Shown here: positions 1 through 64,000 of the stretch, in pieces
Position numbering within the stretch: position 1 is the first letter of the stretch
How the letters are laid out: every line of letters begins with the position of its first letter
IMG/VR virus record: IMGVR_UViG_3300028584_000118
Location: 6,648 to 70,647 of that record
Source: a virus
Strand: one strand, 5' to 3'
DNA: 64,000 nt
The notes under the pieces: model-generated
The model's database searches: none
Told to the model about the DNA's origin: nothing
What the model saw: only the letters and a program-made list of their open reading frames with translations
Translations under genes and position numbers: made by a program

Positions 1-1
1 A

Positions 2-964
2 TCAGGTCGACGTGATAGTACTCAGATCGTAGGTGTCAACCCATGTGCTGAGATTACATTACGTAGTGCTGGTTTATGTAACTTATCTGAAGTGGTTATT
101 CGTCAAGGCGATACACTTGATACACTGAAAGATAAAGTACGTATTGCTACTATCATCGGTACGTATCAATCCATGCTTACAGACTATCGTTATGTACGTG
201 CTATCTGGAAGAAAAACCAAGAAGAAGAACGCTTATTGGGAGTATCTCTCACAGGTATTATGGATCATGAAATATTGAGTTATGTAGGTCCAATATCTAT
301 TCAATGGTTAGAAGAGTTAAAAGCTCATGCTATTGAAGTCAATAAAGAGTGGGCTGCTAAACTTGGTATCAATCAATCCGTAGCTATCACTACTGTAAAA
401 CCATCAGGCACTGTATCTCAGTTAGTTGATAGTGCTTCAGGTAAGCATGAACGTTATGCTCCTTACTATCTCCGTACTGTACGTGCAGACAAGAAAGATC
501 CTTTAGCACAGTTAATGCGTGCACAAGGATTCCCAGTAGAAGATTGTGCTGTCAAACCAGATAGTACAGACATCTTCACATTCCCTGTCAAAGCTCCTGA
601 CGGTTCTATATTCCGTAATGATCGTTCAGCTATTCAACAATTGGAACACTACTTAATGTTTCAAAAACATTGGTCTGAGCATAATGTGTCTAATACTATT
701 TATGTCAAAGATCATGAGTGGTTAGCTGTAGGTAATTGGGTATATGAAAACTTTGATTTGATTGCTGGTGTAAGTTTCTTACCTTACTCAGATCATACAT
801 ATCGTCAAGCTCCTTACACTGAATGCGCAAAAGAAGATTACGAGGCTTTTCTATCTAAGATGCCTGAGTTTGATTGGACTGAATTATCTAACTATGAGAA
901 AGATGATTCAACAGTCAATACTCGTGAATTAGCTTGTACATCAGGTGTATGTGAAATCCTTTAA
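2..964 (+). CDS. nrdJ: Class II (AdoCbl-dependent) ribonucleotide reductase, C-terminal part (5'-truncated by window)
   Basis: Frame is open from base 2 and reads VGVNPCAEI...CNLSEV (NPCxE active site), then TVKPSGTVS and C-terminal ELACTSGVCEI. Confidence 0.9.
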   Translation, partial: SGRRDSTQIVGVNPCAEITLRSAGLCNLSEVVIRQGDTLDTLKDKVRIATIIGTYQSMLTDYRYVRAIWKKNQEEERLLGVSLTGIMDHEILSYVGPISIQWLEELKAHAIEVNKEWAAKLGINQSVAITTVKPSGTVSQLVDSASGKHERYAPYYLRTVRADKKDPLAQLMRAQGFPVEDCAVKPDSTDIFTFPVKAPDGSIFRNDRSAIQQLEHYLMFQKHWSEHNVSNTIYVKDHEWLAVGNWVYENFDLIAGVSFLPYSDHTYRQAPYTECAKEDYEAFLSKMPEFDWTELSNYEKDDSTVNTRELACTSGVCEIL

Positions 965-975
965 TTAACCTTTAT

Positions 976-993
976 GACTCCCTTCGGGGAGTC
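976..993 (+). other. UUCG stem-loop between nrdJ and next RBS
   Basis: GACTCCC-TTCG-GGGAGTC with no U-tract; terminator or mRNA-stabilising hairpin. Confidence 0.5.
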
Positions 994-1005
994 TAGGAGA
1001 ATACT

Positions 1006-1425
1006 ATGAAACAAGGATGGCCTTGTACTAATTTTGGATGCGGTGGACACGCTACTACACCAACAGGAGTATGTAGTGAATGTCAAAGAGCTGTGAATAG
1101 AATTAATGAAATAGCTAAAGCTCATATTGAAAGTCGGTCTGTTTCAGAGCTTATAGTAGATCATGCTATAAAAAAACGTGAAGAAGCTAAGGAATCTACA
1201 GCAAATAAATATCCTAAGTACTACAGAAATGTGTCTAACTTAGATCATATTGATGTGTACCAAGTACATAAACTATTTGGCGTAGATGACTCTTCCGGAG
1301 CTATTCAACATGCTAGTAAGAAGCTCTTATTATCAGGTATGCGTACTGGTAATAAAACCAAATATCAAGATATCAAAGAAGCTCGTGATACTTTGAATCG
1401 TTGGTTAGAAATGAACGAAGAGTAA
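1006..1425 (+). CDS. Conserved phage hypothetical protein
   Basis: AGGAG RBS; IDVY...HASKKLL..G.R...QDIKEA pattern common in phages; N-terminal Cys cluster. Confidence 0.7.
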   Translation: MKQGWPCTNFGCGGHATTPTGVCSECQRAVNRINEIAKAHIESRSVSELIVDHAIKKREEAKESTANKYPKYYRNVSNLDHIDVYQVHKLFGVDDSSGAIQHASKKLLLSGMRTGNKTKYQDIKEARDTLNRWLEMNEE

Positions 1426-1433
1426 ACTCTGAT

Positions 1434-1458
1434 GCGCAAATCCTTGCGCTTTTGTGAA
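1434..1458 (+). promoter_or_regulatory. Candidate phage-RNAP hairpin promoter (TCC-loop class)
   Basis: GCGCAA-ATCC-TTGCGC followed by TTTTGTGAA; resembles 44444-44468; lies upstream of the likely start at 1477. Confidence 0.45.
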
Positions 1459-1476
1459 AATCTTTTAAGGAAAATT

Positions 1477-2460
1477 ATGGCTACTAGATATCTAAATGTT
1501 TCAGAAGTACCTTTAGCTTTAGGAGTATTCCTAGCTACAGATAACTATGAATACAATTCAGACCCTAATACCATATCTACTACTACTCTCTTGAAACCAG
1601 TAAGGCAAATCATTCTAGCTGCTAGATTAAATCAGCAACAAGGAATGGTTAACCTAATTGATCAAGCCAAGAATAGAGTAGGTGCAGCAATCCATGATGG
1701 TATTGAGAATGCTTGGAAAACAAACCATGTAAATGCAATGCTATCTATGGGATATCCTCAGAAAGTAATTGATAGGATTAAGATCAATCCTGATCCAGCT
1801 ACACTAACAGCAGATGACATACCTGTTTATCTTGAACAACGCTTATCTAAGAAGATAGGCCGATGGACAGTAACAGGTAAGTTTGATTTTGTTGGTGAAG
1901 GTAAAGTTCAAGATTTTAAATCAACAGCAACTTACTCATATACCCAACAAGTAAGCGCAGATAAATACATTCAACAAGGAAGTATTTACCGTTGGCTTAA
2001 TCCAAAAATGATTACTCAACCTAGGATGGAAATTCACTATATCTTTACTGATTGGAAAGCATCACTAGCTCGCAATCCAGAATACCCACCTAAGCCGGTA
2101 TTCACACAGGGATTTGATTTAATGTCTTTGGAATCTACAGAGGCATTTATCCAAAAGAAGCTACAGCTTTTAGACCAGTATTCTGGAGCACCAGAATCAG
2201 ACATTCCAAAATGTACTGAAGAAGACTTATGGCGATCGGATAAGGTTTTCAAATATTACAAAAACCCTGAGAAGGTATCAGGTAGAAGCACAAAGAACTT
2301 TGACACAATGCAGGAAGCATTGATTCGTCTTTCACAAGATAAACATGTAGGCATTGTTAAAGAAGTTCCAGGGGAAGCTAAAGCTTGTAAGTACTGTCCT
2401 GCATTTGCACTCTGCAGTCAGAAAGATGAGCTCATAGCTTCGGGTGATTTAACCATTTAA
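1477..2460 (+). CDS. PD-(D/E)XK Cas4-like exonuclease (conserved N4-like gene upstream of primase)
   Basis: GKFD...DFK nuclease motif; C...CKYC...C cluster; start moved to ATG 1477 after AAGGAA RBS. Confidence 0.75.
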   Translation: MATRYLNVSEVPLALGVFLATDNYEYNSDPNTISTTTLLKPVRQIILAARLNQQQGMVNLIDQAKNRVGAAIHDGIENAWKTNHVNAMLSMGYPQKVIDRIKINPDPATLTADDIPVYLEQRLSKKIGRWTVTGKFDFVGEGKVQDFKSTATYSYTQQVSADKYIQQGSIYRWLNPKMITQPRMEIHYIFTDWKASLARNPEYPPKPVFTQGFDLMSLESTEAFIQKKLQLLDQYSGAPESDIPKCTEEDLWRSDKVFKYYKNPEKVSGRSTKNFDTMQEALIRLSQDKHVGIVKEVPGEAKACKYCPAFALCSQKDELIASGDLTI

Positions 2461-2473
2461 CTGAGGAAACACC

Positions 2474-4618
2474 ATGTTAGATCTTGATGCAATGGAACAT
2501 CATCCAACATCAGAAAAGATAGTAGAGATTCTTTGTAGCAAAACACAGAACGATAATCCATTATTCTTCCGAGTATTAGTGGGTTATTACTTTAGTGTAG
2601 TAGCTTCAATGATGCGTACTACTATTGGTACACATGATCGGGGAGATATCCCTGTAAACATGTATGCATTAAATTTAAGTCCTTCAGGTACAGGTAAGGG
2701 ATTCTCAACTAACATTATTGAGAACCAAGTAATCAACTTATTCCGTACAAAGTTTACTGAAGAAACTTTCCCAGCCTTGGCAGAAATCAATCTTCCTAAA
2801 CTTGCAATAAAAAGAGCAAATCGTAGTGCTACTGATCCAGACGAAGAGATCACTAAAGTTGAGAGAGAATTCAATCAACTTGGATCATTGGTTTTTAGTT
2901 TTGACTCAGGTACTCCAGCAGCAGTTAAACAGATGCGTCATAAACTGTTGATGGCTGATGGTGGTTCTATGAATCTTCAGATTGATGAGATTGGTTCAAA
3001 CTTAGTAGGTAATATCGAAGTCTTAAATACGTTCTTGGAACTGTATGACATTGGTAATATCAAACAGAAGTTAATCAAGAACACAACTGAGAATACTCGT
3101 AATGAAGAGATTGTAGGCCGTACACCAACTAACATGATGATGTTTGGTACTCCATCTAAACTACTTAACGGTAGTAAGACAGAGGAAGAACTTTATTCAA
3201 TGTTAGAAACAGGTTATGCACGTCGTTGCTACTTTGGTTATTGCAGAAGCGTAACTAAGGCAGCTACACAATCTCCAATTGACGTGTACAACGCTTTAGC
3301 AAACCAACAAAGTAATCAGTTCCTTGAGCAGTTATCATTGCGTTTAGAGTCACTTGCTGACATGACGTATATGAAGAGGCGTCTGACAATGAGTAAAGAT
3401 ACTAGCTTACTCTTGATCGAATATCGTTTGAAGTGTGAACGAGAAGCGGAAGCTCTACCAGAGCATGAAGAAATCAAGAAAGCAGAAATCTCACATCGTT
3501 ATTTCAAAGCCTTAAAACTTGCTGGAGCTTATGCTTTTATTGATGATTCAATGGAGCTCACAGAGCAACATTTATATCATGCAATTAAACTTGCTGAAGA
3601 ATCGGGTGAAGCATTCAATCGTCTTTTAACTCGTGATCGTAACTGGGTTAAATTAGCTAAGTACATTGCGTCTGTAAAACGTGATGTTACTCAAGCAGAT
3701 TTGGTTGAAGACTTACCTTTCTATCGTGGTGCAGCCGGACAGAAAGCAGAGATGCTTAGTCTAGCTATTGCTTACGGTTACAAGAACAATATCATCATCA
3801 AGAAATCATTTGCTGATGGTATTGAATTCTTACGAGGTGAGACACTTGAAGCCACAGACATAAATAAAATTGTTGTGTCTTATGGTCAAGAGTTAGCTGA
3901 GAACTACAAGAATGAATTTGCACCTTTTGATAAGCTTCATATCCTTACTCAAAATCCAAATTTACATTGGACTTCTCACCATTTAGAAAATGGTTATCGT
4001 ACTGAAGATAATTGCATTCCTGGTTTCAACGCTGTTGTATTAGATGTTGATGGTGGAACCAGTATGCAGACAGCTCATCTGTTACTCAAGAACTACAAGT
4101 ACTTGATGTACACAACAAAGAGCCATACTGAAGATGATCATTGTTTCCGTATTATTCTTCCAATTAACTACAAGTTAGCAATGGATTCCAAGGACTATAA
4201 AGAGTTCATGGCAAACATTTATGAGTGGTTACCATTTGAAGTTGATACAGCGACTAATCAACGTGCACGTAAGTGGATGTCTAATGATGGGGTCTTTGAG
4301 TACAACGACGGTGAGTTATTGGATGCATTGCCATTCATTCCTAAAACCAGTAAGAATGAGGAACGTAAGGAGCTCCTGAATTCTCAACAATCTATGGATA
4401 ACTTAGAACGTTGGGTTATCAATAATATTGGTGATGGTAACCGTAATAATATGTTGTTGCGTTATGCAATGATATTGACTGATGCTGGATTTAGTTTTGA
4501 CAATGTACGATCAAAAGTAACTGAGTTAAATTCTAAAATACCAGACAAGTTAGACGAGTCTGAGATCACAGGAACAATTATGATTTCAGTTGCTAAAGCA
4601 ATTGCTAAACGTCCCTAG
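2474..4618 (+). CDS. N4 gp43-like DNA primase
   Basis: 714 aa; SPSGTGKG P-loop; LDVDGG prim-pol motif; C-terminal GDGNRNNML (PriCT-like); synteny. Confidence 0.85.
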   Translation: MLDLDAMEHHPTSEKIVEILCSKTQNDNPLFFRVLVGYYFSVVASMMRTTIGTHDRGDIPVNMYALNLSPSGTGKGFSTNIIENQVINLFRTKFTEETFPALAEINLPKLAIKRANRSATDPDEEITKVEREFNQLGSLVFSFDSGTPAAVKQMRHKLLMADGGSMNLQIDEIGSNLVGNIEVLNTFLELYDIGNIKQKLIKNTTENTRNEEIVGRTPTNMMMFGTPSKLLNGSKTEEELYSMLETGYARRCYFGYCRSVTKAATQSPIDVYNALANQQSNQFLEQLSLRLESLADMTYMKRRLTMSKDTSLLLIEYRLKCEREAEALPEHEEIKKAEISHRYFKALKLAGAYAFIDDSMELTEQHLYHAIKLAEESGEAFNRLLTRDRNWVKLAKYIASVKRDVTQADLVEDLPFYRGAAGQKAEMLSLAIAYGYKNNIIIKKSFADGIEFLRGETLEATDINKIVVSYGQELAENYKNEFAPFDKLHILTQNPNLHWTSHHLENGYRTEDNCIPGFNAVVLDVDGGTSMQTAHLLLKNYKYLMYTTKSHTEDDHCFRIILPINYKLAMDSKDYKEFMANIYEWLPFEVDTATNQRARKWMSNDGVFEYNDGELLDALPFIPKTSKNEERKELLNSQQSMDNLERWVINNIGDGNRNNMLLRYAMILTDAGFSFDNVRSKVTELNSKIPDKLDESEITGTIMISVAKAIAKRP

Positions 4619-4628
4619 GAGAAATGAA

Positions 4629-4829
4629 ATGGAACGTGAAACAGATTTGCCTTATGACTATGAGGATTTGGGTTTAGGAGCTCAAGAGCTGGAATCAAAA
4701 TATCCTAATGGGCATATTGAATACACAATTGAAAAATGGAGAAAGATAGCTGATACAGATACTACCCAAAACGGTTATTGGGATTGGGTAATAACTCAAA
4801 TTGAAAAAGATGACGAAAATTATGAATAG
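4629..4829 (+). CDS. Hypothetical acidic protein
   Basis: ORF between primase and ATPase; start after AGGAG. Confidence 0.6.
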   Translation: MERETDLPYDYEDLGLGAQELESKYPNGHIEYTIEKWRKIADTDTTQNGYWDWVITQIEKDDENYE

Positions 4830-4837
4830 GAAAATAA

Positions 4838-5563
4838 ATGGATAACATCAACGATCAGTTAATTCTTATTTGTGGTAAGTCAGCTACCGGTAAGTCAGCT
4901 TCCTTAATTCATTTGGAAAACCATGAAAGAGTAATGTATTTAAACTGTGAAGCAGGTAAGCGATTACCTTTCAAAAACAAGTTTAAATCATATACAATTA
5001 CCGATCCTCATCAGGTCTTAGAAGCTTTTGATTTTGCAGAAACCAGAGATGATATTGATACTATCGTAGTAGATAGTTTGACGTTCTTAATGGATATGTA
5101 TGAATCTCTCTTTGTTCTCAATTCCACCAATGGAATGAAGGCATGGGGAGATTACTTTCAGTTCTATAAAACACTGATGCAGGAAAAAGTTGCACGTACT
5201 AAGAAGAGTGTCATCTTCATCGCACATACTCTTGATACGTACAACGAGTCAGAAATGGTAATGGAAACCAAAGTGCCTATTAAAGGTGCATTGAAGAACA
5301 ATGGAATAGAAAGTTATTTCAGTGTAGTCATTGCATCTAAAAAAGTACCTTTGAAAGTACTTAAAGAATATGGATCAGACTCTTTGGTTATCACACCCGA
5401 AGAAGAAGCTCTTGGCTTTAAGTATGTCTTCCAAACCAAGATCACTAAGGACACTACAAATGAGCGTCTACGTGGTCCATTAGGCTTGTTTGATACGAAG
5501 GAAACCTTCATTGATAACAATGCTCAACTAGTTTTGCGTAAGCTTCACGATTACTACGCTTAA
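4838..5563 (+). CDS. N4 gp44-like AAA ATPase (Sak4-like recombinase)
   Basis: GKSATGKS Walker A; IVVDS Walker B; immediately upstream of SSB. Confidence 0.85.
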   Translation: MDNINDQLILICGKSATGKSASLIHLENHERVMYLNCEAGKRLPFKNKFKSYTITDPHQVLEAFDFAETRDDIDTIVVDSLTFLMDMYESLFVLNSTNGMKAWGDYFQFYKTLMQEKVARTKKSVIFIAHTLDTYNESEMVMETKVPIKGALKNNGIESYFSVVIASKKVPLKVLKEYGSDSLVITPEEEALGFKYVFQTKITKDTTNERLRGPLGLFDTKETFIDNNAQLVLRKLHDYYA

Positions 5564-5592
5564 CTTTTATTAACCAACTACGAAAGTAAAAA

Positions 5593-6330
5593 ATGTCACT
5601 ATTAAAATCACTCACATCAGACGAATCAATTGAAAACGAAAAAGACTCAGTTGGTGGTAATGGCCCACTGGACTCAGGTATTTATACGTTTAAGATTGTA
5701 TCTGCTTATGTAACCAAAGCAGACTCTGAGGCTGTAGGTCTGGTAGTCAACTTTGAAAATGATGACAAACAGTTCTTACGTCAAACATTGTGGATGACCT
5801 CTGGTAAAGCCAAAGGTGGTAACAACTATTACATCAACAAGAAATCAGGTGAGAAGAAATACTTGCCAGGTTACTTGATGGCTAATAGTTTGGCTTTGCT
5901 TGCTGCAGGTAAAGAGATTAACCAACTCGATACTGAAGATAAAGTGATCCCAATTTACTCAGCTAAATCCAAAGCAGAAGTACCTACAAAAGTACCTATG
6001 ATTATGGATTTGGTAGGTAAAGAAGTTATCTTAGGTGTTATCCGTCAAACAGTCGACAAAACTGTTAAGGATGCAGCAGGTAACTACAATCCAACAGGTG
6101 AGACTCGTGATGAAAACGAATTAGATAAAGTATTCCGTGCAAGCGATCGCATGACTACTTCAGAGATTCGTGCCAAAGCAGAAACACCTGTGTTCATTGA
6201 AACTTGGGCTGCTAAGTGGACCGGTAAAACAAAGAACAAATCTTCAGGTGCTACTGGAGCGTCTGGTACTGCCGGTGCACCTAAAGCAGCAGGAGCATCT
6301 ACTAAGCCAACTACAAGTTTGTTTAGCTAA
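5593..6330 (+). CDS. N4 gp45-like single-stranded DNA-binding protein
   Basis: Synteny; YLPG and DKVF motifs; flexible tail ending SLFS as in N4 SSB. Confidence 0.8.
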   Translation: MSLLKSLTSDESIENEKDSVGGNGPLDSGIYTFKIVSAYVTKADSEAVGLVVNFENDDKQFLRQTLWMTSGKAKGGNNYYINKKSGEKKYLPGYLMANSLALLAAGKEINQLDTEDKVIPIYSAKSKAEVPTKVPMIMDLVGKEVILGVIRQTVDKTVKDAAGNYNPTGETRDENELDKVFRASDRMTTSEIRAKAETPVFIETWAAKWTGKTKNKSSGATGASGTAGAPKAAGASTKPTTSLFS

Positions 6331-6355
6331 TCTTAATAGTTAGTTTTATTAATCT

Positions 6356-6390
6356 AATAGTCTTCTAGGTAAAACTAGGAGACTATTTTT
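6356..6390 (+). terminator. Rho-independent terminator
   Basis: AATAGTCTTCTAG-GTAAAA-CTAGGAGACTATT followed by T-run. Confidence 0.7.
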
Positions 6391-6403
6391 ATTAGGTGTA
6401 ATT

Positions 6404-6727
6404 ATGACGGATACAGTTGACCAAACACAGCAGCCACAAATAGTAGATTTAGGTACGTTCATTAATCTAATCACTGATTGGCACGCAAACAAAGTAGCTT
6501 TCTTAGCTCATCTTAAAGCAGTTCCAGCAGGAGTTAAGATGACATTGAATGATGAAGAGGAGATTCTCTTAGAAGGGGATTTCTTAAAAGGCTTTCAATA
6601 TGCTATGGGAGTAGCTTTATCAGAATTAGGTACATCACCTATTTCTCGTGGGATTATTGTAGAAGTTCCAGAAGCCACACAATCTGAAGTTCAGGTTACC
6701 GGAGAAGGTAATGACACTGTCCACTAA
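6404..6727 (+). CDS. Hypothetical protein
   Basis: AGGTG RBS; operon context. Confidence 0.65.
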   Translation: MTDTVDQTQQPQIVDLGTFINLITDWHANKVAFLAHLKAVPAGVKMTLNDEEEILLEGDFLKGFQYAMGVALSELGTSPISRGIIVEVPEATQSEVQVTGEGNDTVH

Positions 6728-7292
6728 CCAAGCTGGAATACGTGTTGTTGGTTTTGATCCTAGTTTACGTAACTGGGGAATAAGCCAAGGTTACTATGAC
6801 CCGGTTAAAGGTCTTAGCATATCCCAAGTCAGTACACTTTGCCCGGTAGAACTTACTGGCAAACAAGTTAGAAATAACAGTAAGGATTTGGAATGCGCAA
6901 AGCAATTGTGTGAAGGTGCTTTAGAAGCAGCAAAGAATGCTCAGGCTATCTTTGTTGAAGTTCCTATAGGAAGTCAATCAGCAAGAGCTATGGCTTCATA
7001 TGGGATCTGTGTAGGTGTCCTAGGTGCTCTCAGAGCAACTGGAATTCCTTTCTTTGAAGTTACCCCTACAGAAGTCAAGATGGCCTCTGTAGGCTCTCGT
7101 ACAGCATCCAAAGCAGAAATGATCCAATGGGCTTTACAAACTCATCCTGAAGCTCCCTGGTCCCGTTACAAGGAACATGGAGTAATGGTGATAAGTGAAG
7201 CCAAGGTAGAGCATCAAGCTGATGCTACTGCAGCAATCTATGCAGGGTTGGCTTCAAATGCTTTTAAGCAAATGTTGCCATTTTTAAAATAA
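6711..7292 (+). CDS. RuvC-like Holliday junction resolvase
   Basis: VVGFDPSL, IFVEVP and HQADATA give the D/E/D RNase H-fold triad. Confidence 0.85.
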   Translation: MTLSTNQAGIRVVGFDPSLRNWGISQGYYDPVKGLSISQVSTLCPVELTGKQVRNNSKDLECAKQLCEGALEAAKNAQAIFVEVPIGSQSARAMASYGICVGVLGALRATGIPFFEVTPTEVKMASVGSRTASKAEMIQWALQTHPEAPWSRYKEHGVMVISEAKVEHQADATAAIYAGLASNAFKQMLPFLK

Positions 7293-7309
7293 ACTTAGAA
7301 AGGTAAGAA

Positions 7310-7657
7310 ATGAATATCAATCTTAAACAAATTGAAATTGAACAAGCCCTACGTAACTACGTAGTTGATCAGGGTATTAATATTGAAGGTAAGAATGTAT
7401 CTATGGAATTTACTGCCGGCCGTAAAGGTAGTGGCTTGACTGTAGATGTAACTATTACTGACCCAACTATTAAAGCTTCAGGTTTAGCTACTGTTGTAGT
7501 TAAAGCAACTGCCTCAGCCTTAACAACTACAAATGGTTCAACTACAGTAGAAACTGCTGAAGTTGTAACAGCTCAACCAAAAGTAGAAGTAGAAACTACT
7601 GAAGCTGATCCTGGCTATTCTACTGCAGCTCCTACCTCCGGTAGTCTTTTCACTTAA
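7310..7657 (+). CDS. Conserved N4-like hypothetical protein
   Basis: I.L.Q.EIEQAL..YV...GI...GK.V...FTAGRK N-terminus; low-complexity tail ending SLFT. Confidence 0.7.
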   Translation: MNINLKQIEIEQALRNYVVDQGINIEGKNVSMEFTAGRKGSGLTVDVTITDPTIKASGLATVVVKATASALTTTNGSTTVETAEVVTAQPKVEVETTEADPGYSTAAPTSGSLFT

Positions 7658-7663
7658 TCTATT

Positions 7664-7840
7664 ATGGGATTACTTAAAAATATAGGTTACACCCTATTAG
7701 CCATTTTAGTAATCTCAATTTTAGTTGGATTGTTTCTACTGGTAGTATCTGTAGGTGCATTCCTAGTGGCAGCAGCTTTTATAGTTGGTGTCATTTGGTT
7801 TGTAGCTTGGATCATTAAATCAGTTTTTGAGTCCAAGTAA
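7664..7840 (+). CDS. Small membrane protein (58 aa, not in ORF track)
   Basis: MGLLKNIGYTLLAILVISILVGLFLLVVSVGAFLVAAAFIVGVIWFVAWIIKSVFESK; two hydrophobic segments. Confidence 0.65.
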   Translation: MGLLKNIGYTLLAILVISILVGLFLLVVSVGAFLVAAAFIVGVIWFVAWIIKSVFESK

Positions 7841-7851
7841 TTAATTGAATT

Positions 7852-7882
7852 AGAGCCCTCATAAAGAGGGCTCTTCTTTTTT
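7852..7882. terminator. Terminator at convergence of middle and late units
   Basis: AGAGCCCTC-ATAAA-GAGGGCTCT followed by TCTTTTTT. Confidence 0.8.
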
Positions 7883-10800
7883 ATTTAATTAACTTAGCCA
7901 TACTATCTAGAACCAATGTGTCATCCCATACAGTAAAGATCTGACCTGCTCCCATACGGAAAGGATTATTACCAATATGAGCCAAGAAAGAAGAATCAGT
8001 TACTAAAGGCAATGAACTATAGAAATGATTCAAAGCCACTAATCCTAACATCTGCAATGGGTGTTCTTTAGTTGTCTCTAACAATACTCGTTGAATACGG
8101 AAGAAGTATTTAATGAATGGAATGAAACCCATATCATCCATAAACTGAACTTTCTTATCCATCGGTACATCGTAGTTAATGAAAGCTTCACTCACTTTAT
8201 GTACAGCATCCTTCTCAAGCATAGGATTCTTAGCACGCTTAGTTAAGTGTTCAAACAAAACATAACGAGCAACAAAATCTGACATTTGAGTAGTCTTGCT
8301 CAAAGCTTTATATAACTTAGAGTTCCTAGTAACCAATACCGTATTAGCTACATCACGTACTGTTGGATTCACTCTATTTACATACCCCTCTACCTTCTTA
8401 GAGAAATTACTCTTATAAGAGTACTTATCATCTATCTCAGACAAGTCTTCAACAATTGAAGGACGTAAACCAAAATCAATTAATTTCTTAATTGGGCTAC
8501 GGTTAATAGCATCTTCCAATTGAACAATACGTTGTTCCTTCCTAGCAGCATCTCCCCTAATAAATCCCAAATCTCTTTCTAACTTGAGATCAAACAACTC
8601 AGTAGAGTTAGCATCCCATTGACGATATGCCTTAATAGCTACATGATGGTTTTTCATCAATTCACTTAAAGGAACACCATTCGCTTTTAGCAAAGAAATA
8701 TTACTGATGATGTTACCCAACATAACAGTACCGGTACGAATAACAACCACATCCTTAACCAGGGAAACAACTTCTTCCCAACCACGTTGACCACGACGAG
8801 TAACAATGTAGGCCATCTTACGACCATACTCTTCAGCTTCATCAATAAACATACCTTTAGAATGAATAGCGTATGTAGTAAGCATATGCTCTACAACCCA
8901 TTTGAATGCTGTCTCTGCATGGTTTAATGTGTTTGTGTCCTTTTCCCAAATACCACTCAAAGAATACTTACGGAAACCAAACAAAGGTAATACATATTTC
9001 TTACGAACCCAGATACCTTTATTGCTGCCTGTAGCATTACGAATATCTTCCTTCATTGCATAAGGTAACAATCTCCAAATTTCTTGCAGTTCTTTATCTG
9101 AACTCGTATTAGAGATAAAAATAAAATGATCTTGATTGGTTACATAGTTCTCTTTGTAATCCAAAGCTAATGCATCCACGATCACTTTATTTTGTTCTTT
9201 AGCTGTATCCTTACCAAAGGAAGTAGCAGCCATAGTACCCATCACTTGATCAATACGATTATCACGTTCCAAGATTGAATCACGTAATTGATGTGACATT
9301 TCATAACGCCAGTTAACTACTTCCATATTAGGATTCAATAATGGAATAAGGTAGTTACCTTTTTCTTTTCTTGGGTCCCATTGTAATGAAGCAGGAGAAT
9401 ACATCTGAGCCAATAATTTACGCTTAGTATTATTCACTGAAGCCAAATCAGAAGCATTTAATATACCTTCATCCATATTCAAATTACGGTTACTACCAAT
9501 AGCATTAGTACCTTTAGATTTATTAGAATCTAATTGGATTGCTCCGGATACATAAGGCATTGGTGCACCATCTTTTAATACATAGATCTGCTTCTTATCT
9601 GATGATGGATCAGCACTATCTATAAACACACCTGAATGCTGTTCGTAGTCTTGCTTAATTAATTCTTTACCTTCAGTAAGAGTAGTTACTTTAAAAGAAG
9701 TATGTGGATTAATAATCTCTGGCAAGTAACCCTTTACCATGAGCTCAGGTGAATCACTAAACAATCTTTCTTTGGCTTCAATATTCAATTTATGATGCAA
9801 AGATAAGAGCTCTGCAAAACCATTACCATTAGTACGTGAGTTTTCTTTATTAACTAAAGTACTCAAATACTTGCTCTTGTTTTGTCCCATGTAATCGAAT
9901 GCATACAATGTAACAAGCTGATCAATTATCTTCTCTGCTTGTTTTTGTTTTGCTTCTTCCATTGGTGTAGTAGTAGATAAGGCTTCTTTAGAAATAACTA
10001 AAGCATTCTTTAATTGCCCAGCTTCTAAAGCAGACTTACCGCTGATCATGTGAAAACCTAATCCTTTACTTTGTTTAATAAAGAAGAAGGCTCTCTTACC
10101 AAAAGCTTTAATGAGTTGTTTCTCTAAAGACTTAATCTCGCCTGTGCGATAAGAATCATCAGATAACAAGTTACTCAAATCAGCCATAGAATAATTATCA
10201 AGTAAGGTATAAGCACCTGTACGTAACAAACCAGATGTAACTACTCTATGATCTTCATCAGATAAGTAAGAACCATTATCTAAGAAGCCACCAAGTACTG
10301 CTTTACCTAAGCCATTCGCTATGTGTTCACGTTCAGCATTCAATGCAGTAGCGTTACGAACCATTGCAGATACTCGTGGGCCATAACCACGTACATCATT
10401 CATCATGTTCATTAACATACTGTGCTTGCTTTTATCAAACTCATTCCTTGCTTTGGTAAACAAATCCAAAGTATCAGGAATACGATCTTCAAGAAAGATA
10501 CGAGCAATAGCACCAACACCTTGAACAGTACCAAACTTATTATTACGAATGAAGTGGGACTTCAATAATTTACTTATTGAGGCTTTCAATACACTCACAA
10601 TCTTTTGTCCAGCTACATCTAAAGGCTCACCTACTTTAGCATTAGCACGTTGAATTAATGTGTTCTTCTTTCTGGCTTCGATCTCTACTAAACGATTAGT
10701 TAATACCATAATCTTTTCATTGATCTGTAAGTTACCAGTAGTTCTAGTAGCTAAGCCTGAATACAAATTAAGAATGAATTCAAAGATATTAGATAACGTT

Positions 10801-13800
10801 GTATTGATATCTTTACCTATCAATGATTTACGTACTGCACGTTGAGCAGGAATACTTAAAGCATCAAAGATCTTCTTGTTACCTAAACCAAGAGCAACAA
10901 ACGTAGCCAGGTAATCTGATTTACCATTTTGGTTTAGCTTTGCATTAAACATTAAATCATAAAGATGAGTAGCTTCTTGTTGTTCCATTATTGAAGCAGT
11001 AACCCAATCACCGGTAACAAAGTCTTTAGGACTTAATTTGTTCTTAGCAAAGTTGTGTAACTTAATAAGTTCTTGCATAGCAGCAGACACTGTAGCTTCC
11101 GGAGAAGATACTGCATCTTGCATAACAGCCTCTATCTGTTGAGCTACGAATCTTTCTTGCTCAGACATAATTAAATTAGCTGCACCAATCTTAGAAGCTA
11201 ATGGAGCCTGTCCTGTAGCCATTGATTTATTCCATACATCCAATGGAGTTACAGTCTGGTTATTCATATCTGCTTCAGAGAGACTACCAAATGGGCCTCT
11301 GAGAGCATGGACGATTCCAGCCAATAAACTCCGCATATGAAAGTCAAAAGCTCCTGTAGCACCGTTATGAGCCTTACCCAAAGCATCATAGATATCCTGA
11401 GTTGTATAGCTCATGATATTTCTTTGATTTTGCTTAGCCATAGCTAAGGTAATCTGTTCTGCTTTAGTTAAAGAACTTTCAGCTACTTCAGTCAAACCAA
11501 CAAAGTTAATAATCACAGCCTCTAATGCGTTGTTCTTGGTTTGGTTTTCTGGAGTAGTTATACCAAAGAAGTAAATTTTAATTACATCTAAGAATTCTCT
11601 CAGTGCACTAGTTATGCTGCCTTTATTAGAAGAAGCAAAGGTAATAGTTTTCAAGTAATCTCTGAACTCTGTATTAGTTAAACCCCATGACAGCAACTCA
11701 TCTACACTTTCTAATGCAGCATCAAACTTAGAGTCAGGTTTAGAAGCCAATAACTTAGTACGTAACTTTTCTAATTCATCTACGAATTGACTAGCTTTAC
11801 TATTGTCATTGGTTTTAGCATCTCTGATTGTAGTAGCTAATGCAGCATGTAAAAGTTCATGCACAATTACCTCTACTGATGTACCTGAAGTAACATCAAT
11901 ATAAATAGTAGGATTGCCTTCTGCATCAATATGAAACCAACCATTAACAGGGTAATCTGGTCGACTAGCAATCACATCAGATTCTGTTACAGCAACCAGT
12001 TTAAGATTCTCTGGTAACAAATCTTGTATGCCTGAATAAACACTATTAAGATCCCAAGTCATTAAAGAATTAAAGTCGATGTAATCTAGAGTAGGTTTCA
12101 AACCTAATTTAATAGCATCAACTAAATCAGTTTGTTGTTCACCTAAAGTAGCAAAGTTAACTTCTGGTTTAGGAGCTGCTTGTACTTCTGTACCCATAAA
12201 AGGATTACCAGTTAAGTACTCTATAGCAGAACGTACTCTTTCTAATCTTGATTTATTCAAACCAACTTTTGAAATCTTTTCTTTTTCCTTTGCACGGAAC
12301 TCATCACTAACGACGTGTTGGCCTCCTTCCATTGGATATTGATCCACATATCCTAATGTAGATAAGTACTCATGCTTAGTTTGTTCACCAGATATAAGAG
12401 TCACATACAAAGCTTCAAATGTTTCTTGAAGATTCTTTATAGTACTCTTTGAATACAGGTTCTTAATATTTTCTCTGGCTTTAGGTGTCAAAGATTCTAA
12501 GTATTGATCTACTTGATCAGGAGCAGAATAGAGCTCACCAGCTAAAGTAAGAATACTTTTCTCAAGTACATTAAACACTTCAACGATCGGTGAATAATCA
12601 GCAATCAATTCAGCAGTATGCTTATTGATTTCTTTTGCTGTGTTCATAGCATCAGGAACACCAACTAAGATTTCATCATATACGTGATGAGCTTCTACAT
12701 TATTAGCTACTGTCTCCATCATGATAGAAGATTCTAATGAGTGAACCAAAGCAGATAACGTGTAAGCACCTGGAGCCACTACAGTAGTACCTTCACTAGC
12801 TACACTGTACTTTTCTCCATTTACGATTACATTGTTCTTATAAATTGGATTGGTGCTAATACCCATACCTCCTTTACCTAAGAAGATACCTGCTTTCAGG
12901 TTGTTCTCCATTTTAGATAAAGGTGAGTGAGCTACTGGTCTAGCAGCAGCAACCATCTTCTCAATCTTCTTAGTTTGTTCAATAGTCAAATCATGCAAGG
13001 GTACTCTACGTGAAACGCCTTTATCATTTACCTTGGTTTCAAAAGCGATCGAACCATTATCCATACCATCTTGGATAAGCTTTTCTTTTTTCATACCAAG
13101 CATAAACTCATAAATGTTATGAGCTAAGTCTGCAGCTTTAGTTAAGTCATTACGCATGACTATGTAATTCTCAAACTCAGAAGAGAAGGTTTGACCCATC
13201 TTCTCACCCATAGTAATACCAACACTAAAACGAATATGTTGTTTCTGTACTTTGGATAAAGGGGTATTCAACAATTCTTCCATACTCATGTAAGGAAGTT
13301 TGTATGTACTAAAATCACTACCAGAAGAGAATTCAATCAAGTCATTGATAGAATCAATCAAAGATTTACTATCCGGCATAGCTACATCTGGGTTCTCTTT
13401 CTTTGCTTTGTAATACTCAGTCATTTTCTTCTCAAGAAATTTATTGTATGAACCAATAAATTCTTCAGAAGTTTTCTGAACTAAGCTGTAAATACTAGAA
13501 CCAAATTTAAAAGCTGTTGACGGTGTCTTAGGTAAACTACGCCCTGCTTTAGTGATCTCACCTTTTAATAATAACGGCCCATTTACATATTCAAAACTCT
13601 TGATCAGTTTTAAATAACGAGCAGAAGAACTATCAAATCTATCATCCAACTCAAAGAATTTCTTTGGGCGCTTCATTAAGTTACGAAGCATCATACTTGT
13701 CAAATGCTGATACTGATCATTGTTACCAGGATTAGCATACTCAACAAAGTTCTTAGGCCCATTGAGAATATTACGATAGAAGCCTGTACGTGCACCTACT

Positions 13801-16800
13801 CCCCCAATATCAGCAGTTCCATAAGATACGTTAGTCAAACCAGTAGCACTAACTTTACCGTCAATACCTACTGTGTGATAAATATCAATGTTAATAGGTT
13901 GATCTGGATTTGCTTCTAAACGAATCCAACCTTCAACTACTGAAGCCAGAGTATCTAATGCACGTAAGCTAATCATGCCATCTTCACCAGTAGCAATATT
14001 AACTACAGCATCAATATTCTCTTGAGTATCAAAGAGCTTACTATCCTCTACAGTCTTAGGATAATTGAATCTACGGATAAGATTAACTGCTTTACGTAAA
14101 CCTTCTTTTTGTTGAATAGCAGTCTCTAACTTACTAACAACATCTTGTGAGTAAGTAGTATCAGGATTGAAGCCAAGGTAAGTACCTAAGCTAGTCATCA
14201 ATACGCGATAGCTTTCTGTATCTTTAAGATCAAGAGCCATTTTCCAACTTGGACGATAAAACACTGAACGATGAATCTTACTTGTAGTCATGTTCAATGA
14301 ACGGGTCTTACTACCAACCCTACCGGATCTTTGTACAGAATTTAATGTATAGAATTCTTTCTCAGTAGGATGAGTTTGTTCATCACCTAAGTTAAACATT
14401 TCATACATCAATTCGTATTCACGTATTAAACCTTCATTAGCTGTCTCTACAGATTTAATATTATCTGTAGCAACCACATCTATATCAAAGTCTTTACCAC
14501 CAGCAATACGAATAATTGCATCTTTACCTAAAGCATCCATCAGATTGAACATAGAAGGAATAACTTTATTAGGGACCTTAGCCTGCTTATCAGAAACCTC
14601 TGTAGTAAGCTTAGCTACTTCCTGTGTAGTATTTTGAGTGTATTTTTGTGTGAAGCTCAGAGGCTCTATAGAGGCCATCAAAACAGATGTTTCTGCTTTA
14701 AATGTCTTCTCTAAGATACCTTTAGAACCGGCAACACTATCACGAATAAGTTTTGCATCTGCATTTAACTTACCCTCTGAATCTTTAGCTAAGTAGATGA
14801 CCTTGGTATATTCAAGAGAATCAATATCTATTTTCTTTTCACCACGAGTAAGTACACCTTCCTTAACAAGCATGTCAAGCATGTACACACCTAAGCTTGT
14901 TTTCAACTTAGGTAAGATGTTTGCGGGTACACGATCGTCTACATTCTTTAAGCCAAGTAAATCAGCAGCCATTCTACCTAACTCATTTATAGCTACTGTT
15001 TCTGTAGCCATGATTGTTCTGAAGTCACTAAGATCTTCATCAGACAATTCATAGATGTCAGATAATCTAACATGGAACATATCCTTAAGTTCTTCGTCAG
15101 TACGGAACTCAGGATAATTAGCATAGTTACCTACAAACATATAGGCAGCAACAGCCATACCGTCAACCAAGTTTTGATCAACAGTACTGTCTTCTTTAAT
15201 CAATTGATTAAATAAATTGTTTAGACTAGCTAAGCCTTCTAAGTTTTGTTTCTTAATACTCTTAGTCAATGTGTTAGACCATACTTTAATGTTGTCTCTT
15301 AAAGTATCTAAAGCATAGTTCTCTTTTTCACTTAACTCTTCTGTACCTGTAAATTCTTTTATATCTTCATTAGTATTCCATGAATTAAAGAAGTCTTTAA
15401 CAGCTACTAAAGGACGCCCATTAACTGCTTGCTTAATGTAAGCAGCTACTACATTCCCAGAATCAAAGATCTGTTGAATAGTTTTATCTGCATACTGTTC
15501 CGAAGCCAATACAGAAAGCTTACCTGATTCTTTAGATACCTCTTTCTGTTTGGTTTCTTCTTCAGCTATTTGTTCATCTGTCTTTGTGAATGCAGGAGCT
15601 TCTTTAGTTTCTACTACATCGTTTTGTTTTGGTTGTTGTTCTGTTCCTTGCGCTTCTGTTTGCTTGGCTTCAGTGGTTTGATTACTTTGCGTTTCATTTA
15701 CTGCTCCTTTATCAGATTTAGTTTTGGTTTGTGCTACAGGGAAAAATACATTCAATGCTGCATAAGATTCTTTTGTTGCTGCTTGTATTGCATTAACTTC
15801 TGCAGTTACAGCAGCAAATAATTTATCTGTGTTACCAGGGACAATATTTAATCCCTTTGCTTCTTTCAACTTATCTTTATCTAACTTCTCAGTTACTACA
15901 TTCCACATACCAGAAGCATCTTTAATAATCTGTCCACCACCATTGTTTAATGCAGTGAGCATTGCACGCTTCTTACTTGTATGTCCTTTAGCAAATGTGT
16001 TTAATTGAGAATATAACTTCTCTGCTTTAGCTTGATCATTAGATTCAAATGCAGAAGCAAAGTCTCTACGATACTGATCTAAACCAATAAAACCTTTACC
16101 ACCGGCAAAGATATCTTTAGCTACCTCAGAGATATTCTTAGCATTAGTTTCTTGCTCTACTGCTTTCTGATGTAAAGCAAAGTATTCACGTTGTTCTTGT
16201 GTAGAGCCATTGGCCTTATTACTAGTTAATGAAGCGATTTGATCTGCATTCATATTCCCAGTATTAGCCATAGCAAGTGTAATTGTCTTATTTACTTTTG
16301 CTTGGTTTGAAGCTACTACTTCCTTATTAGAAATATCTACAGGTGCAGATACCTCTTCAATTAAAGAAGATAATTGTTCTGGTTTAGCTTGTGAGTAAAC
16401 AGTAGATAACTCTGTACGTTTAGTATCGAGATACTCTAATTGTTTAGCGGTTTCATTTAAAGCAGCCTTACGTACTTTAGGATTAGCATAAGGTTGCATA
16501 TCAATGTTGAATTGCAACTCATCATTTTCCTTTTGAATGGCATCACGATCAGAAGTGAATTCATCAATAGTAGTTTGAGTCTTTGCTTGAGCTATAGCTT
16601 CATTGTATTGAGTAATAGTGTCTGCATTAGCAGCAATAACTTCTTTATTAGTATTAATTGTTTCCTGATCATACAAAGGAATTTCTTTTTGAAGTTTCTC
16701 TTGTTTGGTTTTTAATTCAGCAGTAACAGCATCTAATTGTTCAAAGGTAGCTGCCTTTTCTTCTTGGCTTACTTCTGAGTTAATAGCCTTATTCAAAGCA

Positions 16801-18083
16801 ACATCCACAATGCGGTGAGGAGCGTATGTAGGAGACTTTGGATCAGTGATGACGGAAGTATCACCTGAACTAATTGCGCTTGCTACAGCGTCATCTGTGG
16901 CTGTACGTTTAGCTGCTTTATCAGCAAGCTTAGCAGCACCTTCAACTGAAGTTTGAATAGCTTTACCACCTCCGGATAAACCACCACCAGAAGCTCCACC
17001 GATTACAGCAGATTTATAGATGTCTTCACCAGTAGTAGGTTCACCTTTAATCTGCCCTTCCATATAGGTTTGGTAACCTTCAGTAGCAGCTTCTTCTGCA
17101 AAGCCTAAACCAGTAGCTTTACCAATAGAAGTAAGAGCTCCTTTACTAGTAGCAGCTTTGGTTGCTTTACCGATAGCAGCTAATTGACCTACTTCACCAA
17201 GTTGCTCCGCTAAAGCCAATGAACCTGCTTGTAAGGCCATCTTATTACGTTCAGCATCAGAAGGTAATGCACCGTTATTACGGTCCATAAAGTTCTGAAC
17301 ACCTTTACGATATTCTTCAGCAGCGTAACCAATGTTAGAAGCAGCTAGTAAACCTTTGCCGGCATACTTAATACTACCTCCAAGTAATTGAGGTAAGTTC
17401 TCTGCAATGTATTCTGAGGTTGCTTTAGGATTGGATAAGATCGAACCACCAGCATGATAGATAAGCTTACCTATACCAGTGGCATAGTCACCTTTATCAA
17501 AACTAGCTGAAGCATCTTTATAACCAGAAGACAAATCTAAATTTAATTGGTTTCGATCGGTATTGTTAACGATGCTGGAGATATTGAAAGTATCATCAAT
17601 CTTACCACCACGTTTAGTTACTTCAGCAGAATCCAGGTAACGAGATGCAACTGTCTTGCCCTGAGCATCAGGAGTAGTCAGTCGTTTAATATCTTCAGGT
17701 GTTTGTTCGTTCTTTAAGAATCGAGCTACAGCAGCTTTATCCTCATCTGTGATATTCGATTCGTTTAAAGCATTAATGATAGGGCCGGACAAACCAGCAA
17801 TGTTACCGATTTGACGAGAAGCTCCTGATACAAATGATGCTGCAAGATCTACAGCAGTACCTACAACAGGAGTATCTTGTACACCTAATTGAGAAGACCA
17901 AGATGAAGCATTCTGCACCTTGGCTTCTGCAACTTTAGCAATGATGGCTTCCTTGTCTCTTGCTGCTTGCATCAACCTTTCTGTTTTACTTTCCGAAACT
18001 CTATTACCTATGAAGTCTGTAGTAGCGTTTAAGTCTTGTACACGTTTCTTGTTGATGTAGTCATCAAAATTAAAGTCTGCCAT
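7881..18083 (-). CDS. Virion-encapsidated RNA polymerase (N4 gp50-like)
   Basis: 3400 aa with no Cys seen; single-subunit RNAP motifs GIDG (A), GRSLPKTPSTAFKFGSS (B), HHVYDE (C); HELLH zincin-like motif; position in late block. Confidence 0.95.
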   Translation of the reverse strand: MADFNFDDYINKKRVQDLNATTDFIGNRVSESKTERLMQAARDKEAIIAKVAEAKVQNASSWSSQLGVQDTPVVGTAVDLAASFVSGASRQIGNIAGLSGPIINALNESNITDEDKAAVARFLKNEQTPEDIKRLTTPDAQGKTVASRYLDSAEVTKRGGKIDDTFNISSIVNNTDRNQLNLDLSSGYKDASASFDKGDYATGIGKLIYHAGGSILSNPKATSEYIAENLPQLLGGSIKYAGKGLLAASNIGYAAEEYRKGVQNFMDRNNGALPSDAERNKMALQAGSLALAEQLGEVGQLAAIGKATKAATSKGALTSIGKATGLGFAEEAATEGYQTYMEGQIKGEPTTGEDIYKSAVIGGASGGGLSGGGKAIQTSVEGAAKLADKAAKRTATDDAVASAISSGDTSVITDPKSPTYAPHRIVDVALNKAINSEVSQEEKAATFEQLDAVTAELKTKQEKLQKEIPLYDQETINTNKEVIAANADTITQYNEAIAQAKTQTTIDEFTSDRDAIQKENDELQFNIDMQPYANPKVRKAALNETAKQLEYLDTKRTELSTVYSQAKPEQLSSLIEEVSAPVDISNKEVVASNQAKVNKTITLAMANTGNMNADQIASLTSNKANGSTQEQREYFALHQKAVEQETNAKNISEVAKDIFAGGKGFIGLDQYRRDFASAFESNDQAKAEKLYSQLNTFAKGHTSKKRAMLTALNNGGGQIIKDASGMWNVVTEKLDKDKLKEAKGLNIVPGNTDKLFAAVTAEVNAIQAATKESYAALNVFFPVAQTKTKSDKGAVNETQSNQTTEAKQTEAQGTEQQPKQNDVVETKEAPAFTKTDEQIAEEETKQKEVSKESGKLSVLASEQYADKTIQQIFDSGNVVAAYIKQAVNGRPLVAVKDFFNSWNTNEDIKEFTGTEELSEKENYALDTLRDNIKVWSNTLTKSIKKQNLEGLASLNNLFNQLIKEDSTVDQNLVDGMAVAAYMFVGNYANYPEFRTDEELKDMFHVRLSDIYELSDEDLSDFRTIMATETVAINELGRMAADLLGLKNVDDRVPANILPKLKTSLGVYMLDMLVKEGVLTRGEKKIDIDSLEYTKVIYLAKDSEGKLNADAKLIRDSVAGSKGILEKTFKAETSVLMASIEPLSFTQKYTQNTTQEVAKLTTEVSDKQAKVPNKVIPSMFNLMDALGKDAIIRIAGGKDFDIDVVATDNIKSVETANEGLIREYELMYEMFNLGDEQTHPTEKEFYTLNSVQRSGRVGSKTRSLNMTTSKIHRSVFYRPSWKMALDLKDTESYRVLMTSLGTYLGFNPDTTYSQDVVSKLETAIQQKEGLRKAVNLIRRFNYPKTVEDSKLFDTQENIDAVVNIATGEDGMISLRALDTLASVVEGWIRLEANPDQPINIDIYHTVGIDGKVSATGLTNVSYGTADIGGVGARTGFYRNILNGPKNFVEYANPGNNDQYQHLTSMMLRNLMKRPKKFFELDDRFDSSSARYLKLIKSFEYVNGPLLLKGEITKAGRSLPKTPSTAFKFGSSIYSLVQKTSEEFIGSYNKFLEKKMTEYYKAKKENPDVAMPDSKSLIDSINDLIEFSSGSDFSTYKLPYMSMEELLNTPLSKVQKQHIRFSVGITMGEKMGQTFSSEFENYIVMRNDLTKAADLAHNIYEFMLGMKKEKLIQDGMDNGSIAFETKVNDKGVSRRVPLHDLTIEQTKKIEKMVAAARPVAHSPLSKMENNLKAGIFLGKGGMGISTNPIYKNNVIVNGEKYSVASEGTTVVAPGAYTLSALVHSLESSIMMETVANNVEAHHVYDEILVGVPDAMNTAKEINKHTAELIADYSPIVEVFNVLEKSILTLAGELYSAPDQVDQYLESLTPKARENIKNLYSKSTIKNLQETFEALYVTLISGEQTKHEYLSTLGYVDQYPMEGGQHVVSDEFRAKEKEKISKVGLNKSRLERVRSAIEYLTGNPFMGTEVQAAPKPEVNFATLGEQQTDLVDAIKLGLKPTLDYIDFNSLMTWDLNSVYSGIQDLLPENLKLVAVTESDVIASRPDYPVNGWFHIDAEGNPTIYIDVTSGTSVEVIVHELLHAALATTIRDAKTNDNSKASQFVDELEKLRTKLLASKPDSKFDAALESVDELLSWGLTNTEFRDYLKTITFASSNKGSITSALREFLDVIKIYFFGITTPENQTKNNALEAVIINFVGLTEVAESSLTKAEQITLAMAKQNQRNIMSYTTQDIYDALGKAHNGATGAFDFHMRSLLAGIVHALRGPFGSLSEADMNNQTVTPLDVWNKSMATGQAPLASKIGAANLIMSEQERFVAQQIEAVMQDAVSSPEATVSAAMQELIKLHNFAKNKLSPKDFVTGDWVTASIMEQQEATHLYDLMFNAKLNQNGKSDYLATFVALGLGNKKIFDALSIPAQRAVRKSLIGKDINTTLSNIFEFILNLYSGLATRTTGNLQINEKIMVLTNRLVEIEARKKNTLIQRANAKVGEPLDVAGQKIVSVLKASISKLLKSHFIRNNKFGTVQGVGAIARIFLEDRIPDTLDLFTKARNEFDKSKHSMLMNMMNDVRGYGPRVSAMVRNATALNAEREHIANGLGKAVLGGFLDNGSYLSDEDHRVVTSGLLRTGAYTLLDNYSMADLSNLLSDDSYRTGEIKSLEKQLIKAFGKRAFFFIKQSKGLGFHMISGKSALEAGQLKNALVISKEALSTTTPMEEAKQKQAEKIIDQLVTLYAFDYMGQNKSKYLSTLVNKENSRTNGNGFAELLSLHHKLNIEAKERLFSDSPELMVKGYLPEIINPHTSFKVTTLTEGKELIKQDYEQHSGVFIDSADPSSDKKQIYVLKDGAPMPYVSGAIQLDSNKSKGTNAIGSNRNLNMDEGILNASDLASVNNTKRKLLAQMYSPASLQWDPRKEKGNYLIPLLNPNMEVVNWRYEMSHQLRDSILERDNRIDQVMGTMAATSFGKDTAKEQNKVIVDALALDYKENYVTNQDHFIFISNTSSDKELQEIWRLLPYAMKEDIRNATGSNKGIWVRKKYVLPLFGFRKYSLSGIWEKDTNTLNHAETAFKWVVEHMLTTYAIHSKGMFIDEAEEYGRKMAYIVTRRGQRGWEEVVSLVKDVVVIRTGTVMLGNIISNISLLKANGVPLSELMKNHHVAIKAYRQWDANSTELFDLKLERDLGFIRGDAARKEQRIVQLEDAINRSPIKKLIDFGLRPSIVEDLSEIDDKYSYKSNFSKKVEGYVNRVNPTVRDVANTVLVTRNSKLYKALSKTTQMSDFVARYVLFEHLTKRAKNPMLEKDAVHKVSEAFINYDVPMDKKVQFMDDMGFIPFIKYFFRIQRVLLETTKEHPLQMLGLVALNHFYSSLPLVTDSSFLAHIGNNPFRMGAGQIFTVWDDTLVLDSMAKLIK

Positions 18084-18097
18084 ATTACTATCCTTAG

Positions 18098-19786
18098 TTA
18101 TCTGCCATATTTCAGTAAGTCTGAATATTTAATTCCAGGCACTGATTTTACCCCACTTCCATTTGCTGTAGCTAACTTATCAAGAGCTTCTTGACGCTTT
18201 TCAAGCTCTTTTTGTTGAGCTGCTTTAATAATCTCTTCTGACTTTTTAGAATCATTAGTGCTATCAGCACTTTTGCTTCTAGCCTGTTCTATATAATCAG
18301 CAGGATTAATAGCATTAGATTTAGGAGAGTATATTTCTTTTAGTTTCTTTAAAGCTACTTTGTCTTGCTCAGCAGTATAGTCAGCAGCTTCTAAACGCAT
18401 ATCCTTATAATCTTTAGAACCCATAACTTGTTTGATATAGGACTCCATAGCATTATCAGTATTGTTGTAAATAGTAGTATCAGCTTCTTTACCTGCAGAT
18501 AAAGCAGTATTGATTATATTTGGAGGAACAATTTGAGTTACTTTATTACCAGTAACTTCATCAATATACTCAATACCTTTAGTTGACCAATCTCTGATTT
18601 TATCTTTGATGTTCGCTTTAGTTCTAGGCCCATCTTGGATCTCTTTATCAACACGTTCAAATACTTTACCTATTTCAGTGTTATAAGTCTTAGCATCAAA
18701 GTAAAACAAATTAGACTTTTTATGCTCCTCTTTATTAGCAATAATTGCGTTACGTTGAGAATCATAATCAGCTTGGTCTTCTTTAGAAAGAGTAGCTTTA
18801 TTGGTTAAGGTGTTATTCAATACTTCCATAGATTTCTGTGTACGTTCAACAGGAATACCTGCAGCACGTAAACGTTCTTCAGCGGCTTTTAAAGCAGAAG
18901 AAGATTCAATCGGAGTATCAAGCTTTGCTAATTTAAGTGCACCGTTCCAAAGTATTGCTTGATCTTTAGTAAGCTTAGAAATATCAACATTACCAAAACT
19001 ATCTTTAGGATAATCAGTAAAATTAGATTTAGAACTAAGCTCTTTAATACCTTGGCGTAAAGTGTCTTTCTTAGCTGCATACTCTTGACTGATAGTATCT
19101 ACAATCTTATTAGCTAATACATTTTGATTAGTAGAATTCAACTGTTCTTGAGCAGTTACATTACCAGCTTTCAATTGATTTACTTTTGTATCTTCAATTA
19201 AAGTTCTGTTCTTTTCATTGAAGTTAAAATTGTTTACATCTTGAGTACGAGCACGTATATCTGCTTCAGCAGATAAGCGAGTCTTAGCAAGATCAGCTTG
19301 TCGACCAATACCAGGATTAGCAGCTACCAAAGCATCTGCCTTAGCAAAGTCACCTTTGATATAAGCAGCATTAATAGCATCAAGAATAGGAGCATTGGCC
19401 TTATTTTTAATACCTTGATTGTAGGTATCATTCTGTTCTTGGATTGTACGTAGATCTCCTAAACGACTATCCAAAAACTTAGAAGTATTCGCTGTATCAA
19501 TCTGGTTTCCATACTGAGCACGCATGTTATCCAATGCACCTGAATTCAATGCAGCTTGATACTCTTCAGGAGTCTTGAACTGACTACGAATAGAATCATA
19601 GAAGGCTTGTGTGTTTGCAGCTTTACCTTCATTAAACACTTCACCTTGTTGTTTCTGATAATTGGTCAGAGCATTATTCAAACCACTAAAGCCATCATTC
19701 ATAGCTCGACGTGCATACTCTAAAGGAGCTGCTGCTTCAGCAGGAGAAGCTCCCATAATAGTACGCCATGTAATTGGATTTCCCAT
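18098..19786 (-). CDS. Virion ejection/internal protein (N4 gp51-like)
   Basis: Begins MGNPITWRTI; Cys-free; adjacent to vRNAP. Confidence 0.7.
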   Translation of the reverse strand: MGNPITWRTIMGASPAEAAAPLEYARRAMNDGFSGLNNALTNYQKQQGEVFNEGKAANTQAFYDSIRSQFKTPEEYQAALNSGALDNMRAQYGNQIDTANTSKFLDSRLGDLRTIQEQNDTYNQGIKNKANAPILDAINAAYIKGDFAKADALVAANPGIGRQADLAKTRLSAEADIRARTQDVNNFNFNEKNRTLIEDTKVNQLKAGNVTAQEQLNSTNQNVLANKIVDTISQEYAAKKDTLRQGIKELSSKSNFTDYPKDSFGNVDISKLTKDQAILWNGALKLAKLDTPIESSSALKAAEERLRAAGIPVERTQKSMEVLNNTLTNKATLSKEDQADYDSQRNAIIANKEEHKKSNLFYFDAKTYNTEIGKVFERVDKEIQDGPRTKANIKDKIRDWSTKGIEYIDEVTGNKVTQIVPPNIINTALSAGKEADTTIYNNTDNAMESYIKQVMGSKDYKDMRLEAADYTAEQDKVALKKLKEIYSPKSNAINPADYIEQARSKSADSTNDSKKSEEIIKAAQQKELEKRQEALDKLATANGSGVKSVPGIKYSDLLKYGR

Positions 19787-19790
19787 AATA

Positions 19791-20276
19791 TTAGACTCCG
19801 TATTTCTTCATGTATTCAGCAGTGGATTCATACTGTGTTTGACCTGCACCGGCACTTATAGTACGAGCAGTCTGTCTATCTGCTAATTGTGAATTAGTAA
19901 GCTTTTGTTGTGCACCATAATTCAAAGCAAACTGACGTTTGTTCTCTGCAAGGGTATCTTTAGCTAAACCATATTGCTTCATACCCATAAACAAGTTGCC
20001 TAGGCCCATACCAGCATTCAAAGCCATACCACCCCAACCTTGTTTACCATCTTTACCCATCATACCGTCATACCAGTTACCTCCTGCTGCTGCAGGAGCA
20101 AAAGTAGGCGATTTTAAATTCAATCCTAAACTGCTCATGTTACCTAGTTCTCCTGATAAAGAAGGTGGCATATAGTTACCACTCATTAGAGCACTAGAAC
20201 CCATATTGGAAACTGGATTAGTATTACCGTAATTACCTAGTACGGAACTCCAATCAATATTCTCTATTCCTGACAT
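19791..20276 (-). CDS. Small virion/ejection protein (N4 gp52-like)
   Basis: Gly-rich membrane-like segment; QYGLAKD.L...K.QF..NY motif; synteny. Confidence 0.75.
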   Translation of the reverse strand: MSGIENIDWSSVLGNYGNTNPVSNMGSSALMSGNYMPPSLSGELGNMSSLGLNLKSPTFAPAAAGGNWYDGMMGKDGKQGWGGMALNAGMGLGNLFMGMKQYGLAKDTLAENKRQFALNYGAQQKLTNSQLADRQTARTISAGAGQTQYESTAEYMKKYGV

Positions 20277-20277
20277 A

Positions 20278-22539
20278 TCATTCTCCTGTGTTAATTGTAT
20301 CGTTTATATCTGGTAATCTTAAAGCTATGTCGACATAGTTAGTAACGCTATCTAAACCAGCAATACCTATATTACCTGCATGAATAGTCCTATTATAGAA
20401 TTCATTTGGTGATTCTCCAAATATAACAAAAGGACTCAAATGAGCTGAAGTATCAAGCAATGCTTTGGCTTCATCTAATGTCTTTAATTGCTCTTTCATT
20501 TCCTTTTGGAAACTAGTGTAATCACCTAATAAATCTTGGAAATCTGCTTGTAAAGCAGCACTAGCAGCATTACTTAAACCAGTAGATAACTGTAATAACT
20601 CTTGTGCAAATGGAGCTCCGGATACTGACCCGGCTTCAATCATTTGATAAGCACCATATACAGCAGCAACTATGGCTACAACAAAAGCAAGTTTAACTCC
20701 GAGTACTTTAACAAACAATTTAAAAGCATAACTAATTATTATATTCTCAATAATTAAAGTAAGTATGGTTAAAGCCACTACCGTTAACTCTCCGGCAGCT
20801 AAAGCTGCTGCAATAGTTTCAAAAGCAGCTCCTCCTGTAAAGTAAGTAATAGCAATAGCTACAATAACTAAGAATACTTTAAATACACCTGTCTGATACC
20901 ATTTAATCTTAGTCACTACTCTACTATTGAATACATAGTGTAAAGATCTAGATAGCAACTCTTCTCTTAACCTTAATGGATAAGCGTCTGTAATAGCCTT
21001 ATCTACTGGAATCAATAGTATGTCATCTGTTTCATCAGCAGTTACTGAATAATTACCATAAATAAAGTAAGTAACCTTCAAATCTGCTACTTGAATCTCT
21101 TCATATGTATTTAATGAAGTCTGTCTTCTATAAATGTGTGATTTAAGTGGTGTGTCATTGGTTATTACACTACCAGCAAAGTTTTTAAACGTGGTTGTAG
21201 AGATATTTGTGGTCACCGTAGTGTTACAGAACCCTACTGGGCCTATAGAACCTGCTAAACGTCGTCTAAAGATACCGGAATGAGCCAAAGTCATCTTAAA
21301 TTGTTTGTCTTGGATCACCATAGCTGAGGAAGGTACACTTGTATTACCTAAAAGCTTAGATAAAATACCGGCAACACCTAAGGTCTCAGCTCTTACTGGA
21401 TCATTTACCGTAGTTGTAGGTAAAGCACTGTGTAAAGACTTAAAGAAATCAAATAAATAACGTATCTCTGCTTTGTTTTCTGTGTTTGCAGGCACTGCCA
21501 TCATGATTATGGCTTGCTCTACATCTGCAATATCCGGATTGGCGTCAACACCCTCCCCAAGCTGATCATAATCCATACCTAAGTACTTCACCATCTTCTT
21601 AGAAGTAAGGTAAGCAGGGGTAGTTTTATTAGCTATGACAGAGGCTTTGTTTAATCTCAGATAAGCAAAGGGAAAGAACGTACCAGCAGTTGTATTTTCA
21701 GTTGTAAACACTTCATCTAAAGATGGGTGTGTACCGGAGTCATCCTTGTACATAAAATACTTAGGTAAACCATTCTTTACATACCTGGCTTGGAAGTAAT
21801 TTGCATCATCTTCATAGGAATTATTAAGAAAGGTAACACTTTCCTGAAAGTAAGCTTTCTTGGTGATCCCATTCTCTGTGGTTTCAACCATCCATTCATA
21901 GGTAAGCTTAAAATAATCCTCAGTAGCACCAGCATCTGCAATAACAGCAGAATACTTACCAATGTTGGAAAGGCTTAGAGAGCCTATAGAGCGTTTTGGA
22001 GTAAATCCCACACTAGGAGAGGTTCCCCATTGTTCAATGGCTTTGGGATTGATCTTGTCTATGTCAGCAGCAGGAACAACAACCTGCAGATCTACCATGT
22101 AGCACTTCTTACCTGCTTTAGCTGTAGTCAATACTGTGAGTTCATTGGTTGTAGTATTCAAACCATAAAGCTCAATAGCCTTAAGCCAACCAATATGAGA
22201 TGAGTTAGGTGGGCCATAATGACAATAAGTAGTCGTTATAGCTGTACCTTCTATGGAAGATAGAACAGCTTGTACTTCATCCTTACAATCATTCGATCGG
22301 AGGTAAGCACCTGAAGGCAAACCATGAGTGTAATTATCCTTGGCATACTTATACATTCTATTGGCTTTAGAACCTATAGAACCTACTAGTTCTTCCATTA
22401 CATAATCAACAGTATTTCCATTCTCTAATAAGGATTTAAGCAATCCTGTCTTAATAGAATTAGGTACTAAGGCATCTTCTATTACCCTGGACGTAGTTGT
22501 AGCTACTGTGGTTTTTGTCTTGCTTCCGAATAATCCCAA
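20278..22539 (-). CDS. Structural protein (N4 gp53-like)
   Basis: MGLFGSK start; KWYQTG.F motif followed by hydrophobic C-terminal helices; synteny. Confidence 0.75.
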   Translation of the reverse strand: MGLFGSKTKTTVATTTSRVIEDALVPNSIKTGLLKSLLENGNTVDYVMEELVGSIGSKANRMYKYAKDNYTHGLPSGAYLRSNDCKDEVQAVLSSIEGTAITTTYCHYGPPNSSHIGWLKAIELYGLNTTTNELTVLTTAKAGKKCYMVDLQVVVPAADIDKINPKAIEQWGTSPSVGFTPKRSIGSLSLSNIGKYSAVIADAGATEDYFKLTYEWMVETTENGITKKAYFQESVTFLNNSYEDDANYFQARYVKNGLPKYFMYKDDSGTHPSLDEVFTTENTTAGTFFPFAYLRLNKASVIANKTTPAYLTSKKMVKYLGMDYDQLGEGVDANPDIADVEQAIIMMAVPANTENKAEIRYLFDFFKSLHSALPTTTVNDPVRAETLGVAGILSKLLGNTSVPSSAMVIQDKQFKMTLAHSGIFRRRLAGSIGPVGFCNTTVTTNISTTTFKNFAGSVITNDTPLKSHIYRRQTSLNTYEEIQVADLKVTYFIYGNYSVTADETDDILLIPVDKAITDAYPLRLREELLSRSLHYVFNSRVVTKIKWYQTGVFKVFLVIVAIAITYFTGGAAFETIAAALAAGELTVVALTILTLIIENIIISYAFKLFVKVLGVKLAFVVAIVAAVYGAYQMIEAGSVSGAPFAQELLQLSTGLSNAASAALQADFQDLLGDYTSFQKEMKEQLKTLDEAKALLDTSAHLSPFVIFGESPNEFYNRTIHAGNIGIAGLDSVTNYVDIALRLPDINDTINTGE

Positions 22540-22557
22540 GATATTCTCCTTAAATAA

Positions 22558-22581
22558 TAAAGGGAGCCTAAGCCCCCTCTA
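22558..22581 (-). terminator. Probable terminator
   Basis: Minus strand AGAGGGGGC-TTAG-GCTCCCTTT then ATTATTT. Confidence 0.55.
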
Positions 22582-22601
22582 TTGTACCTATTTATTTCTT
22601 A

Positions 22602-23489
22602 CTACACTGCTGTTAAACCGGTCAGCATTGATTGTACTGCTTGACCAATGAAAGTGTCATCCAACTTATTAGTAGCAGAAGCAGCAGTAGCCTCATCTGT
22701 ACTTCTACGAACACTCCAAGAATCAATCATAATCTTAGCTGCCTTCTGTTCTGCATCTCGTTTAAATCCACTTGCTTGAGCTACATACAGAGTCTTTTGT
22801 CGACCAATTACTGAGTTATCATCAACACCGGTAGAAGTAGTTTGTGCACGTTCTGTTGCAGACTTCTGATTCAACAATGCTGTTTCGCTTGTTGTTTTGT
22901 CTTTGGTCAACATAAGAACATCATACTCAGCACGCAACTTACATTCTTGAGCTACCAGTACTGTACCTTCAGTAATTGCATTCAACTTCTGTTGCGCAAT
23001 CAAAAGTGTTTGGCCTTCAATCTGCAACTTCTGAGCAACTGACTGAGCTTCCTGTGCAACTAAATTATCAATCTCTTGAGTAATCTTATTACGTTGAATA
23101 GCACTAGTAAGCAACTCATCTTGTAAGTTTAACTTTTGCTGTTCAAGCAAAGCAATCTCAGCAGGAATCTTATTAAGATTAGCTTGAAGAATAGCTAGTT
23201 CAGCTTGAGCTTTCTGTACTTCTACAGTAGCTAGTTCAATCTGCTTATTCAATAAGTCTGCTTCAAGAGACGTTTTATCTTTTTGAAGTAAGAACTGTAT
23301 TGAAGCACTTAGTATTGCAGTTAATGAACCAAGATAAACTTGTGAGTACTCAGGACCTCTAATACGATTCTTATTAAACTCTTCTTCTAGATGAGCTTTA
23401 CTAGCTTTCATCAAAACGTCAAATACACCATTACCAGTTACTTCGGCTTCGGTTAGATTTGATAGAGTAATAGGGGCAATTGTAGGCAT
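22602..23489 (-). CDS. Structural protein (N4 gp54-like)
   Basis: G.GVFD.LM...AHL.EEF..NRI.G.EY motif; coiled coil; GF.RDAEQKAAK. Confidence 0.8.
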   Translation of the reverse strand: MPTIAPITLSNLTEAEVTGNGVFDVLMKASKAHLEEEFNKNRIRGPEYSQVYLGSLTAILSASIQFLLQKDKTSLEADLLNKQIELATVEVQKAQAELAILQANLNKIPAEIALLEQQKLNLQDELLTSAIQRNKITQEIDNLVAQEAQSVAQKLQIEGQTLLIAQQKLNAITEGTVLVAQECKLRAEYDVLMLTKDKTTSETALLNQKSATERAQTTSTGVDDNSVIGRQKTLYVAQASGFKRDAEQKAAKIMIDSWSVRRSTDEATAASATNKLDDTFIGQAVQSMLTGLTAV

Positions 23490-23516
23490 AGTTTACCTTG
23501 GCTTTAAACGTTAATA

Positions 23517-24110
23517 TTAATCAGCAGTATTGTTACTCATAGCTTGTCTACGGGCCAACTCATCTAATTCTTTCTGAGTCAACATAGGCAAGATTTCAAT
23601 ACCAAACTCTTTAATCAATTTACCAGTACGGACACTATTACCACGAGAGTCTTTACTAGTTACAAAGATTTGACACTGACGTTGAGAAATCTGGTTATAC
23701 AGAATACGGGGAATATGCCAACCATCTTCAGTATTGAAAGGCACAAACTTAGTATGGGAACCAACTAAAGAATTACCTGCAGTGAACAATTCACCTTCCC
23801 ATTCTTTCTTTGCTGGATTCATACAAGTAACGTTAACTCGAATAAGCTCAGTAGCCTCTCGGCGTTTACGTGCACGACGTTGTTCCATAGTTTCTTCAAC
23901 TGGTTCTGTAACTTCAGGAGAAACATTTGCATCTGTATTTGCTGAGTCATCTACTTCAGGCTTACCTTCAATAGCTGCAGCAACTTTTTCACGTAGCTTT
24001 TCCAAACCAATCGAAGGATGGTAAGGAATACCTAAAGTATCTGCACGTTGTTTAAGAGTGGTTAACTCATCAGGGATTGGTAGTGTTTCGTCGTTATCAA
24101 TAGTAGACAT
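23517..24110 (-). CDS. N4 gp55-like conserved protein
   Basis: ELTTLKQRA..LGI.YHPSIG.EKLREK; CMNP.K..WEGE; LA.RQAM. Confidence 0.8.
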   Translation of the reverse strand: MSTIDNDETLPIPDELTTLKQRADTLGIPYHPSIGLEKLREKVAAAIEGKPEVDDSANTDANVSPEVTEPVEETMEQRRARKRREATELIRVNVTCMNPAKKEWEGELFTAGNSLVGSHTKFVPFNTEDGWHIPRILYNQISQRQCQIFVTSKDSRGNSVRTGKLIKEFGIEILPMLTQKELDELARRQAMSNNTAD

Positions 24111-24128
24111 TGCGATTTCCTTTAGATT

Positions 24129-24162
24129 AAAAAATTAGGAGAGATCCGAAGATCCCTCCCTA
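24129..24162 (-). terminator. Terminator downstream of major capsid gene
   Basis: Minus strand TAGGGAGGGATC-TTCG-GATCTCTCCTA then ATTTTTT. Confidence 0.85.
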
Positions 24163-24176
24163 CTACTTACATCTTA

Positions 24177-25589
24177 TTACATCAATGCTGCAGTTTTGAT
24201 CAGAGCAATACGTTCTGGACGCAAAGCCATGAAACCGTAGTACCACTTGATAGACATGAAACCAGTCTCACCGTATGGATCATTACGATCTGCTGTAGCT
24301 TCACCTGGAGCTTTGTGAGTGATTTTGAACTTCACTGTCTTACCATCAGTTTGGAAACCAATAGTAGTAAAGGATTCATCACCAACTACTAAGATAGGGA
24401 ACACGTCATAGAACTGTCCATTATCATAGTGAAGCGTTCCGGTTACGGCTGCGCCTGCACCGGACCACTTCATCATTTCAGGTACTACAACAATACGGAA
24501 TTGATCCACTGTACCAGCTTCACCATTCAACACTGTACCGCCGGCAGCATACTTCTCTACAGAGATAAATGCTGGGTTGTTATGCAAGTCTTTCATTGCT
24601 TTGAAAGTAGGCAACAACTCAGAACCAATGTAGGCCACACGAGCAGATGGCAATACACGAGTATCAACCAAGCGAGTACCTGTGATGATCTTGGTATGCT
24701 TTGGAGTACGGTTGTTATCCAAATCAATACTCAAGCGCATCAAGTCACCATAAGTAACTACGTCGTTTGCACCGATATCGCTATTCATCGTAGCGTCACC
24801 AGCATACTTAATAACACCAGCAGCATTGATCAAGTCAATCTGCAAAGCATCTTCAGTCATCTCGTTAGCACCGCTGATCATCTCACGATTGATGTGTTCC
24901 CACAACATTGCATCAGAGTCGAAGTCCATAGACTCTTGGCTGTACTCATCAAAGAAACCAAACTTCTCGAAAGTACCTTCAAGTTCTTTACGCTTGAAAC
25001 CAACACGATTGACACGACCACCAGATTCAGACAATGCTGGCAACTTACCAGAGATAGTACCGATGTCTTTGCTGGAACCATACAAGTTACCTGAACGTTG
25101 AGTAGATTCAGCACCCAATGTAGCAACGTTAGTTACGGCTGCTGCTTTAGCAGAGTTCAAATACAAAGCAGTCAAGTTACCTACCAAAGTAATAGTAGCG
25201 AAACCAGCAGAAGCAGAACTATCAGCACCTGCAGTAGCTACCAGTGTTGCACCGATGTTGTCATTGATAGCAGTAACAGCAGCGGCTTTACTAGCATTAG
25301 CAGCAGTCAATACATTGCGTGTGAAGCGAACTTCATAATTTGTATTAGTGATTGTTGCGCCAGCAGCGTCAATACCTTGATCATTGATGTTAGCTGCATC
25401 CAGCAAAGGAATGTAGTGGTAACGTTTGATTTTCTTACCCATGTTTTTAGGCATGGAAGTAACGTCAGCCAACTGTGTAAAGTACTGTTCTTTACGAGCT
25501 TCGATCAATGCTTGCTTTTGATAAAACTCATTTACCAGTTGTGGGCTCATGGTGGATGTTGCACCACCTGTATTAAACTTAATAGTCAT
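24177..25589 (-). CDS. Major capsid protein (N4 gp56-like) with ~84-aa insertion
   Basis: [33 protein letters not shown]; [11 protein letters not shown]; DPYGE.GF.SIKWYYG. Confidence 0.95.
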
Positions 25590-25613
25590 GATGTACTACC
25601 TTTCGTTTGTTGA

Positions 25614-26816
25614 TTATAAAAAACCAGGTTTAACCATTTTGCTGAATTCATCATCAGATAAAGCCAAGGGATTAAAGTCCGATGGTAAACCTGAAGATGC
25701 AGCAGGCTTTGTAGAGCTTGCAGCTCGCTTTTTGTTTTTCAGTTCAACGTCATTGACCTTTGCTTTTGGTGTAACTATCACAGTCTCTTGTGTATTGCCC
25801 TTACCTTTTGCGCTAAGGGAAGCAAAACCACCACGAGCCTCAATTTGGTCACCAACTACACGATAGGCACTAATGTCATTCAAACCATTCAAACGACCTA
25901 AAACACGTTGTCGATCTACCTCAGTTTTAATAATGTCATATATACCACGTTGCATGTGGTCATTGATGACTTCTACCAATACCGGAGTATTACCAACAGC
26001 TTGCTTACTTGCAGCATCCCACTCTTCGGCAATCACTTGTAGAGTTCTGCTATAGGTAGACGAATCTTTCACCTGATCCAATACAGCATCTAACTCTAAT
26101 TCACGATCGTCTGGAGCATAAGACTTTGCTCTGTAGTCGCTTGCTTTTTCAGTATCAATTCCCAAAGGATCAATACCACTTTCCTTAATAAGTTTAGTAA
26201 TTGCTGCTGGATCTCTTTTATCCAAGTCAATCAAGTAACTTAACTTACCTTCATCTAGGAGATTATTATTCTCCAACATCTTCATAAGTTTCAGGTTAGG
26301 TTTTAATGCCGCCATCTTCTTATTGAAGCCAACACCCATTTGCATAAGTGTTACAGCTTCTTCAGCACTCTCTACTTTAAAGTCTTTTCCATTTGCTTTA
26401 AATGGTTGAAAGATCGTTTCATAGACAGCTTTGTAATCTACTTCTTTTGTTTCAGCAGGAGTCTCTTTAGGAGTTTCCTTTTGAGCTTCAACAGGTTTAT
26501 TCTTAACAGTTTCTGGCTTAGCTTCAGTTGATTCATCTTCATCTGTATTACTAGCAGTTACTGGTTGATCTTTAGATTCAGTTTCTTCTTCATCAGCGGT
26601 ATCAGAAGTATTATCTTCTGTAGTACTTGAATCAGTGTCATCTGTATCGTTGTTATCCGCATTATTATCTTCTTCAGATGTTTCGTCAACAACTACTTGA
26701 GAAGTATCAGAAGTATCTTCAGAAGTATCTGTAGAACTCTCTACAACTAATTTAGAAGGATCAAAGTTTGCAATGTCCTCATCAGACATTTCTAAGAAGT
26801 TAGTTTTGGTAGACAT
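25614..26816 (-). CDS. N4 gp57-like protein (probable scaffold; often annotated tape measure)
   Basis: Acidic low-complexity N-terminus; PFKANGK...LMQMG..F.KKM; synteny with capsid gene. Confidence 0.8.
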   Translation of the reverse strand: MSTKTNFLEMSDEDIANFDPSKLVVESSTDTSEDTSDTSQVVVDETSEEDNNADNNDTDDTDSSTTEDNTSDTADEEETESKDQPVTASNTDEDESTEAKPETVKNKPVEAQKETPKETPAETKEVDYKAVYETIFQPFKANGKDFKVESAEEAVTLMQMGVGFNKKMAALKPNLKLMKMLENNNLLDEGKLSYLIDLDKRDPAAITKLIKESGIDPLGIDTEKASDYRAKSYAPDDRELELDAVLDQVKDSSTYSRTLQVIAEEWDAASKQAVGNTPVLVEVINDHMQRGIYDIIKTEVDRQRVLGRLNGLNDISAYRVVGDQIEARGGFASLSAKGKGNTQETVIVTPKAKVNDVELKNKKRAASSTKPAASSGLPSDFNPLALSDDEFSKMVKPGFL

Positions 26817-27157
26817 TATTCACCTCCCTCTAACAACTCAGAAATTGTAAGCTGATCTGCATCAATAGTTTGAGCTGCTCTGTCTGCATTGAAAAATACC
26901 ATATTAAGGTATGAACTCAATGCACCAATAGCATCAATCTGTTGGATTACATTAGCTTGTCGTTCTGGGGTTTGCATATTAGGATCAGCTTTAAGATGAA
27001 CCAATCGAATGGCCTCTTTCTCAAAGTATCCCTTTGAAATAATATCTTTAAAGTCCTTGTTATTACTGAGACGTTCTAAGGTTTTACCCATATCAACCAT
27101 CTCTTTGGCTTTAGAGATATTATCCTCTAGCTCTCGTACAATATTTGAATTGCTCAT
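26816..27157 (-). CDS. N4 gp58-like protein
   Basis: L.RL..N.DFK.II..GYF..EA.RLV motif; synteny. Confidence 0.8.
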   Translation of the reverse strand: MSNSNIVRELEDNISKAKEMVDMGKTLERLSNNKDFKDIISKGYFEKEAIRLVHLKADPNMQTPERQANVIQQIDAIGALSSYLNMVFFNADRAAQTIDADQLTISELLEGGE

Positions 27158-27230
27158 AGTTTTCTACCATTGCTTTCTAAAAGTTAATAGAAGATTTGGG
27201 GGATTTCTCCCCCCTGTTAGTTTAAGTTAA

Positions 27231-29414
27231 TTACTTGGCTTTAGATTTCTCTTTAGCCTTCTCTTTCACATACTCTTTAACAAGATCGAAACCTTGTTCT
27301 TGCTGCTTATACTGATGATCAATGTGCTTCAACTCTGCTTGACTACGAGCTTGCTCACCAACCTTCTGTATATCCCTCTCCTGCTTTACACCCGATTCCT
27401 GTTCAACAAAGTCAAGAGTCTTTTGATCCACATCAGCCTTCATTACCTCTTGTTTAGATGCTTCAGTTCCGATCTTAGCTAGAGTGAGTTGGGCGTTTGC
27501 TTCTGCTTCTGAAGCCAATGCTAACTCTTTACGTAACTGGGCCTCTAACAATTGGATCTGTAACTCAGCTTGCTTTTGAGCCATAGGATCTGGTTGTGGT
27601 TCAAAGTTCTCTATCTTCTCTGCTAAGTCAGGCATCTTACGTAGTTTAGCAATATCTGACAAGATTATTTTATGTAGGCTAGGGTCCATGTTGTTACCCG
27701 TAGTCTGCAACATAAAAGCCAATTCCTGAGCTTTATTATTATCTTCCTCTGCAGTAGAGATAGATAATTTTAAATCAAAGTTACCTGGTAAGTCATCTTT
27801 ACGTATTTGTACAAACTCTTCATTAGTGATACGGATTACTTCTGTATCAGATAAAAACTCTGCATTCATACTAATTAGCTTACGACCGATCTGAATAATA
27901 CCAGAACTAAGCCTACGCAAGATACCTAACTCACGCTTGGATGCTGCATCAAGAGCTCCTCTAACACCGGCAGCAACATCACCTAAGCTTGCACCAGATA
28001 CACCTTGACTGAAACTCTTAACACCGGTCAATGACTCTGCTTCCATATTCTGAAGCTGAACCATGAAGGATGCAGACTGAGGGATCTCAGGATAGGTGTG
28101 CATATGCACATTAGCTCTTGGATCAGAATTAGGATTGAATTCATAATCCTTACCAAGATCAAACTTCCTACGATTGGTAGCATCCAAGAAAGCTTTACTT
28201 ACACCTGTCTGACCGTTAGCAGATTTACCCATGATGTCAATCATACCGCGGGTCACAGCACCTAGAATCTTTTGATTATCTTCAATCAATACACCATCTG
28301 GTTCACCGTAGATACCTCTACGTACAGGGAGATATTGTGTAATCACAAAAGGAATCTTCTTATCCGGAAATGGATTCTCTTCCAAACGAATCAATGTATT
28401 ACCTACCCAAGCAGCTACGATAGGTTTTACCATTCCATCACCTTCAATATCCCAGAAACCCCAGTACTCATAAACTACAATCTTCTTACGAGGTTCATCA
28501 CTGAAATTGAAACCACTGGAATTATTAGGACCTTGATGATCTGGTTGACTTAAGATTGATTCATTACTAGGTTGGATAACTTTAAGATTCTTATACTTAC
28601 CATCTCGTTCTAACTCAGCAAGTGAAGACTCAAAACTATAAATAACAAAGCTGGCCTTATCAATATTACCCATACAGGTAGGATCAATAATTACATTGTT
28701 AATATTACAGACTTCAATAGTGGGTCTATTCACTACTGTCTTCATTCGAGTAACTTTTTTAGCCCCTTTAATCTGAGCTTCAACAGGTCGACCTTCTTGT
28801 TTAGTAAGCTCATGAGCCTGCTTCATTTCTTCCGGTACATCTGTTTGATACTGGCTTGGAGATTGGAGTTGCATCTGATCAAGCTGCTCATACATAGGAG
28901 CAAGTTCATCGTTAACTACAAACTGTACATCAGGTACAGTCTCTGTAACTTCTTCTTCAATAAAATCCCAACCTACACGAGTAATAACTGTACCTTCATC
29001 AACTGCTGCACGTACATAGTCATCAATGAAACGTGTCTTGTCTATCGCAGTATTGAACTGATTATTTAATATTAATTGGTTTTGTACTGCTGCCTCTTTA
29101 TCTTCCCAAGTAATAGGACTCACATTAAATACATCATCTGTACTTAAGAAAGGTTCTGATAATGCAGCATATCTCCATTCAGCTTGTTTACGAATAAGCT
29201 TAGGAACAATCTTAGAACTATTCTCAGATACCTTAACTAATGCTGAACCTTCCACATTCAAATTATCTAACCACAGTTTTACTTTCTTCTTATGATCATC
29301 ATGAGAAGGTTTAGCATCAGTAAGATCTTGCTTCAAGTCTTTAATATCTGGAGCATTAGTCCAATTAGTTAAAGTCTCAACTACTACTTCAGTAGCGTTG
29401 GTTTGATCTGTCAT
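27231..29414 (-). CDS. Portal protein (N4 gp59-like)
   Basis: PKLIRKQAEWRY.ALSEPFL; YEYWG; GAVTRGMID..G.SANGQ; 727 aa. Confidence 0.95.
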   Translation of the reverse strand: MTDQTNATEVVVETLTNWTNAPDIKDLKQDLTDAKPSHDDHKKKVKLWLDNLNVEGSALVKVSENSSKIVPKLIRKQAEWRYAALSEPFLSTDDVFNVSPITWEDKEAAVQNQLILNNQFNTAIDKTRFIDDYVRAAVDEGTVITRVGWDFIEEEVTETVPDVQFVVNDELAPMYEQLDQMQLQSPSQYQTDVPEEMKQAHELTKQEGRPVEAQIKGAKKVTRMKTVVNRPTIEVCNINNVIIDPTCMGNIDKASFVIYSFESSLAELERDGKYKNLKVIQPSNESILSQPDHQGPNNSSGFNFSDEPRKKIVVYEYWGFWDIEGDGMVKPIVAAWVGNTLIRLEENPFPDKKIPFVITQYLPVRRGIYGEPDGVLIEDNQKILGAVTRGMIDIMGKSANGQTGVSKAFLDATNRRKFDLGKDYEFNPNSDPRANVHMHTYPEIPQSASFMVQLQNMEAESLTGVKSFSQGVSGASLGDVAAGVRGALDAASKRELGILRRLSSGIIQIGRKLISMNAEFLSDTEVIRITNEEFVQIRKDDLPGNFDLKLSISTAEEDNNKAQELAFMLQTTGNNMDPSLHKIILSDIAKLRKMPDLAEKIENFEPQPDPMAQKQAELQIQLLEAQLRKELALASEAEANAQLTLAKIGTEASKQEVMKADVDQKTLDFVEQESGVKQERDIQKVGEQARSQAELKHIDHQYKQQEQGFDLVKEYVKEKAKEKSKAK

Positions 29415-29460
29415 TTAATTCTCCAATTATATTAAGGAATGCTTTACCGGTTAAGTAATA

Positions 29461-30183
29461 TTAAACCCAGCCATTCCTTTGTAAACGATTCTGTTGGCTT
29501 CCTTGGTCTACTTCAAGATTCAATAATTCTAATTGTTGACAAGCAATCTCATACTTAGAAGCATAGTTATTACCAGCATTGAATTCATTAACCATACCAA
29601 TAGGATTATGGAAGCGACTAGCTACGTAAAGAAGCAAAGGCTCTAAGTGAGTGTACGGTAACTCTAACTCTATCTTAGCTGGATTAAATGCGCCATTACC
29701 TACAACGATGATTGGATGATTAGCACGATAAACCAATTCTAATTTATCAGTGAGTAATGTACGATCGACATAACCAGGGATACGTAATACGGTAGCTGAA
29801 GGAGTAAACAAAGAGTTCATGTCTCCATCATCATTCAATGGGAACTCATAGTCTGCTGTGTTAATTACTTTTTCAATCTTTAGTACATCATCTTTAAAAC
29901 CAACTGTACTATCATCAATGAACTTATCTACTTCAAGTGAAGCTACATTACTTAAAGCGTAGTTACTATTGATTGGGTAAGTACCACGAGACTCTGTAAA
30001 GTTAATCTTTACTCGACCTTCTTTTAAATGAAAACGCTTATACAAACCAGTCAAGCCAAGATTAATATGGGCAACTATTTGATCATAATTAGTATCATCA
30101 ATCTGGCCCATAGCACCACCACCAATAGATACTTGGGATAACTCACCATAAGTAAGTTGTTTGAATACATCTAGTAAGTTCAT
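29461..30183 (-). CDS. Head completion/adaptor protein (N4 gp67-like)
   Basis: L.YGELS; INLGL..L.KRF.L; LLLYVASR; ending F..NGWV-like. Confidence 0.8.
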   Translation of the reverse strand: MNLLDVFKQLTYGELSQVSIGGGAMGQIDDTNYDQIVAHINLGLTGLYKRFHLKEGRVKINFTESRGTYPINSNYALSNVASLEVDKFIDDSTVGFKDDVLKIEKVINTADYEFPLNDDGDMNSLFTPSATVLRIPGYVDRTLLTDKLELVYRANHPIIVVGNGAFNPAKIELELPYTHLEPLLLYVASRFHNPIGMVNEFNAGNNYASKYEIACQQLELLNLEVDQGSQQNRLQRNGWV

Positions 30184-30192
30184 AGTATTTCC

Positions 30193-31803
30193 TTAAACAA
30201 TATATGACGATATTCTATCAGCAACAAGGTCATCTATATCAATCTCCCACATACCATCAGAAGATTTCTCCTTACTCATAGCCGCTTCTTCAGATGGTTT
30301 CCAAGGATTTAAAGATGACAACATAGAGATAGTATCAATAAAGTCATCATGTTTACTACGAAAACCAGAGACTGAGGCCAAACTTAATTCATTAATACCT
30401 TCTGCAATAGCAGGGTCAGTCTTCTTTTCTGAAGGAAAGAATATCTTTCTAGCCTTAAACATGGGAACCATTGTGTTAAATCTAACAAGCTTATTGGTGT
30501 TAGGTCTAATGCCCGGCTTAGAATCATTACCTTCTGAAGCCAAAGGAAAGTAGATATTCCTTTCTAGCATCTGGTCCTGAATCCAAGAGATGAAGCCACC
30601 TTGTTGACCAGTTACCTCAATACCTACCGATTGTGGTTTATATGCTTGAGCCAATCTAAACAAATCATCAATGTTCTTGTTCATTAACTGTCGCTTACAT
30701 ATACCATCAACCCAAAGCCAATCACCAGCATTGTTATAGGCCCATACACTAATCACAGAGAAGTCAGCCTTCTGCTTTTCACTCGTAGCAAAGTCAGTTG
30801 TAATGTAGAAGTTAAACTTATTCTTATTACGTAACACTGCATCAACTTTATACCAAGCAATGTCTCCATCCTGAATCATACGATCTTCTTCAGACATAAT
30901 ACGTAACATCAACTCTTGGTTAAACGTTTCAATCTTCCCCAGCTTCACAGCATTGTCATACTGATCTTTCACATACTCAAATGTAAAACGATCGGGCCAT
31001 GATCCTCTAAAGTCTTCCCGACTACACGGATATACTTCACACACAGGGAATACGTTAACACTCCATGCACCCGACTCCACTGCTTTATACAAAGGATCTT
31101 TTGCATTAAAAGGTGTGCCACTCCAAATGATCATGTTCTTTGTAGGATGTAACGCATAGTTAACTGCTTTATATACTGTATCTTCTACAGCACTAATGAC
31201 AGTTGCAGAGCGAGCATCTTCATCACTAATCAAATCATCTAGTACTGCTAACTGAGGACGCTTACCTAACTCTTTAGCTCCACGTACACCAGTCTTAGCA
31301 CCATAACCTTTAACAATAAACACATTACCATCTGCATTAGTAAACTCCCAGCGTATATCCGTAAACCTACACTCAGGAATATACTCTTTAAGGAAGTCAG
31401 AGTTATCTCTACGAAACTCTAAGTTCTTCCTCATATTCTTTACACCATTCTCAATAGAGTCTGATACATACAAAGCCAAATCAATCCTACCAAAGCCAGG
31501 TATCTCACCATAAGTAGCAATGTACAAGAACAAGTACTCACCCATCAAAGTAGTCTTAGCAACACCACGATGACATAGATTAATAATCCTCTTCCCATTA
31601 TTAGTGATCGTATCCAACATCTTATAATGTACTAAAGGAGTCTTATGTTCTTCACCTTGGTTTCCATTAACTAACTTAATGAAAGTAACAAATTCAAATG
31701 CAAAATCACTAGGAACATAATTAGGATCTACATTGTAGTCAATACTGTTAAGGTAATCTTCTACCTTCCAAGGTGCTAGGGCTTCAGCTACATGATCAGT
31801 CAT
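30193..31803 (-). CDS. terL: Terminase large subunit (N4 gp68-like)
   Basis: CHRGVAKTT Walker A; AVLDD Walker B; TTDFA and HDDFIDT nuclease motifs. Confidence 0.95.
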   Translation of the reverse strand: MTDHVAEALAPWKVEDYLNSIDYNVDPNYVPSDFAFEFVTFIKLVNGNQGEEHKTPLVHYKMLDTITNNGKRIINLCHRGVAKTTLMGEYLFLYIATYGEIPGFGRIDLALYVSDSIENGVKNMRKNLEFRRDNSDFLKEYIPECRFTDIRWEFTNADGNVFIVKGYGAKTGVRGAKELGKRPQLAVLDDLISDEDARSATVISAVEDTVYKAVNYALHPTKNMIIWSGTPFNAKDPLYKAVESGAWSVNVFPVCEVYPCSREDFRGSWPDRFTFEYVKDQYDNAVKLGKIETFNQELMLRIMSEEDRMIQDGDIAWYKVDAVLRNKNKFNFYITTDFATSEKQKADFSVISVWAYNNAGDWLWVDGICKRQLMNKNIDDLFRLAQAYKPQSVGIEVTGQQGGFISWIQDQMLERNIYFPLASEGNDSKPGIRPNTNKLVRFNTMVPMFKARKIFFPSEKKTDPAIAEGINELSLASVSGFRSKHDDFIDTISMLSSLNPWKPSEEAAMSKEKSSDGMWEIDIDDLVADRISSYIV

Positions 31804-31829
31804 TTAGTTCTTTCTATTTATTATTAAAC

Positions 31830-32663
31830 TTAAGCACGTTGTCTTCCCCAAGCTTTAAACGCACTAAAGTTAGGTACAGTACTAACACTGTTTAACTGTG
31901 GCATATTAAACTTAGGAATATTCTGCTCAATGATAGGAATACCGTAATTCAAATCTTGTGCAGTAACTTCTTCTTTAGGAAGTGAAGCTTGGAACCTAGC
32001 CCATGCTTCTTCTTCCGTCATCGGTACAGGAGCTTCATTCTTAGCAGCTAATTGTTGATAGTAATCTGCAGGCAACTGTTGTGCAGCAATCTCAGTTGGA
32101 ATGACAGTTGAGGCTTGAGTACCATTACCATTCACCGATAAGAATTCCATAGGAGCTGCCGGCACACTTACATTAGCTACTGGCTTACTTTCATTCATAG
32201 CTACCGTAGGCATTCCTCCTGCACCTTGCTTTGCTCCTACCCTAGCTGCAACCTGCTGACCATACTTAGCACCCTCACCATAACCAGACAAACCACCAAC
32301 CAAACTACCAGCTTGTTTACTTCTAGCAGCTAAGTAATCTCCAGCAAATCTAACTTGCTCCTCAATACTCTTATCCTTTAAAGGTTCCACCCCATAACCA
32401 GGCTTAGCCCCAGTCGACTCAAGAATACCAAACGGCCCAAAAGCAGTACTTACCTTACCAGTGTGTCCAGCAATCCTTTTACCATCATCATTCTTCTCAT
32501 AGTGATATGCCGAAGGATCATTAATAAACTTACCTGCTTGACCACCCACCTCCTGTTGCATAACAGAAAGCATAGTCCCAACCGGAAATCCTTTCTGCTT
32601 ATCCACATTAGAAAGCAACGTAATCAAGTTATCAGGTAAAGCAAATGCCTTTGTTTTACTCAT
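31830..32663 (-). CDS. Lytic transglycosylase (SLT)-like protein with low-complexity tail
   Basis: Catalytic-like QQE, STAFGPFG, AGDYL and GLSGYGEG resemble the SLT motifs E / AxGxxQ / AxxYL / AYNxG. Confidence 0.6.
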   Translation of the reverse strand: MSKTKAFALPDNLITLLSNVDKQKGFPVGTMLSVMQQEVGGQAGKFINDPSAYHYEKNDDGKRIAGHTGKVSTAFGPFGILESTGAKPGYGVEPLKDKSIEEQVRFAGDYLAARSKQAGSLVGGLSGYGEGAKYGQQVAARVGAKQGAGGMPTVAMNESKPVANVSVPAAPMEFLSVNGNGTQASTVIPTEIAAQQLPADYYQQLAAKNEAPVPMTEEEAWARFQASLPKEEVTAQDLNYGIPIIEQNIPKFNMPQLNSVSTVPNFSAFKAWGRQRA

Positions 32664-32698
32664 AATCTTTCTCCTTCAAGCCAGAATAAATAAAAGCA

Positions 32699-32905
32699 TT
32701 ATACCGAAGTTACTTCTTTATCTAATACAAATACTTTCCCACCCAAAGGAGTCACAGCATAGGAAGCCTTCCTTATCTCTTCCTGACTAGCTTCAGACAA
32801 GAAATGAATACTTACAGGTCTTTGGTTTCTTAATCTTGTACTATGAAGGGATCTATCCCTCTCTTCTCTTGACCCATCGGAATAATACATAATGACCTTA
32901 TCCAT
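32699..32905 (-). CDS. Hypothetical protein
   Basis: 68-aa ORF overlapping the upstream gene end. Confidence 0.5.
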   Translation of the reverse strand: MDKVIMYYSDGSREERDRSLHSTRLRNQRPVSIHFLSEASQEEIRKASYAVTPLGGKVFVLDKEVTSV

Positions 32906-33632
32906 TACTTACCTCAGTAAACTCAACATCACTAATGATCTTACTATGTGCAATCTCCTGTGCATTCATAGCTCCACTCTCAACCATCAACCTCTGCTGT
33001 CGGGCCAACTCCATAGTAGTCTCTCTCAATCTCGAGATAGAACTATCTTCCTTAATACCAATATCCAACTCAACCTTCTTAACCTCTGGCATCTTCAACT
33101 GAGTCAACAATGAGTTAGCTGCATCACACCTTACCTTCTCACTCTTAGCATTCACCATCAAGTCTGCCTGTACATTCAAAGCCTTCTGATACAAATCCTG
33201 ATTCAACACATAACTAGGAATCAACGTCTGTTCAAAGATTAAATTAACCAACTTACTTTTATTGTACGCAGTCACATAACTAGCAATATCCTTACTAGCT
33301 ACCCCTTGATTCAAAAAGTTCTGATACTTAACCGGAAACGTCTTCACATAAGCATCAATGTTGCTACACCCCATCAACTTATGACTCACATACTTAACTG
33401 CTTCAACATAATTACTAATCTTGAACCTACCATCAGCCATTACCCTGGTATAGCTCAATAGGTTATCCCTATAAGTCTCATACATCTCAGGGTCACCTAA
33501 CGTAGCATTCACTGCATCAATCAACTCTTGATTAACACTCTTCTTCACCTTATCCGGTAATGCTATCTTAAACTGTTCCACAGTAAGTAACTCAGTAGTT
33601 CCTACCATCATTGGTGTAGTACTCATTTCCAT
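32898..33632 (-). CDS. N4 gp69-like protein (putative small terminase)
   Basis: F..ALP..V.K.V; Y..AVKYVSHKLMG; LYQKALN.QA.LM..A.SEKVR.DAANSLL; last late gene. Confidence 0.8.
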   Translation of the reverse strand: MEMSTTPMMVGTTELLTVEQFKIALPDKVKKSVNQELIDAVNATLGDPEMYETYRDNLLSYTRVMADGRFKISNYVEAVKYVSHKLMGCSNIDAYVKTFPVKYQNFLNQGVASKDIASYVTAYNKSKLVNLIFEQTLIPSYVLNQDLYQKALNVQADLMVNAKSEKVRCDAANSLLTQLKMPEVKKVELDIGIKEDSSISRLRETTMELARQQRLMVESGAMNAQEIAHSKIISDVEFTEVSNG

Positions 33633-33960
33633 CTCCTATAAGAGTATCTTAATTAATCTATCGGGAGTATATGGTAAACCAAACCAATAAAACAAGGAGA
33701 ATAATAGAGGTTAGTATATTGATAATGAAAGGTATAGGAGAAATTATTATTAAAATTATAACGAAGGTTATAGGAATTTTTATAATATGGGTATAAGTGT
33801 AGTAACTTAGTTTATTATTTTAAAATTAACATTTGCATTTTGATAAAAAATATAAAATGGGTATGAATGAAGTAACTTACTTACTCAAATCAAATTGGTA
33901 AGTAACCCCCCCCCATTATTTATTTCTGTACGTATGTACCCCACCTACCCCATACCTCTT
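33633..33960. other. Probable genome termini / terminal-repeat junction
   Basis: Divergent gap between last late gene and first early gene; imperfect direct repeat ATGGGTAT.A.TG.AGTAACTTA at ~33787 and ~33857; C-run at ~33906-33914. Confidence 0.6.
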
Positions 33961-33963
33961 CTT

Positions 33964-33983
33964 GTCCTATCGGACGTGTATGG
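33964..33983 (+). promoter_or_regulatory. Candidate vRNAP hairpin promoter P1 (TATC loop)
   Basis: GTCC-TATC-GGAC-GTGTAT-GG; same architecture as 34808; precedes first early gene. Confidence 0.6.
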
Positions 33984-34019
33984 CAATTGTGCCTTTAATC
34001 CTTAGCTAGGAGTTATACC

Positions 34020-34316
34020 ATGTTACAAGCAATCAACCAGTTCTTTATGTTCTTCACTACTATGTTCTCTGCTGCTACTTATGCAGCGAAAGGTGTTGAA
34101 TCAACCTGCAAAGGTCTCGCCATTGGTGGTGAGATAATTGAAACGATGGCTACAGATCATCGTGACATCCTTCGTACTGAGTCAGCAGAACGATTAACTA
34201 TAGCAGCTCAACGTGCTAAGTTAACCACTCTCAAGCTTCAGAAGTCTCTGGATGAAGAGTCTCGTACTCTTAATCTCTCTACTCCTGTAGTAAGAGCTTC
34301 CAAGTCTCAATCATAG
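34020..34316 (+). CDS. First early protein, hypothetical
   Basis: AGGAG RBS; flanked by hairpin promoter candidate and terminator. Confidence 0.7.
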   Translation: MLQAINQFFMFFTTMFSAATYAAKGVESTCKGLAIGGEIIETMATDHRDILRTESAERLTIAAQRAKLTTLKLQKSLDEESRTLNLSTPVVRASKSQS

Positions 34317-34322
34317 TCTTAA

Positions 34323-34358
34323 GTATAGTAATCCTTCGGGGTTACTATACCTTTTTTT
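34323..34358 (+). terminator. Rho-independent terminator
   Basis: GTATAGTAATCC-TTCG-GGGTTACTATAC followed by CT7. Confidence 0.9.
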
Positions 34359-34718
34359 ACACATAAAACCTTTACACATTACACATTATAGACAGATAGA
34401 TATATAAGATTAACCTATATAGGTAAAAACTATTAGAGTTAGGTAATAGATAGTAATAATCAACTTGACTAACATACTTCTACTTACTATTATCTCTAAA
34501 CGATACTTTCCCGATATACCTATTTAGTATATATATACTAACATTCCTTATATATCCTCTCTATATTAATAACTCTATTACAACAAATAGATAAAACTCT
34601 CTTTATCTATCTATCTTCTGTAGTAGTTACTATATAGTGCTCTCTCCTTTATATACTTCTATACACATAGTTCTATACACATATAAATACTATTGGAAGT
34701 ATATAAGGAGATATTAAA

Positions 34719-34835
34719 ATGCATATATTTATATATATACCTATATTCTCTTCTTCCTTGTTCTTCTCTCTCTTTATACTCTTAATTCCTTTCTCCTTTA
34801 TCAACGGGCACTATCGTGCATGTAAGGATAATTAA
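34719..34835 (+). CDS. 38-aa hydrophobic peptide (not in ORF track)
   Basis: AAGGAG 8 nt upstream; MHIFIYIPIFSSSLFFSLFILLIPFSFINGHYRACKDN. Confidence 0.45.
   Translation: MHIFIYIPIFSSSLFFSLFILLIPFSFINGHYRACKDN
34808..34827 (+). promoter_or_regulatory. Candidate vRNAP hairpin promoter P2 (TATC loop)
   Basis: GCAC-TATC-GTGC-ATGTAA-GG; stem covaries relative to 33964. Confidence 0.6.
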
Positions 34836-34926
34836 AGAACTTCTTTGTTCTAATTATCTTCTGGGTATATCCAAGGCAATCCTGCCAATACCCTTTTCAT
34901 TTATTTATCTTTTAAGGAAACATATC

Positions 34927-35217
34927 ATGGGCTTCAATCAAAATACAAAAAATGGTCAATCTCAATCTAACAATGATCGTGATGCATCTAAAGCAGTTGG
35001 TTTCATCAACATCTGGTTGCCAACTAAAGATGGCGGTAAACGTAAGGTTGGTGCTATTCCTCTTCGTGGTAACAAAGACAATGAAGTTTCATTGGCTGAA
35101 TATCTCGGTACTGGTACTGAAGAAGAGCAAGCAGCTAAGCTGGCAAACTTCGTAGGTAAGATTAAGATTGATTTCCAATCTAGCACTCCTACTGAAGGTT
35201 CTGCATTCGATTTGTAA
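34927..35217 (+). CDS. Putative ssDNA-binding RNAPII cofactor (N4 gp2 / Drc-like)
   Basis: Early position, ~96 aa; KAVGFINIWLPTKDGGKRKVGAIPL and acidic/hydrophobic end AFDL recall Drc-like proteins; start after AAGGA RBS. Confidence 0.6.
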   Translation: MGFNQNTKNGQSQSNNDRDASKAVGFINIWLPTKDGGKRKVGAIPLRGNKDNEVSLAEYLGTGTEEEQAAKLANFVGKIKIDFQSSTPTEGSAFDL

Positions 35218-35229
35218 TTGTATTAATGT

Positions 35230-35269
35230 ATATCCAGTGTTCTCTTATGAGGACATTGGATATTTTTTT
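35230..35269 (+). terminator. Rho-independent terminator
   Basis: 15-bp stem (with G-U pairs), TTAT loop, T-run. Confidence 0.85.
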
Positions 35270-35290
35270 ATTGAAGCCAAGGAGATAAAT

Positions 35291-35470
35291 ATGCAAAATG
35301 AACTCGTAGCAGTAACACCTATGTTCTCTGATTCTGTAAACGATCAGTTAACTCATGCGTGGGTTAATTGTATGTCTGCGGAAGAAGCAGCAGATGTATT
35401 GAGTATGACATTAGAGCATGTTACTAATGTCTATAATCAATTAGATGAAGATATGGGAGCCTTGGCATGA
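35291..35470 (+). CDS. Early hypothetical protein
   Basis: AAGGAG RBS; 59 aa. Confidence 0.65.
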   Translation: MQNELVAVTPMFSDSVNDQLTHAWVNCMSAEEAADVLSMTLEHVTNVYNQLDEDMGALA

Positions 35471-35757
35471 GAGTAGTAAATAAATATAAACATACAGTAA
35501 CTCAAGAGACTATTTACACTACTGTCTACATCGGACGTGGTAGCAAATGGGGTAATCCATTTGTTATTGGTAAAGATGGTAATCGTGATGATGTATGTAA
35601 TAAACACGCAGTTTGGTTCAAAGATCAAATTGCTAAAGGTGTCATTACTAAAGCAGATTTACTGTCTCTTGTAGGCAAAGATTTGATGTGCTTCTGTGCA
35701 CCATTACGCTGTCATGGTGACACTATCATTGAACAGGTTCTATCTATTAAAGATTAA
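35467..35757 (+). CDS. DUF4326-family protein
   Basis: VYIGRGSKWGNPF...L.GKDL.CFCAP..CHGD signature. Confidence 0.85.
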   Translation: MRVVNKYKHTVTQETIYTTVYIGRGSKWGNPFVIGKDGNRDDVCNKHAVWFKDQIAKGVITKADLLSLVGKDLMCFCAPLRCHGDTIIEQVLSIKD

Positions 35758-35767
35758 GGAGTATCAA

Positions 35768-35959
35768 ATGAATCAGAATAATCAACCCAATGTTGAATTA
35801 CCTACTCCTCCAACAGAGGAAGAATATGAACTTCAACGAGTACGTTTAGCTTTTAGATATGCTCCAACCATATATGCGTGTGCACATTGTCATTGGCCTG
35901 TAGCTAATGGATATTGCTGTGCTCACTGTGGTAGTAGTAATCCACAATCAGGAGATTAA
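35768..35959 (+). CDS. Small Zn-ribbon protein
   Basis: CAHC and CAHC pairs; AAGGAG RBS. Confidence 0.65.
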   Translation: MNQNNQPNVELPTPPTEEEYELQRVRLAFRYAPTIYACAHCHWPVANGYCCAHCGSSNPQSGD

Positions 35960-35960
35960 T

Positions 35961-36173
35961 ATGAATCAAAACCCAAATACGTTGAAGGTTGAGTATCTGC
36001 TTGAAGATCAAACCAAGATGTGTATTCAATTTTCAGCAACACATGCTACGTGGATAGCTCATGATAAATCTTCTGCCATCATTGGTGCTTCTACCTTACT
36101 TGGTAAGGGTTTCAATGCAATACATTTTAACGATCACACAACTAACACTTGGCAAATACAAGCCATCTTCTAA
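35961..36173 (+). CDS. Early hypothetical protein
   Basis: AGGAG RBS. Confidence 0.6.
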   Translation: MNQNPNTLKVEYLLEDQTKMCIQFSATHATWIAHDKSSAIIGASTLLGKGFNAIHFNDHTTNTWQIQAIF

Positions 36174-36184
36174 GGAGTAATAAA

Positions 36185-36445
36185 ATGAGTTTAGTTTATA
36201 TATTATTGACCTGTGGACTAGCACAGATAGGATTCTTGTTCTTCTTCAGCTTTGTGAGAAAACAAATGATGTTCAATAGATTTGAACAGATGGGAGTTCC
36301 TAAACGTCCATTAGATCCGATTGAACGTGTGATGCTAATGACTAAAGTAGCTCCTTACTTAATGTCATTGCACAGAGTTCTCTTTATAACCAATATTGTA
36401 TGCAATGTAATCGTAGCTGTAATAGCTATGGCCATATTCTTATAG
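36185..36445 (+). CDS. Early membrane protein
   Basis: Two hydrophobic segments; AAGGAG RBS. Confidence 0.65.
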   Translation: MSLVYILLTCGLAQIGFLFFFSFVRKQMMFNRFEQMGVPKRPLDPIERVMLMTKVAPYLMSLHRVLFITNIVCNVIVAVIAMAIFL

Positions 36446-36453
36446 GAGTAATT

Positions 36454-36672
36454 ATGTTTAACAATCTATTTATATTGCAGTTCCTATTTATCGTGTTTAT
36501 ACCTTTGGGTATATTCATGGGTTTCTATTTCTTTGTTGAACGATATGCTGAAAAGAAAGCATTTGAATACAGATTCAAGAAGAATAAGTTAGCTGTGCAT
36601 GTAAGTTTAATTATGCTAGTTGGTGTAATCCTTTCTTCTTCTTTCTCGTTTGTGTTCTTCAATATCATGTGA
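36454..36672 (+). CDS. Early membrane protein
   Basis: Two hydrophobic segments; AGGAG RBS. Confidence 0.65.
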   Translation: MFNNLFILQFLFIVFIPLGIFMGFYFFVERYAEKKAFEYRFKKNKLAVHVSLIMLVGVILSSSFSFVFFNIM

Positions 36673-36688
36673 GTTCAGTATAAGCAAT

Positions 36689-36703
36689 GGGTACTCCGTA
36701 CCC
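36689..36703 (+). promoter_or_regulatory. N4-type triloop hairpin, candidate promoter
   Basis: GGGTAC-TCC-GTACCC; template strand reads C-GGA-G, the N4 P1/P2 loop. Confidence 0.55.
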
Positions 36704-36752
36704 TTGTTTATGAGCTCTATAACTCAATCAATATCAATATATAGGAGTATTT

Positions 36753-37010
36753 ATGCCAGTATCTCTACAGAAGTTTGATGGTTATCGTAGTGCTTTATTG
36801 AAGCATCTTGAAACCAAATATCAAACGGAAGAAGATAAATTTGAGGATGTTCAAGTATTACGTGACGCTAGTTATGGTCATCGTTTGTTACGTGATGCAT
36901 TCTTATCTATGCGGTCGGTAACGTTCGGTACTATCAGCTTGGCTGAATGTATGACAGAGTTAGCGCTTATCCGAGATAAGATAGAAGAAAAACTTGAACA
37001 ATTCGAATAA
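36753..37010 (+). CDS. Hypothetical protein
   Basis: AGGAG RBS. Confidence 0.65.
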   Translation: MPVSLQKFDGYRSALLKHLETKYQTEEDKFEDVQVLRDASYGHRLLRDAFLSMRSVTFGTISLAECMTELALIRDKIEEKLEQFE

Positions 37011-37032
37011 TTAATTTAACCAATCAAGTCAT

Positions 37033-37061
37033 AATAGCTCCTTATGGGAGCTATTTGTTTT
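37033..37061 (+). terminator. Probable terminator
   Basis: AATAGCTCC-TTATG-GGAGCTATT followed by TGTTTT. Confidence 0.7.
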
Positions 37062-37078
37062 CATAAAGGACAGTTGAC

Positions 37079-37990
37079 ATGGATAACATGCTGCAAGTTG
37101 TGCGTCAAGAATCAGTAGAGATGAAATATAACCGTAAACATATAGATGATTATATACGTTCCTTTATTAAATCAAACGATCATTTAATTAATAAAACAGA
37201 ACAAGGTATTAAGCTCATTGAAAAGTATATGAGTAAGGCTTATTACACTACAAAGAATGCACGTATTAAACAGTTAGAAGGTATGGATTTACATGCTCTT
37301 GTAATTGATATCTATGTAGGTATTGCTTACTGTGTTACTCCTGAATTATTTACATCTATATCAGCTCAGATGGCTGGTAGATTAAAGTTCAGTGATAAAC
37401 CAGATGCAATCAAAACTATTGCAGAGCTATTAGCTGTGCTTTGTAATACAGATGTATTTGATATATTCAAACGTACTAAGTTCTCTTCATTAGAGATTAA
37501 ATCTAATATTGAGTTACCAGATGAGATGATGGAATTCATTATCAATACTCAATTCCTACCACCAATGTTATGTGAACCTTTAGAGGTTACCAATAACTCT
37601 ACTAGTGGTTACCTTACTCATAATGACTCTGTCATTTTAGGTAAGGGTAATCATCATACCGGTGAATTATGTTTGGATGTAATAAACAAAATGAACAAGG
37701 TATGTTTAAAGCTTGATACAGCCTTTCTAAGCCATGTTGAGGAAAACCCTACTTCTGTATTGGACACACAAGAAAAACGTGACCAATGGCTTGTATTCAA
37801 GAAGCAGAGCTATTCCTTTTATTTACTGATTGCAAAACAATCCAATGAATTCTACTTGACTCATAAAGTTGATAAACGAGGAAGAATATATTCCCAAGGT
37901 TATCACCTTAATACGCAAGGTACTCCGTTTAAGAAGGCTATGGTTGAGCTGGCTAATGAAGAACTAATTGAAGGGGTTTATACGATATGA
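37079..37990 (+). CDS. RNA polymerase II subunit 1 (N4 gp15-like)
   Basis: PMLCEP; SVILGKGNHH; HKVDKRGRIY (DxRGR); GYH.N.QG..FKKA. Confidence 0.92.
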   Translation: MDNMLQVVRQESVEMKYNRKHIDDYIRSFIKSNDHLINKTEQGIKLIEKYMSKAYYTTKNARIKQLEGMDLHALVIDIYVGIAYCVTPELFTSISAQMAGRLKFSDKPDAIKTIAELLAVLCNTDVFDIFKRTKFSSLEIKSNIELPDEMMEFIINTQFLPPMLCEPLEVTNNSTSGYLTHNDSVILGKGNHHTGELCLDVINKMNKVCLKLDTAFLSHVEENPTSVLDTQEKRDQWLVFKKQSYSFYLLIAKQSNEFYLTHKVDKRGRIYSQGYHLNTQGTPFKKAMVELANEELIEGVYTI

Positions 37991-38376
37991 ATAATGATAA
38001 GGATAAAGACGGTGTTAGTTTGTCGGTTGATGCTTTAGGCTATATACAAGGCTTAGGCATTTATGGTGTTGATACAGGAAGGATTCTTAATAGCACTACT
38101 ATAGGCTATCGGGATCTTTCAGATAATAAACCTAAGTACTTCTTTGTGGATGATGAGGTTATTAAGGTTAATGAAATGCCTGATCAACATCATAGATTAA
38201 GAAGCCAAGGACAGTATGTATATGACTGTGCTACCTCTTGTTTTTTAGTGGGTGTGCGTCGTGAATATGAAAGCTTATTTGGTAGTAAAGAAAATAGAAT
38301 TATATTCATAATTGCTCGTGAAGATAGAGTACCTAAAGAATTTAAAACACAGTTACTTTTGTTAGGATTTATATGA
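37987..38376 (+). CDS. Array paralogue 1/17
   Basis: Tail RVPKEFKTQLLLLGFI; ATGA overlap with RNAP1. Confidence 0.8.
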   Translation: MNNDKDKDGVSLSVDALGYIQGLGIYGVDTGRILNSTTIGYRDLSDNKPKYFFVDDEVIKVNEMPDQHHRLRSQGQYVYDCATSCFLVGVRREYESLFGSKENRIIFIIAREDRVPKEFKTQLLLLGFI

Positions 38377-38612
38377 CCACAAATATTTATCTTTATATTG
38401 ATGGAGAGATTAGTGCTCATGAACATTATCCATTAACTATGAAGTATAGAGAAACAGGTATTCTTGCTTATCATAAACCAGCAAATAGATTTGAAGTATC
38501 TAACCGCGATAATATATTTACGCCTATAGCATCTAGAGCTTATCACGTTAAATATTCTGAGAATGCTCTAGCTGATTTCAAAACTAAATTGTTATTGATG
38601 GGAGTGATGTAA
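38373..38612 (+). CDS. Array paralogue 2/17
   Basis: Tail ALADFKTKLLLMGVM. Confidence 0.8.
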   Translation: MTTNIYLYIDGEISAHEHYPLTMKYRETGILAYHKPANRFEVSNRDNIFTPIASRAYHVKYSENALADFKTKLLLMGVM

Positions 38613-38863
38613 TGAGCACTATATTATTCTTTTGGTACAAGGGTGAATTGATAGAAAGAACTTCATTCCCTGATAATGATTCTGATATGAGAAAGGATAC
38701 TTCTTGCATTGGATATTCTGTATTAAGGAGACATTTTATTTCTCCCAAGAATACTGCGGGATATGCCTTTAATACTTTTTTTTTTCATATAGATGATGCA
38801 GATATAGATAGAGTAGTTCCTACTGAGTTCAGAACAAGACTTTTATTAATGGGGATTATATGA
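38612..38863 (+). CDS. Array paralogue 3/17
   Basis: Tail VVPTEFRTRLLLMGII. Confidence 0.8.
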   Translation: MSTILFFWYKGELIERTSFPDNDSDMRKDTSCIGYSVLRRHFISPKNTAGYAFNTFFFHIDDADIDRVVPTEFRTRLLLMGII

Positions 38864-39120
38864 AAGAAGATGAAGGATTATTCTTTTGGTTTAAAAATGA
38901 ATTAATTGTAGCTGATGATTATCTTGTTCATGGGTCAAAAATGAGAGTAGATCTTAACTGTTTTTGCTTTAATAAATATAGGAATAGCTTTGCTAGTCCA
39001 CTTCCTGATAAAGGTTTTGAATTCAATATTTTCAAAAGTATTTATGAAGATGATCCTAATGAAACCAGAAAAGTTCCTAATGAATTTAAAACTCAATTAC
39101 TACTATTAGGAGCCCTATGA
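38860..39120 (+). CDS. Array paralogue 4/17
   Basis: Tail KVPNEFKTQLLLLGAL; resembles paralogue 3 along its length. Confidence 0.8.
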   Translation: MKEDEGLFFWFKNELIVADDYLVHGSKMRVDLNCFCFNKYRNSFASPLPDKGFEFNIFKSIYEDDPNETRKVPNEFKTQLLLLGAL

Positions 39121-39377
39121 CATCTTATTTTTCAAATAGAAAAGAGCACCTACTTTACGTATGGTTTCAAGGCAAGGTCTTTAGCTATCCTTATGATGGT
39201 TTAGCTATGCATATGTATGAATGGTACATACCAGGTACATACATTATGGATGGTCAATATAGATTCTTTGGTTTAATTAAGGAACGTGATGACAAAGAAT
39301 TTGATACTGTGTTTGCACCTGATGCAGATGTTCCATCTGAATTTAAAACAGCATTATTACTCTTAGGAGTGTTATGA
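39117..39377 (+). CDS. Array paralogue 5/17
   Basis: Tail DVPSEFKTALLLLGVL. Confidence 0.8.
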   Translation: MTSYFSNRKEHLLYVWFQGKVFSYPYDGLAMHMYEWYIPGTYIMDGQYRFFGLIKERDDKEFDTVFAPDADVPSEFKTALLLLGVL

Positions 39378-39637
39378 ATACTAAAGGACCTATCTACATT
39401 ATATTTCTTGAAGATGGTACTCATAGAGTACTTACTAAAATGGAGTGGATTAGAGAAGCTAAACCAGAAAGAGAAAGAGTAGTTTTAGTCTATAACAGTG
39501 AAACTAGTTTTTATGGATCTCATTGGGTTTATTCAGATAAAGGTAAAACTAATTACGAAGATATAGATAAGAAAACTAAACACTTAGTAACTGAAGCCAT
39601 GAAAACAACTGTACTTTTATATGGGTATGAACCATGA
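39374..39637 (+). CDS. Array paralogue 6/17
   Basis: Tail VTEAMKTTVLLYGYEP. Confidence 0.75.
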   Translation: MNTKGPIYIIFLEDGTHRVLTKMEWIREAKPERERVVLVYNSETSFYGSHWVYSDKGKTNYEDIDKKTKHLVTEAMKTTVLLYGYEP

Positions 39638-39885
39638 GTAATTCTAATGAATTTGTATTCTATGTATTCCAGCCTAACGGTGATCACTTTACTAGTAATA
39701 ATGCAGAAGAGGTTTTAACTAAAAGTGTGGATAATACTTACGCAGTATATATGCATGAAAATGGCGATGCTCAATGGAATATTAGAAATGCAAAGGGATT
39801 AATAAACCCTGAGCTATTTACACCTATACCAACAAACTTAGTACCTAAGAGTATTCAAACTAAGTTTCTACTTTTAAGGATATAA
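39634..39885 (+). CDS. Array paralogue 7/17
   Basis: Tail LVPKSIQTKFLLLRI. Confidence 0.75.
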   Translation: MSNSNEFVFYVFQPNGDHFTSNNAEEVLTKSVDNTYAVYMHENGDAQWNIRNAKGLINPELFTPIPTNLVPKSIQTKFLLLRI

Positions 39886-39887
39886 GC

Positions 39888-40157
39888 ATGGAACCAAAAT
39901 ACTATGTAGTGAGTGTCAAAACAGGAGAAATAAAGGAATCTCATTTAGGTGAAATATACATAGATGGTTTTGTTTTACAAGGTGAATACGTATGTCAAGT
40001 AGCCGGAAATAAAGACTACTGTAGAACATACATAAGAACAGATGTTGAAATGAATAAAATCATAAATAATGCAGGTCAGATTATTTATCCATACGAAGAA
40101 GAACATCCAGCACAAATCCCAGATAAATTAAAAACACTCTTACTTCTTATAGGGTAA
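39888..40157 (+). CDS. Array paralogue 8/17
   Basis: Tail QIPDKLKTLLLLIG. Confidence 0.8.
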   Translation: MEPKYYVVSVKTGEIKESHLGEIYIDGFVLQGEYVCQVAGNKDYCRTYIRTDVEMNKIINNAGQIIYPYEEEHPAQIPDKLKTLLLLIG

Positions 40158-40161
40158 ACCA

Positions 40162-40419
40162 ATGGCTAATAAGTATAGATACGTTGTATGGAATCCAAAT
40201 GGAACCATTATAGAAACTGATGACGCTTTTAGAGTATTAGAGAAACCTGTATTAGGTTCTTATTGTATGACTCAGCATATTGACTCCACTGATTTATCTT
40301 ATTACTGCACTTGGTTTGTATATGAGAATAATCCTTTTCCTAGATTCAATCCTGTTGATATCTATAAGGTTCCTGCATTGATTAAAACCACTTTCCTTTT
40401 GAAAGGTATAAACATATGA
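40162..40419 (+). CDS. Array paralogue 9/17
   Basis: Tail KVPALIKTTFLLKGINI. Confidence 0.8.
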   Translation: MANKYRYVVWNPNGTIIETDDAFRVLEKPVLGSYCMTQHIDSTDLSYYCTWFVYENNPFPRFNPVDIYKVPALIKTTFLLKGINI

Positions 40420-40709
40420 ACATAAACACGAGTTTAAATGCTCTTATGCATTCTTTAAGTAGCCAACTTAATTCACATGATTCTCTTATTTATGTATGGA
40501 AAAATAATGAGATTAATCTTCTCGAAGATTTGATAGCCAAGGAAGGATTTCCTGATGATTGTTATGTAGTGGATACACGATTTGATACTTCAAAACCAGA
40601 TAGTCGTTATGGTATGTGGAAAAGCACAACCGACAAATGGGAATCGAAAGATCTGGGTGAATTTCCTACTGAATTCAGAACAGCTTTATTACTTATAGGA
40701 ATTAATTAA
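40416..40709 (+). CDS. Array paralogue 10/17
   Basis: Tail EFPTEFRTALLLIGIN. Confidence 0.8.
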   Translation: MNINTSLNALMHSLSSQLNSHDSLIYVWKNNEINLLEDLIAKEGFPDDCYVVDTRFDTSKPDSRYGMWKSTTDKWESKDLGEFPTEFRTALLLIGIN

Positions 40710-40710
40710 A

Positions 40711-40971
40711 ATGGATAAAAATGTCTGCTATGCGTATCAAAAAGATGGTCAATGGGTTTTAGAATTTAAGGATTATGGCTTACTAGTTGAAGAAAGAGAC
40801 ATGCCTAAGAAGTGTTTTAAACTTTTTAGTAATATCAAGTCTTATAAAGGCTGTGTGTACTACAAAAGAAATACTAAGTTTAAGGTTAGTAATCTTTATC
40901 TTCCTAAAGAGTTACTTACTCTTTTAATGTTAAATAACTTCATTTTAGCTACTAGAGAAAGAGGGCCTTAA
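40711..40971 (+). CDS. Array paralogue 11/17
   Basis: Tail LPKELLTLLMLNNF plus extension. Confidence 0.75.
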   Translation: MDKNVCYAYQKDGQWVLEFKDYGLLVEERDMPKKCFKLFSNIKSYKGCVYYKRNTKFKVSNLYLPKELLTLLMLNNFILATRERGP

Positions 40972-40972
40972 T

Positions 40973-41275
40973 ATGGATACTAATGCAAGGTTTTGTTATG
41001 TTCATCCCGATGTAGACCAAGATCCTGATAAACCAATAAAGTATGTTTATACATTTAGTGACGAAGTAATAATAGATGTACAATTTCCTCCATGTACATT
41101 TAGATTTTTAACTAAAGATATATTATTAGGTTCAGGAAATATTTTATATATTCGTCCGAGTACAAAAACTTTTTCTTACCTAACTAAAGATACTCCAATA
41201 CCTAAAGAAATACTTACTCAGTTACTTCTTTATGGTTTTAACGCTTCTATGGGACTTCATGACAATGGGCAATAA
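40973..41275 (+). CDS. Array paralogue 12/17
   Basis: Tail IPKEILTQLLLYGF plus extension. Confidence 0.75.
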   Translation: MDTNARFCYVHPDVDQDPDKPIKYVYTFSDEVIIDVQFPPCTFRFLTKDILLGSGNILYIRPSTKTFSYLTKDTPIPKEILTQLLLYGFNASMGLHDNGQ

Positions 41276-41564
41276 TCAAACCAATATTATGGAGTCTTAT
41301 AAGGAGTCTTGGGATACGATCGTATTCCTCCCTAACCAAGAACCTCAGTTAATAATGTGGGATCACCTGCATACCATACATATTAATGAAGGCTATACAG
41401 GATTTGTTTATGCCTATTATCCTGAAGATGCTCGCTCTCCTTGGACATCATTAACTGTTGAGCAAATTAGATCAGAGGATTCTACTTCTGGTTTTCAACT
41501 ATGTTACGCAGAGGATATTAATCCTATATTCAAAACTCAATTACTTTTACTAGGAGTCACTTAA
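41232..41564 (+). CDS. Array paralogue 13/17 (true start probably 41259-41289)
   Basis: Tail INPIFKTQLLLLGVT. Confidence 0.75.
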   Translation: MVLTLLWDFMTMGNNQTNIMESYKESWDTIVFLPNQEPQLIMWDHLHTIHINEGYTGFVYAYYPEDARSPWTSLTVEQIRSEDSTSGFQLCYAEDINPIFKTQLLLLGVT

Positions 41565-41565
41565 T

Positions 41566-41826
41566 ATGTATGACTCAGCTAATGCAGATAAAATTTACTT
41601 CTGGGTAAATGAAGAAGTAGTGAAGGTAGCTATTGATGAGAATGATGAAACAATCACAGGAGGAGAATACAGTGAGTGTCCTTATATTGATTGTAGATTT
41701 TCAGAAGATGATGTTAGAAGATATGGTATGTGGGATTGTAAAGCTAACCCATCTTGGGTTGACATACCTAAGAATAAATTACCTACTAAATTCTTAGCCT
41801 CTCTACTTCTTATGGGGATTAACTAA
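41566..41826 (+). CDS. Array paralogue 14/17
   Basis: Tail LPTKFLASLLLMGIN; shares RYGMW with paralogue 10. Confidence 0.8.
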   Translation: MYDSANADKIYFWVNEEVVKVAIDENDETITGGEYSECPYIDCRFSEDDVRRYGMWDCKANPSWVDIPKNKLPTKFLASLLLMGIN

Positions 41827-41827
41827 C

Positions 41828-42064
41828 ATGGACTTATATCACTTATATGGTAAGAACATAGAAGAACTAGAAGTTGTAATAAGAGAGGACGGTACAGTAA
41901 ATTTTCAAGATTTAGTAATAGAAGATTCTTACCTAATAATCAAATATCTTGGAAGTGGTTTTAGTTACTATTACGCAGGTAAATCAGGAGTTTGGCTTAA
42001 TGTAGAAAAAGAAGCTTTTACTAATGAAGCTAAAACACTCTTACTTTTAAATGGGCTTTACTAA
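41828..42064 (+). CDS. Array paralogue 15/17
   Basis: Tail FTNEAKTLLLLNGLY. Confidence 0.75.
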   Translation: MDLYHLYGKNIEELEVVIREDGTVNFQDLVIEDSYLIIKYLGSGFSYYYAGKSGVWLNVEKEAFTNEAKTLLLLNGLY

Positions 42065-42285
42065 TGAATCCATCCTATAAACGCTATACCTACTTCAAAC
42101 CAAATGGTAAGGAAGTAAAAACTAATGTATGGTTCTTTCCTACTGTCATGCCTAAGTTCACTTTAGTAAAAGAGAGTGGCTACATACTCTCAAATCATAG
42201 AGGTACTACATGGGCTGAGATTGAACCACATGAGCAACACTTATTCCCAGCTAGAATTTTAACCTTGGCTTTACTTCTTAAATAA
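42064..42285 (+). CDS. Array paralogue 16/17
   Basis: Tail FPARILTLALLLK. Confidence 0.75.
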   Translation: MNPSYKRYTYFKPNGKEVKTNVWFFPTVMPKFTLVKESGYILSNHRGTTWAEIEPHEQHLFPARILTLALLLK

Positions 42286-42294
42286 GGAAGCAAC

Positions 42295-42591
42295 ATGAAT
42301 GAATTTTTTCAGAGTATTCAAGATCAACAAAAAGAGACTATGTATCCTTTTGCTTTGATCAATGACAAAGGATTAATTGTAAGTAACTTAGTGATGCCGG
42401 CATCTACATTACCTTTGGGTTATGTAAGCTATAAACGTCATGACAATACATTGTTCATTGTCAAAGATCGTAAAGGCTTTCACTACTGGGAATCTATTCT
42501 TCCAAGTGAGTTTACTGATCCACGTTTCAAAACAGCATTCTTAATTCTCGGTGTTCAATTTGATGAAGTCAAAGAAGAACCAGAAGAATAA
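42295..42591 (+). CDS. Array paralogue 17/17
   Basis: Tail DPRFKTAFLILGVQF plus acidic end DEVKEEPEE. Confidence 0.75.
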   Translation: MNEFFQSIQDQQKETMYPFALINDKGLIVSNLVMPASTLPLGYVSYKRHDNTLFIVKDRKGFHYWESILPSEFTDPRFKTAFLILGVQFDEVKEEPEE

Positions 42592-42645
42592 ATAAAGTAG
42601 TTTAATAAATCTCCATTAATCCATTTAAATATATAGGCAAATATC

Positions 42646-43908
42646 ATGACAATGCAATTATTCACTGGCTTCGAATACTTAATGATCGACGTAGCAAACC
42701 AATTCGGTAAAGACAAATTAGTATTCAACGATCGTATTGATTGGGTTAAAGAAAACTGGGATCATTTAGAAGCTCTCACAAGCGATTCAGATCCAAAGAC
42801 ACGTCCTTTGTATATCAAAGCTGTTATGGCTTTACGTAAGGCTCAACAAGGTGTTCCTACAGGCCATTTAGTTGGTTTCGATTCTGTATGTTCTGGGATT
42901 CAAATCATGTCTGCAGCTACCGGCTGCTTCTCTGGTGCTATGGCAACAGGGTTAGTTAACCCTAATGTACGTGCAGATGCATATACAGAATTAACTACAG
43001 TCATGAATACAATCCTAGCTGATCAGAACCTAGCTGTTCATGTAACTCGTGCATCAGCTAAAGAAGCTTTCATGACTAGCTCATACGGTTCTAAGGCCAA
43101 ACCAATAGAAATATTTGGTGAAGATACTCCTGAGTTGTTTGCATTCTATAAAGCTGCAGAAACTGTAGCTCCAGGTGCATGGGAGCTCTTGAATGACTCA
43201 TTGAACACATGGCAACCATATGCGTTATTCCATGAATGGATGCTTCCTGATGGCTTCCTAGCTCGTGTAAAGGTAATGAAAAAGAAGGAATTACGTATTG
43301 AAGTTGATGAGCTTGATCATGCTACTTTCACTTACCAATATTATGATAATGAAGGTAAGGAGACTGGCTTGAGTAATGTAGCTAATGTGGTTCATTCCAT
43401 TGATGCTTACGTATTACGTTCTATGCATCGTCGTTGTAATTATGATGTAGGAATGGTTACTAGAGCTCTTACATTCATAAACCAAAAATTAGATTATCGT
43501 AATGGAGCTGAGTTGGATTTGGTTAATCCGGATACCTCTTCTAAGCTTGCATCACAAGTAATCTATTACAAAACCAGTGGTATAACTGATCCAGTAGTAT
43601 TTCCCTATATTACTTCAAGTAATACTACTTACATGCCTTCATCTATGCTTATAGATTTACAGCGTATTGCATTGATGATGCTTGACCATAAACCATTTGA
43701 ACTGGTTACTGTTCATGATGAGTTTAAATGCCATGCAAATAACATGAACCATGTACGTAAACACTATGTAGAAATATTAGCTCAGATTGCTGATAGTAAT
43801 ATCCTCTCAGATATTATGTCTCAATTACATGGCAGTAAAGGTACATATACTAAGTTGTCTAACAATTTAAGTTCTTACATAAGAGAGTCAAACTATGCAT
43901 TGTCCTGA
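42646..43908 (+). CDS. RNA polymerase II subunit 2 (N4 gp16-like)
   Basis: GFDSVCSGIQ (motif A), RASAKEAFMTSSYGS (B), ANVVHSIDA, TVHDEF (C); ends YALS. Confidence 0.95.
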   Translation: MTMQLFTGFEYLMIDVANQFGKDKLVFNDRIDWVKENWDHLEALTSDSDPKTRPLYIKAVMALRKAQQGVPTGHLVGFDSVCSGIQIMSAATGCFSGAMATGLVNPNVRADAYTELTTVMNTILADQNLAVHVTRASAKEAFMTSSYGSKAKPIEIFGEDTPELFAFYKAAETVAPGAWELLNDSLNTWQPYALFHEWMLPDGFLARVKVMKKKELRIEVDELDHATFTYQYYDNEGKETGLSNVANVVHSIDAYVLRSMHRRCNYDVGMVTRALTFINQKLDYRNGAELDLVNPDTSSKLASQVIYYKTSGITDPVVFPYITSSNTTYMPSSMLIDLQRIALMMLDHKPFELVTVHDEFKCHANNMNHVRKHYVEILAQIADSNILSDIMSQLHGSKGTYTKLSNNLSSYIRESNYALS

Positions 43909-44182
43909 AGAGAAAGATAAAGTTAATAAACTTCTAGAGAGTAGAAAAGGAATGACATTCCATAATATGCTCACACCTCCTTTACAATTACTCTGGTCTG
44001 TTAATAAGTGTGCTTGCTGTAGTAAATTAGATTCAAAATTTAACTGGGTAGCTATCATGACAAATCCAGAAAACACTCAGTATAAGATAGAGTGTTCTTA
44101 CTGTTATTTACATACAGGGGTTTATTCAAATATAGAGGAAACTGTTAGTGTTTGGAATACTAATATGCTTTTAATGTCATGA
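43895..44182 (+). CDS. Lar (restriction alleviation)-like Zn-ribbon protein
   Basis: CACC...Y.IECSYC...EETVSVWN matches the Lar-family CxxC...CxxC...A..WN layout. Confidence 0.55.
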   Translation: MHCPEEKDKVNKLLESRKGMTFHNMLTPPLQLLWSVNKCACCSKLDSKFNWVAIMTNPENTQYKIECSYCYLHTGVYSNIEETVSVWNTNMLLMS

Positions 44183-44433
44183 TTACCAAATACAGCCAAA
44201 CTATTTATGATAGTACTCTTTCAAATTACTTGTTTACGATGAATATTGATCCAGCATCAATGACTTGTAATTGTAAGAGACCTACTATAGTGACTTCTCA
44301 ACATTACAGTATAAAAGATGATCAAATGCAATATGGCATTAGATGTATGAAATGTAAAAAAGACGTACCACACTTAGATAATTTGTTGGGTGCTATTAAT
44401 CTCTGGAAGACTATAGTTTTATTATCTTCTTAA
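44179..44433 (+). CDS. Second Lar-like Zn-ribbon protein
   Basis: CNC...YGIRCMKC...GAINLWK; ATGA overlap with previous gene. Confidence 0.5.
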   Translation: MITKYSQTIYDSTLSNYLFTMNIDPASMTCNCKRPTIVTSQHYSIKDDQMQYGIRCMKCKKDVPHLDNLLGAINLWKTIVLLSS

Positions 44434-44443
44434 TTTTCTCATT

Positions 44444-44468
44444 GCGGCATCCTGCCGCTTTGATGAAG
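44444..44468 (+). promoter_or_regulatory. Candidate hairpin promoter (TCC loop)
   Basis: GCGGCA-TCC-TGCCGC-TTT-GATGAAG; loop followed by 9 nt then G, the spacing of N4 early promoters. Confidence 0.55.
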
Positions 44469-44472
44469 TCCT

Positions 44473-44510
44473 AGTGAGTATATCCATTCGGGTATACTCA
44501 CTTTTTTTTT
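44473..44510 (+). terminator. Rho-independent terminator
   Basis: AGTGAGTATATCC-ATTC-GGGTATACTCACT followed by T-run. Confidence 0.9.
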
Positions 44511-44535
44511 AAATAACCATTGAGGTAAACACGAA

Positions 44536-45126
44536 ATGAGTAACAAACCAAATAAAGGTTCAGAAGATTTTGCTAAATTCTTAGCAGCTAAATTCGGTAT
44601 TAAAGTACCTGAAGGTGTTCAAGTAGAAGTTCATGCTATGAAGATGCCGGGCTGTGGTACTCCTGATTGTCCTTGCAAATCAGAAGAAGGTAAGAAAGCC
44701 AATTCTACTAACAAAGCAGAGACATTGGATGCGCTCCAAAAGATTACAGAACTATTTCAACAATTACGTACCGGTACTGGCTTAGATAAAGCTGAAGCAA
44801 CTGAGTCAACTGAATCAGCTACAGAAGAAGCTGTACAAGATGATTCTAATTCAATGCGTCAGATCTTCTTGCCAAATGCATCACATATTCATCCTATGGC
44901 AGCACAGTTCTCTGCTAAAGAAGCTGTATTGATTTTTGATATTGCTGAACGCTTGGCTGAAGAAGAAGCTGAGAAAAATGCAGCTAACGGTATTGATCAA
45001 GATGACCTTTCATCAGAAGAATTATCCTTCCATTTGTTGAATACAATGTTCCATGCAGTCGACACCATTCGTCGTGCACAAGGGCATGTAACTATCAAAT
45101 CTGATCCTAATACAGAATCAGAGTAA
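44536..45126 (+). CDS. Hypothetical protein with CxxxxCxC motif
   Basis: GAGGT RBS; typical phage codon usage. Confidence 0.7.
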   Translation: MSNKPNKGSEDFAKFLAAKFGIKVPEGVQVEVHAMKMPGCGTPDCPCKSEEGKKANSTNKAETLDALQKITELFQQLRTGTGLDKAEATESTESATEEAVQDDSNSMRQIFLPNASHIHPMAAQFSAKEAVLIFDIAERLAEEEAEKNAANGIDQDDLSSEELSFHLLNTMFHAVDTIRRAQGHVTIKSDPNTESE

Positions 45127-45153
45127 TTTTTTATAAGTAGATAGTTGTCAAGA

Positions 45154-45184
45154 AGTTATCACTGTAGTTGTTACAGTGATAACT
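45154..45184. repeat. Perfect 13-bp inverted repeat
   Basis: AGTTATCACTGTA-GTTGT-TACAGTGATAACT; intergenic; no U-tract. Confidence 0.7.
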
Positions 45185-45282
45185 ACGATATTCTAACCTG
45201 TTCCAAATCACATTTTTGACTCTGTGAAGCCGATACACTAACCCTGTTTTAGTATACTTTTATTAATAAAAGGAGACATTCC

Positions 45283-45642
45283 ATGACAAGTCAAACCCGT
45301 TTAACGGCTCTACAACGTAAAAACATTGTTTACCAATACCAATCAAAGCAATTCAATATTCGACAGCTCTCAGGCATGTATGGAGTGTCCCAAAGAACTA
45401 TTGGAAGGGTTATTGTAGCTGCCGGCCTATCTTTACCAGTTGAACGTTTACAAGGTGAAGCCAAGCTAGTAATGGAAATACTTCATAAGCATAAAGTTAC
45501 TTCATTGATACTTAACAAGCTTTTAACTAATCATGCTAAGCAGTATTTACCTACCAACCTATTACCAATATCTAATAAGGCTCAGATGCCTTTGGGATTA
45601 AAAGAAGAAGAACAACCCAATGATAAACACAACTCCGGATAA
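45283..45642 (+). CDS. Helix-turn-helix protein
   Basis: IRQLSGMYGVSQRTIGRVI HTH pattern. Confidence 0.7.
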   Translation: MTSQTRLTALQRKNIVYQYQSKQFNIRQLSGMYGVSQRTIGRVIVAAGLSLPVERLQGEAKLVMEILHKHKVTSLILNKLLTNHAKQYLPTNLLPISNKAQMPLGLKEEEQPNDKHNSG

Positions 45643-45820
45643 CCCAGTAAATCAGTCAGCCCTCCGTGCTGTTCCTATGACGTTATTTCCTACTTTAGAC
45701 AGCTTAGATGCTGTGATGGAAATGGCTATTTCAAAAACACCTGTAGTTAGTAAGAATGAGATGAGAATCATCTTAATGACTTATCACAACACGCTTCTAA
45801 ACCAAATTAATAAACCTTAA
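45620..45820 (+). CDS. Conserved small hypothetical protein
   Basis: LFPT..SL..V...A.S..P...KNE...ILMTYHNTLL pattern familiar from N4-like phages. Confidence 0.65.
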   Translation: MINTTPDNPVNQSALRAVPMTLFPTLDSLDAVMEMAISKTPVVSKNEMRIILMTYHNTLLNQINKP

Positions 45821-45918
45821 TCTTTTATAGGATCAATCATTGCAACTCTTAAAAAAACAATCTGCAGCAGATGTACCTGCTATGTCTGTAAATCTGAATA
45901 CATCTATTCGTAGTATGT

Positions 45919-46482
45919 ATGGGTAATCAGCTTGTTGTAGTGTTTGTTGATGAATTTGATAAATTGTTTATTAGTGGTAACACCAACAGCTCATTGGCTC
46001 ATGAAACAACTAATGGAGTTCAGAATGAATTCCTCAAAGTGTTAGAAGGCTTTGCATCTGTTTATGGTGAGTACGATAAGTACATCAACATTCGTACTGA
46101 GAACTGTTTATTCGTATTTGCAGGCGCATTCAATGGTGAAGAAAACATTGATATAGATCGTTTACGTGAATTCGGTATGAAGACAGAATTCCTTGGTCGT
46201 GTTGGTTTGGCTTATGGCTTAGAAAAACAATCATTGGAAACAATGAAAGAAATTCTTGAAGACAGTAAATTATTAAGCATGTATTTGGAATTACATCCTG
46301 ATACCAAAAAAACAGATGTAACCAAAGCAGTCATGAAAGTGCTTACTGAAGCATTTGAACAAAATACTATTGGTGTTCGTATGATCAATAATTTAATACA
46401 TCAATATTTTATTGAGGGCGGCATTAAAGAAAAAGAAGCCAAGAAAATAATATTCAACAAAAAGTTAGCTATTGCAGCTTAA
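45919..46482 (+). CDS. ClpX-like AAA+ ATPase fragment lacking Walker A (truncated gene or pseudogene)
   Basis: VVFVDEFDK, GVQNEFLKVLEG, CLFVFAGAF, EFLGRV, IGVRMI are ClpX/HslU motifs; in-frame TGA at 45895; no GxxGxGK upstream in any frame. Confidence 0.7.
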   Translation: MGNQLVVVFVDEFDKLFISGNTNSSLAHETTNGVQNEFLKVLEGFASVYGEYDKYINIRTENCLFVFAGAFNGEENIDIDRLREFGMKTEFLGRVGLAYGLEKQSLETMKEILEDSKLLSMYLELHPDTKKTDVTKAVMKVLTEAFEQNTIGVRMINNLIHQYFIEGGIKEKEAKKIIFNKKLAIAA

Positions 46483-46550
46483 GTAGTAAACCAAAATCAG
46501 TTATCTCAATTTAAATTCAATTTCAATCTATCCCTTTTAAGGAAAATAAA

Positions 46551-47672
46551 ATGCAAGTTAAAATCTCTCAAGCAATTCGTATGACATCTGCTTACCTCAA
46601 AGCTAACTTGGTTCCAATGATCATTGGTAGCCCAGCAATCGGTAAGTCTTCTATTGTGCATCAGCTAGCAAATGACAATAACCTCAAGGTTATTGATTTA
46701 CGTTTGGCTCAGTGTGATCCAACAGATTTGGGTGGTTTCCCATCTACTTATACCGATGCAAACGGTAACAAGCGTGCTGGTTACATTCCAATGGATACAT
46801 TCCCTATCCGTGGTGATTCTTTGCCTATAAAAACAAAGTCTAAACCAGGCTATGCTAAAGGTGATACATTGCCTGATGGTACAACTGCACAGCAAGATAT
46901 TGCACCAGTTCCAGCAGAGTATTACAACGGCTGGATGTTGTTCTTGGATGAAGCTAACTCATGTGCACAAGCTGTACAAGCAGCAGCTTACAAGATCATT
47001 CTTGACCGTATGGTAGGTCAAACGCATTTGCATGACAAAGTGTTTATCGTTGCAGCAGGTAATCTGGAAACAGATAATGCAATCGTTAATGAACTGAGCT
47101 CTGCATTGAAGTCTCGTTTGGTTCATATGGAATTGAAAGTCGATTTGGATGAATTCCTGGAATATGCATTTGCAAAAGGTTTCAGTCCTCTGATTACTTC
47201 GTACTTGCGTTTCAAATCAGAACACATCTACAACTTTGATCCAGATTCCAAAGATAGTACATATGCTTCTCCACGTACTTGGGAATTTGCAAACCGTGCA
47301 TTACAGCATATGGACATCACAGGTATTGATGCCATCGGTATTATGCAAGGTATCTTAGGTACAGGTGTTGGTACTGAGTTTACTCAGTTCTGTCGTATGT
47401 CTGCAGACTCATTGCCTAAGATGAGTGATATCATTGCTTTCCCTGATACAACCCCAATCCCACAAGAGATCAGTACTATCTGGTCTTTGATTGGTGCAAT
47501 CAGCCAAGCAGCTACTCCACAAACAATCACACCATTGGTTACTTATGTAAGTTGTTTACCGATCGAACATCAAGTGATTTGTTTACGTGACATGATTCGT
47601 CGTCACAACGCATTGATGGTTGAACCAGCAATTCAAAATTGGGTTAATACAAACAGCACATTGTTGTTCTAA
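46551..47672 (+). CDS. MoxR-like AAA ATPase (N4 gp24-like)
   Basis: GSPAIGKS; LFLDE; AAGN; ALKSR; ASPRTWE. Confidence 0.9.
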   Translation: MQVKISQAIRMTSAYLKANLVPMIIGSPAIGKSSIVHQLANDNNLKVIDLRLAQCDPTDLGGFPSTYTDANGNKRAGYIPMDTFPIRGDSLPIKTKSKPGYAKGDTLPDGTTAQQDIAPVPAEYYNGWMLFLDEANSCAQAVQAAAYKIILDRMVGQTHLHDKVFIVAAGNLETDNAIVNELSSALKSRLVHMELKVDLDEFLEYAFAKGFSPLITSYLRFKSEHIYNFDPDSKDSTYASPRTWEFANRALQHMDITGIDAIGIMQGILGTGVGTEFTQFCRMSADSLPKMSDIIAFPDTTPIPQEISTIWSLIGAISQAATPQTITPLVTYVSCLPIEHQVICLRDMIRRHNALMVEPAIQNWVNTNSTLLF

Positions 47673-47708
47673 TTAATCTCCTTTCATGAATTAACTTATA
47701 GGGGCTTT

Positions 47709-47906
47709 ATGCCCCTAGAAAGAATCATTATGGAATTTCTTAAAATATTTAAGACTCCTTCTGCAGAAGAATTGGCTACCACAGCAATTGAAGAAGCTAA
47801 ACGTCAGGTTCTAGAACATGAATCTCAAGCCAACTATCATAAGAAAATGGCAGAGCATTATGCAGAATCCATTCACAACACAAAGAACCGCTTATTAACT
47901 TTCTAG
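47709..47906 (+). CDS. Small hypothetical coiled-coil protein
   Basis: FKTPSAEELA...IEEAKRQVLE pattern; start may be the second Met. Confidence 0.55.
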   Translation: MPLERIIMEFLKIFKTPSAEELATTAIEEAKRQVLEHESQANYHKKMAEHYAESIHNTKNRLLTF

Positions 47907-47913
47907 GATTATC

Positions 47914-49038
47914 ATGACTCCACACGATTCCGCACTTACTAAAGCTAAGATTGCTTTAATGACTCGTCCAGATTCCGTATTTTTTTCTACTGTATTCTTC
48001 AGTTTAAAGCATGTATGGAATACAGAAATTCCAGCAGCAACTACTGATGGTGTATCAGTTGAAATCAATCCAAAATACTTTGTTGAATTGGATGCGGAAT
48101 CACGTTTATTCCTATTGGTTCGTATGTCTATGCATGTGGCTTATATGCATCCATTACGTACCGCTGGACGTGATCTTGAAAAGTTCAACTTAGCTGCAGG
48201 CCATGTAGTTAATCTGCAATTACATCAACGTAATTTCAAATACACCCATCCATCTGTTCCTATGCCAGCAGACTATCAATATAAAGATATGGCTGTAGAA
48301 CAGGTCTATCCTTTATTGGAAGATCCGGATAAGAATAACAACCAAGATCCTGCACCTAATTTTGTACAACAACCTGGACCTGATCAGAGTCCAGAGAAGA
48401 TTGAACAAGATGTTCAGGAAATCTTAGTACGTGCAGCAATGCAATCTAAGATGGCAAATGAAAAACCAGGTTCTATCCCAGGCGATATCGAGTTGTATCT
48501 CAAGAAGTTCTTGAATCCAACATTACCTTGGTATCAGATTTTGCATCGTTTCTTAAAGAAAGTATCTAAAGCAGATTACTCCTATAAGAAACCAAACAAA
48601 CGTCATGCACCAGAGTTTTACTTACCTTCAATGATTGGAACATCAGTCATTGATTTGGTTATGGCTCCAGACGTTTCAGGTTCATGCAGTGATGAAGATC
48701 TACAAGCATGTATGAATGAGGTTGCTGGTGTATTCAAACAACTGAAACCAGAGAAGGTTACATTACTTCCATTCGATACAAAGATTCGTGACAAGTATGT
48801 AGTCAAGAATGTGGGTGATCTAAGTCGTGTAGTTTTACATGGTCGTGGTGGTACAGACATTGAACCGGTGATTCATTGGGCCAATGAAAACAAACCACAA
48901 GTCATGATTGTATTTTCTGATGGTGAATTTGACTTCCCTGAAGTAACTACAAAAGTACCAGTCATCTGGTTAATTTATAACAACCCAGGGTTTAAAGCAC
49001 CTTACGGTAAAGTTATTCACTATGAGGTAAAACACTAA
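47914..49038 (+). CDS. vWA / metallopeptidase-like protein (N4 gp25-like, DUF2201 type), MoxR partner
   Basis: IPAATTDG; DVSGS MIDAS; GRGGTD; IVFSDG; HExxH position is degenerate. Confidence 0.85.
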   Translation: MTPHDSALTKAKIALMTRPDSVFFSTVFFSLKHVWNTEIPAATTDGVSVEINPKYFVELDAESRLFLLVRMSMHVAYMHPLRTAGRDLEKFNLAAGHVVNLQLHQRNFKYTHPSVPMPADYQYKDMAVEQVYPLLEDPDKNNNQDPAPNFVQQPGPDQSPEKIEQDVQEILVRAAMQSKMANEKPGSIPGDIELYLKKFLNPTLPWYQILHRFLKKVSKADYSYKKPNKRHAPEFYLPSMIGTSVIDLVMAPDVSGSCSDEDLQACMNEVAGVFKQLKPEKVTLLPFDTKIRDKYVVKNVGDLSRVVLHGRGGTDIEPVIHWANENKPQVMIVFSDGEFDFPEVTTKVPVIWLIYNNPGFKAPYGKVIHYEVKH

Positions 49039-50267
49039 TGTCATTAACACTTACAAAGGATCAACAAACAGCAGCAGATGGATTTTGTAAGTACCTTTGT
49101 AATCCTAATGAAAGTGTATTCCTTTTAGAAGGTTATAGTGGTACTGGTAAATCTACATTAGTCAGGGAGTTGTTAGATCGACTTCCTGGTTATATAAAAA
49201 CAGCTAAGCTGCTTAACCCAAGATTTACTGATTACAATATCATCCTCACTGCTACTACAAATAAAGCAGTTGAAGCTTTAAGTGACTTAGCTTTAGAAGA
49301 AGTAAAAACCATTTATTCTTTACTTGGTTTAAGACCTTATAAAGACTTTGTCACTGGTAAGTCTTCTTTAATATTAAATTCAAGAGCTCAAGTCATATAT
49401 GACTCACTTATCTTTATTGATGAGTGCAGTTATATTGATAGTGAGTTACTGGATTGGATCTTTAAAAGAACAGTCAATTGTAAGATTGTCTTTATGGGTG
49501 ATCGTGCACAGTTAATCCCAGTGAACTCAGCATATCCTCCTGTATTTAGTGCAGGGTTTACTGGAGCAATGCTTTCAGAGACTGTACGTAATCAAGGTCA
49601 GATTCTTGAACTTGCTACTATGTTCCGTCATACAGTTGCATCTGGAGAGTTCTTTCAATTCAAACCAAACGGTACTGAGATTATTCATTTAGATCAGAAT
49701 GATTTTAATGATGCAATCCTTGCTGAGTTCGCTACTCCTTATTGGAAAAATGATTCTAAGATATTGGCTTATACCAATGATAGAACCATTGCCTATAACA
49801 ATTTTATTGTTGAACACATGACTGGCTCTCCTGAATTTAAAAAAGGAGACTATGCAGTTGTTAATCAATTTATTGGTGGAGGCTCTACTAGTTTTAAAAC
49901 AGATCAGACAGTAAAGATCACTGATTTAAATCCATCAATTGAATATGGTGTTCCAGGTCAATTAGTACAAGTTGATGGTAAAGCTTCTTTCTTTATGGCA
50001 GATAGCTTAGAGCAGCGTAAGCACATAATTAAGTATTTAAAGTCTATTGAAGATCATCAACGTTTACGTACCATTGATTCTCATTGGATTGATCTTAGAG
50101 CTGCATACGCTTCCACAGTAAATAAAGCTCAAGGATCTACCTACAGAAAAGTTTATATTGATGTAGGTAATATTGCTGCTAAAAACAGTGGTAATCAAAT
50201 TGCTCGATTGATGTATGTAGCAGTATCTCGTGCTCAACATCAAGTTATTCTTACAGGAGATTTCTAG
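49038..50267 (+). CDS. Dda/RecD-like SF1B helicase (N4 gp37-like)
   Basis: GYSGTGKS; TATTNKA; IDECS; GDRAQL; TVNKAQGST; MYVAVSRA. Confidence 0.92.
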   Translation: MSLTLTKDQQTAADGFCKYLCNPNESVFLLEGYSGTGKSTLVRELLDRLPGYIKTAKLLNPRFTDYNIILTATTNKAVEALSDLALEEVKTIYSLLGLRPYKDFVTGKSSLILNSRAQVIYDSLIFIDECSYIDSELLDWIFKRTVNCKIVFMGDRAQLIPVNSAYPPVFSAGFTGAMLSETVRNQGQILELATMFRHTVASGEFFQFKPNGTEIIHLDQNDFNDAILAEFATPYWKNDSKILAYTNDRTIAYNNFIVEHMTGSPEFKKGDYAVVNQFIGGGSTSFKTDQTVKITDLNPSIEYGVPGQLVQVDGKASFFMADSLEQRKHIIKYLKSIEDHQRLRTIDSHWIDLRAAYASTVNKAQGSTYRKVYIDVGNIAAKNSGNQIARLMYVAVSRAQHQVILTGDF

Positions 50268-50276
50268 GAGTAATTT

Positions 50277-50819
50277 ATGGCTACAAGAAGGAATAAAATA
50301 AGTGCAGAGCTATTTCAAAGAGCTACTTTTAATAGCCAGATAGTTAATGAGATAAGTCATACAATTTTTAAAAATAAAGATAAAGACTTTGAATCAGAGT
50401 TAGCTATTATTTGTAACTGCCATAGTATTTCTTCAGGTGTTTACAGTAATAATTTCTTATACCATAATGAATATTACGGTATAAGAAATAGAGTACCTGG
50501 AGAAGTAGTTATGAAGTTACATAACTCTGTTAAATCTCAAATGGATGATTATCTTAGAAGAAAGAATATCTTAGATAACGAAGTAAAACCAATGACAATG
50601 CATTATGTTGTTAAGGCTGTAAATAGAGTTAGTACACTAGCAGATCTTAAATTACTTCTTCCGGATGCATTACATCAATGCGTTAACTCATTTATTTCTA
50701 CTACTTCTGGAGCATACGTAAAAATTACTCCTGAAGAAGTTGAGCAGTTTAAAAAAGAAAATCAGAAAGGTGAATTAGCATTAAAATCTCAGCTTTTACA
50801 AAATATTCTACAGGGCTAA
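50277..50819 (+). CDS. Hypothetical protein (N4 gp38 position)
   Basis: DL..LLPD.L motif; lies between helicase and polymerase. Confidence 0.65.
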   Translation: MATRRNKISAELFQRATFNSQIVNEISHTIFKNKDKDFESELAIICNCHSISSGVYSNNFLYHNEYYGIRNRVPGEVVMKLHNSVKSQMDDYLRRKNILDNEVKPMTMHYVVKAVNRVSTLADLKLLLPDALHQCVNSFISTTSGAYVKITPEEVEQFKKENQKGELALKSQLLQNILQG

Positions 50820-50820
50820 T

Positions 50821-52923
50821 ATGCGTCACATTTTGTTTAGTGATCTTCAAGAAGTAATGCCAGTGGCTTTACTAGTTAAGGCCAGTGCATTTAATAAACA
50901 TGCATTAGAAACCAACTATATAAAATCTTTATATGATGAAGGAATAAGTGAAGACAATGTAATTGCATTTGATTTGCCTTATGATCAACATAACAAAGCT
51001 CCGGTTAAGTTTATTAAAGAGTATCTTAATTTACTTTTACCTGAGCTAAAAGACTTAAAGACTGAATACCTATTTGTAACGGATTCAGCTTACTTCAAAG
51101 TATTGACTAAAAAGACTAGTGCTGAGCCTCATTTAGGTTATGTACTTCCTTGTGCAATAGCTGGTTATGAGCATATGAAGGTTGTGCTCAGTATCAATTA
51201 TCAACAATTGGTTTTCAATCCTGTACTTCAATCCAAGCTAGATATGAGTGTATTTACTCTAGCTAATCACATGAAAGGTTTGTACAAGGTACTAGGTAAT
51301 GGGATCATTCATTCAGAATATTACCCAGATACCCTTGGATCAATCCATGCTGCATTAGATTCTCTTCACCAATACGAAGCTATCAGTTGTGATATTGAAG
51401 CCTTCAGCCTTCGTTTTAATGAGGCTGGAGTAGCTACCGTAGCATTTGCTTGGGATCAACATAATGGCTTTGCATTTGCATGTGACTATTCAGAAGTATG
51501 GACAGCCGGTTTATTCTTAAATCCTGAAGCCAAGATGAGTAATATTGATATTGCTGCGTATCATGGTTTTAATAAGGTTAATCCAGCTATACGGCAGTTA
51601 CTCAGAAACTTCTTTGAATCTTATAAGGGTAGGATACGTTGGCATAATGCACCATACGACGTTAAAGTATTCATTTATTCTTTATGGATGAAAGATGCTT
51701 TAGATACAGCAGGGATGCTGCAAGGTTTAAAAATAATGGCTAGTAAGTTCGATGATACAAAGATCATTGCTTACCTAGCTCTAAATAGCACATCAGGTAA
51801 CACACTTGGTTTAAAAGCTTTAGCTCATGAATTTGCAGGTAACTGGGCTCAAGATGAAATCAAAGATGTACGGTTAATAAAGTTAGATAAACTATTGAGA
51901 TACAACTTAGTAGATGCTTTATCGACCAACTATGTTTATGATAAATATCATCCAATAATGGTTAGTGATAACCAGGAAAAAATCTATCATGAAATGATGT
52001 TACCTAGTTTAGTCACCATCATTCAAATGGAACTTACAGGTATGCCTATGTGTGAAAATACATTGGCTACTGTAAAAGCAGAACTAGAAAAGATAGGTAA
52101 GGATTATCTGAATACAATTCAGAATCTTCCTCTTATTAATACTCTTAATTTGTTACTTCGTAACGATGCAATGGAAGCAGCAAATGCTAAGCTAAAAATC
52201 AAACAGCATCCTCTATCCAAATTTGATGAGTTAAAGTTTAATCCTAATAGTGGTAAGCAACTCCAAACATTGTTGTACAAACAAATGGGGTTACCAGTAC
52301 TGGATTTAACTGATACTAAGCAACCGGCTACAGGAGCAGATACTTTAGAGAAGTTAATAAACCATACTACCTTTCCAATGTACAAAGAATTTCTTAGTGC
52401 ATTAATTGGTTACAGTAAAGTAATGAAGATTCTTTCTACTTTTATTCCTGCTTTTGAAAAGGGAATTAAGAAGGGAGATAAAGCAATTTACTTACATGGT
52501 TCATTTAACTTAGGTGGTACGGTTTCAGGACGACTAAGTAGTTCTGACCCAAACATGCAAAACCTGCCTGCAGGTTCCTATTATGGTAAATTGATCAAAC
52601 AGATCTTTAAAGCACCAGAAGGCTGGTTGTTTGTAGGTGCAGATTTTAATTCTCTTGAGGATTACATCTCAGCACTCACTACAAAAGACCCCAACAAGCT
52701 TCGTGTTTACACCGATAAGTTTGACGGACACTGTTTACGAGCAGCTACATACTTTCCTGATCAAATGCCTGATATAACTCAGCAACTGGATTTAAAACCA
52801 GGTGAAAGAGTATTTCGTATAAAAAAAGACGACGGTTCCTTGTATTATGCAAAAGGTTCAGATATCATGCCACTTTCCGGTAAAACAGTGAAGCAAGAAT
52901 ATGATACCAATTCCAAAATATGA
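50821..52923 (+). CDS. polA: Family A DNA polymerase, N-terminal part (exonuclease through motif A)
   Basis: CDIEAF; HNAPYD; YNLVD; GTVSGRLSSSDPNMQN; GADFNSLE; DGHCLRA. Confidence 0.92.
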   Translation: MRHILFSDLQEVMPVALLVKASAFNKHALETNYIKSLYDEGISEDNVIAFDLPYDQHNKAPVKFIKEYLNLLLPELKDLKTEYLFVTDSAYFKVLTKKTSAEPHLGYVLPCAIAGYEHMKVVLSINYQQLVFNPVLQSKLDMSVFTLANHMKGLYKVLGNGIIHSEYYPDTLGSIHAALDSLHQYEAISCDIEAFSLRFNEAGVATVAFAWDQHNGFAFACDYSEVWTAGLFLNPEAKMSNIDIAAYHGFNKVNPAIRQLLRNFFESYKGRIRWHNAPYDVKVFIYSLWMKDALDTAGMLQGLKIMASKFDDTKIIAYLALNSTSGNTLGLKALAHEFAGNWAQDEIKDVRLIKLDKLLRYNLVDALSTNYVYDKYHPIMVSDNQEKIYHEMMLPSLVTIIQMELTGMPMCENTLATVKAELEKIGKDYLNTIQNLPLINTLNLLLRNDAMEAANAKLKIKQHPLSKFDELKFNPNSGKQLQTLLYKQMGLPVLDLTDTKQPATGADTLEKLINHTTFPMYKEFLSALIGYSKVMKILSTFIPAFEKGIKKGDKAIYLHGSFNLGGTVSGRLSSSDPNMQNLPAGSYYGKLIKQIFKAPEGWLFVGADFNSLEDYISALTTKDPNKLRVYTDKFDGHCLRAATYFPDQMPDITQQLDLKPGERVFRIKKDDGSLYYAKGSDIMPLSGKTVKQEYDTNSKI

Positions 52924-53482
52924 GGGCATTTACACTATCAACGATAGTGGTGAAGTATTTTCTGTTAATCGTACTGTAATAGCTAAAGATGGTAACGCTT
53001 ACCGTAAAAAGGGTAAGAAGTTAGTACCTTTTATTAATAAACAAACAGGGTATTACTATATTAGTTTATGGCGCAATAATAAAGGTAAAACATTTGCATT
53101 ACATCGTATTGTTGCTAATTTATTTGTTAGTAACCCATACAATAAGCCAGAAGTAAATCACAAGGATAGCAATAGATTAAACTGTTGTGCGAGTAATTTG
53201 GAATGGGTAACCAGTTCAGAAAATTCTACTCATGGTTATATTCATGGCTTTGCAACACAAAAACTAAGAAGAAAATTAACTGAGGATGATTATAAAGAAA
53301 TCTTCAGAAGATTTTTAATAGGTGAGAGTATGGCAGTTATTATAAAAGACTTTACAATCAGCCCAGGAAGACTGTCAGTGAATTTAAAAGCACTGACATT
53401 AAAATGGGGCAAGCATAAAGAGTACAAAGCAGAAATATATCGTCAACAAGTAAAAAGGGCTCAGATCAATGGAAACAATTGA
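52901..53482 (+). mobile_element. NUMOD4-HNH homing endonuclease inserted in polA
   Basis: IPKYEGIY.IND.GEVFS; LHRIVA..F; VNHKDSNRLN...NLEWVT..EN. Confidence 0.9.
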
Positions 53483-53588
53483 AGAAATAACACAGGCTGA
53501 ATATACAGTTGGTGTAGTGAACAGTATCGCAAAGCGATACAAGGAGCTTCGGCAAGAGAGTAAAGCACCTACTTTCTTGCTCAGGTAA
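53469..53588 (+). CDS. polA: DNA polymerase middle fragment (first half of motif B), not in ORF track
   Basis: METIEEITQAEYTVGVVNSIAKRYKELRQESKAPTFLLR then TAA; same frame as the C-terminal fragment. Confidence 0.8.
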   Translation: METIEEITQAEYTVGVVNSIAKRYKELRQESKAPTFLLR

Positions 53589-54218
53589 CTTACCTATGGT
53601 GGGACCTATCATGGAATGATGCATAACTTGGGATGGCCTGAGGATAAATCTAAGGCCATTGAAACCAATTACCATAACTTGTACAAAGTATCTGATGCTT
53701 ACGTTCAAGATCGTTTAACCCAAGCCAGTAAAGATGGATATGTTGAGGTTGCGTTTGGTTTACGTGTGCGTACACCCTTGTTAAAACAAGTAATGTATGG
53801 AAATGGAAGGATACCTTATGAAGCTGCAGCAGAAGGTAGAACAGCCGGTAATGCTTTAGGTCAGTCATATGGCTTATTGAATAATCGTGCTGCAAATGAA
53901 TTCATGGAAATGGTAAGAAACTCTAAGTATGCTTTAGATATTAAACCAGTAGCTCTAATCCATGATGCAATCTATCTTATGATTAAGGATGATATCGAAG
54001 TAGTTGAGTGGGTAAATAATAATTTAATTAAATGTATGCAATGGCAGGAGCTTCCTGAGATTCAGCATAATGAAGTTAAGTTAGGAGCCAACTTAGATAT
54101 CTATTGGCCTAATTGGGCTAATCCAATAACCCTTCCAAATAATGCTACTCCAAAGCAGATTAAAGCTCTGTGTGATGAAGCAGGCATTAAGCACAAGAAA
54201 CCAATAAATAATATGTAG
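53589..54218 (+). CDS. polA: DNA polymerase C-terminal fragment (LTYGG through motif C)
   Basis: LTYGGTYHG precedes track ATG 53616; AFGLRVRTP; EGRTAGNALGQSY; LIHDAIY. Confidence 0.88.
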   Translation, partial: LTYGGTYHGMMHNLGWPEDKSKAIETNYHNLYKVSDAYVQDRLTQASKDGYVEVAFGLRVRTPLLKQVMYGNGRIPYEAAAEGRTAGNALGQSYGLLNNRAANEFMEMVRNSKYALDIKPVALIHDAIYLMIKDDIEVVEWVNNNLIKCMQWQELPEIQHNEVKLGANLDIYWPNWANPITLPNNATPKQIKALCDEAGIKHKKPINNM

Positions 54219-54223
54219 TTATC

Positions 54224-54249
54224 TTACACCGTCCTTCGGGACGGTGTAA
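54224..54249 (+). terminator. UUCG hairpin, probable terminator after polA
   Basis: TTACACCGTCC-TTCG-GGACGGTGTAA; weak U-tract. Confidence 0.65.
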
Positions 54250-54274
54250 TGATTTATTGAGTATTCAAATCACT

Positions 54275-54430
54275 GAGCCATCAGATAGGAAACTAAACCT
54301 GTAGTCATCCAGGGTATGTAAAACATGGGTAATGGTTACTTAAGCCTAAATTTAAGATTAGTCTTTATGACTGTGGCAGCCCTGGCTATATAGAAGGAGT
54401 AATGCACCTTCAGTTTCCTATGTGATGGTT
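54275..54430 (+). ncRNA. Candidate structured non-coding RNA
   Basis: 20-nt closing helix 54275-54294/54411-54430; inner helix 54299-54308/54366-54375; crossing CCAGGG/CCCTGG pair; GAAGG/CCTTC hairpin. Confidence 0.45.
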
Positions 54431-54523
54431 CCATCTCTGGGCAAAGAAATACCTATATATTTCTTTAGTAATATTGGTAATCAGTAATCCAATGCCAGCA
54501 CTTCAAATTTAATAAGGAGAACT

Positions 54524-54919
54524 ATGACAAATAAATCTCATGTAGGTAGGGGCTACAGTGTATGCCCTATATGTGGAAAAGAGCATGATGAAGTCGTTTT
54601 GTTAGATAGAAAATTAAAAGACTCCTTAGAGTTTAGAAACTTTATGGGTTTTGATATATGTCTAGAAGACAGAGACCGTATTGATAAAGGCTATGTAGCT
54701 GTAATCGAATGTTCTAATCAGGATAATGGGAAAGAACATATAACGTTTCAAGATGCCGATCGTACAGGTAGATTAGCTTATATAACTAAGGAAGCTTTTG
54801 CTGATTTATTTAAAGCTGAAGTACCTAAAGCAATGTGCTTTATTGATGTGGAAACATTTACTAAGTTAGAAGCCTTAGTTGCTTTTAATTTAGAAAAGCA
54901 GAATAGCACTTTACATTAA
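54524..54919 (+). CDS. Hypothetical protein with CPIC motif
   Basis: AAGGAG RBS. Confidence 0.7.
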   Translation: MTNKSHVGRGYSVCPICGKEHDEVVLLDRKLKDSLEFRNFMGFDICLEDRDRIDKGYVAVIECSNQDNGKEHITFQDADRTGRLAYITKEAFADLFKAEVPKAMCFIDVETFTKLEALVAFNLEKQNSTLH

Positions 54920-55017
54920 TTTATATTGTGTTTTTACCTTAGAGAGCCTTCTCTATTCCTTGGCTTAATTGCCTTTAATTAACCTCCTATCAAAGGAGAC
55001 TTTTGAAAGTATAAGAG

Positions 55018-56313
55018 ATGAAAAAACAATCAAAGAATTACATTGGCTTTGTCAATGATCATTCAGGTTCAATGAATCACTTAGCTCAAGCAGCAGCTAA
55101 AGACTACAACGGAATCATTAAATCTATTAAAGAAGCTGCTTCTAACGAAAAGTTAGACACAATTGTATCTGTCGTAGGCATTGGATTCCCTGGAGGAGCT
55201 GAAGTAACACAACAAGTTGTTATTTCAAATCCTCACGTATTAGAACCAATAAATCATTGGTCAACTAATGGTGGAACACCTTTGTATGATGGTATTGCAA
55301 ATATCATTGATCTTTACAGTGAGCTTCCTGATAGCAAAGATCCTCATGTCAGTTTCTTGATCATGATTACTACTGATGGTGAAGAATGTAGTTCGCGCTA
55401 CCAAACTGAAACAACAATCAAAAAATTGTTAAAAGAAAAAATGGCTGATGGTCGTTGGACATTTGTATTCCGTGTACCAAAAAATGCTACACGTTTTATT
55501 GAAAAACTAGGCATTCCTCCAGGTAATATCCAAGAATGGGATACTACTACTACTGGTATGGCAACATCATCTGCTCAAACACAAACAGCAGTCAGTGGTT
55601 ACTTCAGTGCTCGTGCCGGCGGTGCTTCTGCATCTTCTTCATTCTATGCAAATGCTACTCAAGTAAACGTAGCTGCTTTGAATGAAGTACCAGCAAAAGA
55701 TGTGTCTCTGTATGTTGTACCAGCAGAAGATAATGGTATTCAAATCCAAACATTCATCTTACGTCATCGTCAGAAATACTTGAAAGGTGCTGCTTTCTAT
55801 CATCTGTCTAAGACTGAAACCAAAGTAGGCCCACACAAGTTGATTTTGATTCGTGATCGTCAAACAGGTAAGTTCTTCAGTGGTCCAGAAGCACGTACTA
55901 TGTTAGGTTTGCCTACACATCAGAACGTTCGTTTGCACCCAGGTGATCATGCTAACTTTGATTTATTTATCCAAAGTGAGTCTATCAACCGTAAATTGGT
56001 TGGTGGTTATGGTGTAGCTTACATGGCTAAATTGGGCACTGAATTCACTCAAGCTGAGATTGATTTGTTTACTAAACCAGCAGCTCCTAAAACAGCTAAA
56101 CCAGCAGTGGTTGTGTTGCCTAAAGTTGCGCCTACAAACAAACCAACTAAGTCACCAATCCCTGTGACACCTCGTTACAGTTACTTTGATACTCGTGAAG
56201 AAGCTCGTACTTATTGCCGTGACAACGGTGTCAGTCAACAAGAGATTGAGAATGACAAAACAGCACCAAAAGGTAAACGTTGGTTTATACCTACTGCAGC
56301 AAAAACTAAGTAA
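55018..56313 (+). CDS. vWA-domain protein with C-terminal extension
   Basis: NDHSGSM MIDAS; GGTPLYDGI; ITTDGEE; Pro/Lys linker and small terminal domain. Confidence 0.8.
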   Translation: MKKQSKNYIGFVNDHSGSMNHLAQAAAKDYNGIIKSIKEAASNEKLDTIVSVVGIGFPGGAEVTQQVVISNPHVLEPINHWSTNGGTPLYDGIANIIDLYSELPDSKDPHVSFLIMITTDGEECSSRYQTETTIKKLLKEKMADGRWTFVFRVPKNATRFIEKLGIPPGNIQEWDTTTTGMATSSAQTQTAVSGYFSARAGGASASSSFYANATQVNVAALNEVPAKDVSLYVVPAEDNGIQIQTFILRHRQKYLKGAAFYHLSKTETKVGPHKLILIRDRQTGKFFSGPEARTMLGLPTHQNVRLHPGDHANFDLFIQSESINRKLVGGYGVAYMAKLGTEFTQAEIDLFTKPAAPKTAKPAVVVLPKVAPTNKPTKSPIPVTPRYSYFDTREEARTYCRDNGVSQQEIENDKTAPKGKRWFIPTAAKTK

Positions 56314-56325
56314 TATTTAGTTTAT

Positions 56326-56386
56326 TTTAGAGCTTCGTAAGAGGCTCTAAATATGTGAACATTTAAATCAAGTGTTCACATATTTA
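56326..56386. repeat. Two adjacent inverted repeats
   Basis: TTTAGAGCTTC-GTAA-GAGGCTCTAAA, then AAATATGTGAACA...TGTTCACATATTT. Confidence 0.6.
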
Positions 56387-56401
56387 TAAAGGAGATTCAT
56401 A

Positions 56402-56677
56402 ATGACTAACCCATATGAAAAAGCAATAGATGATGCATTGGTAGTACACCATATAGGTGTAGCTAGTCCTCATCATACCTATGAACAAGCTAAGAAACAG
56501 TTAAATCAATTACTTGCTATGAATGCTGATATAGCTATCTATTTTCATGAGCAAGAAAAAGAAACCAGTGCTCAAGCAACTCTAAAGCAACTTGGTTATA
56601 CAGACTGTGGTGGTGAGTTATGGAAACCTCCATTAGGTACTATTCAACAACCCGCACCAGAGAGAGGCGACAAGTGA
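56402..56677 (+). CDS. Hypothetical protein
   Basis: AAGGAG RBS; LGYTDCGGELWKPPLG. Confidence 0.65.
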   Translation: MTNPYEKAIDDALVVHHIGVASPHHTYEQAKKQLNQLLAMNADIAIYFHEQEKETSAQATLKQLGYTDCGGELWKPPLGTIQQPAPERGDK

Positions 56678-56862
56678 TCTTATACATTCTCGCACCTGAA
56701 CTACTTACGGCTGTAGCCCTTGTCTCCTCCACAGTATTTCTGTTAATTGGGTTTTACGAGATTAAGACAAAAACTACAAGTCGTACAAATACAGTGCTAA
56801 TGAGCTTCCAATGTTTGATTGTGTTTCTTTGCCTTATTATGCAAATTGTTATATACGACTGA
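56674..56862 (+). CDS. Small membrane protein
   Basis: GTGA overlap start; two hydrophobic segments. Confidence 0.55.
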   Translation: MILYILAPELLTAVALVSSTVFLLIGFYEIKTKTTSRTNTVLMSFQCLIVFLCLIMQIVIYD

Positions 56863-56883
56863 ATTAAAATTTATAAGGGATAA

Positions 56884-57132
56884 ATGATGAAAATCACATA
56901 CAACATTTCGCCAGTATTAAGCGGCAAAAGCAGCATTGCAGAATTTAGTCCGGTAGGTATAGGGCGGTGCAATACACCACAAAAATGCCGAATACAATTA
57001 GTACAATCATCAACAACTTGCGCGTACTACTCTCCTGTTTATGATGGCTTTGGGAATAATTTAAATCCTGATAGAAATCAAACTACGAACCAAATGCATT
57101 GCTCAACATGCGGGAAGGATTGGACAAAATGA
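56884..57132 (+). CDS. Small Cys-containing hypothetical protein
   Basis: TTCAYYSPVYD.FGNNLNPD.N...C.TCGK.W. Confidence 0.65.
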   Translation: MMKITYNISPVLSGKSSIAEFSPVGIGRCNTPQKCRIQLVQSSTTCAYYSPVYDGFGNNLNPDRNQTTNQMHCSTCGKDWTK

Positions 57133-57223
57133 GTAAAGCAAAGCCAATGAGTCAATGTAACGATGGTGGTAAATGTGGTGCTGAGGTTATTGTGATACTT
57201 GTCCGTGCAGAGGGAGATATACT

Positions 57224-57505
57224 ATGAAATACAAACTCCCAATCAACTACACCAAACTCACAACAAAGCAGCGTAAAGCTGTACGTGAACAATATATTGA
57301 ATTACAAAAGGGTTTATGTTTTGAATGTAAAAGGCATTTAGAAGGGCCTCCATTAGAACAAGGTTTTACTATCAATACTAAATTGTTCCCTATTGGTTTC
57401 TTTAATAATCCAATTCACTTACATCACAATCACAACACCGGTATGACCATAGGTGCAGCACATGCAAAATGTAATGCAATCGCTTGGCAATACTTTGGGG
57501 AATAA
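57224..57505 (+). CDS. Endonuclease VII-like HNH protein
   Basis: QKGLCFEC...LHHNHNTG...GAAHAKCN. Confidence 0.75.
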   Translation: MKYKLPINYTKLTTKQRKAVREQYIELQKGLCFECKRHLEGPPLEQGFTINTKLFPIGFFNNPIHLHHNHNTGMTIGAAHAKCNAIAWQYFGE

Positions 57506-57507
57506 AT

Positions 57508-57849
57508 ATGAAACCAAGTGTAAAAATATCTGAAGTACTTCACTATGCAGCAGATGTAATCTTAGCTGCTAATGAGTTAGAACAAAGATATTATGCAATT
57601 AAAGTAGGGTATACCTGCACAGCTATTAGACGTGCTTTAAACCATTTTGGTTATTTCTTTGATAGAGAAGACCAAATGTTTCATATTATTAATGCTGGCC
57701 TAATAAACATGGGTCTAAAAAATCCAAGATCTGTTTATTGTTTTGATGAGTTTGAAACATCAGAATCTTGTCATACAAAGGAAGCACAAGGAGCCAGATA
57801 TCTATGGCTTAAATGGGCTGCATTAATGGCCGAAGAACAAGAAGAATAA
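57508..57849 (+). CDS. Hypothetical protein
   Basis: Q.ARY.WL.WAAL.AEEQ motif; operon context. Confidence 0.65.
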   Translation: MKPSVKISEVLHYAADVILAANELEQRYYAIKVGYTCTAIRRALNHFGYFFDREDQMFHIINAGLINMGLKNPRSVYCFDEFETSESCHTKEAQGARYLWLKWAALMAEEQEE

Positions 57850-57852
57850 ACA

Positions 57853-58317
57853 ATGCCCAACGGACAAACACCCCTCACATTAAGTCTCAATGGAGATGCT
57901 TTAGATCAACTCTGGCTTGAAGGCTCTCAAGCCAGAGTTGATCTACGTCATGCAGTATGTCAGAACTTTGTACAACGTAATTTCAGCGGTTTAATTACTG
58001 ATCCTATAGCTAAAGAAATTCTTAATCTTAATAAGATTATTGAGAATGAAGTTCGTAAGCAAATAATAGGAATAGATTCATCAAGGGTTCTTAATGTTCC
58101 TACTGATTTAAATAAAGCCATAACTACTAGAGCAGAGCTTGCTGTAAAAACTTTCATTGATAAAACAGTTACCGATGCTGTGTTAAATTTCCAAATAGAA
58201 ATGGAAAAGAAAATTAACGATTCTATGGTAAACCTGTCTAATAACTTTGAAGCTGCATACATCAGAGAAATGACCAGAACAATCAGATTAGATCTGATAT
58301 CCAAATTAGGAGAATAA
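57853..58317 (+). CDS. Hypothetical helical protein
   Basis: Operon context. Confidence 0.6.
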   Translation: MPNGQTPLTLSLNGDALDQLWLEGSQARVDLRHAVCQNFVQRNFSGLITDPIAKEILNLNKIIENEVRKQIIGIDSSRVLNVPTDLNKAITTRAELAVKTFIDKTVTDAVLNFQIEMEKKINDSMVNLSNNFEAAYIREMTRTIRLDLISKLGE

Positions 58318-58318
58318 A

Positions 58319-58600
58319 TTGAAAACAATGATTCAAATAAAAGGACATATTTATATCTGTCCTAAACTAGGTATAAACAAACCTACATTTATAAGTACTG
58401 ACATGACTCCTTATGGATACACTTCTTTAGGTGAAGTTGACCAATACATTGAGGTGGATTTAATTGAACAAACTGAGTTACAGAAACAAATCAGTATGGT
58501 TCAAAGTGAGATAAGTTTAATCACTACAAACTCTATTCAACAGATTGAACAACTCAATAAAAAGATTGAGAATCTAAAAGGTATTAAGAATGTCTCCTAA
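58319..58600 (+). CDS. Hypothetical protein
   Basis: AGGAG RBS; coiled-coil end. Confidence 0.6.
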   Translation: MKTMIQIKGHIYICPKLGINKPTFISTDMTPYGYTSLGEVDQYIEVDLIEQTELQKQISMVQSEISLITTNSIQQIEQLNKKIENLKGIKNVS

Positions 58601-58868
58601 ACATTTTTTAATAAAGTTAGGATTGGTAATTTTACTTATGATATTAAGCATTGCCAGTTACTTTGATAAACAATCAAAGATTGAAAATGCTTATGAGCAA
58701 GGATACCAAGAAGGTTCCCAGCACACTACAGAGCTACTAAAAGAATTAGCACAAGCACCTGAAATCACAGATGAACAAGCTGTGCAATGGTGGACTGGTA
58801 CTAAAGATATGGTAGCTGTACGCGATCGTTTATGTGGTAAATCTAAACCAAAGAAAGAAGGTAAATAA
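58590..58868 (+). CDS. Membrane-anchored hypothetical protein
   Basis: N-terminal TM; AYEQGYQEG. Confidence 0.6.
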   Translation: MSPKHFLIKLGLVILLMILSIASYFDKQSKIENAYEQGYQEGSQHTTELLKELAQAPEITDEQAVQWWTGTKDMVAVRDRLCGKSKPKKEGK

Positions 58869-58869
58869 C

Positions 58870-59487
58870 ATGGCTTCAAATCGTTTAACAATTGAATTGC
58901 GTAACCAAATAGCAGAGAAGATTTTCAATGCTACTGCATTACCAACTAAGTTAGAAGTAAATACCCTAGCATTAAAGAAGATTTACAAAGACTGGTTAAT
59001 CAGTAAGATTCCTGAAGACTTCAAACAAGCTACTAAGAATCTTCCTAAAGAATGGTTACAACAATGTAGTCGTATTGAAGTTGCAAGCGAAATGAGTTTA
59101 TCTAATCCAGACATGAGTACCTATGGTAATAGTGGTTGGATGCATACAACTTATTTTGATGACCCAGTAAGTGTACCTGCAAGCTTTCGTATTCCTTCAA
59201 TGAAGCAGATTGATTTTAATAATCTACCTGACTTGGCTTTTCATTTAGGAGAGCGTGTAGGTTTATTAGCTTTAGAAGAACAAACTAAGAAATCTTTAAA
59301 AGAAACTTTGAAAGTCTACAATACAACTACTAAGTTGATTAAAGACTTCCCTGAGTTTGCTAAGCATTGTCCTGATGCACCATTATCTTATCCAATTGCA
59401 GTTAACCCAGATAAAGTAGTACATGGTTTAATGCAAGTTGGTTTTGATATCACTGTTAAACCAAAGCAGTTACACCGGTTAAAGTAA
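58870..59487 (+). CDS. Hypothetical protein (possibly Nmad5-like); true end may be 59546 via frameshift
   Basis: RLT..LR.QI N-terminus; T..KL...PE...P C-terminus; Lys-rich -1-frame tail. Confidence 0.6.
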   Translation: MASNRLTIELRNQIAEKIFNATALPTKLEVNTLALKKIYKDWLISKIPEDFKQATKNLPKEWLQQCSRIEVASEMSLSNPDMSTYGNSGWMHTTYFDDPVSVPASFRIPSMKQIDFNNLPDLAFHLGERVGLLALEEQTKKSLKETLKVYNTTTKLIKDFPEFAKHCPDAPLSYPIAVNPDKVVHGLMQVGFDITVKPKQLHRLK

Positions 59488-59545
59488 CTAAGGTAACCAA
59501 AGTAACTAAGCCAAAGAAAGTTACTAAAGTTAAGAGAGTAATCTA

Positions 59546-59761
59546 ATGAGACACGTCTATCACTATGCTGCCTCTATCCCATCTGGTTATGGGGCTATCT
59601 ATGAGATAGATGGTTTAATAGAAGCAGCTACTCCTATAGTAACTAGGGATAATTACTTAGTTGTTAAACAGAAGATTCTTGAGAATCATCATTTAGAAAT
59701 ACTCTCTGCAGTTAATTTAACTATTAAGTCTTTATCTTTACTTCAAACATTGGAAGATTAA
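59546..59761 (+). CDS. Hypothetical protein
   Basis: 71-aa ORF in operon. Confidence 0.6.
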   Translation: MRHVYHYAASIPSGYGAIYEIDGLIEAATPIVTRDNYLVVKQKILENHHLEILSAVNLTIKSLSLLQTLED

Positions 59762-59766
59762 ACATC

Positions 59767-60228
59767 ATGCCTATTACTTTATTACACTTAGGTGTACTTG
59801 CTCCTATCAACTATCTTACTAAACACAAGGTAAGTAATATCTCCTTTTTCTTTACTACTGTATGGATTGATATTCAATCTATAGTATATGTACTTACTGG
59901 ATTAGGTGGTTATGATCATGGTGTAAGCCATTCAGTAATGGGTATGTTGTCTGCAGCTTTTCTGGTTTATATGATTGGATTCAAGACAAAGAAGTGGGCC
60001 TATGGAGCTCTCATAGCAGCACTAAGTCATCTATTACTAGATGGCTTAGTTCATTCTGATATGAGGTTCTTTATGGTAATGGATAACAATCCATTATTCT
60101 TAGATTGGATGGGAATAATATCTCTACTACTCCTTCCATGTTTGATATGGCTTATTTTACAGATTGTGTCAAAGTATAAGACATTGGGCCGTGCCAGTCG
60201 GGAGGACGTTGGACTGAGCTCTGATTAG
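59767..60228 (+). CDS. Membrane-bound metal-dependent hydrolase (YdjM/DUF4184-like)
   Basis: MP.T..H; WID; HG.SHS; SHLLLD...H.DM; multiple TM segments. Confidence 0.75.
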   Translation: MPITLLHLGVLAPINYLTKHKVSNISFFFTTVWIDIQSIVYVLTGLGGYDHGVSHSVMGMLSAAFLVYMIGFKTKKWAYGALIAALSHLLLDGLVHSDMRFFMVMDNNPLFLDWMGIISLLLLPCLIWLILQIVSKYKTLGRASREDVGLSSD

Positions 60229-60661
60229 CTAATAGTCTTAAAGCATTAACTAATTCTGTATCATTCTTTGTGCCTTGTGCTACAAGAGCCCCTACAGAAT
60301 TTGCACGGAAATCATGATCAGTATCATTTCTATGCTTCTGAGAAGCTAAATAGGAAGGTGCTCCAAGCCCTTCCCATAACATCCCAGCTCCTTGTGCTAA
60401 TGTACCTGCTACACCTCCCCATAAACCTCCCTTACCGGCCCCTAATTCATGCGCTAACCTTCCTACTCCTAATGAATGTCTAAAAGCATTCATAGTACTA
60501 GCATCACGTGCACTATTAGGAAATTCCTCTTGAGCTTTCACATCTGCTGCATGAGGGATATTACCTATACGTTTTAATGCAGTAGCCATATCATCTTTTA
60601 CTTGATTAGCCCCCATACTAAGTTTAAATAATGTAGCTGGATCTAGTAAGTTAGCCGGCAT
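60152..60661 (-). CDS. Hypothetical protein with AFRH...D..N motif
   Basis: NAFRHSLG and DFRANSVG; last gene of the minus-strand lysis unit. Confidence 0.65.
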   Translation of the reverse strand: MPANLLDPATLFKLSMGANQVKDDMATALKRIGNIPHAADVKAQEEFPNSARDASTMNAFRHSLGVGRLAHELGAGKGGLWGGVAGTLAQGAGMLWEGLGAPSYLASQKHRNDTDHDFRANSVGALVAQGTKNDTELVNALRLLANQSSVQRPPDWHGPMSYTLTQSVK

Positions 60662-60878
60662 GATATCTACCCAATCTCTTTCTAAGTTTTAGTTCTTTTT
60701 CATGATCTTCAGAACAAAATGTATTACAAAACAACTTAGGAGAAACTACCTCTTCATCACAATAGTGACATTTCCCTTTAGCTACTAATTTATGTTCTAC
60801 TTTAGTTGCTTGCCTAATCTGTATTGCCAATACATTCTCTTCCTCTTGGCTTGCACGATCAACCACGTCCATACTCAT
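60651..60878 (-). CDS. DksA/TraR-like C4 zinc-finger protein
   Basis: MDVVDRASQEEE; CHYC...FCNTFC. Confidence 0.7.
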   Translation of the reverse strand: MSMDVVDRASQEEENVLAIQIRQATKVEHKLVAKGKCHYCDEEVVSPKLFCNTFCSEDHEKELKLRKRLGRYHAG

Positions 60879-61396
60879 TGTTCCTTTTCTTTTACTGCTT
60901 CTACAGTATCAACAACAATCATGTGATCACTCTTCTTTACTGCTTCTTGCAAACCCTTACAGCTTGATACTATTAAATCAGCTTCAAGCATCAACTGTTT
61001 AATATTTGTTGCATACGGTTCTGGAAATAATTCACCGGTGGTAGAGGCTTCATGAACTCTGCTGGGATCTTCTCCTTTGGAGGTTCCTGTGTCTTGATTG
61101 GCACAAATTTTCGATCGGTTGAACAACAACTTACTAGCAGCATACTCATTGCGAATAGTAACAACATCTTTGCTGTAGTCTTCTTTGAGTTTGTTGATTC
61201 GTTTCTCATACTCTAACTCCTTCTTAGCATGTAATTTATTAACTCTGGTTTCTTCTACTAATACAGCAGCATCCAGTTTCTTTTCCCATAATGATGTAGT
61301 ACGTTCATCACCTTGTTTACGAAAGTGTTCAGGCAATAAGGAGATACCATAGATTGCGCCAATCAGAGCAATTAAACCTATAAGCCTGATATACAT
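60875..61396 (-). CDS. i-spanin (Rz-like)
   Basis: N-terminal TM plus coiled coil; follows endolysin; hosts an embedded lipoprotein gene. Confidence 0.8.
   Translation of the reverse strand: MYIRLIGLIALIGAIYGISLLPEHFRKQGDERTTSLWEKKLDAAVLVEETRVNKLHAKKELEYEKRINKLKEDYSKDVVTIRNEYAASKLLFNRSKICANQDTGTSKGEDPSRVHEASTTGELFPEPYATNIKQLMLEADLIVSSCKGLQEAVKKSDHMIVVDTVEAVKEKEQ
60991..61209 (-). CDS. o-spanin (Rz1-like), embedded in the i-spanin gene
   Basis: Signal peptide with lipobox LLVS-C and Pro-rich mature part; alternative frame within Rz. Confidence 0.8.
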   Translation of the reverse strand: MRNESTNSKKTTAKMLLLFAMSMLLVSCCSTDRKFVPIKTQEPPKEKIPAEFMKPLPPVNYFQNRMQQILNS

Positions 61397-61863
61397 AACT
61401 CTTTCTCCTTAAACCGTCTTGTTGTTAAACCAGGAAGTTCAATCATAACACCCAGTACTCTGGCTTTATTCCATTTAGGAAGCTCATAGCAAGCACCAGA
61501 ATAGTCTCTAGCAGCTAGTTTTCTAGCGGCAGTAGATTTGGTCTTGTTACATGCGACCGTTGGGCCCAGGTTGTATACAGCATCTCCAAAGGCAGCTAGT
61601 ACTTCTACCGGCAAACCAGGAACACAAGCATCTACCTGTGAGATGGCAAATCCCATATCTTTATCGAGTCGAGCTATGCACTCCTCTAAAGAATATTTGA
61701 CGCCTTTTTGTACATTAGTAGTAGAGCCATAACATACAGTTAAGATCCCAGGAGGATCATAGTAAGCATATTGACGTAGTCCTTCTGCAGGTACAGCGAT
61801 GAGTGTAGCAAGAGCTGCAGCTTTACCTAGTTTAGCTTGTTTGGCGTTTAGCATTGGCGGCAT
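61378..61863 (-). CDS. SAR endolysin, GH24 lysozyme
   Basis: Ala-rich SAR segment then E-8x-D-5x-T triad (EGLRQYAYYDPPGILT); start at 61863 after AGGAG. Confidence 0.9.
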   Translation of the reverse strand: MPPMLNAKQAKLGKAAALATLIAVPAEGLRQYAYYDPPGILTVCYGSTTNVQKGVKYSLEECIARLDKDMGFAISQVDACVPGLPVEVLAAFGDAVYNLGPTVACNKTKSTAARKLAARDYSGACYELPKWNKARVLGVMIELPGLTTRRFKEKELCISGL

Positions 61864-62104
61864 CAGTAATCTCCTGTTGACTGTAGAATCGTGCGAATAA
61901 AGCCAGCAAACTAAAGATACCAGATAAGCCAAGCATTAAACCACGAGGTAAGAATTCTGGATTGTAGTAAACGTATAATTCCCATAAGGTACAGATACCA
62001 GATAGGATATTGAATTTAACTGAGTAAGCTTTCTTTAGTACAGTCTTCCAAGCAGGAATAAGTCTAAATTTACGTAGTAATTCATTTTTTAATCTATAGA
62101 ACAT
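61832..62104 (-). CDS. Holin / pinholin candidate
   Basis: Two TM segments; LI..W...K.YSV motif; directly upstream of endolysin. Confidence 0.7.
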   Translation of the reverse strand: MFYRLKNELLRKFRLIPAWKTVLKKAYSVKFNILSGICTLWELYVYYNPEFLPRGLMLGLSGIFSLLALFARFYSQQEITDAANAKRQTS

Positions 62105-62115
62105 AAAGTATCTTA

Positions 62116-62520
62116 TTACTTGATTAGTATTTTAGAGGCATTAATAGAAGTAGTCACAATCCACCCAATTAAACCACCAATAGCAAATGTAGTCATGATA
62201 GCTACTGAGATCTTGATCCAGAGTTGATCAAGTCGATTAGAGATGTTGATCATATCAATCTTAGAAGCAAAATCTTTTTCAATTTCTTTTTTAAGACCTT
62301 CAATAAGCTTCTCTCTCTCATCTCTCTGTTCTTTATTTTGATCTGACATAATTGAAAATATTTGAGTTATTTTGGCATTGATATCTGCGAGAGCTTGCGT
62401 ATTGGATTGATTCATCAAAGATAAATGACTTTTAAAGTCATTTAATTGATTTTTAGCAGTTTCCCTAGCTACTATATGGTTCACCTCATCTTGAGTATAC
62501 TGTTTATTGTCTTCGCTCAT
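62116..62520 (-). CDS. Coiled-coil protein with C-terminal TM (lysis-associated?)
   Basis: Single C-terminal TM; adjacent to holin. Confidence 0.6.
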   Translation of the reverse strand: MSEDNKQYTQDEVNHIVARETAKNQLNDFKSHLSLMNQSNTQALADINAKITQIFSIMSDQNKEQRDEREKLIEGLKKEIEKDFASKIDMINISNRLDQLWIKISVAIMTTFAIGGLIGWIVTTSINASKILIK

Positions 62521-62549
62521 TTGAGTGCCTCATTAGGGTAAAAGTTCAT

Positions 62550-62577
62550 AAAAATAGAGGGCAAATTAATGCCCTCT
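62550..62577 (-). terminator. Terminator
   Basis: Minus strand AGAGGGCA-TTAATT-TGCCCTCT then ATTTTT. Confidence 0.75.
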
Positions 62578-62586
62578 TAAAGACTA

Positions 62587-63516
62587 CTAGGAATTCACAC
62601 GGTTATTTGTGGAACTATTAGATTGTACCGGAACCAAGCTACCAGATCCAATATTAATTGCTTGATTTGTAGCTCTAACATATTGTATGTCATTTGCCAA
62701 ATTAGCAATTAAACCAAGCACTTGATTCCATTGAGCTTGTTGCTGCTGTTGAAATTGCATTTGGTTTTGGTTGTTGGTCATACTCTGAGTAACATTAACT
62801 TCTACTTCACGTACTCTTGCTGCAGAAGTCTGTTCAGCTAAACGTTGTTCAGCTACAGTTAACTGTCGATTCAGATTGGTTTCGTTTTGATTGACAAGGA
62901 TTGCACGTGTCTTATCACCATCATCACGTATAGCTTGTGTTGTGGCATAGTTGCCCTGCATTACTGTTTGCTGCAATGCAGATAAAGCAGCAATATTAAC
63001 TGCGTTAGCAGATGCTATATCTCTACGAATATCTGATTGACCGGAGGCTGCAGTGGCACTTGCTTCAGATATTCTAGCATTCGTACTAGCGGTTCCTGCA
63101 GCACTAGCCAGGGCATTAGTATTCATAATAGAAGTAAGATTAGCTGCAGTACCTGCTAATGCTAACTGTACCTGCGCTTCATTAAAAGGTATCGAAGCTT
63201 TGATATCTCCTAATGTTTGCATAAGCTGTATAGCATCATTATTGTTATTGCAGGCATTCTCACCATTACCAAGCAAGTTACCATTACGCAAAAGGGAGCC
63301 TAATACAAGACCCCCAATTAATCCACCACCCATGCCTAGGCCACCACCACCACCTAAACCATCAGCACCGCCTAGCATGTTTACTACTTTAGCTTCGTCA
63401 GACATGACCTTCTCCTTAATAGTTTCAATTTGATTAGTAATACCAGCCCAACGTGATTCGTCACTAGTCACATGAGCTGATAAATCCTTTTCACAACTGG
63501 CTTCGTAATCTTCCAT
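62587..63516 (-). CDS. Gly-rich membrane/coiled-coil phage protein (two possible starts, 63516 and 63405)
   Basis: GGGGGLGMGGGLIGGLVLGSLL; I..DGDKTRA.L motif; Gln-rich end. Confidence 0.7.
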   Translation of the reverse strand: MEDYEASCEKDLSAHVTSDESRWAGITNQIETIKEKVMSDEAKVVNMLGGADGLGGGGGLGMGGGLIGGLVLGSLLRNGNLLGNGENACNNNNDAIQLMQTLGDIKASIPFNEAQVQLALAGTAANLTSIMNTNALASAAGTASTNARISEASATAASGQSDIRRDIASANAVNIAALSALQQTVMQGNYATTQAIRDDGDKTRAILVNQNETNLNRQLTVAEQRLAEQTSAARVREVEVNVTQSMTNNQNQMQFQQQQQAQWNQVLGLIANLANDIQYVRATNQAINIGSGSLVPVQSNSSTNNRVNS

Positions 63517-63615
63517 AAAGCCTCCTACAGATGCTGCCTAATAAAAGGCACTTAATCTTGCAGCAGAAACTATTAAGTGTCATATATGGCCCAATGCCAT
63601 GTATCCGATTTTCCT

Positions 63616-64000
63616 TTATTTATTTACTTGGTAGAGAAACTTAAAATGTTCTAAGAGATCACCAGGAGAAATGAGAGTACTTACTTCTTTCTTCCATCCA
63701 GCCCGTCTAAGAATACTAACTACAAAACCAGAACAAACTAAGAGCTTCTTACCCTTCAGTTTAATAGAAATATTGAATAAATCCATTAAACCAATAAGTA
63801 TGAACGCAAAGAATCCGTATGGGATTTCTTCTCTTAGCGCGTCCTCAATACTCTGATCAATGTAAGGTAAACATTCTTCTGGGCATTCGTAAATATCAAA
63901 GCGTTTATCCTTAAGCTGAGACAGCGGAATTAGATGGTTTCTCCCACCGTTCAGCTCTGCTAGATACACACCACATTCTTTTATAGAGATCATACCTACG
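63616..64000 (-). CDS. Permuted papain-like (YiiX/NlpC-P60) enzyme, 5'-truncated by window
   Basis: Frame is open to the window edge (VGM...); Y..IG and CSGFV...R.AG...SPGDL signature. Confidence 0.7.
   Translation of the reverse strand, partial: VGMISIKECGVYLAELNGGRNHLIPLSQLKDKRFDIYECPEECLPYIDQSIEDALREEIPYGFFAFILIGLMDLFNISIKLKGKKLLVCSGFVVSILRRAGWKKEVSTLISPGDLLEHFKFLYQVNK

Follow-up and report, generated by a model that had tools for sequence, protein, structure and literature searches.

In phage N4 the genes for the two subunits of RNA polymerase II (RNAPII), gp15 and gp16, are adjacent. An earlier note on the DNA studied here started from this adjacency, which is correct for N4 itself but does not extend to all other N4-like phages. 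For these, zero to eight genes have been described between the small (RNAP1) and the large (RNAP2) subunit gene, and an arrangement with such spacers is called 'G7C-type' (Amgarten et al. 2017, BMC Genomics 18:346, PMC5418858). The published spacer genes are heterogeneous; the slot of roseophage EE36P1, for instance, holds one HNH endonuclease and seven hypothetical genes (PMC5418858).

The locus analysed here uses the same slot in the same operon. It lies in a window of 64,000 nt, whose positions serve as coordinates throughout, taken from the 73.1-kb whole genome of an uncultured N4-like phage. By their PHROG matches (Table 1), RNAP1 and RNAP2 of this phage form an N4-type split RNAPII operon (gp15/gp16), in which a T7-like RNAP is encoded in two parts, N-terminal and C-terminal, by separate genes, and the same genome has a gene for a vRNAP of 3400 aa. 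With 17 genes between the subunits the organisation is of the 'G7C-type', which is defined by at least one non-polymerase gene in this place. However, the published spacers are related neither to each other nor to the genes found here, whereas in our phage the slot is taken up by one paralogous family, whose copy number reaches about twice the published maximum and which, unlike the published spacers, is met again in this place throughout an uncultured clade. The slot genes of EE36P1 gave E-values of 2.7 or worse against the family HMM. While a permissive slot with spacer genes was already known, its occupation by one family is unpublished.

The features of the region are listed in Table 1. 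The ORF list contains exactly the 17 consecutive ORFs of 73-129 aa that had been noted previously (37987-38376 to 42295-42591); they are co-directional and translationally coupled, and the first start codon overlaps the RNAP1 stop (ATGA). Seven of the 16 junctions between ORFs are -4 overlaps (ATGA), two are -1 overlaps (TAATG) and six are gaps of 1-9 nt, so the pattern of short overlaps or tiny gaps described before is seen at 15 of 16 junctions, the exception being a 44-nt overlap of m12 and m13. The listed m13 start at 41232 lies inside the Y-G codons of m12 and has no Shine-Dalgarno (SD) sequence, while the ATG at 41259 has GGGA 5 nt upstream, hence the overlap is probably due to a mis-set start and m13 probably begins at 41259 (101 aa). 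As no + strand terminator was found between 37055 and 44473, and as stop and start codons overlap, a single transcription unit seems to comprise RNAP1, the array, RNAP2 and two small genes.

Table 1. Features of the RNAP1-RNAP2 region, in window positions. HMM E refers to the match of each array protein to the family HMM.
Feature	Position	Strand	Length (aa)	HMM E	Remarks
Terminator-like hairpin	37033..37055	+			10-pair stem then T-run; closes upstream unit, 24 nt before RNAP1
RNAP1, small subunit of N4-type RNA polymerase II	37079..37990	+			phrog_2166 'N4-like RNA polymerase', E 3e-100
m01	37987..38376	+	129	3.5e-15	core plus ~45-aa N-terminal extension; tail VPKEFKTQLLLLGFI
m02	38373..38612	+	79	5e-11	tail LADFKTKLLLMGVM
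m03	38612..38863	+	83	1.5e-11	nearest paralogue m04
m04	38860..39120	+	86	1.4e-13	
m05	39117..39377	+	86	1.3e-17	
m06	39374..39637	+	87	7.4e-8	degenerate tail MKTTVLLYGYEP
m07	39634..39885	+	83	2.4e-8	paired with m09
m08	39888..40157	+	89	2.5e-7	
m09	40162..40419	+	85	4.8e-13	
m10	40416..40709	+	97	8e-23	canonical: Y-V-W, V-V-D, R-Y-G-M-W, W, FPTEFRTALLLIGIN; modelled
m11	40711..40971	+	86	3.7e-8	basic (pI 9.4); tail LPKELLTLLMLNN plus 9-aa extension
m12	40973..41275	+	100	1.8e-7	12-aa extension after tail; Gly codon GGT
m13	41232..41564	+	110 as listed	7.3e-8	
m14	41566..41826	+	86	5.7e-23	second canonical member (R-Y-G-M-W)
m15	41828..42064	+	78	3.7e-8	
m16	42064..42285	+	73	3.4e-5	most divergent; basic (pI 9.8)
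m17	42295..42591	+	98	5.7e-9	last; acidic extension (QFDEVKEEPEE) after tail
RNAP2, large subunit of N4-type RNA polymerase II	42646..43908	+			phrog_2051, E 5.5e-149
Strong terminator-like hairpin	44473..44502	+			first + strand hairpin after 37055

The family HMM matched all 17 array proteins (E 3e-5 to 6e-23), and when the whole 73.1-kb genome was searched with a profile, these members and no others came up. Among 1.84 billion representatives the profile gave 64 matches, of which about 47 were outside this genome; all were metagenomic, with no match in cultured phages. The consensus reads YFW..G.V / CVD / RYG.W / W..IP / FP.EFKT.LLLLGV, and the proteins show no cysteine pattern. No Pfam match fell below E 0.016 and no Pfam family recurred, PHROG gave no match for the members, the atlas no neighbours, and none of the sources searched a name. 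These results bear out the suspicion that the family is undescribed, and judged from sequence the array genes are genuine members of one small-protein family, each of them conserved. Descent from the C-terminal segment of RNAP1 was rejected (profile-profile hhalign probability 0.06).

The search for further arrays that the earlier note had proposed showed that copy number does vary between related phages. We examined the context of eight loci ranging from 34% to 55% GC, and in seven of seven with family members these occupied the RNAP1/RNAP2 slot, with one (L003), two (L013), six (L006 and L008), 11 (L011) and 14 (L009) genes, and at least one in L007, whose contig breaks off within the slot. 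The eighth locus, L004, has no copy there. The sole match outside the slot was marginal (L007:150-515, E 0.004). Including the present genome, the family thus ranges from 0 to 17 copies among phages whose RNAP2 proteins are 51-69% identical, and its carriers are an uncultured clade within the N4-like phages (Schitoviridae).

Such confinement to one slot may reflect a functional link with RNAPII instead of a general accessory function. The paralogues would then be accessory subunits docked by a shared C-terminal helix onto the RNAP1/RNAP2 heterodimer, which their variable bodies would modulate, for example in promoter, template or anti-termination specificity or in the timing of the early-to-middle switch. 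The slot position in every context across the GC range, the translational coupling to RNAP1, and a tail that hardly changes between phages whose hosts differ widely, as would fit a conserved phage-encoded partner, are all consistent with this. On the other hand, working RNAPII genes exist without the family (L004 and N4 itself) or with a single copy (L003), so the family seems dispensable for RNAPII as such, and 17 regulators would be extravagant for one small polymerase. Further, the slot position is weak evidence for such a role because unrelated genes and homing endonucleases are known to collect there (PMC5418858). We consider this explanation improbable.

The tail motif of the array members is P-x-E-F-K-T-x-L-L-L-x-G. 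The Thr and each central Leu are present in 16 of 17 proteins, the Gly in 14 and the Pro in 12, m06 being degenerate, and the shared C-terminal motif described previously is therefore real. The same holds for the aromatic N-terminal hairpin, Y-x-W-x-x-G, which is near-invariant in relatives outside the array (Y 43/48, W 47/49); these relatives also keep the tail motif. Within this array the tail is nearly invariant, while the core motifs W28, D53, R-Y-G and W75 decay. The idea of a constant tail on a variable body thus stands for this array as far as constancy is concerned, but the tail is no detachable tag, since it is predicted to form the C-terminal helix of the domain and in several relatives is followed by up to 31 residues.

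An AF2 model of m10 was confident (pLDDT 91.9, pTM 0.74), with the tail as the C-terminal helix at 85-93 (block pLDDT 92-98). In this model the core is predicted to be a domain of about 75 residues with a beta-hairpin, a helix, three strands and the C-terminal helix. The model of m16 showed a beta-meander and a C-terminal helix at 63-71, and because its confidence is modest (pLDDT 64.6) one fold for all 17 proteins is only likely. Fold-library searches with the predicted model, including Foldseek, the atlas and an exhaustive structural search, gave no recognisable relative. The best match of the exhaustive search, the RnlB antitoxin (PDB 6y2p_D; rmsd 3.6 A over 72 residues), reached Z 3.3, where the tool states a typical best chance score of 7-8, and so gives no sign of kinship. 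GYF and GYF_2 domains turn up repeatedly among the weak matches from Foldseek and the atlas and share a similar element order (beta-beta-alpha-beta-beta) and conserved aromatics, but our proteins add one more strand and the conserved C-terminal helix, and we rejected membership (Foldseek probability at most 0.21; atlas TM 0.41, below 0.45; no Pfam match at E <=10).

It should be noted that the DNA encoding the tail carries a second signal. At 11 of 12 coupled junctions the tail Gly codon is GGA or GGG, against 21% genome-wide (p 3e-7), and in m12 and m17 it is GGT, with an extension separating the Gly from the next start. The tail Gly codon has thus come to serve as the SD sequence of the next cistron as well. 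Selection on the tail itself acts on the amino acids, since its Leu and Thr codons are mixed in background proportions and the motif is kept across GC regimes.

These observations bear on a reading in which the tail has no common partner and is conserved only as the helix at the core of a small fold and as the ribosome-binding site of the next gene in a packed operon, the paralogues having unrelated, redundant or weak functions. The high pLDDT of the helix in the monomer model and the SD signal in the Gly codon agree with it, as does the finding that only hydrophobic or aromatic residues, Pro and Gly occupy the conserved positions, which is typical of fold determinants. A separate array in Acinetobacter phage Presley (KF669658, gp22-27; L001:5012-7214) also raises the thought that packing or coupling may constrain such tails in general, as its six consecutive small proteins all end in the LLG-type motif A-[RK]-x-x-L-[LAI]-G-[IAL]. 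Like our array it lies in an N4-like early/middle region and joins a constant hydrophobic C-terminal motif to a variable body, but it follows RNAP2, in a different slot, and its proteins are longer (113-135 aa). No homology was detected: all HMM E-values were at least 0.75, and hhalign gave a probability of 3.3% in an alignment limited to 26 tail columns. However, SD coding would account for no more than the Gly and the residues beside it, leaving out P-x-E-F-K-T-x-L-L-L, where synonymous sites vary freely; the motif persists without a close next gene or with extensions of 12-31 residues; and near-invariance of the tail during decay of the core motifs is unexpected if only the fold is at stake. 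We regard a purely structural and translational tail as a serious, albeit rather unlikely, alternative.

The tail could also be a short linear motif, Q-L-L-L-L-G-V, for a conserved host machine, either a peptide like those that bind the sliding clamp or a non-polar C-terminus that would act on host proteases as degron or decoy. Sliding-clamp-binding motifs are peptides of the QL[SD]LF or QLxLxL type at a flexible terminus, which bind the clamp cleft; that of Pol IV is QLVLGL. The x-L-L-L-G-V of the tail loosely resembles such hexapeptides, it usually stands 1-5 residues from the C-terminus, and its near-identity across phages of different hosts would suit a universally conserved target. Yet the motif is predicted within a folded helix and not in a disordered peptide, 12-31 residues follow it in several members, and the Gln position is variable (Q/H/A/K/T), which makes this a very doubtful candidate.

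The earlier note saw in the array a hypervariable, accordion-like library with ongoing duplication. Of the sub-pairs named in its support, m03/m04 (41% identity, E 1e-18) and m10/m14 (35%, E 1e-9) were recovered, whereas m11/m12 is marginal (E 0.011); m07/m09 (30%, E 6e-7) had been overlooked. The value for m03/m04 is the highest protein identity within the array. DNA repeats are confined to the tail-coding stretches (61-79% identity), and neither near-identical copies nor a tandem-repeat signal (TRF) were found in the array. For about half of the members the best match lies in the array of another phage, and m17 and the last L011 array gene are reciprocal best matches. Given this identity ceiling, the tail-only repeats and the matches across phages, the array is old. 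Its genes arose through tandem duplication in place, then diverged deeply and were in part lost (birth-and-death); recent amplification did not produce it.

The selection estimates rest on one close relative covering two genes, with dN/dS of 0.09 (dS 0.56) for m17 against the L005 relative, 88% identical in DNA, and 0.29 for the C-terminal 42 codons of m16. They indicate strong purifying selection on m17, and the word hypervariable is hence misleading: the paralogues are deeply diverged, but each copy is conserved. Poxviruses offer a conceptual parallel in the ankyrin/PRANC F-box-like proteins, families of constant dock and variable body, and in the K3L gene accordions. There, too, many paralogues share a short C-terminal element and copy number differs by lineage, but neither sequence nor fold relates them to our array, for which docking would be hypothetical, and the near-identical repeats and positive selection that mark an active accordion were looked for here and not seen. 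An active accordion, with copies rapidly gained, lost and diversified under positive selection in an arms race, would fit the differing copy number of related phages (L011, whose RNAP2 is 69% identical, has 11 genes and the present phage 17) and the two within-lineage pairs m03/m04 and m07/m09. Against it stand the maximum identity, the lack of near-identical copies, of repeats beyond the tails and of a tandem-repeat signal, and the dN/dS values of m17 and m16, which show neither positive nor relaxed selection. For the present state of the array this reading is already largely refuted, and we find it hardly credible.

Overall, the best explanation, to which we assign a probability of about 0.45, is an old birth-and-death family of early accessory proteins with one scaffold and a shared-contact helix. 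The accessory nature is supported by the 0 to 17 copies at 51-69% RNAP2 identity and by a slot known to take unrelated genes (PMC5418858). The proteins would serve host takeover or counter-defence. The helix, in which an F is followed by four consecutive Leu with no variable face, would be the keystone of the fold and, from its conservation pattern, is most likely also a shared contact surface, facing another copy, a paralogue or one conserved partner; alternatively, the four Leu may lie buried within a single molecule, with the space between sheet and helix 1 as one candidate. What sets the paralogues apart in specificity would be their diverged loops and surfaces.

The interval between the genes for the small and large subunits of an N4-type RNA polymerase II (RNAP1 and RNAP2) holds exactly 17 plus-strand ORFs in the ORF listing. 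They are the same 17 that the earlier note had set out as an array of small proteins, and all of them (m01 to m17, numbered in order) are matched by one family HMM with E-values from 3e-5 to 6e-23. Searched in all six frames with the profile, the complete genome yielded the array's 17 members and no other match. The virus record is 73.1 kb long with an estimated completeness of 99%, and judged by its genes the virus is an N4-like podovirus, as it has a virion RNA polymerase gene of 3400 aa and the flanks of the array match the N4 RNA polymerase II PHROGs.

When the 17-member profile was run against 1.84 billion cluster representatives, 64 proteins were found at E 1e-3 or better, about 47 of them from outside this genome. 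The outside members show the family pattern much more sharply than the array itself, with the consensus Y-F-W-x-x-G-x-V, C-V-D, R-Y-G-x-W, W-x-x-I-P and F-P-x-E-F-K-T-x-L-L-L-L-G-V in this order; the canonical copies in the window are m10 and m14. In the alignment of outside members the Pro and Phe of the tail, the shared C-terminal motif that is degenerate in m06, are present in 49/49 sequences and the three central Leu in at least 46/49. Pfam and PHROG models matched none of the members, no source held a name for any of them, and a tblastn comparison of three members with 50,697 deposited phage genomes gave noise only (E 0.8 or worse). The degenerate tail pattern scanned through viral contigs gave 0 matches, and the language-model atlas search with the family gave no usable match. 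The profile matches, together with the missing models and names and the tblastn noise, lead us to conclude on sequence grounds that this is a genuine but small family, undescribed and at present known from metagenomes only. In L009, one of the outside loci compared, the first four slot genes (the slot being the space between RNAP1 and RNAP2; L009:6690-8008) fail the family HMM yet have tail-like ends (KTALLLVQG, ETLLLLQRN, FKTKLLLLN); profile searches probably underestimate the size of the family.

The AlphaFold2 model of m10, built on a 49-sequence alignment, has a mean pLDDT of 91.9 and a pTM of 0.74. It predicts first an N-terminal helix particular to m10, then an aromatic hairpin (strands 25-29 and 32-35), a helix (36-43), a strand (49-53), a short helix, two further strands (65-69 and 74-77) and a last helix (85-93), which is the tail. 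Fold relatives were sought by Foldseek in PDB, BFVD, AFDB clusters and AFDB Swiss-Prot, and by exhaustive VIA-align (48,161 chains), a VIA second look and the ESM atlas, with noise only. The top exhaustive VIA-align match was RnlB at Z 3.3, where unrelated models typically reach 7-8, and GYF-type domains, which have the beta-beta-alpha-beta-beta order in common with the model, recurred as weak matches with a probability never above 0.21. A confident m10 model with no recognisable relative suggests that the fold is new, and the impression in the earlier note that this is not a described family is borne out at the level of fold as well. The model of m16, the most divergent member, reached a pLDDT of 64.6 on an 85-sequence family alignment and shows a three-strand meander followed by a C-terminal helix, on which basis one fold common to all 17 seems likely. 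A likeness in motif order between RNAP1 and the family (VD / R.Y.G / P.FK.A..L) prompted the idea that the family originated from the RNAP1 3' end, which was rejected at an hhalign probability of 0.06.

The array genes are tightly coupled, with seven ATGA overlaps, two TAATG junctions, six gaps of 1-9 nt and a single 44-nt overlap between m12 and m13. The last of these is probably an artefact of choosing the first ATG; the listed m13 start lies inside Tyr-Gly codons of m12 and lacks a ribosome-binding site. With GGGA 5 nt upstream, the ATG at 41259 is the likelier start. No terminator-like hairpin was found on the plus strand between the two that bracket the region, therefore the stretch from RNAP1 through the array and RNAP2 to two small Cys-rich genes looks like a single transcription unit. 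Sigma-70-like promoter matches between 33.5 and 45.5 kb were rarer than in shuffled sequences (33 vs 58.7), as expected for a phage using its own polymerases. The two Cys-rich genes (CxxC-type) directly follow RNAP2 and have no PHROG match; their termini, ...NMLLMS and ...TIVLLSS, loosely echo the array tail.

Features of the RNAP1-RNAP2 region in the window and occupancy of the same slot in outside loci
Feature	Coordinates	Strand	Family genes in slot	GC	Remark
Virion RNA polymerase gene, 3400 aa		minus
Terminator-like hairpin	37033-37055	+			5' bracket of RNAP1-array-RNAP2 and two small genes
RNAP1, N4 RNA polymerase II small subunit	37079-37990				PHROG match E 3e-100
Array m01-m17	37987-42591	+	17
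m12/m13 overlap as listed	41232-41275				m13 listed start 41232
m17	42295-42591	+
RNAP2, N4 RNA polymerase II large subunit	42646-43908				PHROG match E 5.5e-149
Two small Cys-rich genes	43895-44433
Terminator-like hairpin	44473-44502	+			3' bracket of RNAP1-array-RNAP2 and two small genes
L003			1	41%	RNAP1 60% identical
L007			at least 1	34%	directly after RNAP1; contig ends within slot
L013			2	55%
L006			6	55%
L008			6	51%	HNH-like ORF ahead
L011			9 passing HMM	37%	11 slot genes
L009			8 passing HMM	35%	14 slot genes
L004			0

In every context retrieved (seven occupied loci) the family is placed between RNAP1 and RNAP2; the sole match outside the slot, L007:150-515, is marginal (E 0.004). 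The majority of the slot genes in the outside loci pass the family HMM and nearly all carry the tail motif; slot counts run from 0 to 17. RNAP2 of these phages is 51-69% identical to that of the window, and RNAP2 of the nearest cultured phages, the Acinetobacter phages Presley and At2, about 45%. Just upstream of the six-gene array of L008 lies an ORF resembling HNH/AP2-type homing endonucleases (L008:112-531), consistent with what is known of the slot, which attracts elements of this kind. The slot itself is already known, as the 'G7C-type' organisation, in which the spacer genes are unrelated and number from zero to eight (Amgarten et al. 2017, PMC5418858), and the published maximum is that of roseophage EE36P1 (PMC5418858), whose spacers are unrelated to the array family and to one another. 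What is new is the family, its confinement to the slot, the apparently new fold and the scale: across a clade the slot is filled by one paralogous family, which reaches 17 copies where the published record is eight unrelated genes.

Presley has six consecutive proteins of 113-135 aa downstream of RNAP2 (5012-7214), all ending in A-[RK]-x-x-L-[LAI]-G-[IAL]. This LLG-type ending is like the tail, but no homology to the window family was detected, nor was any for the At2 arrays and EE36P1 spacers; apparently it is a second, unrelated paralogue array with a constant tail, in a cultured N4-like phage. To judge from the Presley tails, N4-like early and middle regions may more generally favour small, tightly coupled genes whose products end in a conserved helix. 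In At2, proteins of about 92-118 aa located after RNAP2 (7134-9101 and 11095-12009) form a third tail-sharing run, with the different motif L-x-x-[LI]-P-x-x-E-A-...-Y.

The earlier note had described the array as hypervariable and still duplicating, and neither description survived. The most similar pair within the array, m03/m04, is only 41% identical, followed by m10/m14 (35%) and m07/m09 (30%); Tandem Repeats Finder detected no tandem array, and the only repeats at the DNA level are the tail-coding segments, at 61-79% identity. About half of the members have their best match in the array of another phage. The product of m17 and that of the last L011 gene (L011:8814-9107) are reciprocal best matches, each continuing beyond its tail into an acidic extension (QFDEVKEEPEE and LDPIEVEEDDDQNQP, respectively), and look like a positionally conserved 'terminal' member. 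Selection was tested with a 695-bp contig of a close relative (88% DNA identity), which covers m17 and part of m16; a value for RNAP2 was discarded as invalid, since a one-codon indel threw the comparison out of register. For m17 the dN/dS was 0.09 at a dS of 0.56, and for the last 42 codons of m16 it was 0.29. These low values and the cross-phage best matches indicate that the copies are individually maintained by purifying selection, and the history of the array reads as old tandem duplication, deep divergence and turnover (birth-and-death). An active accordion was rejected on the same pair identities, blank repeat search, cross-phage matches and dN/dS values, and we hold it to be highly improbable.

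The tail is the best-kept part of the array, near-invariant and in that sense constant, as the earlier note had it, while the canonical positions W28, D53, R-Y-G and W75 have mostly decayed. Gene conversion or concerted evolution was rejected as the cause of this constancy because synonymous sites differ freely and long identical repeats are absent. The Thr codons of the tail are ACA, ACT and ACC, its Leu codons (TTA, CTT, CTA, TTG, CTC) occur in background proportions, and the motif is retained from 34% to 55% GC; by these codon patterns the tail is under selection as protein. At 12 junctions the tail Gly codon lies no more than about 15 nt ahead of the next start, and in 11 of these it is GGA or GGG; GGR accounts for 21% in the long genes of the phage (p 3e-7) and, within the array bodies, for 33% (p 4e-5). 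Two members with an extension between the Gly and the next start, m12 and m17, have GGT, the generally preferred codon. The Gly codon thus serves both as residue and as ribosome-binding site of the next gene, which bears out a separate note on this stretch. As sole cause of the tail such a Shine-Dalgarno constraint was rejected, since it accounts for the codon choice at Gly and its neighbours only.

The tail is not a detachable tag, as it forms a helix of the folded domain in the m10 model and 12-31 residues lie beyond it in several relatives; that it is a hub-docking or degron motif we regard as improbable. In a domain of about 75 residues a surface helix should have one face free to vary. 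Since F87 and L91-L94 leave the tail helix with no variable face, we infer that it additionally provides a contact surface, be it for another copy, a paralogue or a common partner. It is possible that the helix is buried between the sheet and helix 1. A tail that is purely structural and translational, with no common partner, could draw on such burial and on the double use of the Gly codon; we find it rather doubtful.

We tentatively favour, at a probability of roughly 0.45, that the proteins are putative early accessory factors that serve host takeover or counter-defence and share a contact helix. In favour are their place in an early operon, their dispensability (0-17 copies), purifying selection on each copy and the pattern of a scaffold with a variable surface. 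A DNA-mimic role was set aside, given that the majority are mildly acidic (pI 4.3-6.8), that two members are basic (9.4 and 9.8) and that extreme charge is absent. Further, we speculate that the array might be a 'constant-helix, variable-surface' adaptor library, although we think this unlikely. The invariant C-terminal helix would dock each paralogue on one conserved hub, either the RNAPII of the phage itself or some host machine that is conserved universally, and each paralogue would show a different surface, giving up to 17 interchangeable specificity modules per phage, all on a fold for which no relative is known. Such a library, if true, would be the equivalent, in bacterial viruses, of the F-box/PRANC-type families found in eukaryotic viruses. 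Encoded between its two subunit genes, the proteins might also be accessory subunits of RNAPII, which seems slightly more unlikely still; the co-fold of RNAP1, RNAP2 and m10 residues 22-97 scored 0.00, a score that speaks neither way on binding.

No part of phage genomes is less understood than the small early genes, and it is among them that most functions in host takeover and counter-defence have come to light. The array defines a clean new family with a clear consensus, a confident predicted structure lacking a recognisable relative and a fixed genomic address, and it comes with a natural copy series from 0 to 17 across related phages. The Gly codon that acts as both residue and ribosome-binding site is a tidy example of translational coupling shaping protein termini. 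Even if the proteins are redundant fillers, this is the largest occupancy of the RNAP1/RNAP2 slot so far in N4-like phages, and it indicates that a hypervariable-looking array can be old and constrained. Should the invariant helix prove to dock all members alike, the array would offer specificity modules as a library ready for use, and a route to its hub.

Follow-up and report, generated by a model that had tools for sequence, protein, structure and literature searches.

Whether, and how, a family A DNA polymerase can be made from a gene in which nine extra bases place an in-frame stop codon inside motif B is the question raised by the polA gene in a 64-kb stretch of viral DNA (hereafter referred to as the window). 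The window is part of a 73.1-kb IMG/VR viral contig that is 99% complete. An ORF of 3400 aa (7881-18083) is a hallmark of N4-like podoviruses (Schitoviridae), and relatives of the family A polymerase are encoded by N4-like phages of Salmonella, Klebsiella, Pseudomonas, and Vibrio (57-61% identity). No second family A polymerase was found elsewhere in the genome; the split polA is the sole copy. Among cultured phages, neither near-identical DNA nor the DNA of the cassette described below or its tail (CTE) was found. TAA is the commonest stop codon of the phage. No tRNA genes were detected in the phage, which excludes a suppressor tRNA of its own. In another part of the window (38612-41826), about twelve back-to-back ORFs of 83-110 aa occur, several of which are diverged paralogues of one another (24-41% identity over ~80 aa).

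A resident HNH cassette in polA

The N-part of polA terminates in a cassette-borne tail, the CTE (Table 1). It is followed by an HNH gene, the homologues of which are each 192-193 aa in length (55-76% identity) and the ORF of which shares 23 nt with the N-part and 14 nt with the start of the C-part, in both cases out of frame. The C-part starts with ATG at 53469 and reads METIEE...RQESKAPTFLLR up to the TAA at 53586-53588, after which the same frame resumes with LTYGGTYHGMM... and continues to 54218. The first half of motif B resides in the 39-codon ORF starting at 53469. It is cassette-borne as part of HomR, which is homologous to the polymerase sequence displaced by the insertion. Relatives that carry the insertion have conserved versions of the tail, the nuclease, and the leader. 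Identical HomR sequences together with identical extra bases (in the following, the gap) precede differing polymerase backgrounds, FLLTYGG and FALTYQG (L212, L214, L215), and the 3' boundary of the element is therefore located at the gap. The initial annotation had offered the scar of a lost mobile element as one origin of the extra bases. The gap is indeed located at the 3' edge of the HNH cassette; the cassette, however, is resident and not lost.

Table 1. Features of the split polA locus, with positions given for the window.
Feature	Position	Strand	Basis or remark
polA N-part ORF, 700 aa (exonuclease, thumb, motif A DFNSLE)	50821..52923	+	Pfam DNA_pol_A, E 2.6e-31
CTE, 44 aa	52789..52920	+	Alignments; absent from intact polymerases, conserved in cassette-bearing relatives
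HNH homing-endonuclease gene, 193 aa, NUMOD4 + HNH_3	52901..53482	+	Pfam; 13 homologues
NTE of the C-part, 13 aa, METIEEITQAEYT	53469..53507	+	Cassette-specific
HomR, copy of the polymerase stretch VGVVNSIAKRYKELRQESKAPTFL	53508..53579	+	Per-codon table
AAGGAG, Shine-Dalgarno-like	53541..53546	+	Sequence only; 4 nt 5' of the stem; putative role
5' stem-loop, 12 bp (53551-62 with 53570-81), 7-nt loop	53551..53581	+	-16 kcal/mol, z -3.0
Proposed take-off codon CTC (Leu)	53580..53582	+	Relatives read CTT at the same codon
AGG TAA, proposed to be untranslated	53583..53588	+	Rare Arg codon, then stop with 3' C
Proposed landing codon CTT (Leu)	53589..53591	+	Same tRNA as CTC
Remaining polA (TYGG of motif B, motif C HDA, C-terminus)	53592..54218	+	Open, conserved

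An Rfam scan of 52400-54000 yielded zero matches at E values up to 10 and no intron-like fold. The lacking Rfam match, the tightly overlapping ORFs, and the conserved translated tails argue against a group I intron. An intein or split intein was rejected as well: with 44 aa in the tail and 13 aa in the leader both are short, and the window has a replacement at the Cys. The consensus of the CTE is ER[CV]F.I....G.....KSGD.I...G..IPVEDYY, with the Cys occurring in many relatives and Ala in the window. A CTE profile gave a weak match to the N-terminus of PDB chain 9hth_A (E 1.8e-4), the molecule name of which is 'DNA-directed DNA polymerase'; by our reading of the motif, this N-terminus is intein-like. 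The cassette tails look intein-derived, yet they are far too short for protein splicing. When IMG/VR was queried with the HNH protein or with an alignment of HNH sequences, unrelated HNH genes came up. A second HNH insertion occurs at motif A (DFNSL/EDYISALT) in L007:2277-3076, L214:1017-1868, and L217:1976-2800, and this polymerase family has several homing hot spots. Many short C-terminal ORFs (P0006, P0014, P0022, and others) carry the leaders MLEIKSTD..SIKQ.ENT or MQQ.GTLKKSTV... just before GFDGHCLRA, which appear to mark a further polA split site with conserved leaders of its own.

Extra bases in motif B of the window and its relatives

All codons that the initial annotation had quoted around 53562-53591 are present in the window exactly as claimed: AAA begins at 53562, and AAA, CTC, AGG, TAA, and CTT are all in frame of the ORF ending at 54218. 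An unbroken K-x-P-T-F-(L/A)-L-T-Y-(G/Q)-G occurs in 14 of 18 IMG/VR relatives (54-82% identity), and motif B is uninterrupted in the cultured phages phCDa and As2, too. The closest intact relatives read KAPTFLLTYGG, identical to the window minus 9 nt. Thus, deletion of the 9 nt restores the motif exactly, as had been noted. The boundary of the gap is ambiguous by 2 nt owing to the CT..CT flanks. At the proposed take-off, the A site would hold AGG followed by TAA in the window, and a stop codon immediately in relatives. AGG, a candidate slow-to-decode codon depending on the tRNA pool of the host, accounts for 2.4 per 1000 codons and 6.6% of the Arg codons. The hairpin AGGTA-ACT-TACCT, to which the initial annotation had drawn attention, does exist; its stability (-3.6 kcal/mol, z -0.42), however, does not exceed chance expectation, with 61 of 200 shuffles folding equally well.

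Gaps were collected by pattern scans, from an 80-locus IMG/VR sample, and from contigs retrieved for short C-terminal ORFs. About 20 independent relatives are gapped within the same eight codons, with gap sizes of 1, 5, 6, and 45 nt. Already among the first 18 relatives, two (L007 and L008) carry an HNH insertion and distinct 5-nt stop-containing inserts after K-A-P-T. The 5-nt class follows the pattern ACN-stop-YN and then TTY, and occurs in eight sequence variants (ACC TGA CT, ACT TGA CT, ACT TAG CT, ACC TAG CT, ACT TAA CT, ACT TAA CC, ACT TAA TT, and ACG TAG CG). In the 6-nt class, the gap comes after K-x-P and the alleles (L035, L194) read CCA TAA CTA and CCG TGA ACA, and the +1 class, represented by two diverged contigs, reads ACC TTT T and then CTN. 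The 45-nt class (L210) extends from ACC to ACC and forms a strong hairpin with a stop in the loop: at L210:2930-2990, a 12-bp GC-rich hairpin with TAA in the loop directly follows the rare codons ATA and CGG. Of all alleles, L210 is the most gene-60-like. P0028 may be another long-gap allele, and P0105, an ORF starting with MTYQG..., was rejected as a miscalled ORF with an uninterrupted motif B. In about half of the short polA fragments that are closest among public data (61 of 120), the ORF begins directly behind motif B or, in a shifted frame, directly ahead of it, and all eight short C-terminal ORFs inspected at the DNA level proved to be gapped.

The cassette lineage of the window is represented in three other assemblies (L213, L245, L246), which read TTC TTG CTT TAG CTT ACY, with a gap of 6 nt, and encode HNH proteins 58-76% identical to that of the window. 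A further relative, L248, has an unsplit polA in a 74-kb contig and reads CTT TAG CTA. As four diverged cassette relatives are gapped at the same codon, the gap is ancestral to this lineage. The window differs from the relatives of its class by three changes, but its take-off codon is still a Leu codon read by the same tRNA, a stop is still present in frame, and CTT remains as landing codon. This landing codon is invariant across the four split cassette alleles and is replaced by CTA in L248.

The exact variant CTC AGG TAA is a singleton. A pattern scan of IMG/VR for the 9-nt class gave one match, which was spurious and AT-rich, and one metagenome pattern scan with the flanks of the window gave 26 matches, all spurious. 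The phage was not found in any public sequencing run, and no RNA run is listed for it; four public runs with small shares yielded only short contigs of relatives. One of these, 328 nt in length and ~96% identical downstream, has KAPTFLLT without a break. Positions 53583-53595 (AGGTAA-C-TTACCT) form a near-perfect 13-nt palindrome, in which the extra AGGTAA and the TTACCT after it are reverse complements of each other. The window allele might be dead or wrong: the 9 nt would then be either a recent inactivating mutation in a defective genome that chanced to be assembled, or an assembly error. An insertion by template switching that created the AGGTAA/TTACCT palindrome would be one example. The solitary occurrence of the exact variant, the uninterrupted 328-nt contig, and the palindrome created by the insert would fit such an origin, but it leaves unexplained the four diverged same-cassette relatives with a stop-containing gap at the same codon. 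In addition, the three differences preserve the Leu take-off codon, the stop, and the CTT landing codon, and no damage is seen in the remainder of polA, in the HNH gene, or in the genome. We consider this explanation unlikely, and no sign was observed of the gene inactivation that had been envisaged for the insert. An assembly artefact is an unlikely source of a gap at this site, whereas the exact 9 nt are supported by one assembly and may be artefactual. The palindrome suggests that the window variant may have arisen by template switching or fold-back on a CTT-TAG-CTT ancestor.

Matched codons, upstream stem-loops, and constraint around the gaps

In every class, the landing codon can pair with the take-off tRNA, with L194 as the single exception. 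An exact match occurs in the window, the four relatives of its class, four of the 5-nt variants, both TTT-T alleles, and L210, while the others require a G-U pair at one position. The landing codons of the 5-nt variants are ACT or ACC (4), GCT or GCG (3), and ATT (1), and third positions co-vary, ACG occurring with GCG and ACY with NCY. The last bases of a random insert would match the first two of the codon in front of it in 1 of 16 cases; by our own arithmetic, such a match is seen in at least 8 of about 14 independent gap sequences. A minimal hop from CTC to CTT, as put forward in the initial annotation, is in agreement with these matched-codon gaps in relatives, but the hairpin in the gap is not borne out as its driver. 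Two other mechanisms were rejected. For the 5-nt class, a -1 frameshift on the C-run would separate K and F by two additional, variable residues, and the run itself shows no conservation, L008 having GCT CCC. Initiation at the codon after the stem is implausible, as the codons in question are ACT, GCT, ATT, ACC, and GCG.

A stem-loop is located directly upstream of the proposed take-off site (Table 1), and its 3' arm runs into the take-off codon. Compared to the window, the stem is identical in L245 and L246 and has one G-U to A-U change in L213. In L248 it differs by two double compensatory changes, one of them via an E-to-R replacement. For the window's class, the stem is only moderately beyond what the Q-E and F-L codons alone give. 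At the same position, the stem of the 5-nt class is a different one: it is GC-rich, comprises 8-12 bp, and shows double compensatory changes in 5 of 12 pairs, several through amino-acid changes; the co-varying residues are G-G-L with K-A-P, G-A-L with K-S-P, and G-S-L with K-A-P. Stems are likewise present there in L210 and in the +1 class. When the 48 nt preceding the take-off codon were folded, 16 of 18 gapped alleles gave -15 to -26 kcal/mol, and the two others, L035 and L194, gave -5 kcal/mol. L194, and to a lesser extent L035, combine a poor landing match with the lack of a stem. In 76 intact alleles the best value averaged -8.7 (sd 3.7), even when the best of 18 positions was chosen. The 48-nt fold of the window has -15.2, and the best value among the 76 intact alleles was -17.3. 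In the window's class as well as in the 5-nt class (L007, L008, L157, L208, L212), a Shine-Dalgarno-like AAGGAG precedes the stem by 3-4 nt. The AAGGAG-stem pairs occupy different positions of the protein alignment in the two classes, and their geometry looks convergent between them.

In the four split alleles of the window's class, synonymous sites are near-invariant over the 21 codons before the gap, starting from 53514, while nearly every degenerate codon beyond this block, upstream or downstream, varies. The stretch TYGGTYHGM, which follows the gaps and precedes any start codon, had a pS of 0.8 and a pN of 0 in eight gapped alleles, compared to a pN/pS of 1.9 in the +1 frame used as control. 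Some of the conservation 3' of the gap could be a legacy of the polymerase gene that was invaded; against this, the cassette lineages are old, with HNH proteins 26-76% identical to one another. In the 80-locus IMG/VR sample, polA is interrupted at the cassette site in 4 of 4 gapped and 0 of 76 intact alleles (p ~6e-7 by our own arithmetic over the 80 loci). An HNH ORF is present at the interruption in L007, L008, and L157, and L194 has an ORF resembling the HNH of L035. Several alleles depart from the complete cassette: in L216 the HNH gene has an internal stop and the gap is absent, L201 and L205 retain tail and gap and have lost the nuclease, and L248 has kept the gap with the gene unsplit. 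The same decay series has been described for MobA elements (bioRxiv 10.1101/2022.08.31.505936).

These data bear on three further explanations. The locus might be expressed without any recoding as three polypeptides, i.e., the N-part, a 39-aa peptide ending in ...KAPTFLLR, and a fragment starting from Met 53616, with LTYGGTYHG unmade. The cassette already splits the enzyme once, and the earliest in-frame ATG 3' of the gap is part of an ATG ATG at 53616, 27 nt past the stop. However, this arrangement would lose the Y-G of motif B, and LTYGGTYHG has a pN of 0 despite saturated synonymous sites. Several 5-nt alleles lack ATG, GTG, and TTG for at least 20 codons after the gap, and it would not be explained why the flanking codons match and why the stem is conserved. 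We regard this possibility as very improbable.

Equally doubtful is readthrough of the stop by a near-cognate tRNA or a host suppressor tRNA, which would lengthen the O-helix by three residues, L-R-X. The reading frame is kept across the gap in the window, in CTT-TAG-CTT, and in the 45-nt and both 6-nt alleles, and TAA-C and TAG-C are weak termination contexts in E. coli. However, the 1-nt and 5-nt classes require a change of frame, and readthrough therefore cannot be the solution shared by all classes. Moreover, 2, 3, or 15 added residues would break the invariant F-Y spacing of K-x3-F-x3-Y-G, and the phage itself is without tRNA genes.

It is likewise very improbable that the gap is removed at the RNA level, by a micro-intron or a stem-guided cut-and-ligate reaction, or that the endonuclease makes use of the stem and the invariant nucleotides in the DNA: the strong nucleotide-level constraint and the conserved stem beside the gap would suit either, RNA and DNA function being indistinguishable by sequence alone, but the region is devoid of an Rfam match and an intron-like fold, we know of no such mRNA editing in phages, and excision predicts neither flanking codons read by one tRNA nor co-variation of third positions.

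A proposed ribosomal hop and its relation to known systems

Taken together, we infer that the 9 nt are fairly probably bypassed in a programmed manner, with peptidyl-tRNA-Leu hopping +9 from CUC to CUU, within a cassette organized like that of T4 mobA/gene 60. An HNH cassette has invaded polA of an N4-like phage, resulting in an N-part with CTE and a C-part with NTE and HomR. According to the model, the ribosome would decode ...K-A-P-T-F-L-L(CUC) and pause with the rare AGG in the A site and UAA-C next. The peptidyl-tRNA-Leu would unpair from CUC, the mRNA would move by 9 nt, and re-pairing would occur at CUU. Decoding would then restart at ACC, giving rise to KAPTFLLTYGG, so that the hop product would carry the junction peptide ...APTFLLTYGGTYHG..., alternatively written as ...APTFLLTYGGTYHGMMHNLGWPEDK. 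The 12-bp stem, with its 3' arm inside the ribosome, could re-form only upon forward movement of the mRNA and would thus probably drive the slide. The AGGU, 2 nt ahead of the landing codon, may assist landing through pairing to the anti-SD; an SD-like element in the gap of gene 60 has been proposed to aid landing (bioRxiv 10.1101/2022.08.31.505936). The gap would disrupt the endonuclease target in the motif B DNA and protect the carrier genome, and it probably exists because it breaks the nuclease target in this way, similar to the protection conferred by the 50-nt gap in the T4 mobA/gene 60 cassette. Such an immunity role is suggested by the analogy to T4, the co-occurrence of gap and cassette, and the loss of the gap in L216 along with a decayed HNH gene.

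The window allele may be a weakened or decayed derivative of CTT-TAG-CTT that hops less well, because a sense codon, AGG, follows the take-off codon; normal decoding of AGG leads to termination at TAA. Simple stop-hops in E. coli, as Weiss et al. reportedly found in 1987, are inefficient (~1-2%). For the family as a whole, we judge it an even chance that HNH cassettes of N4-like phages have repeatedly installed 1- to 45-nt hop sites in the O-helix codons of polA, with matched codons, a stop, a stem-loop abutting the take-off codon, and AAGGAG just upstream as the shared parts.

The closest parallel is the MobA element that divides the T4 topoisomerase into genes 39 and 60 (Manning & Atkins, bioRxiv 10.1101/2022.08.31.505936; for MobA and the gene 60 bypass see also Bonocora et al. 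2011, as cited therein). In both systems, an essential replication gene is split by an HNH gene whose ORF runs into either half out of frame. Both elements also bring along a tail for the C-terminus of the first half, a leader for the N-terminus of the second, and a HomR stretch, and decay forms occur in which either the nuclease is lost and the gap kept or the nuclease is decayed and the gap lost. Constraint at the nucleotide level has been reported for the gene 60 cassette as well. In contrast, the target is a topoisomerase there and motif B of polA here, and gaps are 20-50 nt in MobA/gene 60 (50 nt in T4) compared to 1-9 nt and one of 45 nt in polA. Unlike T4 gene 60, the window is devoid of a significant take-off hairpin in the gap, whereas L210 has one, and unlike the T4 MobA gap, the polA gaps represent many independent sequences at slightly different codons. 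A BLASTP comparison of the HNH protein with T4 60.1, the mobA remnant, gave an E value of 0.023 over 15 residues and, thus, no significant similarity; as the T4 gene is decayed, this comparison is uninformative as to homology. Since the target differs and the nuclease shows no specific similarity, the polA cassette is an analogue and not a member of the MobA elements.

The codons of L248 are the same as those of a non-programmed E. coli hop over a stop, CUU-UAG-CUA (Weiss et al. 1987, in the reference list of bioRxiv 10.1101/2022.08.31.505936), and CTT TAG CTT in L213, L245, and L246 as well as CTC AGG TAA CTT in the window are comparable. The E. coli hops reportedly were synthetic or low-level events, whereas the polA site is located in an essential catalytic motif, is conserved across diverged phages, and has an upstream stem. 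Two other genes are likewise split but have no coding gap: in nrdA/mobE of Aeromonas phage Aeh1, an essential gene is split by a free-standing homing endonuclease with cassette-borne tails, and polA of Vibrio phage JA-1 (PMC3670811) is split by an HNH gene as well, but is cut at motif A with motif B intact. The +1 frameshift of RF2 (prfB) at CUU UGA C resembles the polA site in the P-site Leu CUU, the stop followed by C, and the nearby SD-like element. Its +1 slip is similar to what the TTT-T alleles need, while the window needs +9, and the stimulator in the window appears to be the upstream stem instead.

Our literature search returned no paper on bypass in phage polA, and the topoisomerase bypass cassette has been termed 'unique' (bioRxiv 10.1101/2022.08.31.505936). 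Efficient programmed bypassing in bacteria and phages essentially comprises one known case, T4 gene 60 and its relatives. The gaps in polA follow the same logic in another essential gene, with a graded series of 1, 5, 6, 9, and 45 nt and what look like convergent upstream stems. They provide a set of natural variants for testing take-off triggers, slide distance, and the re-forming upstream hairpin as driver. For annotation, the lesson is that gapped polA genes get split or truncated by pipelines. If the proposed hop is true, these phages would harbor a second and far more diverse natural system of programmed bypass after T4 gene 60, and short stop-hops would be an efficient and evolvable means by which selfish elements immunize their carriers.
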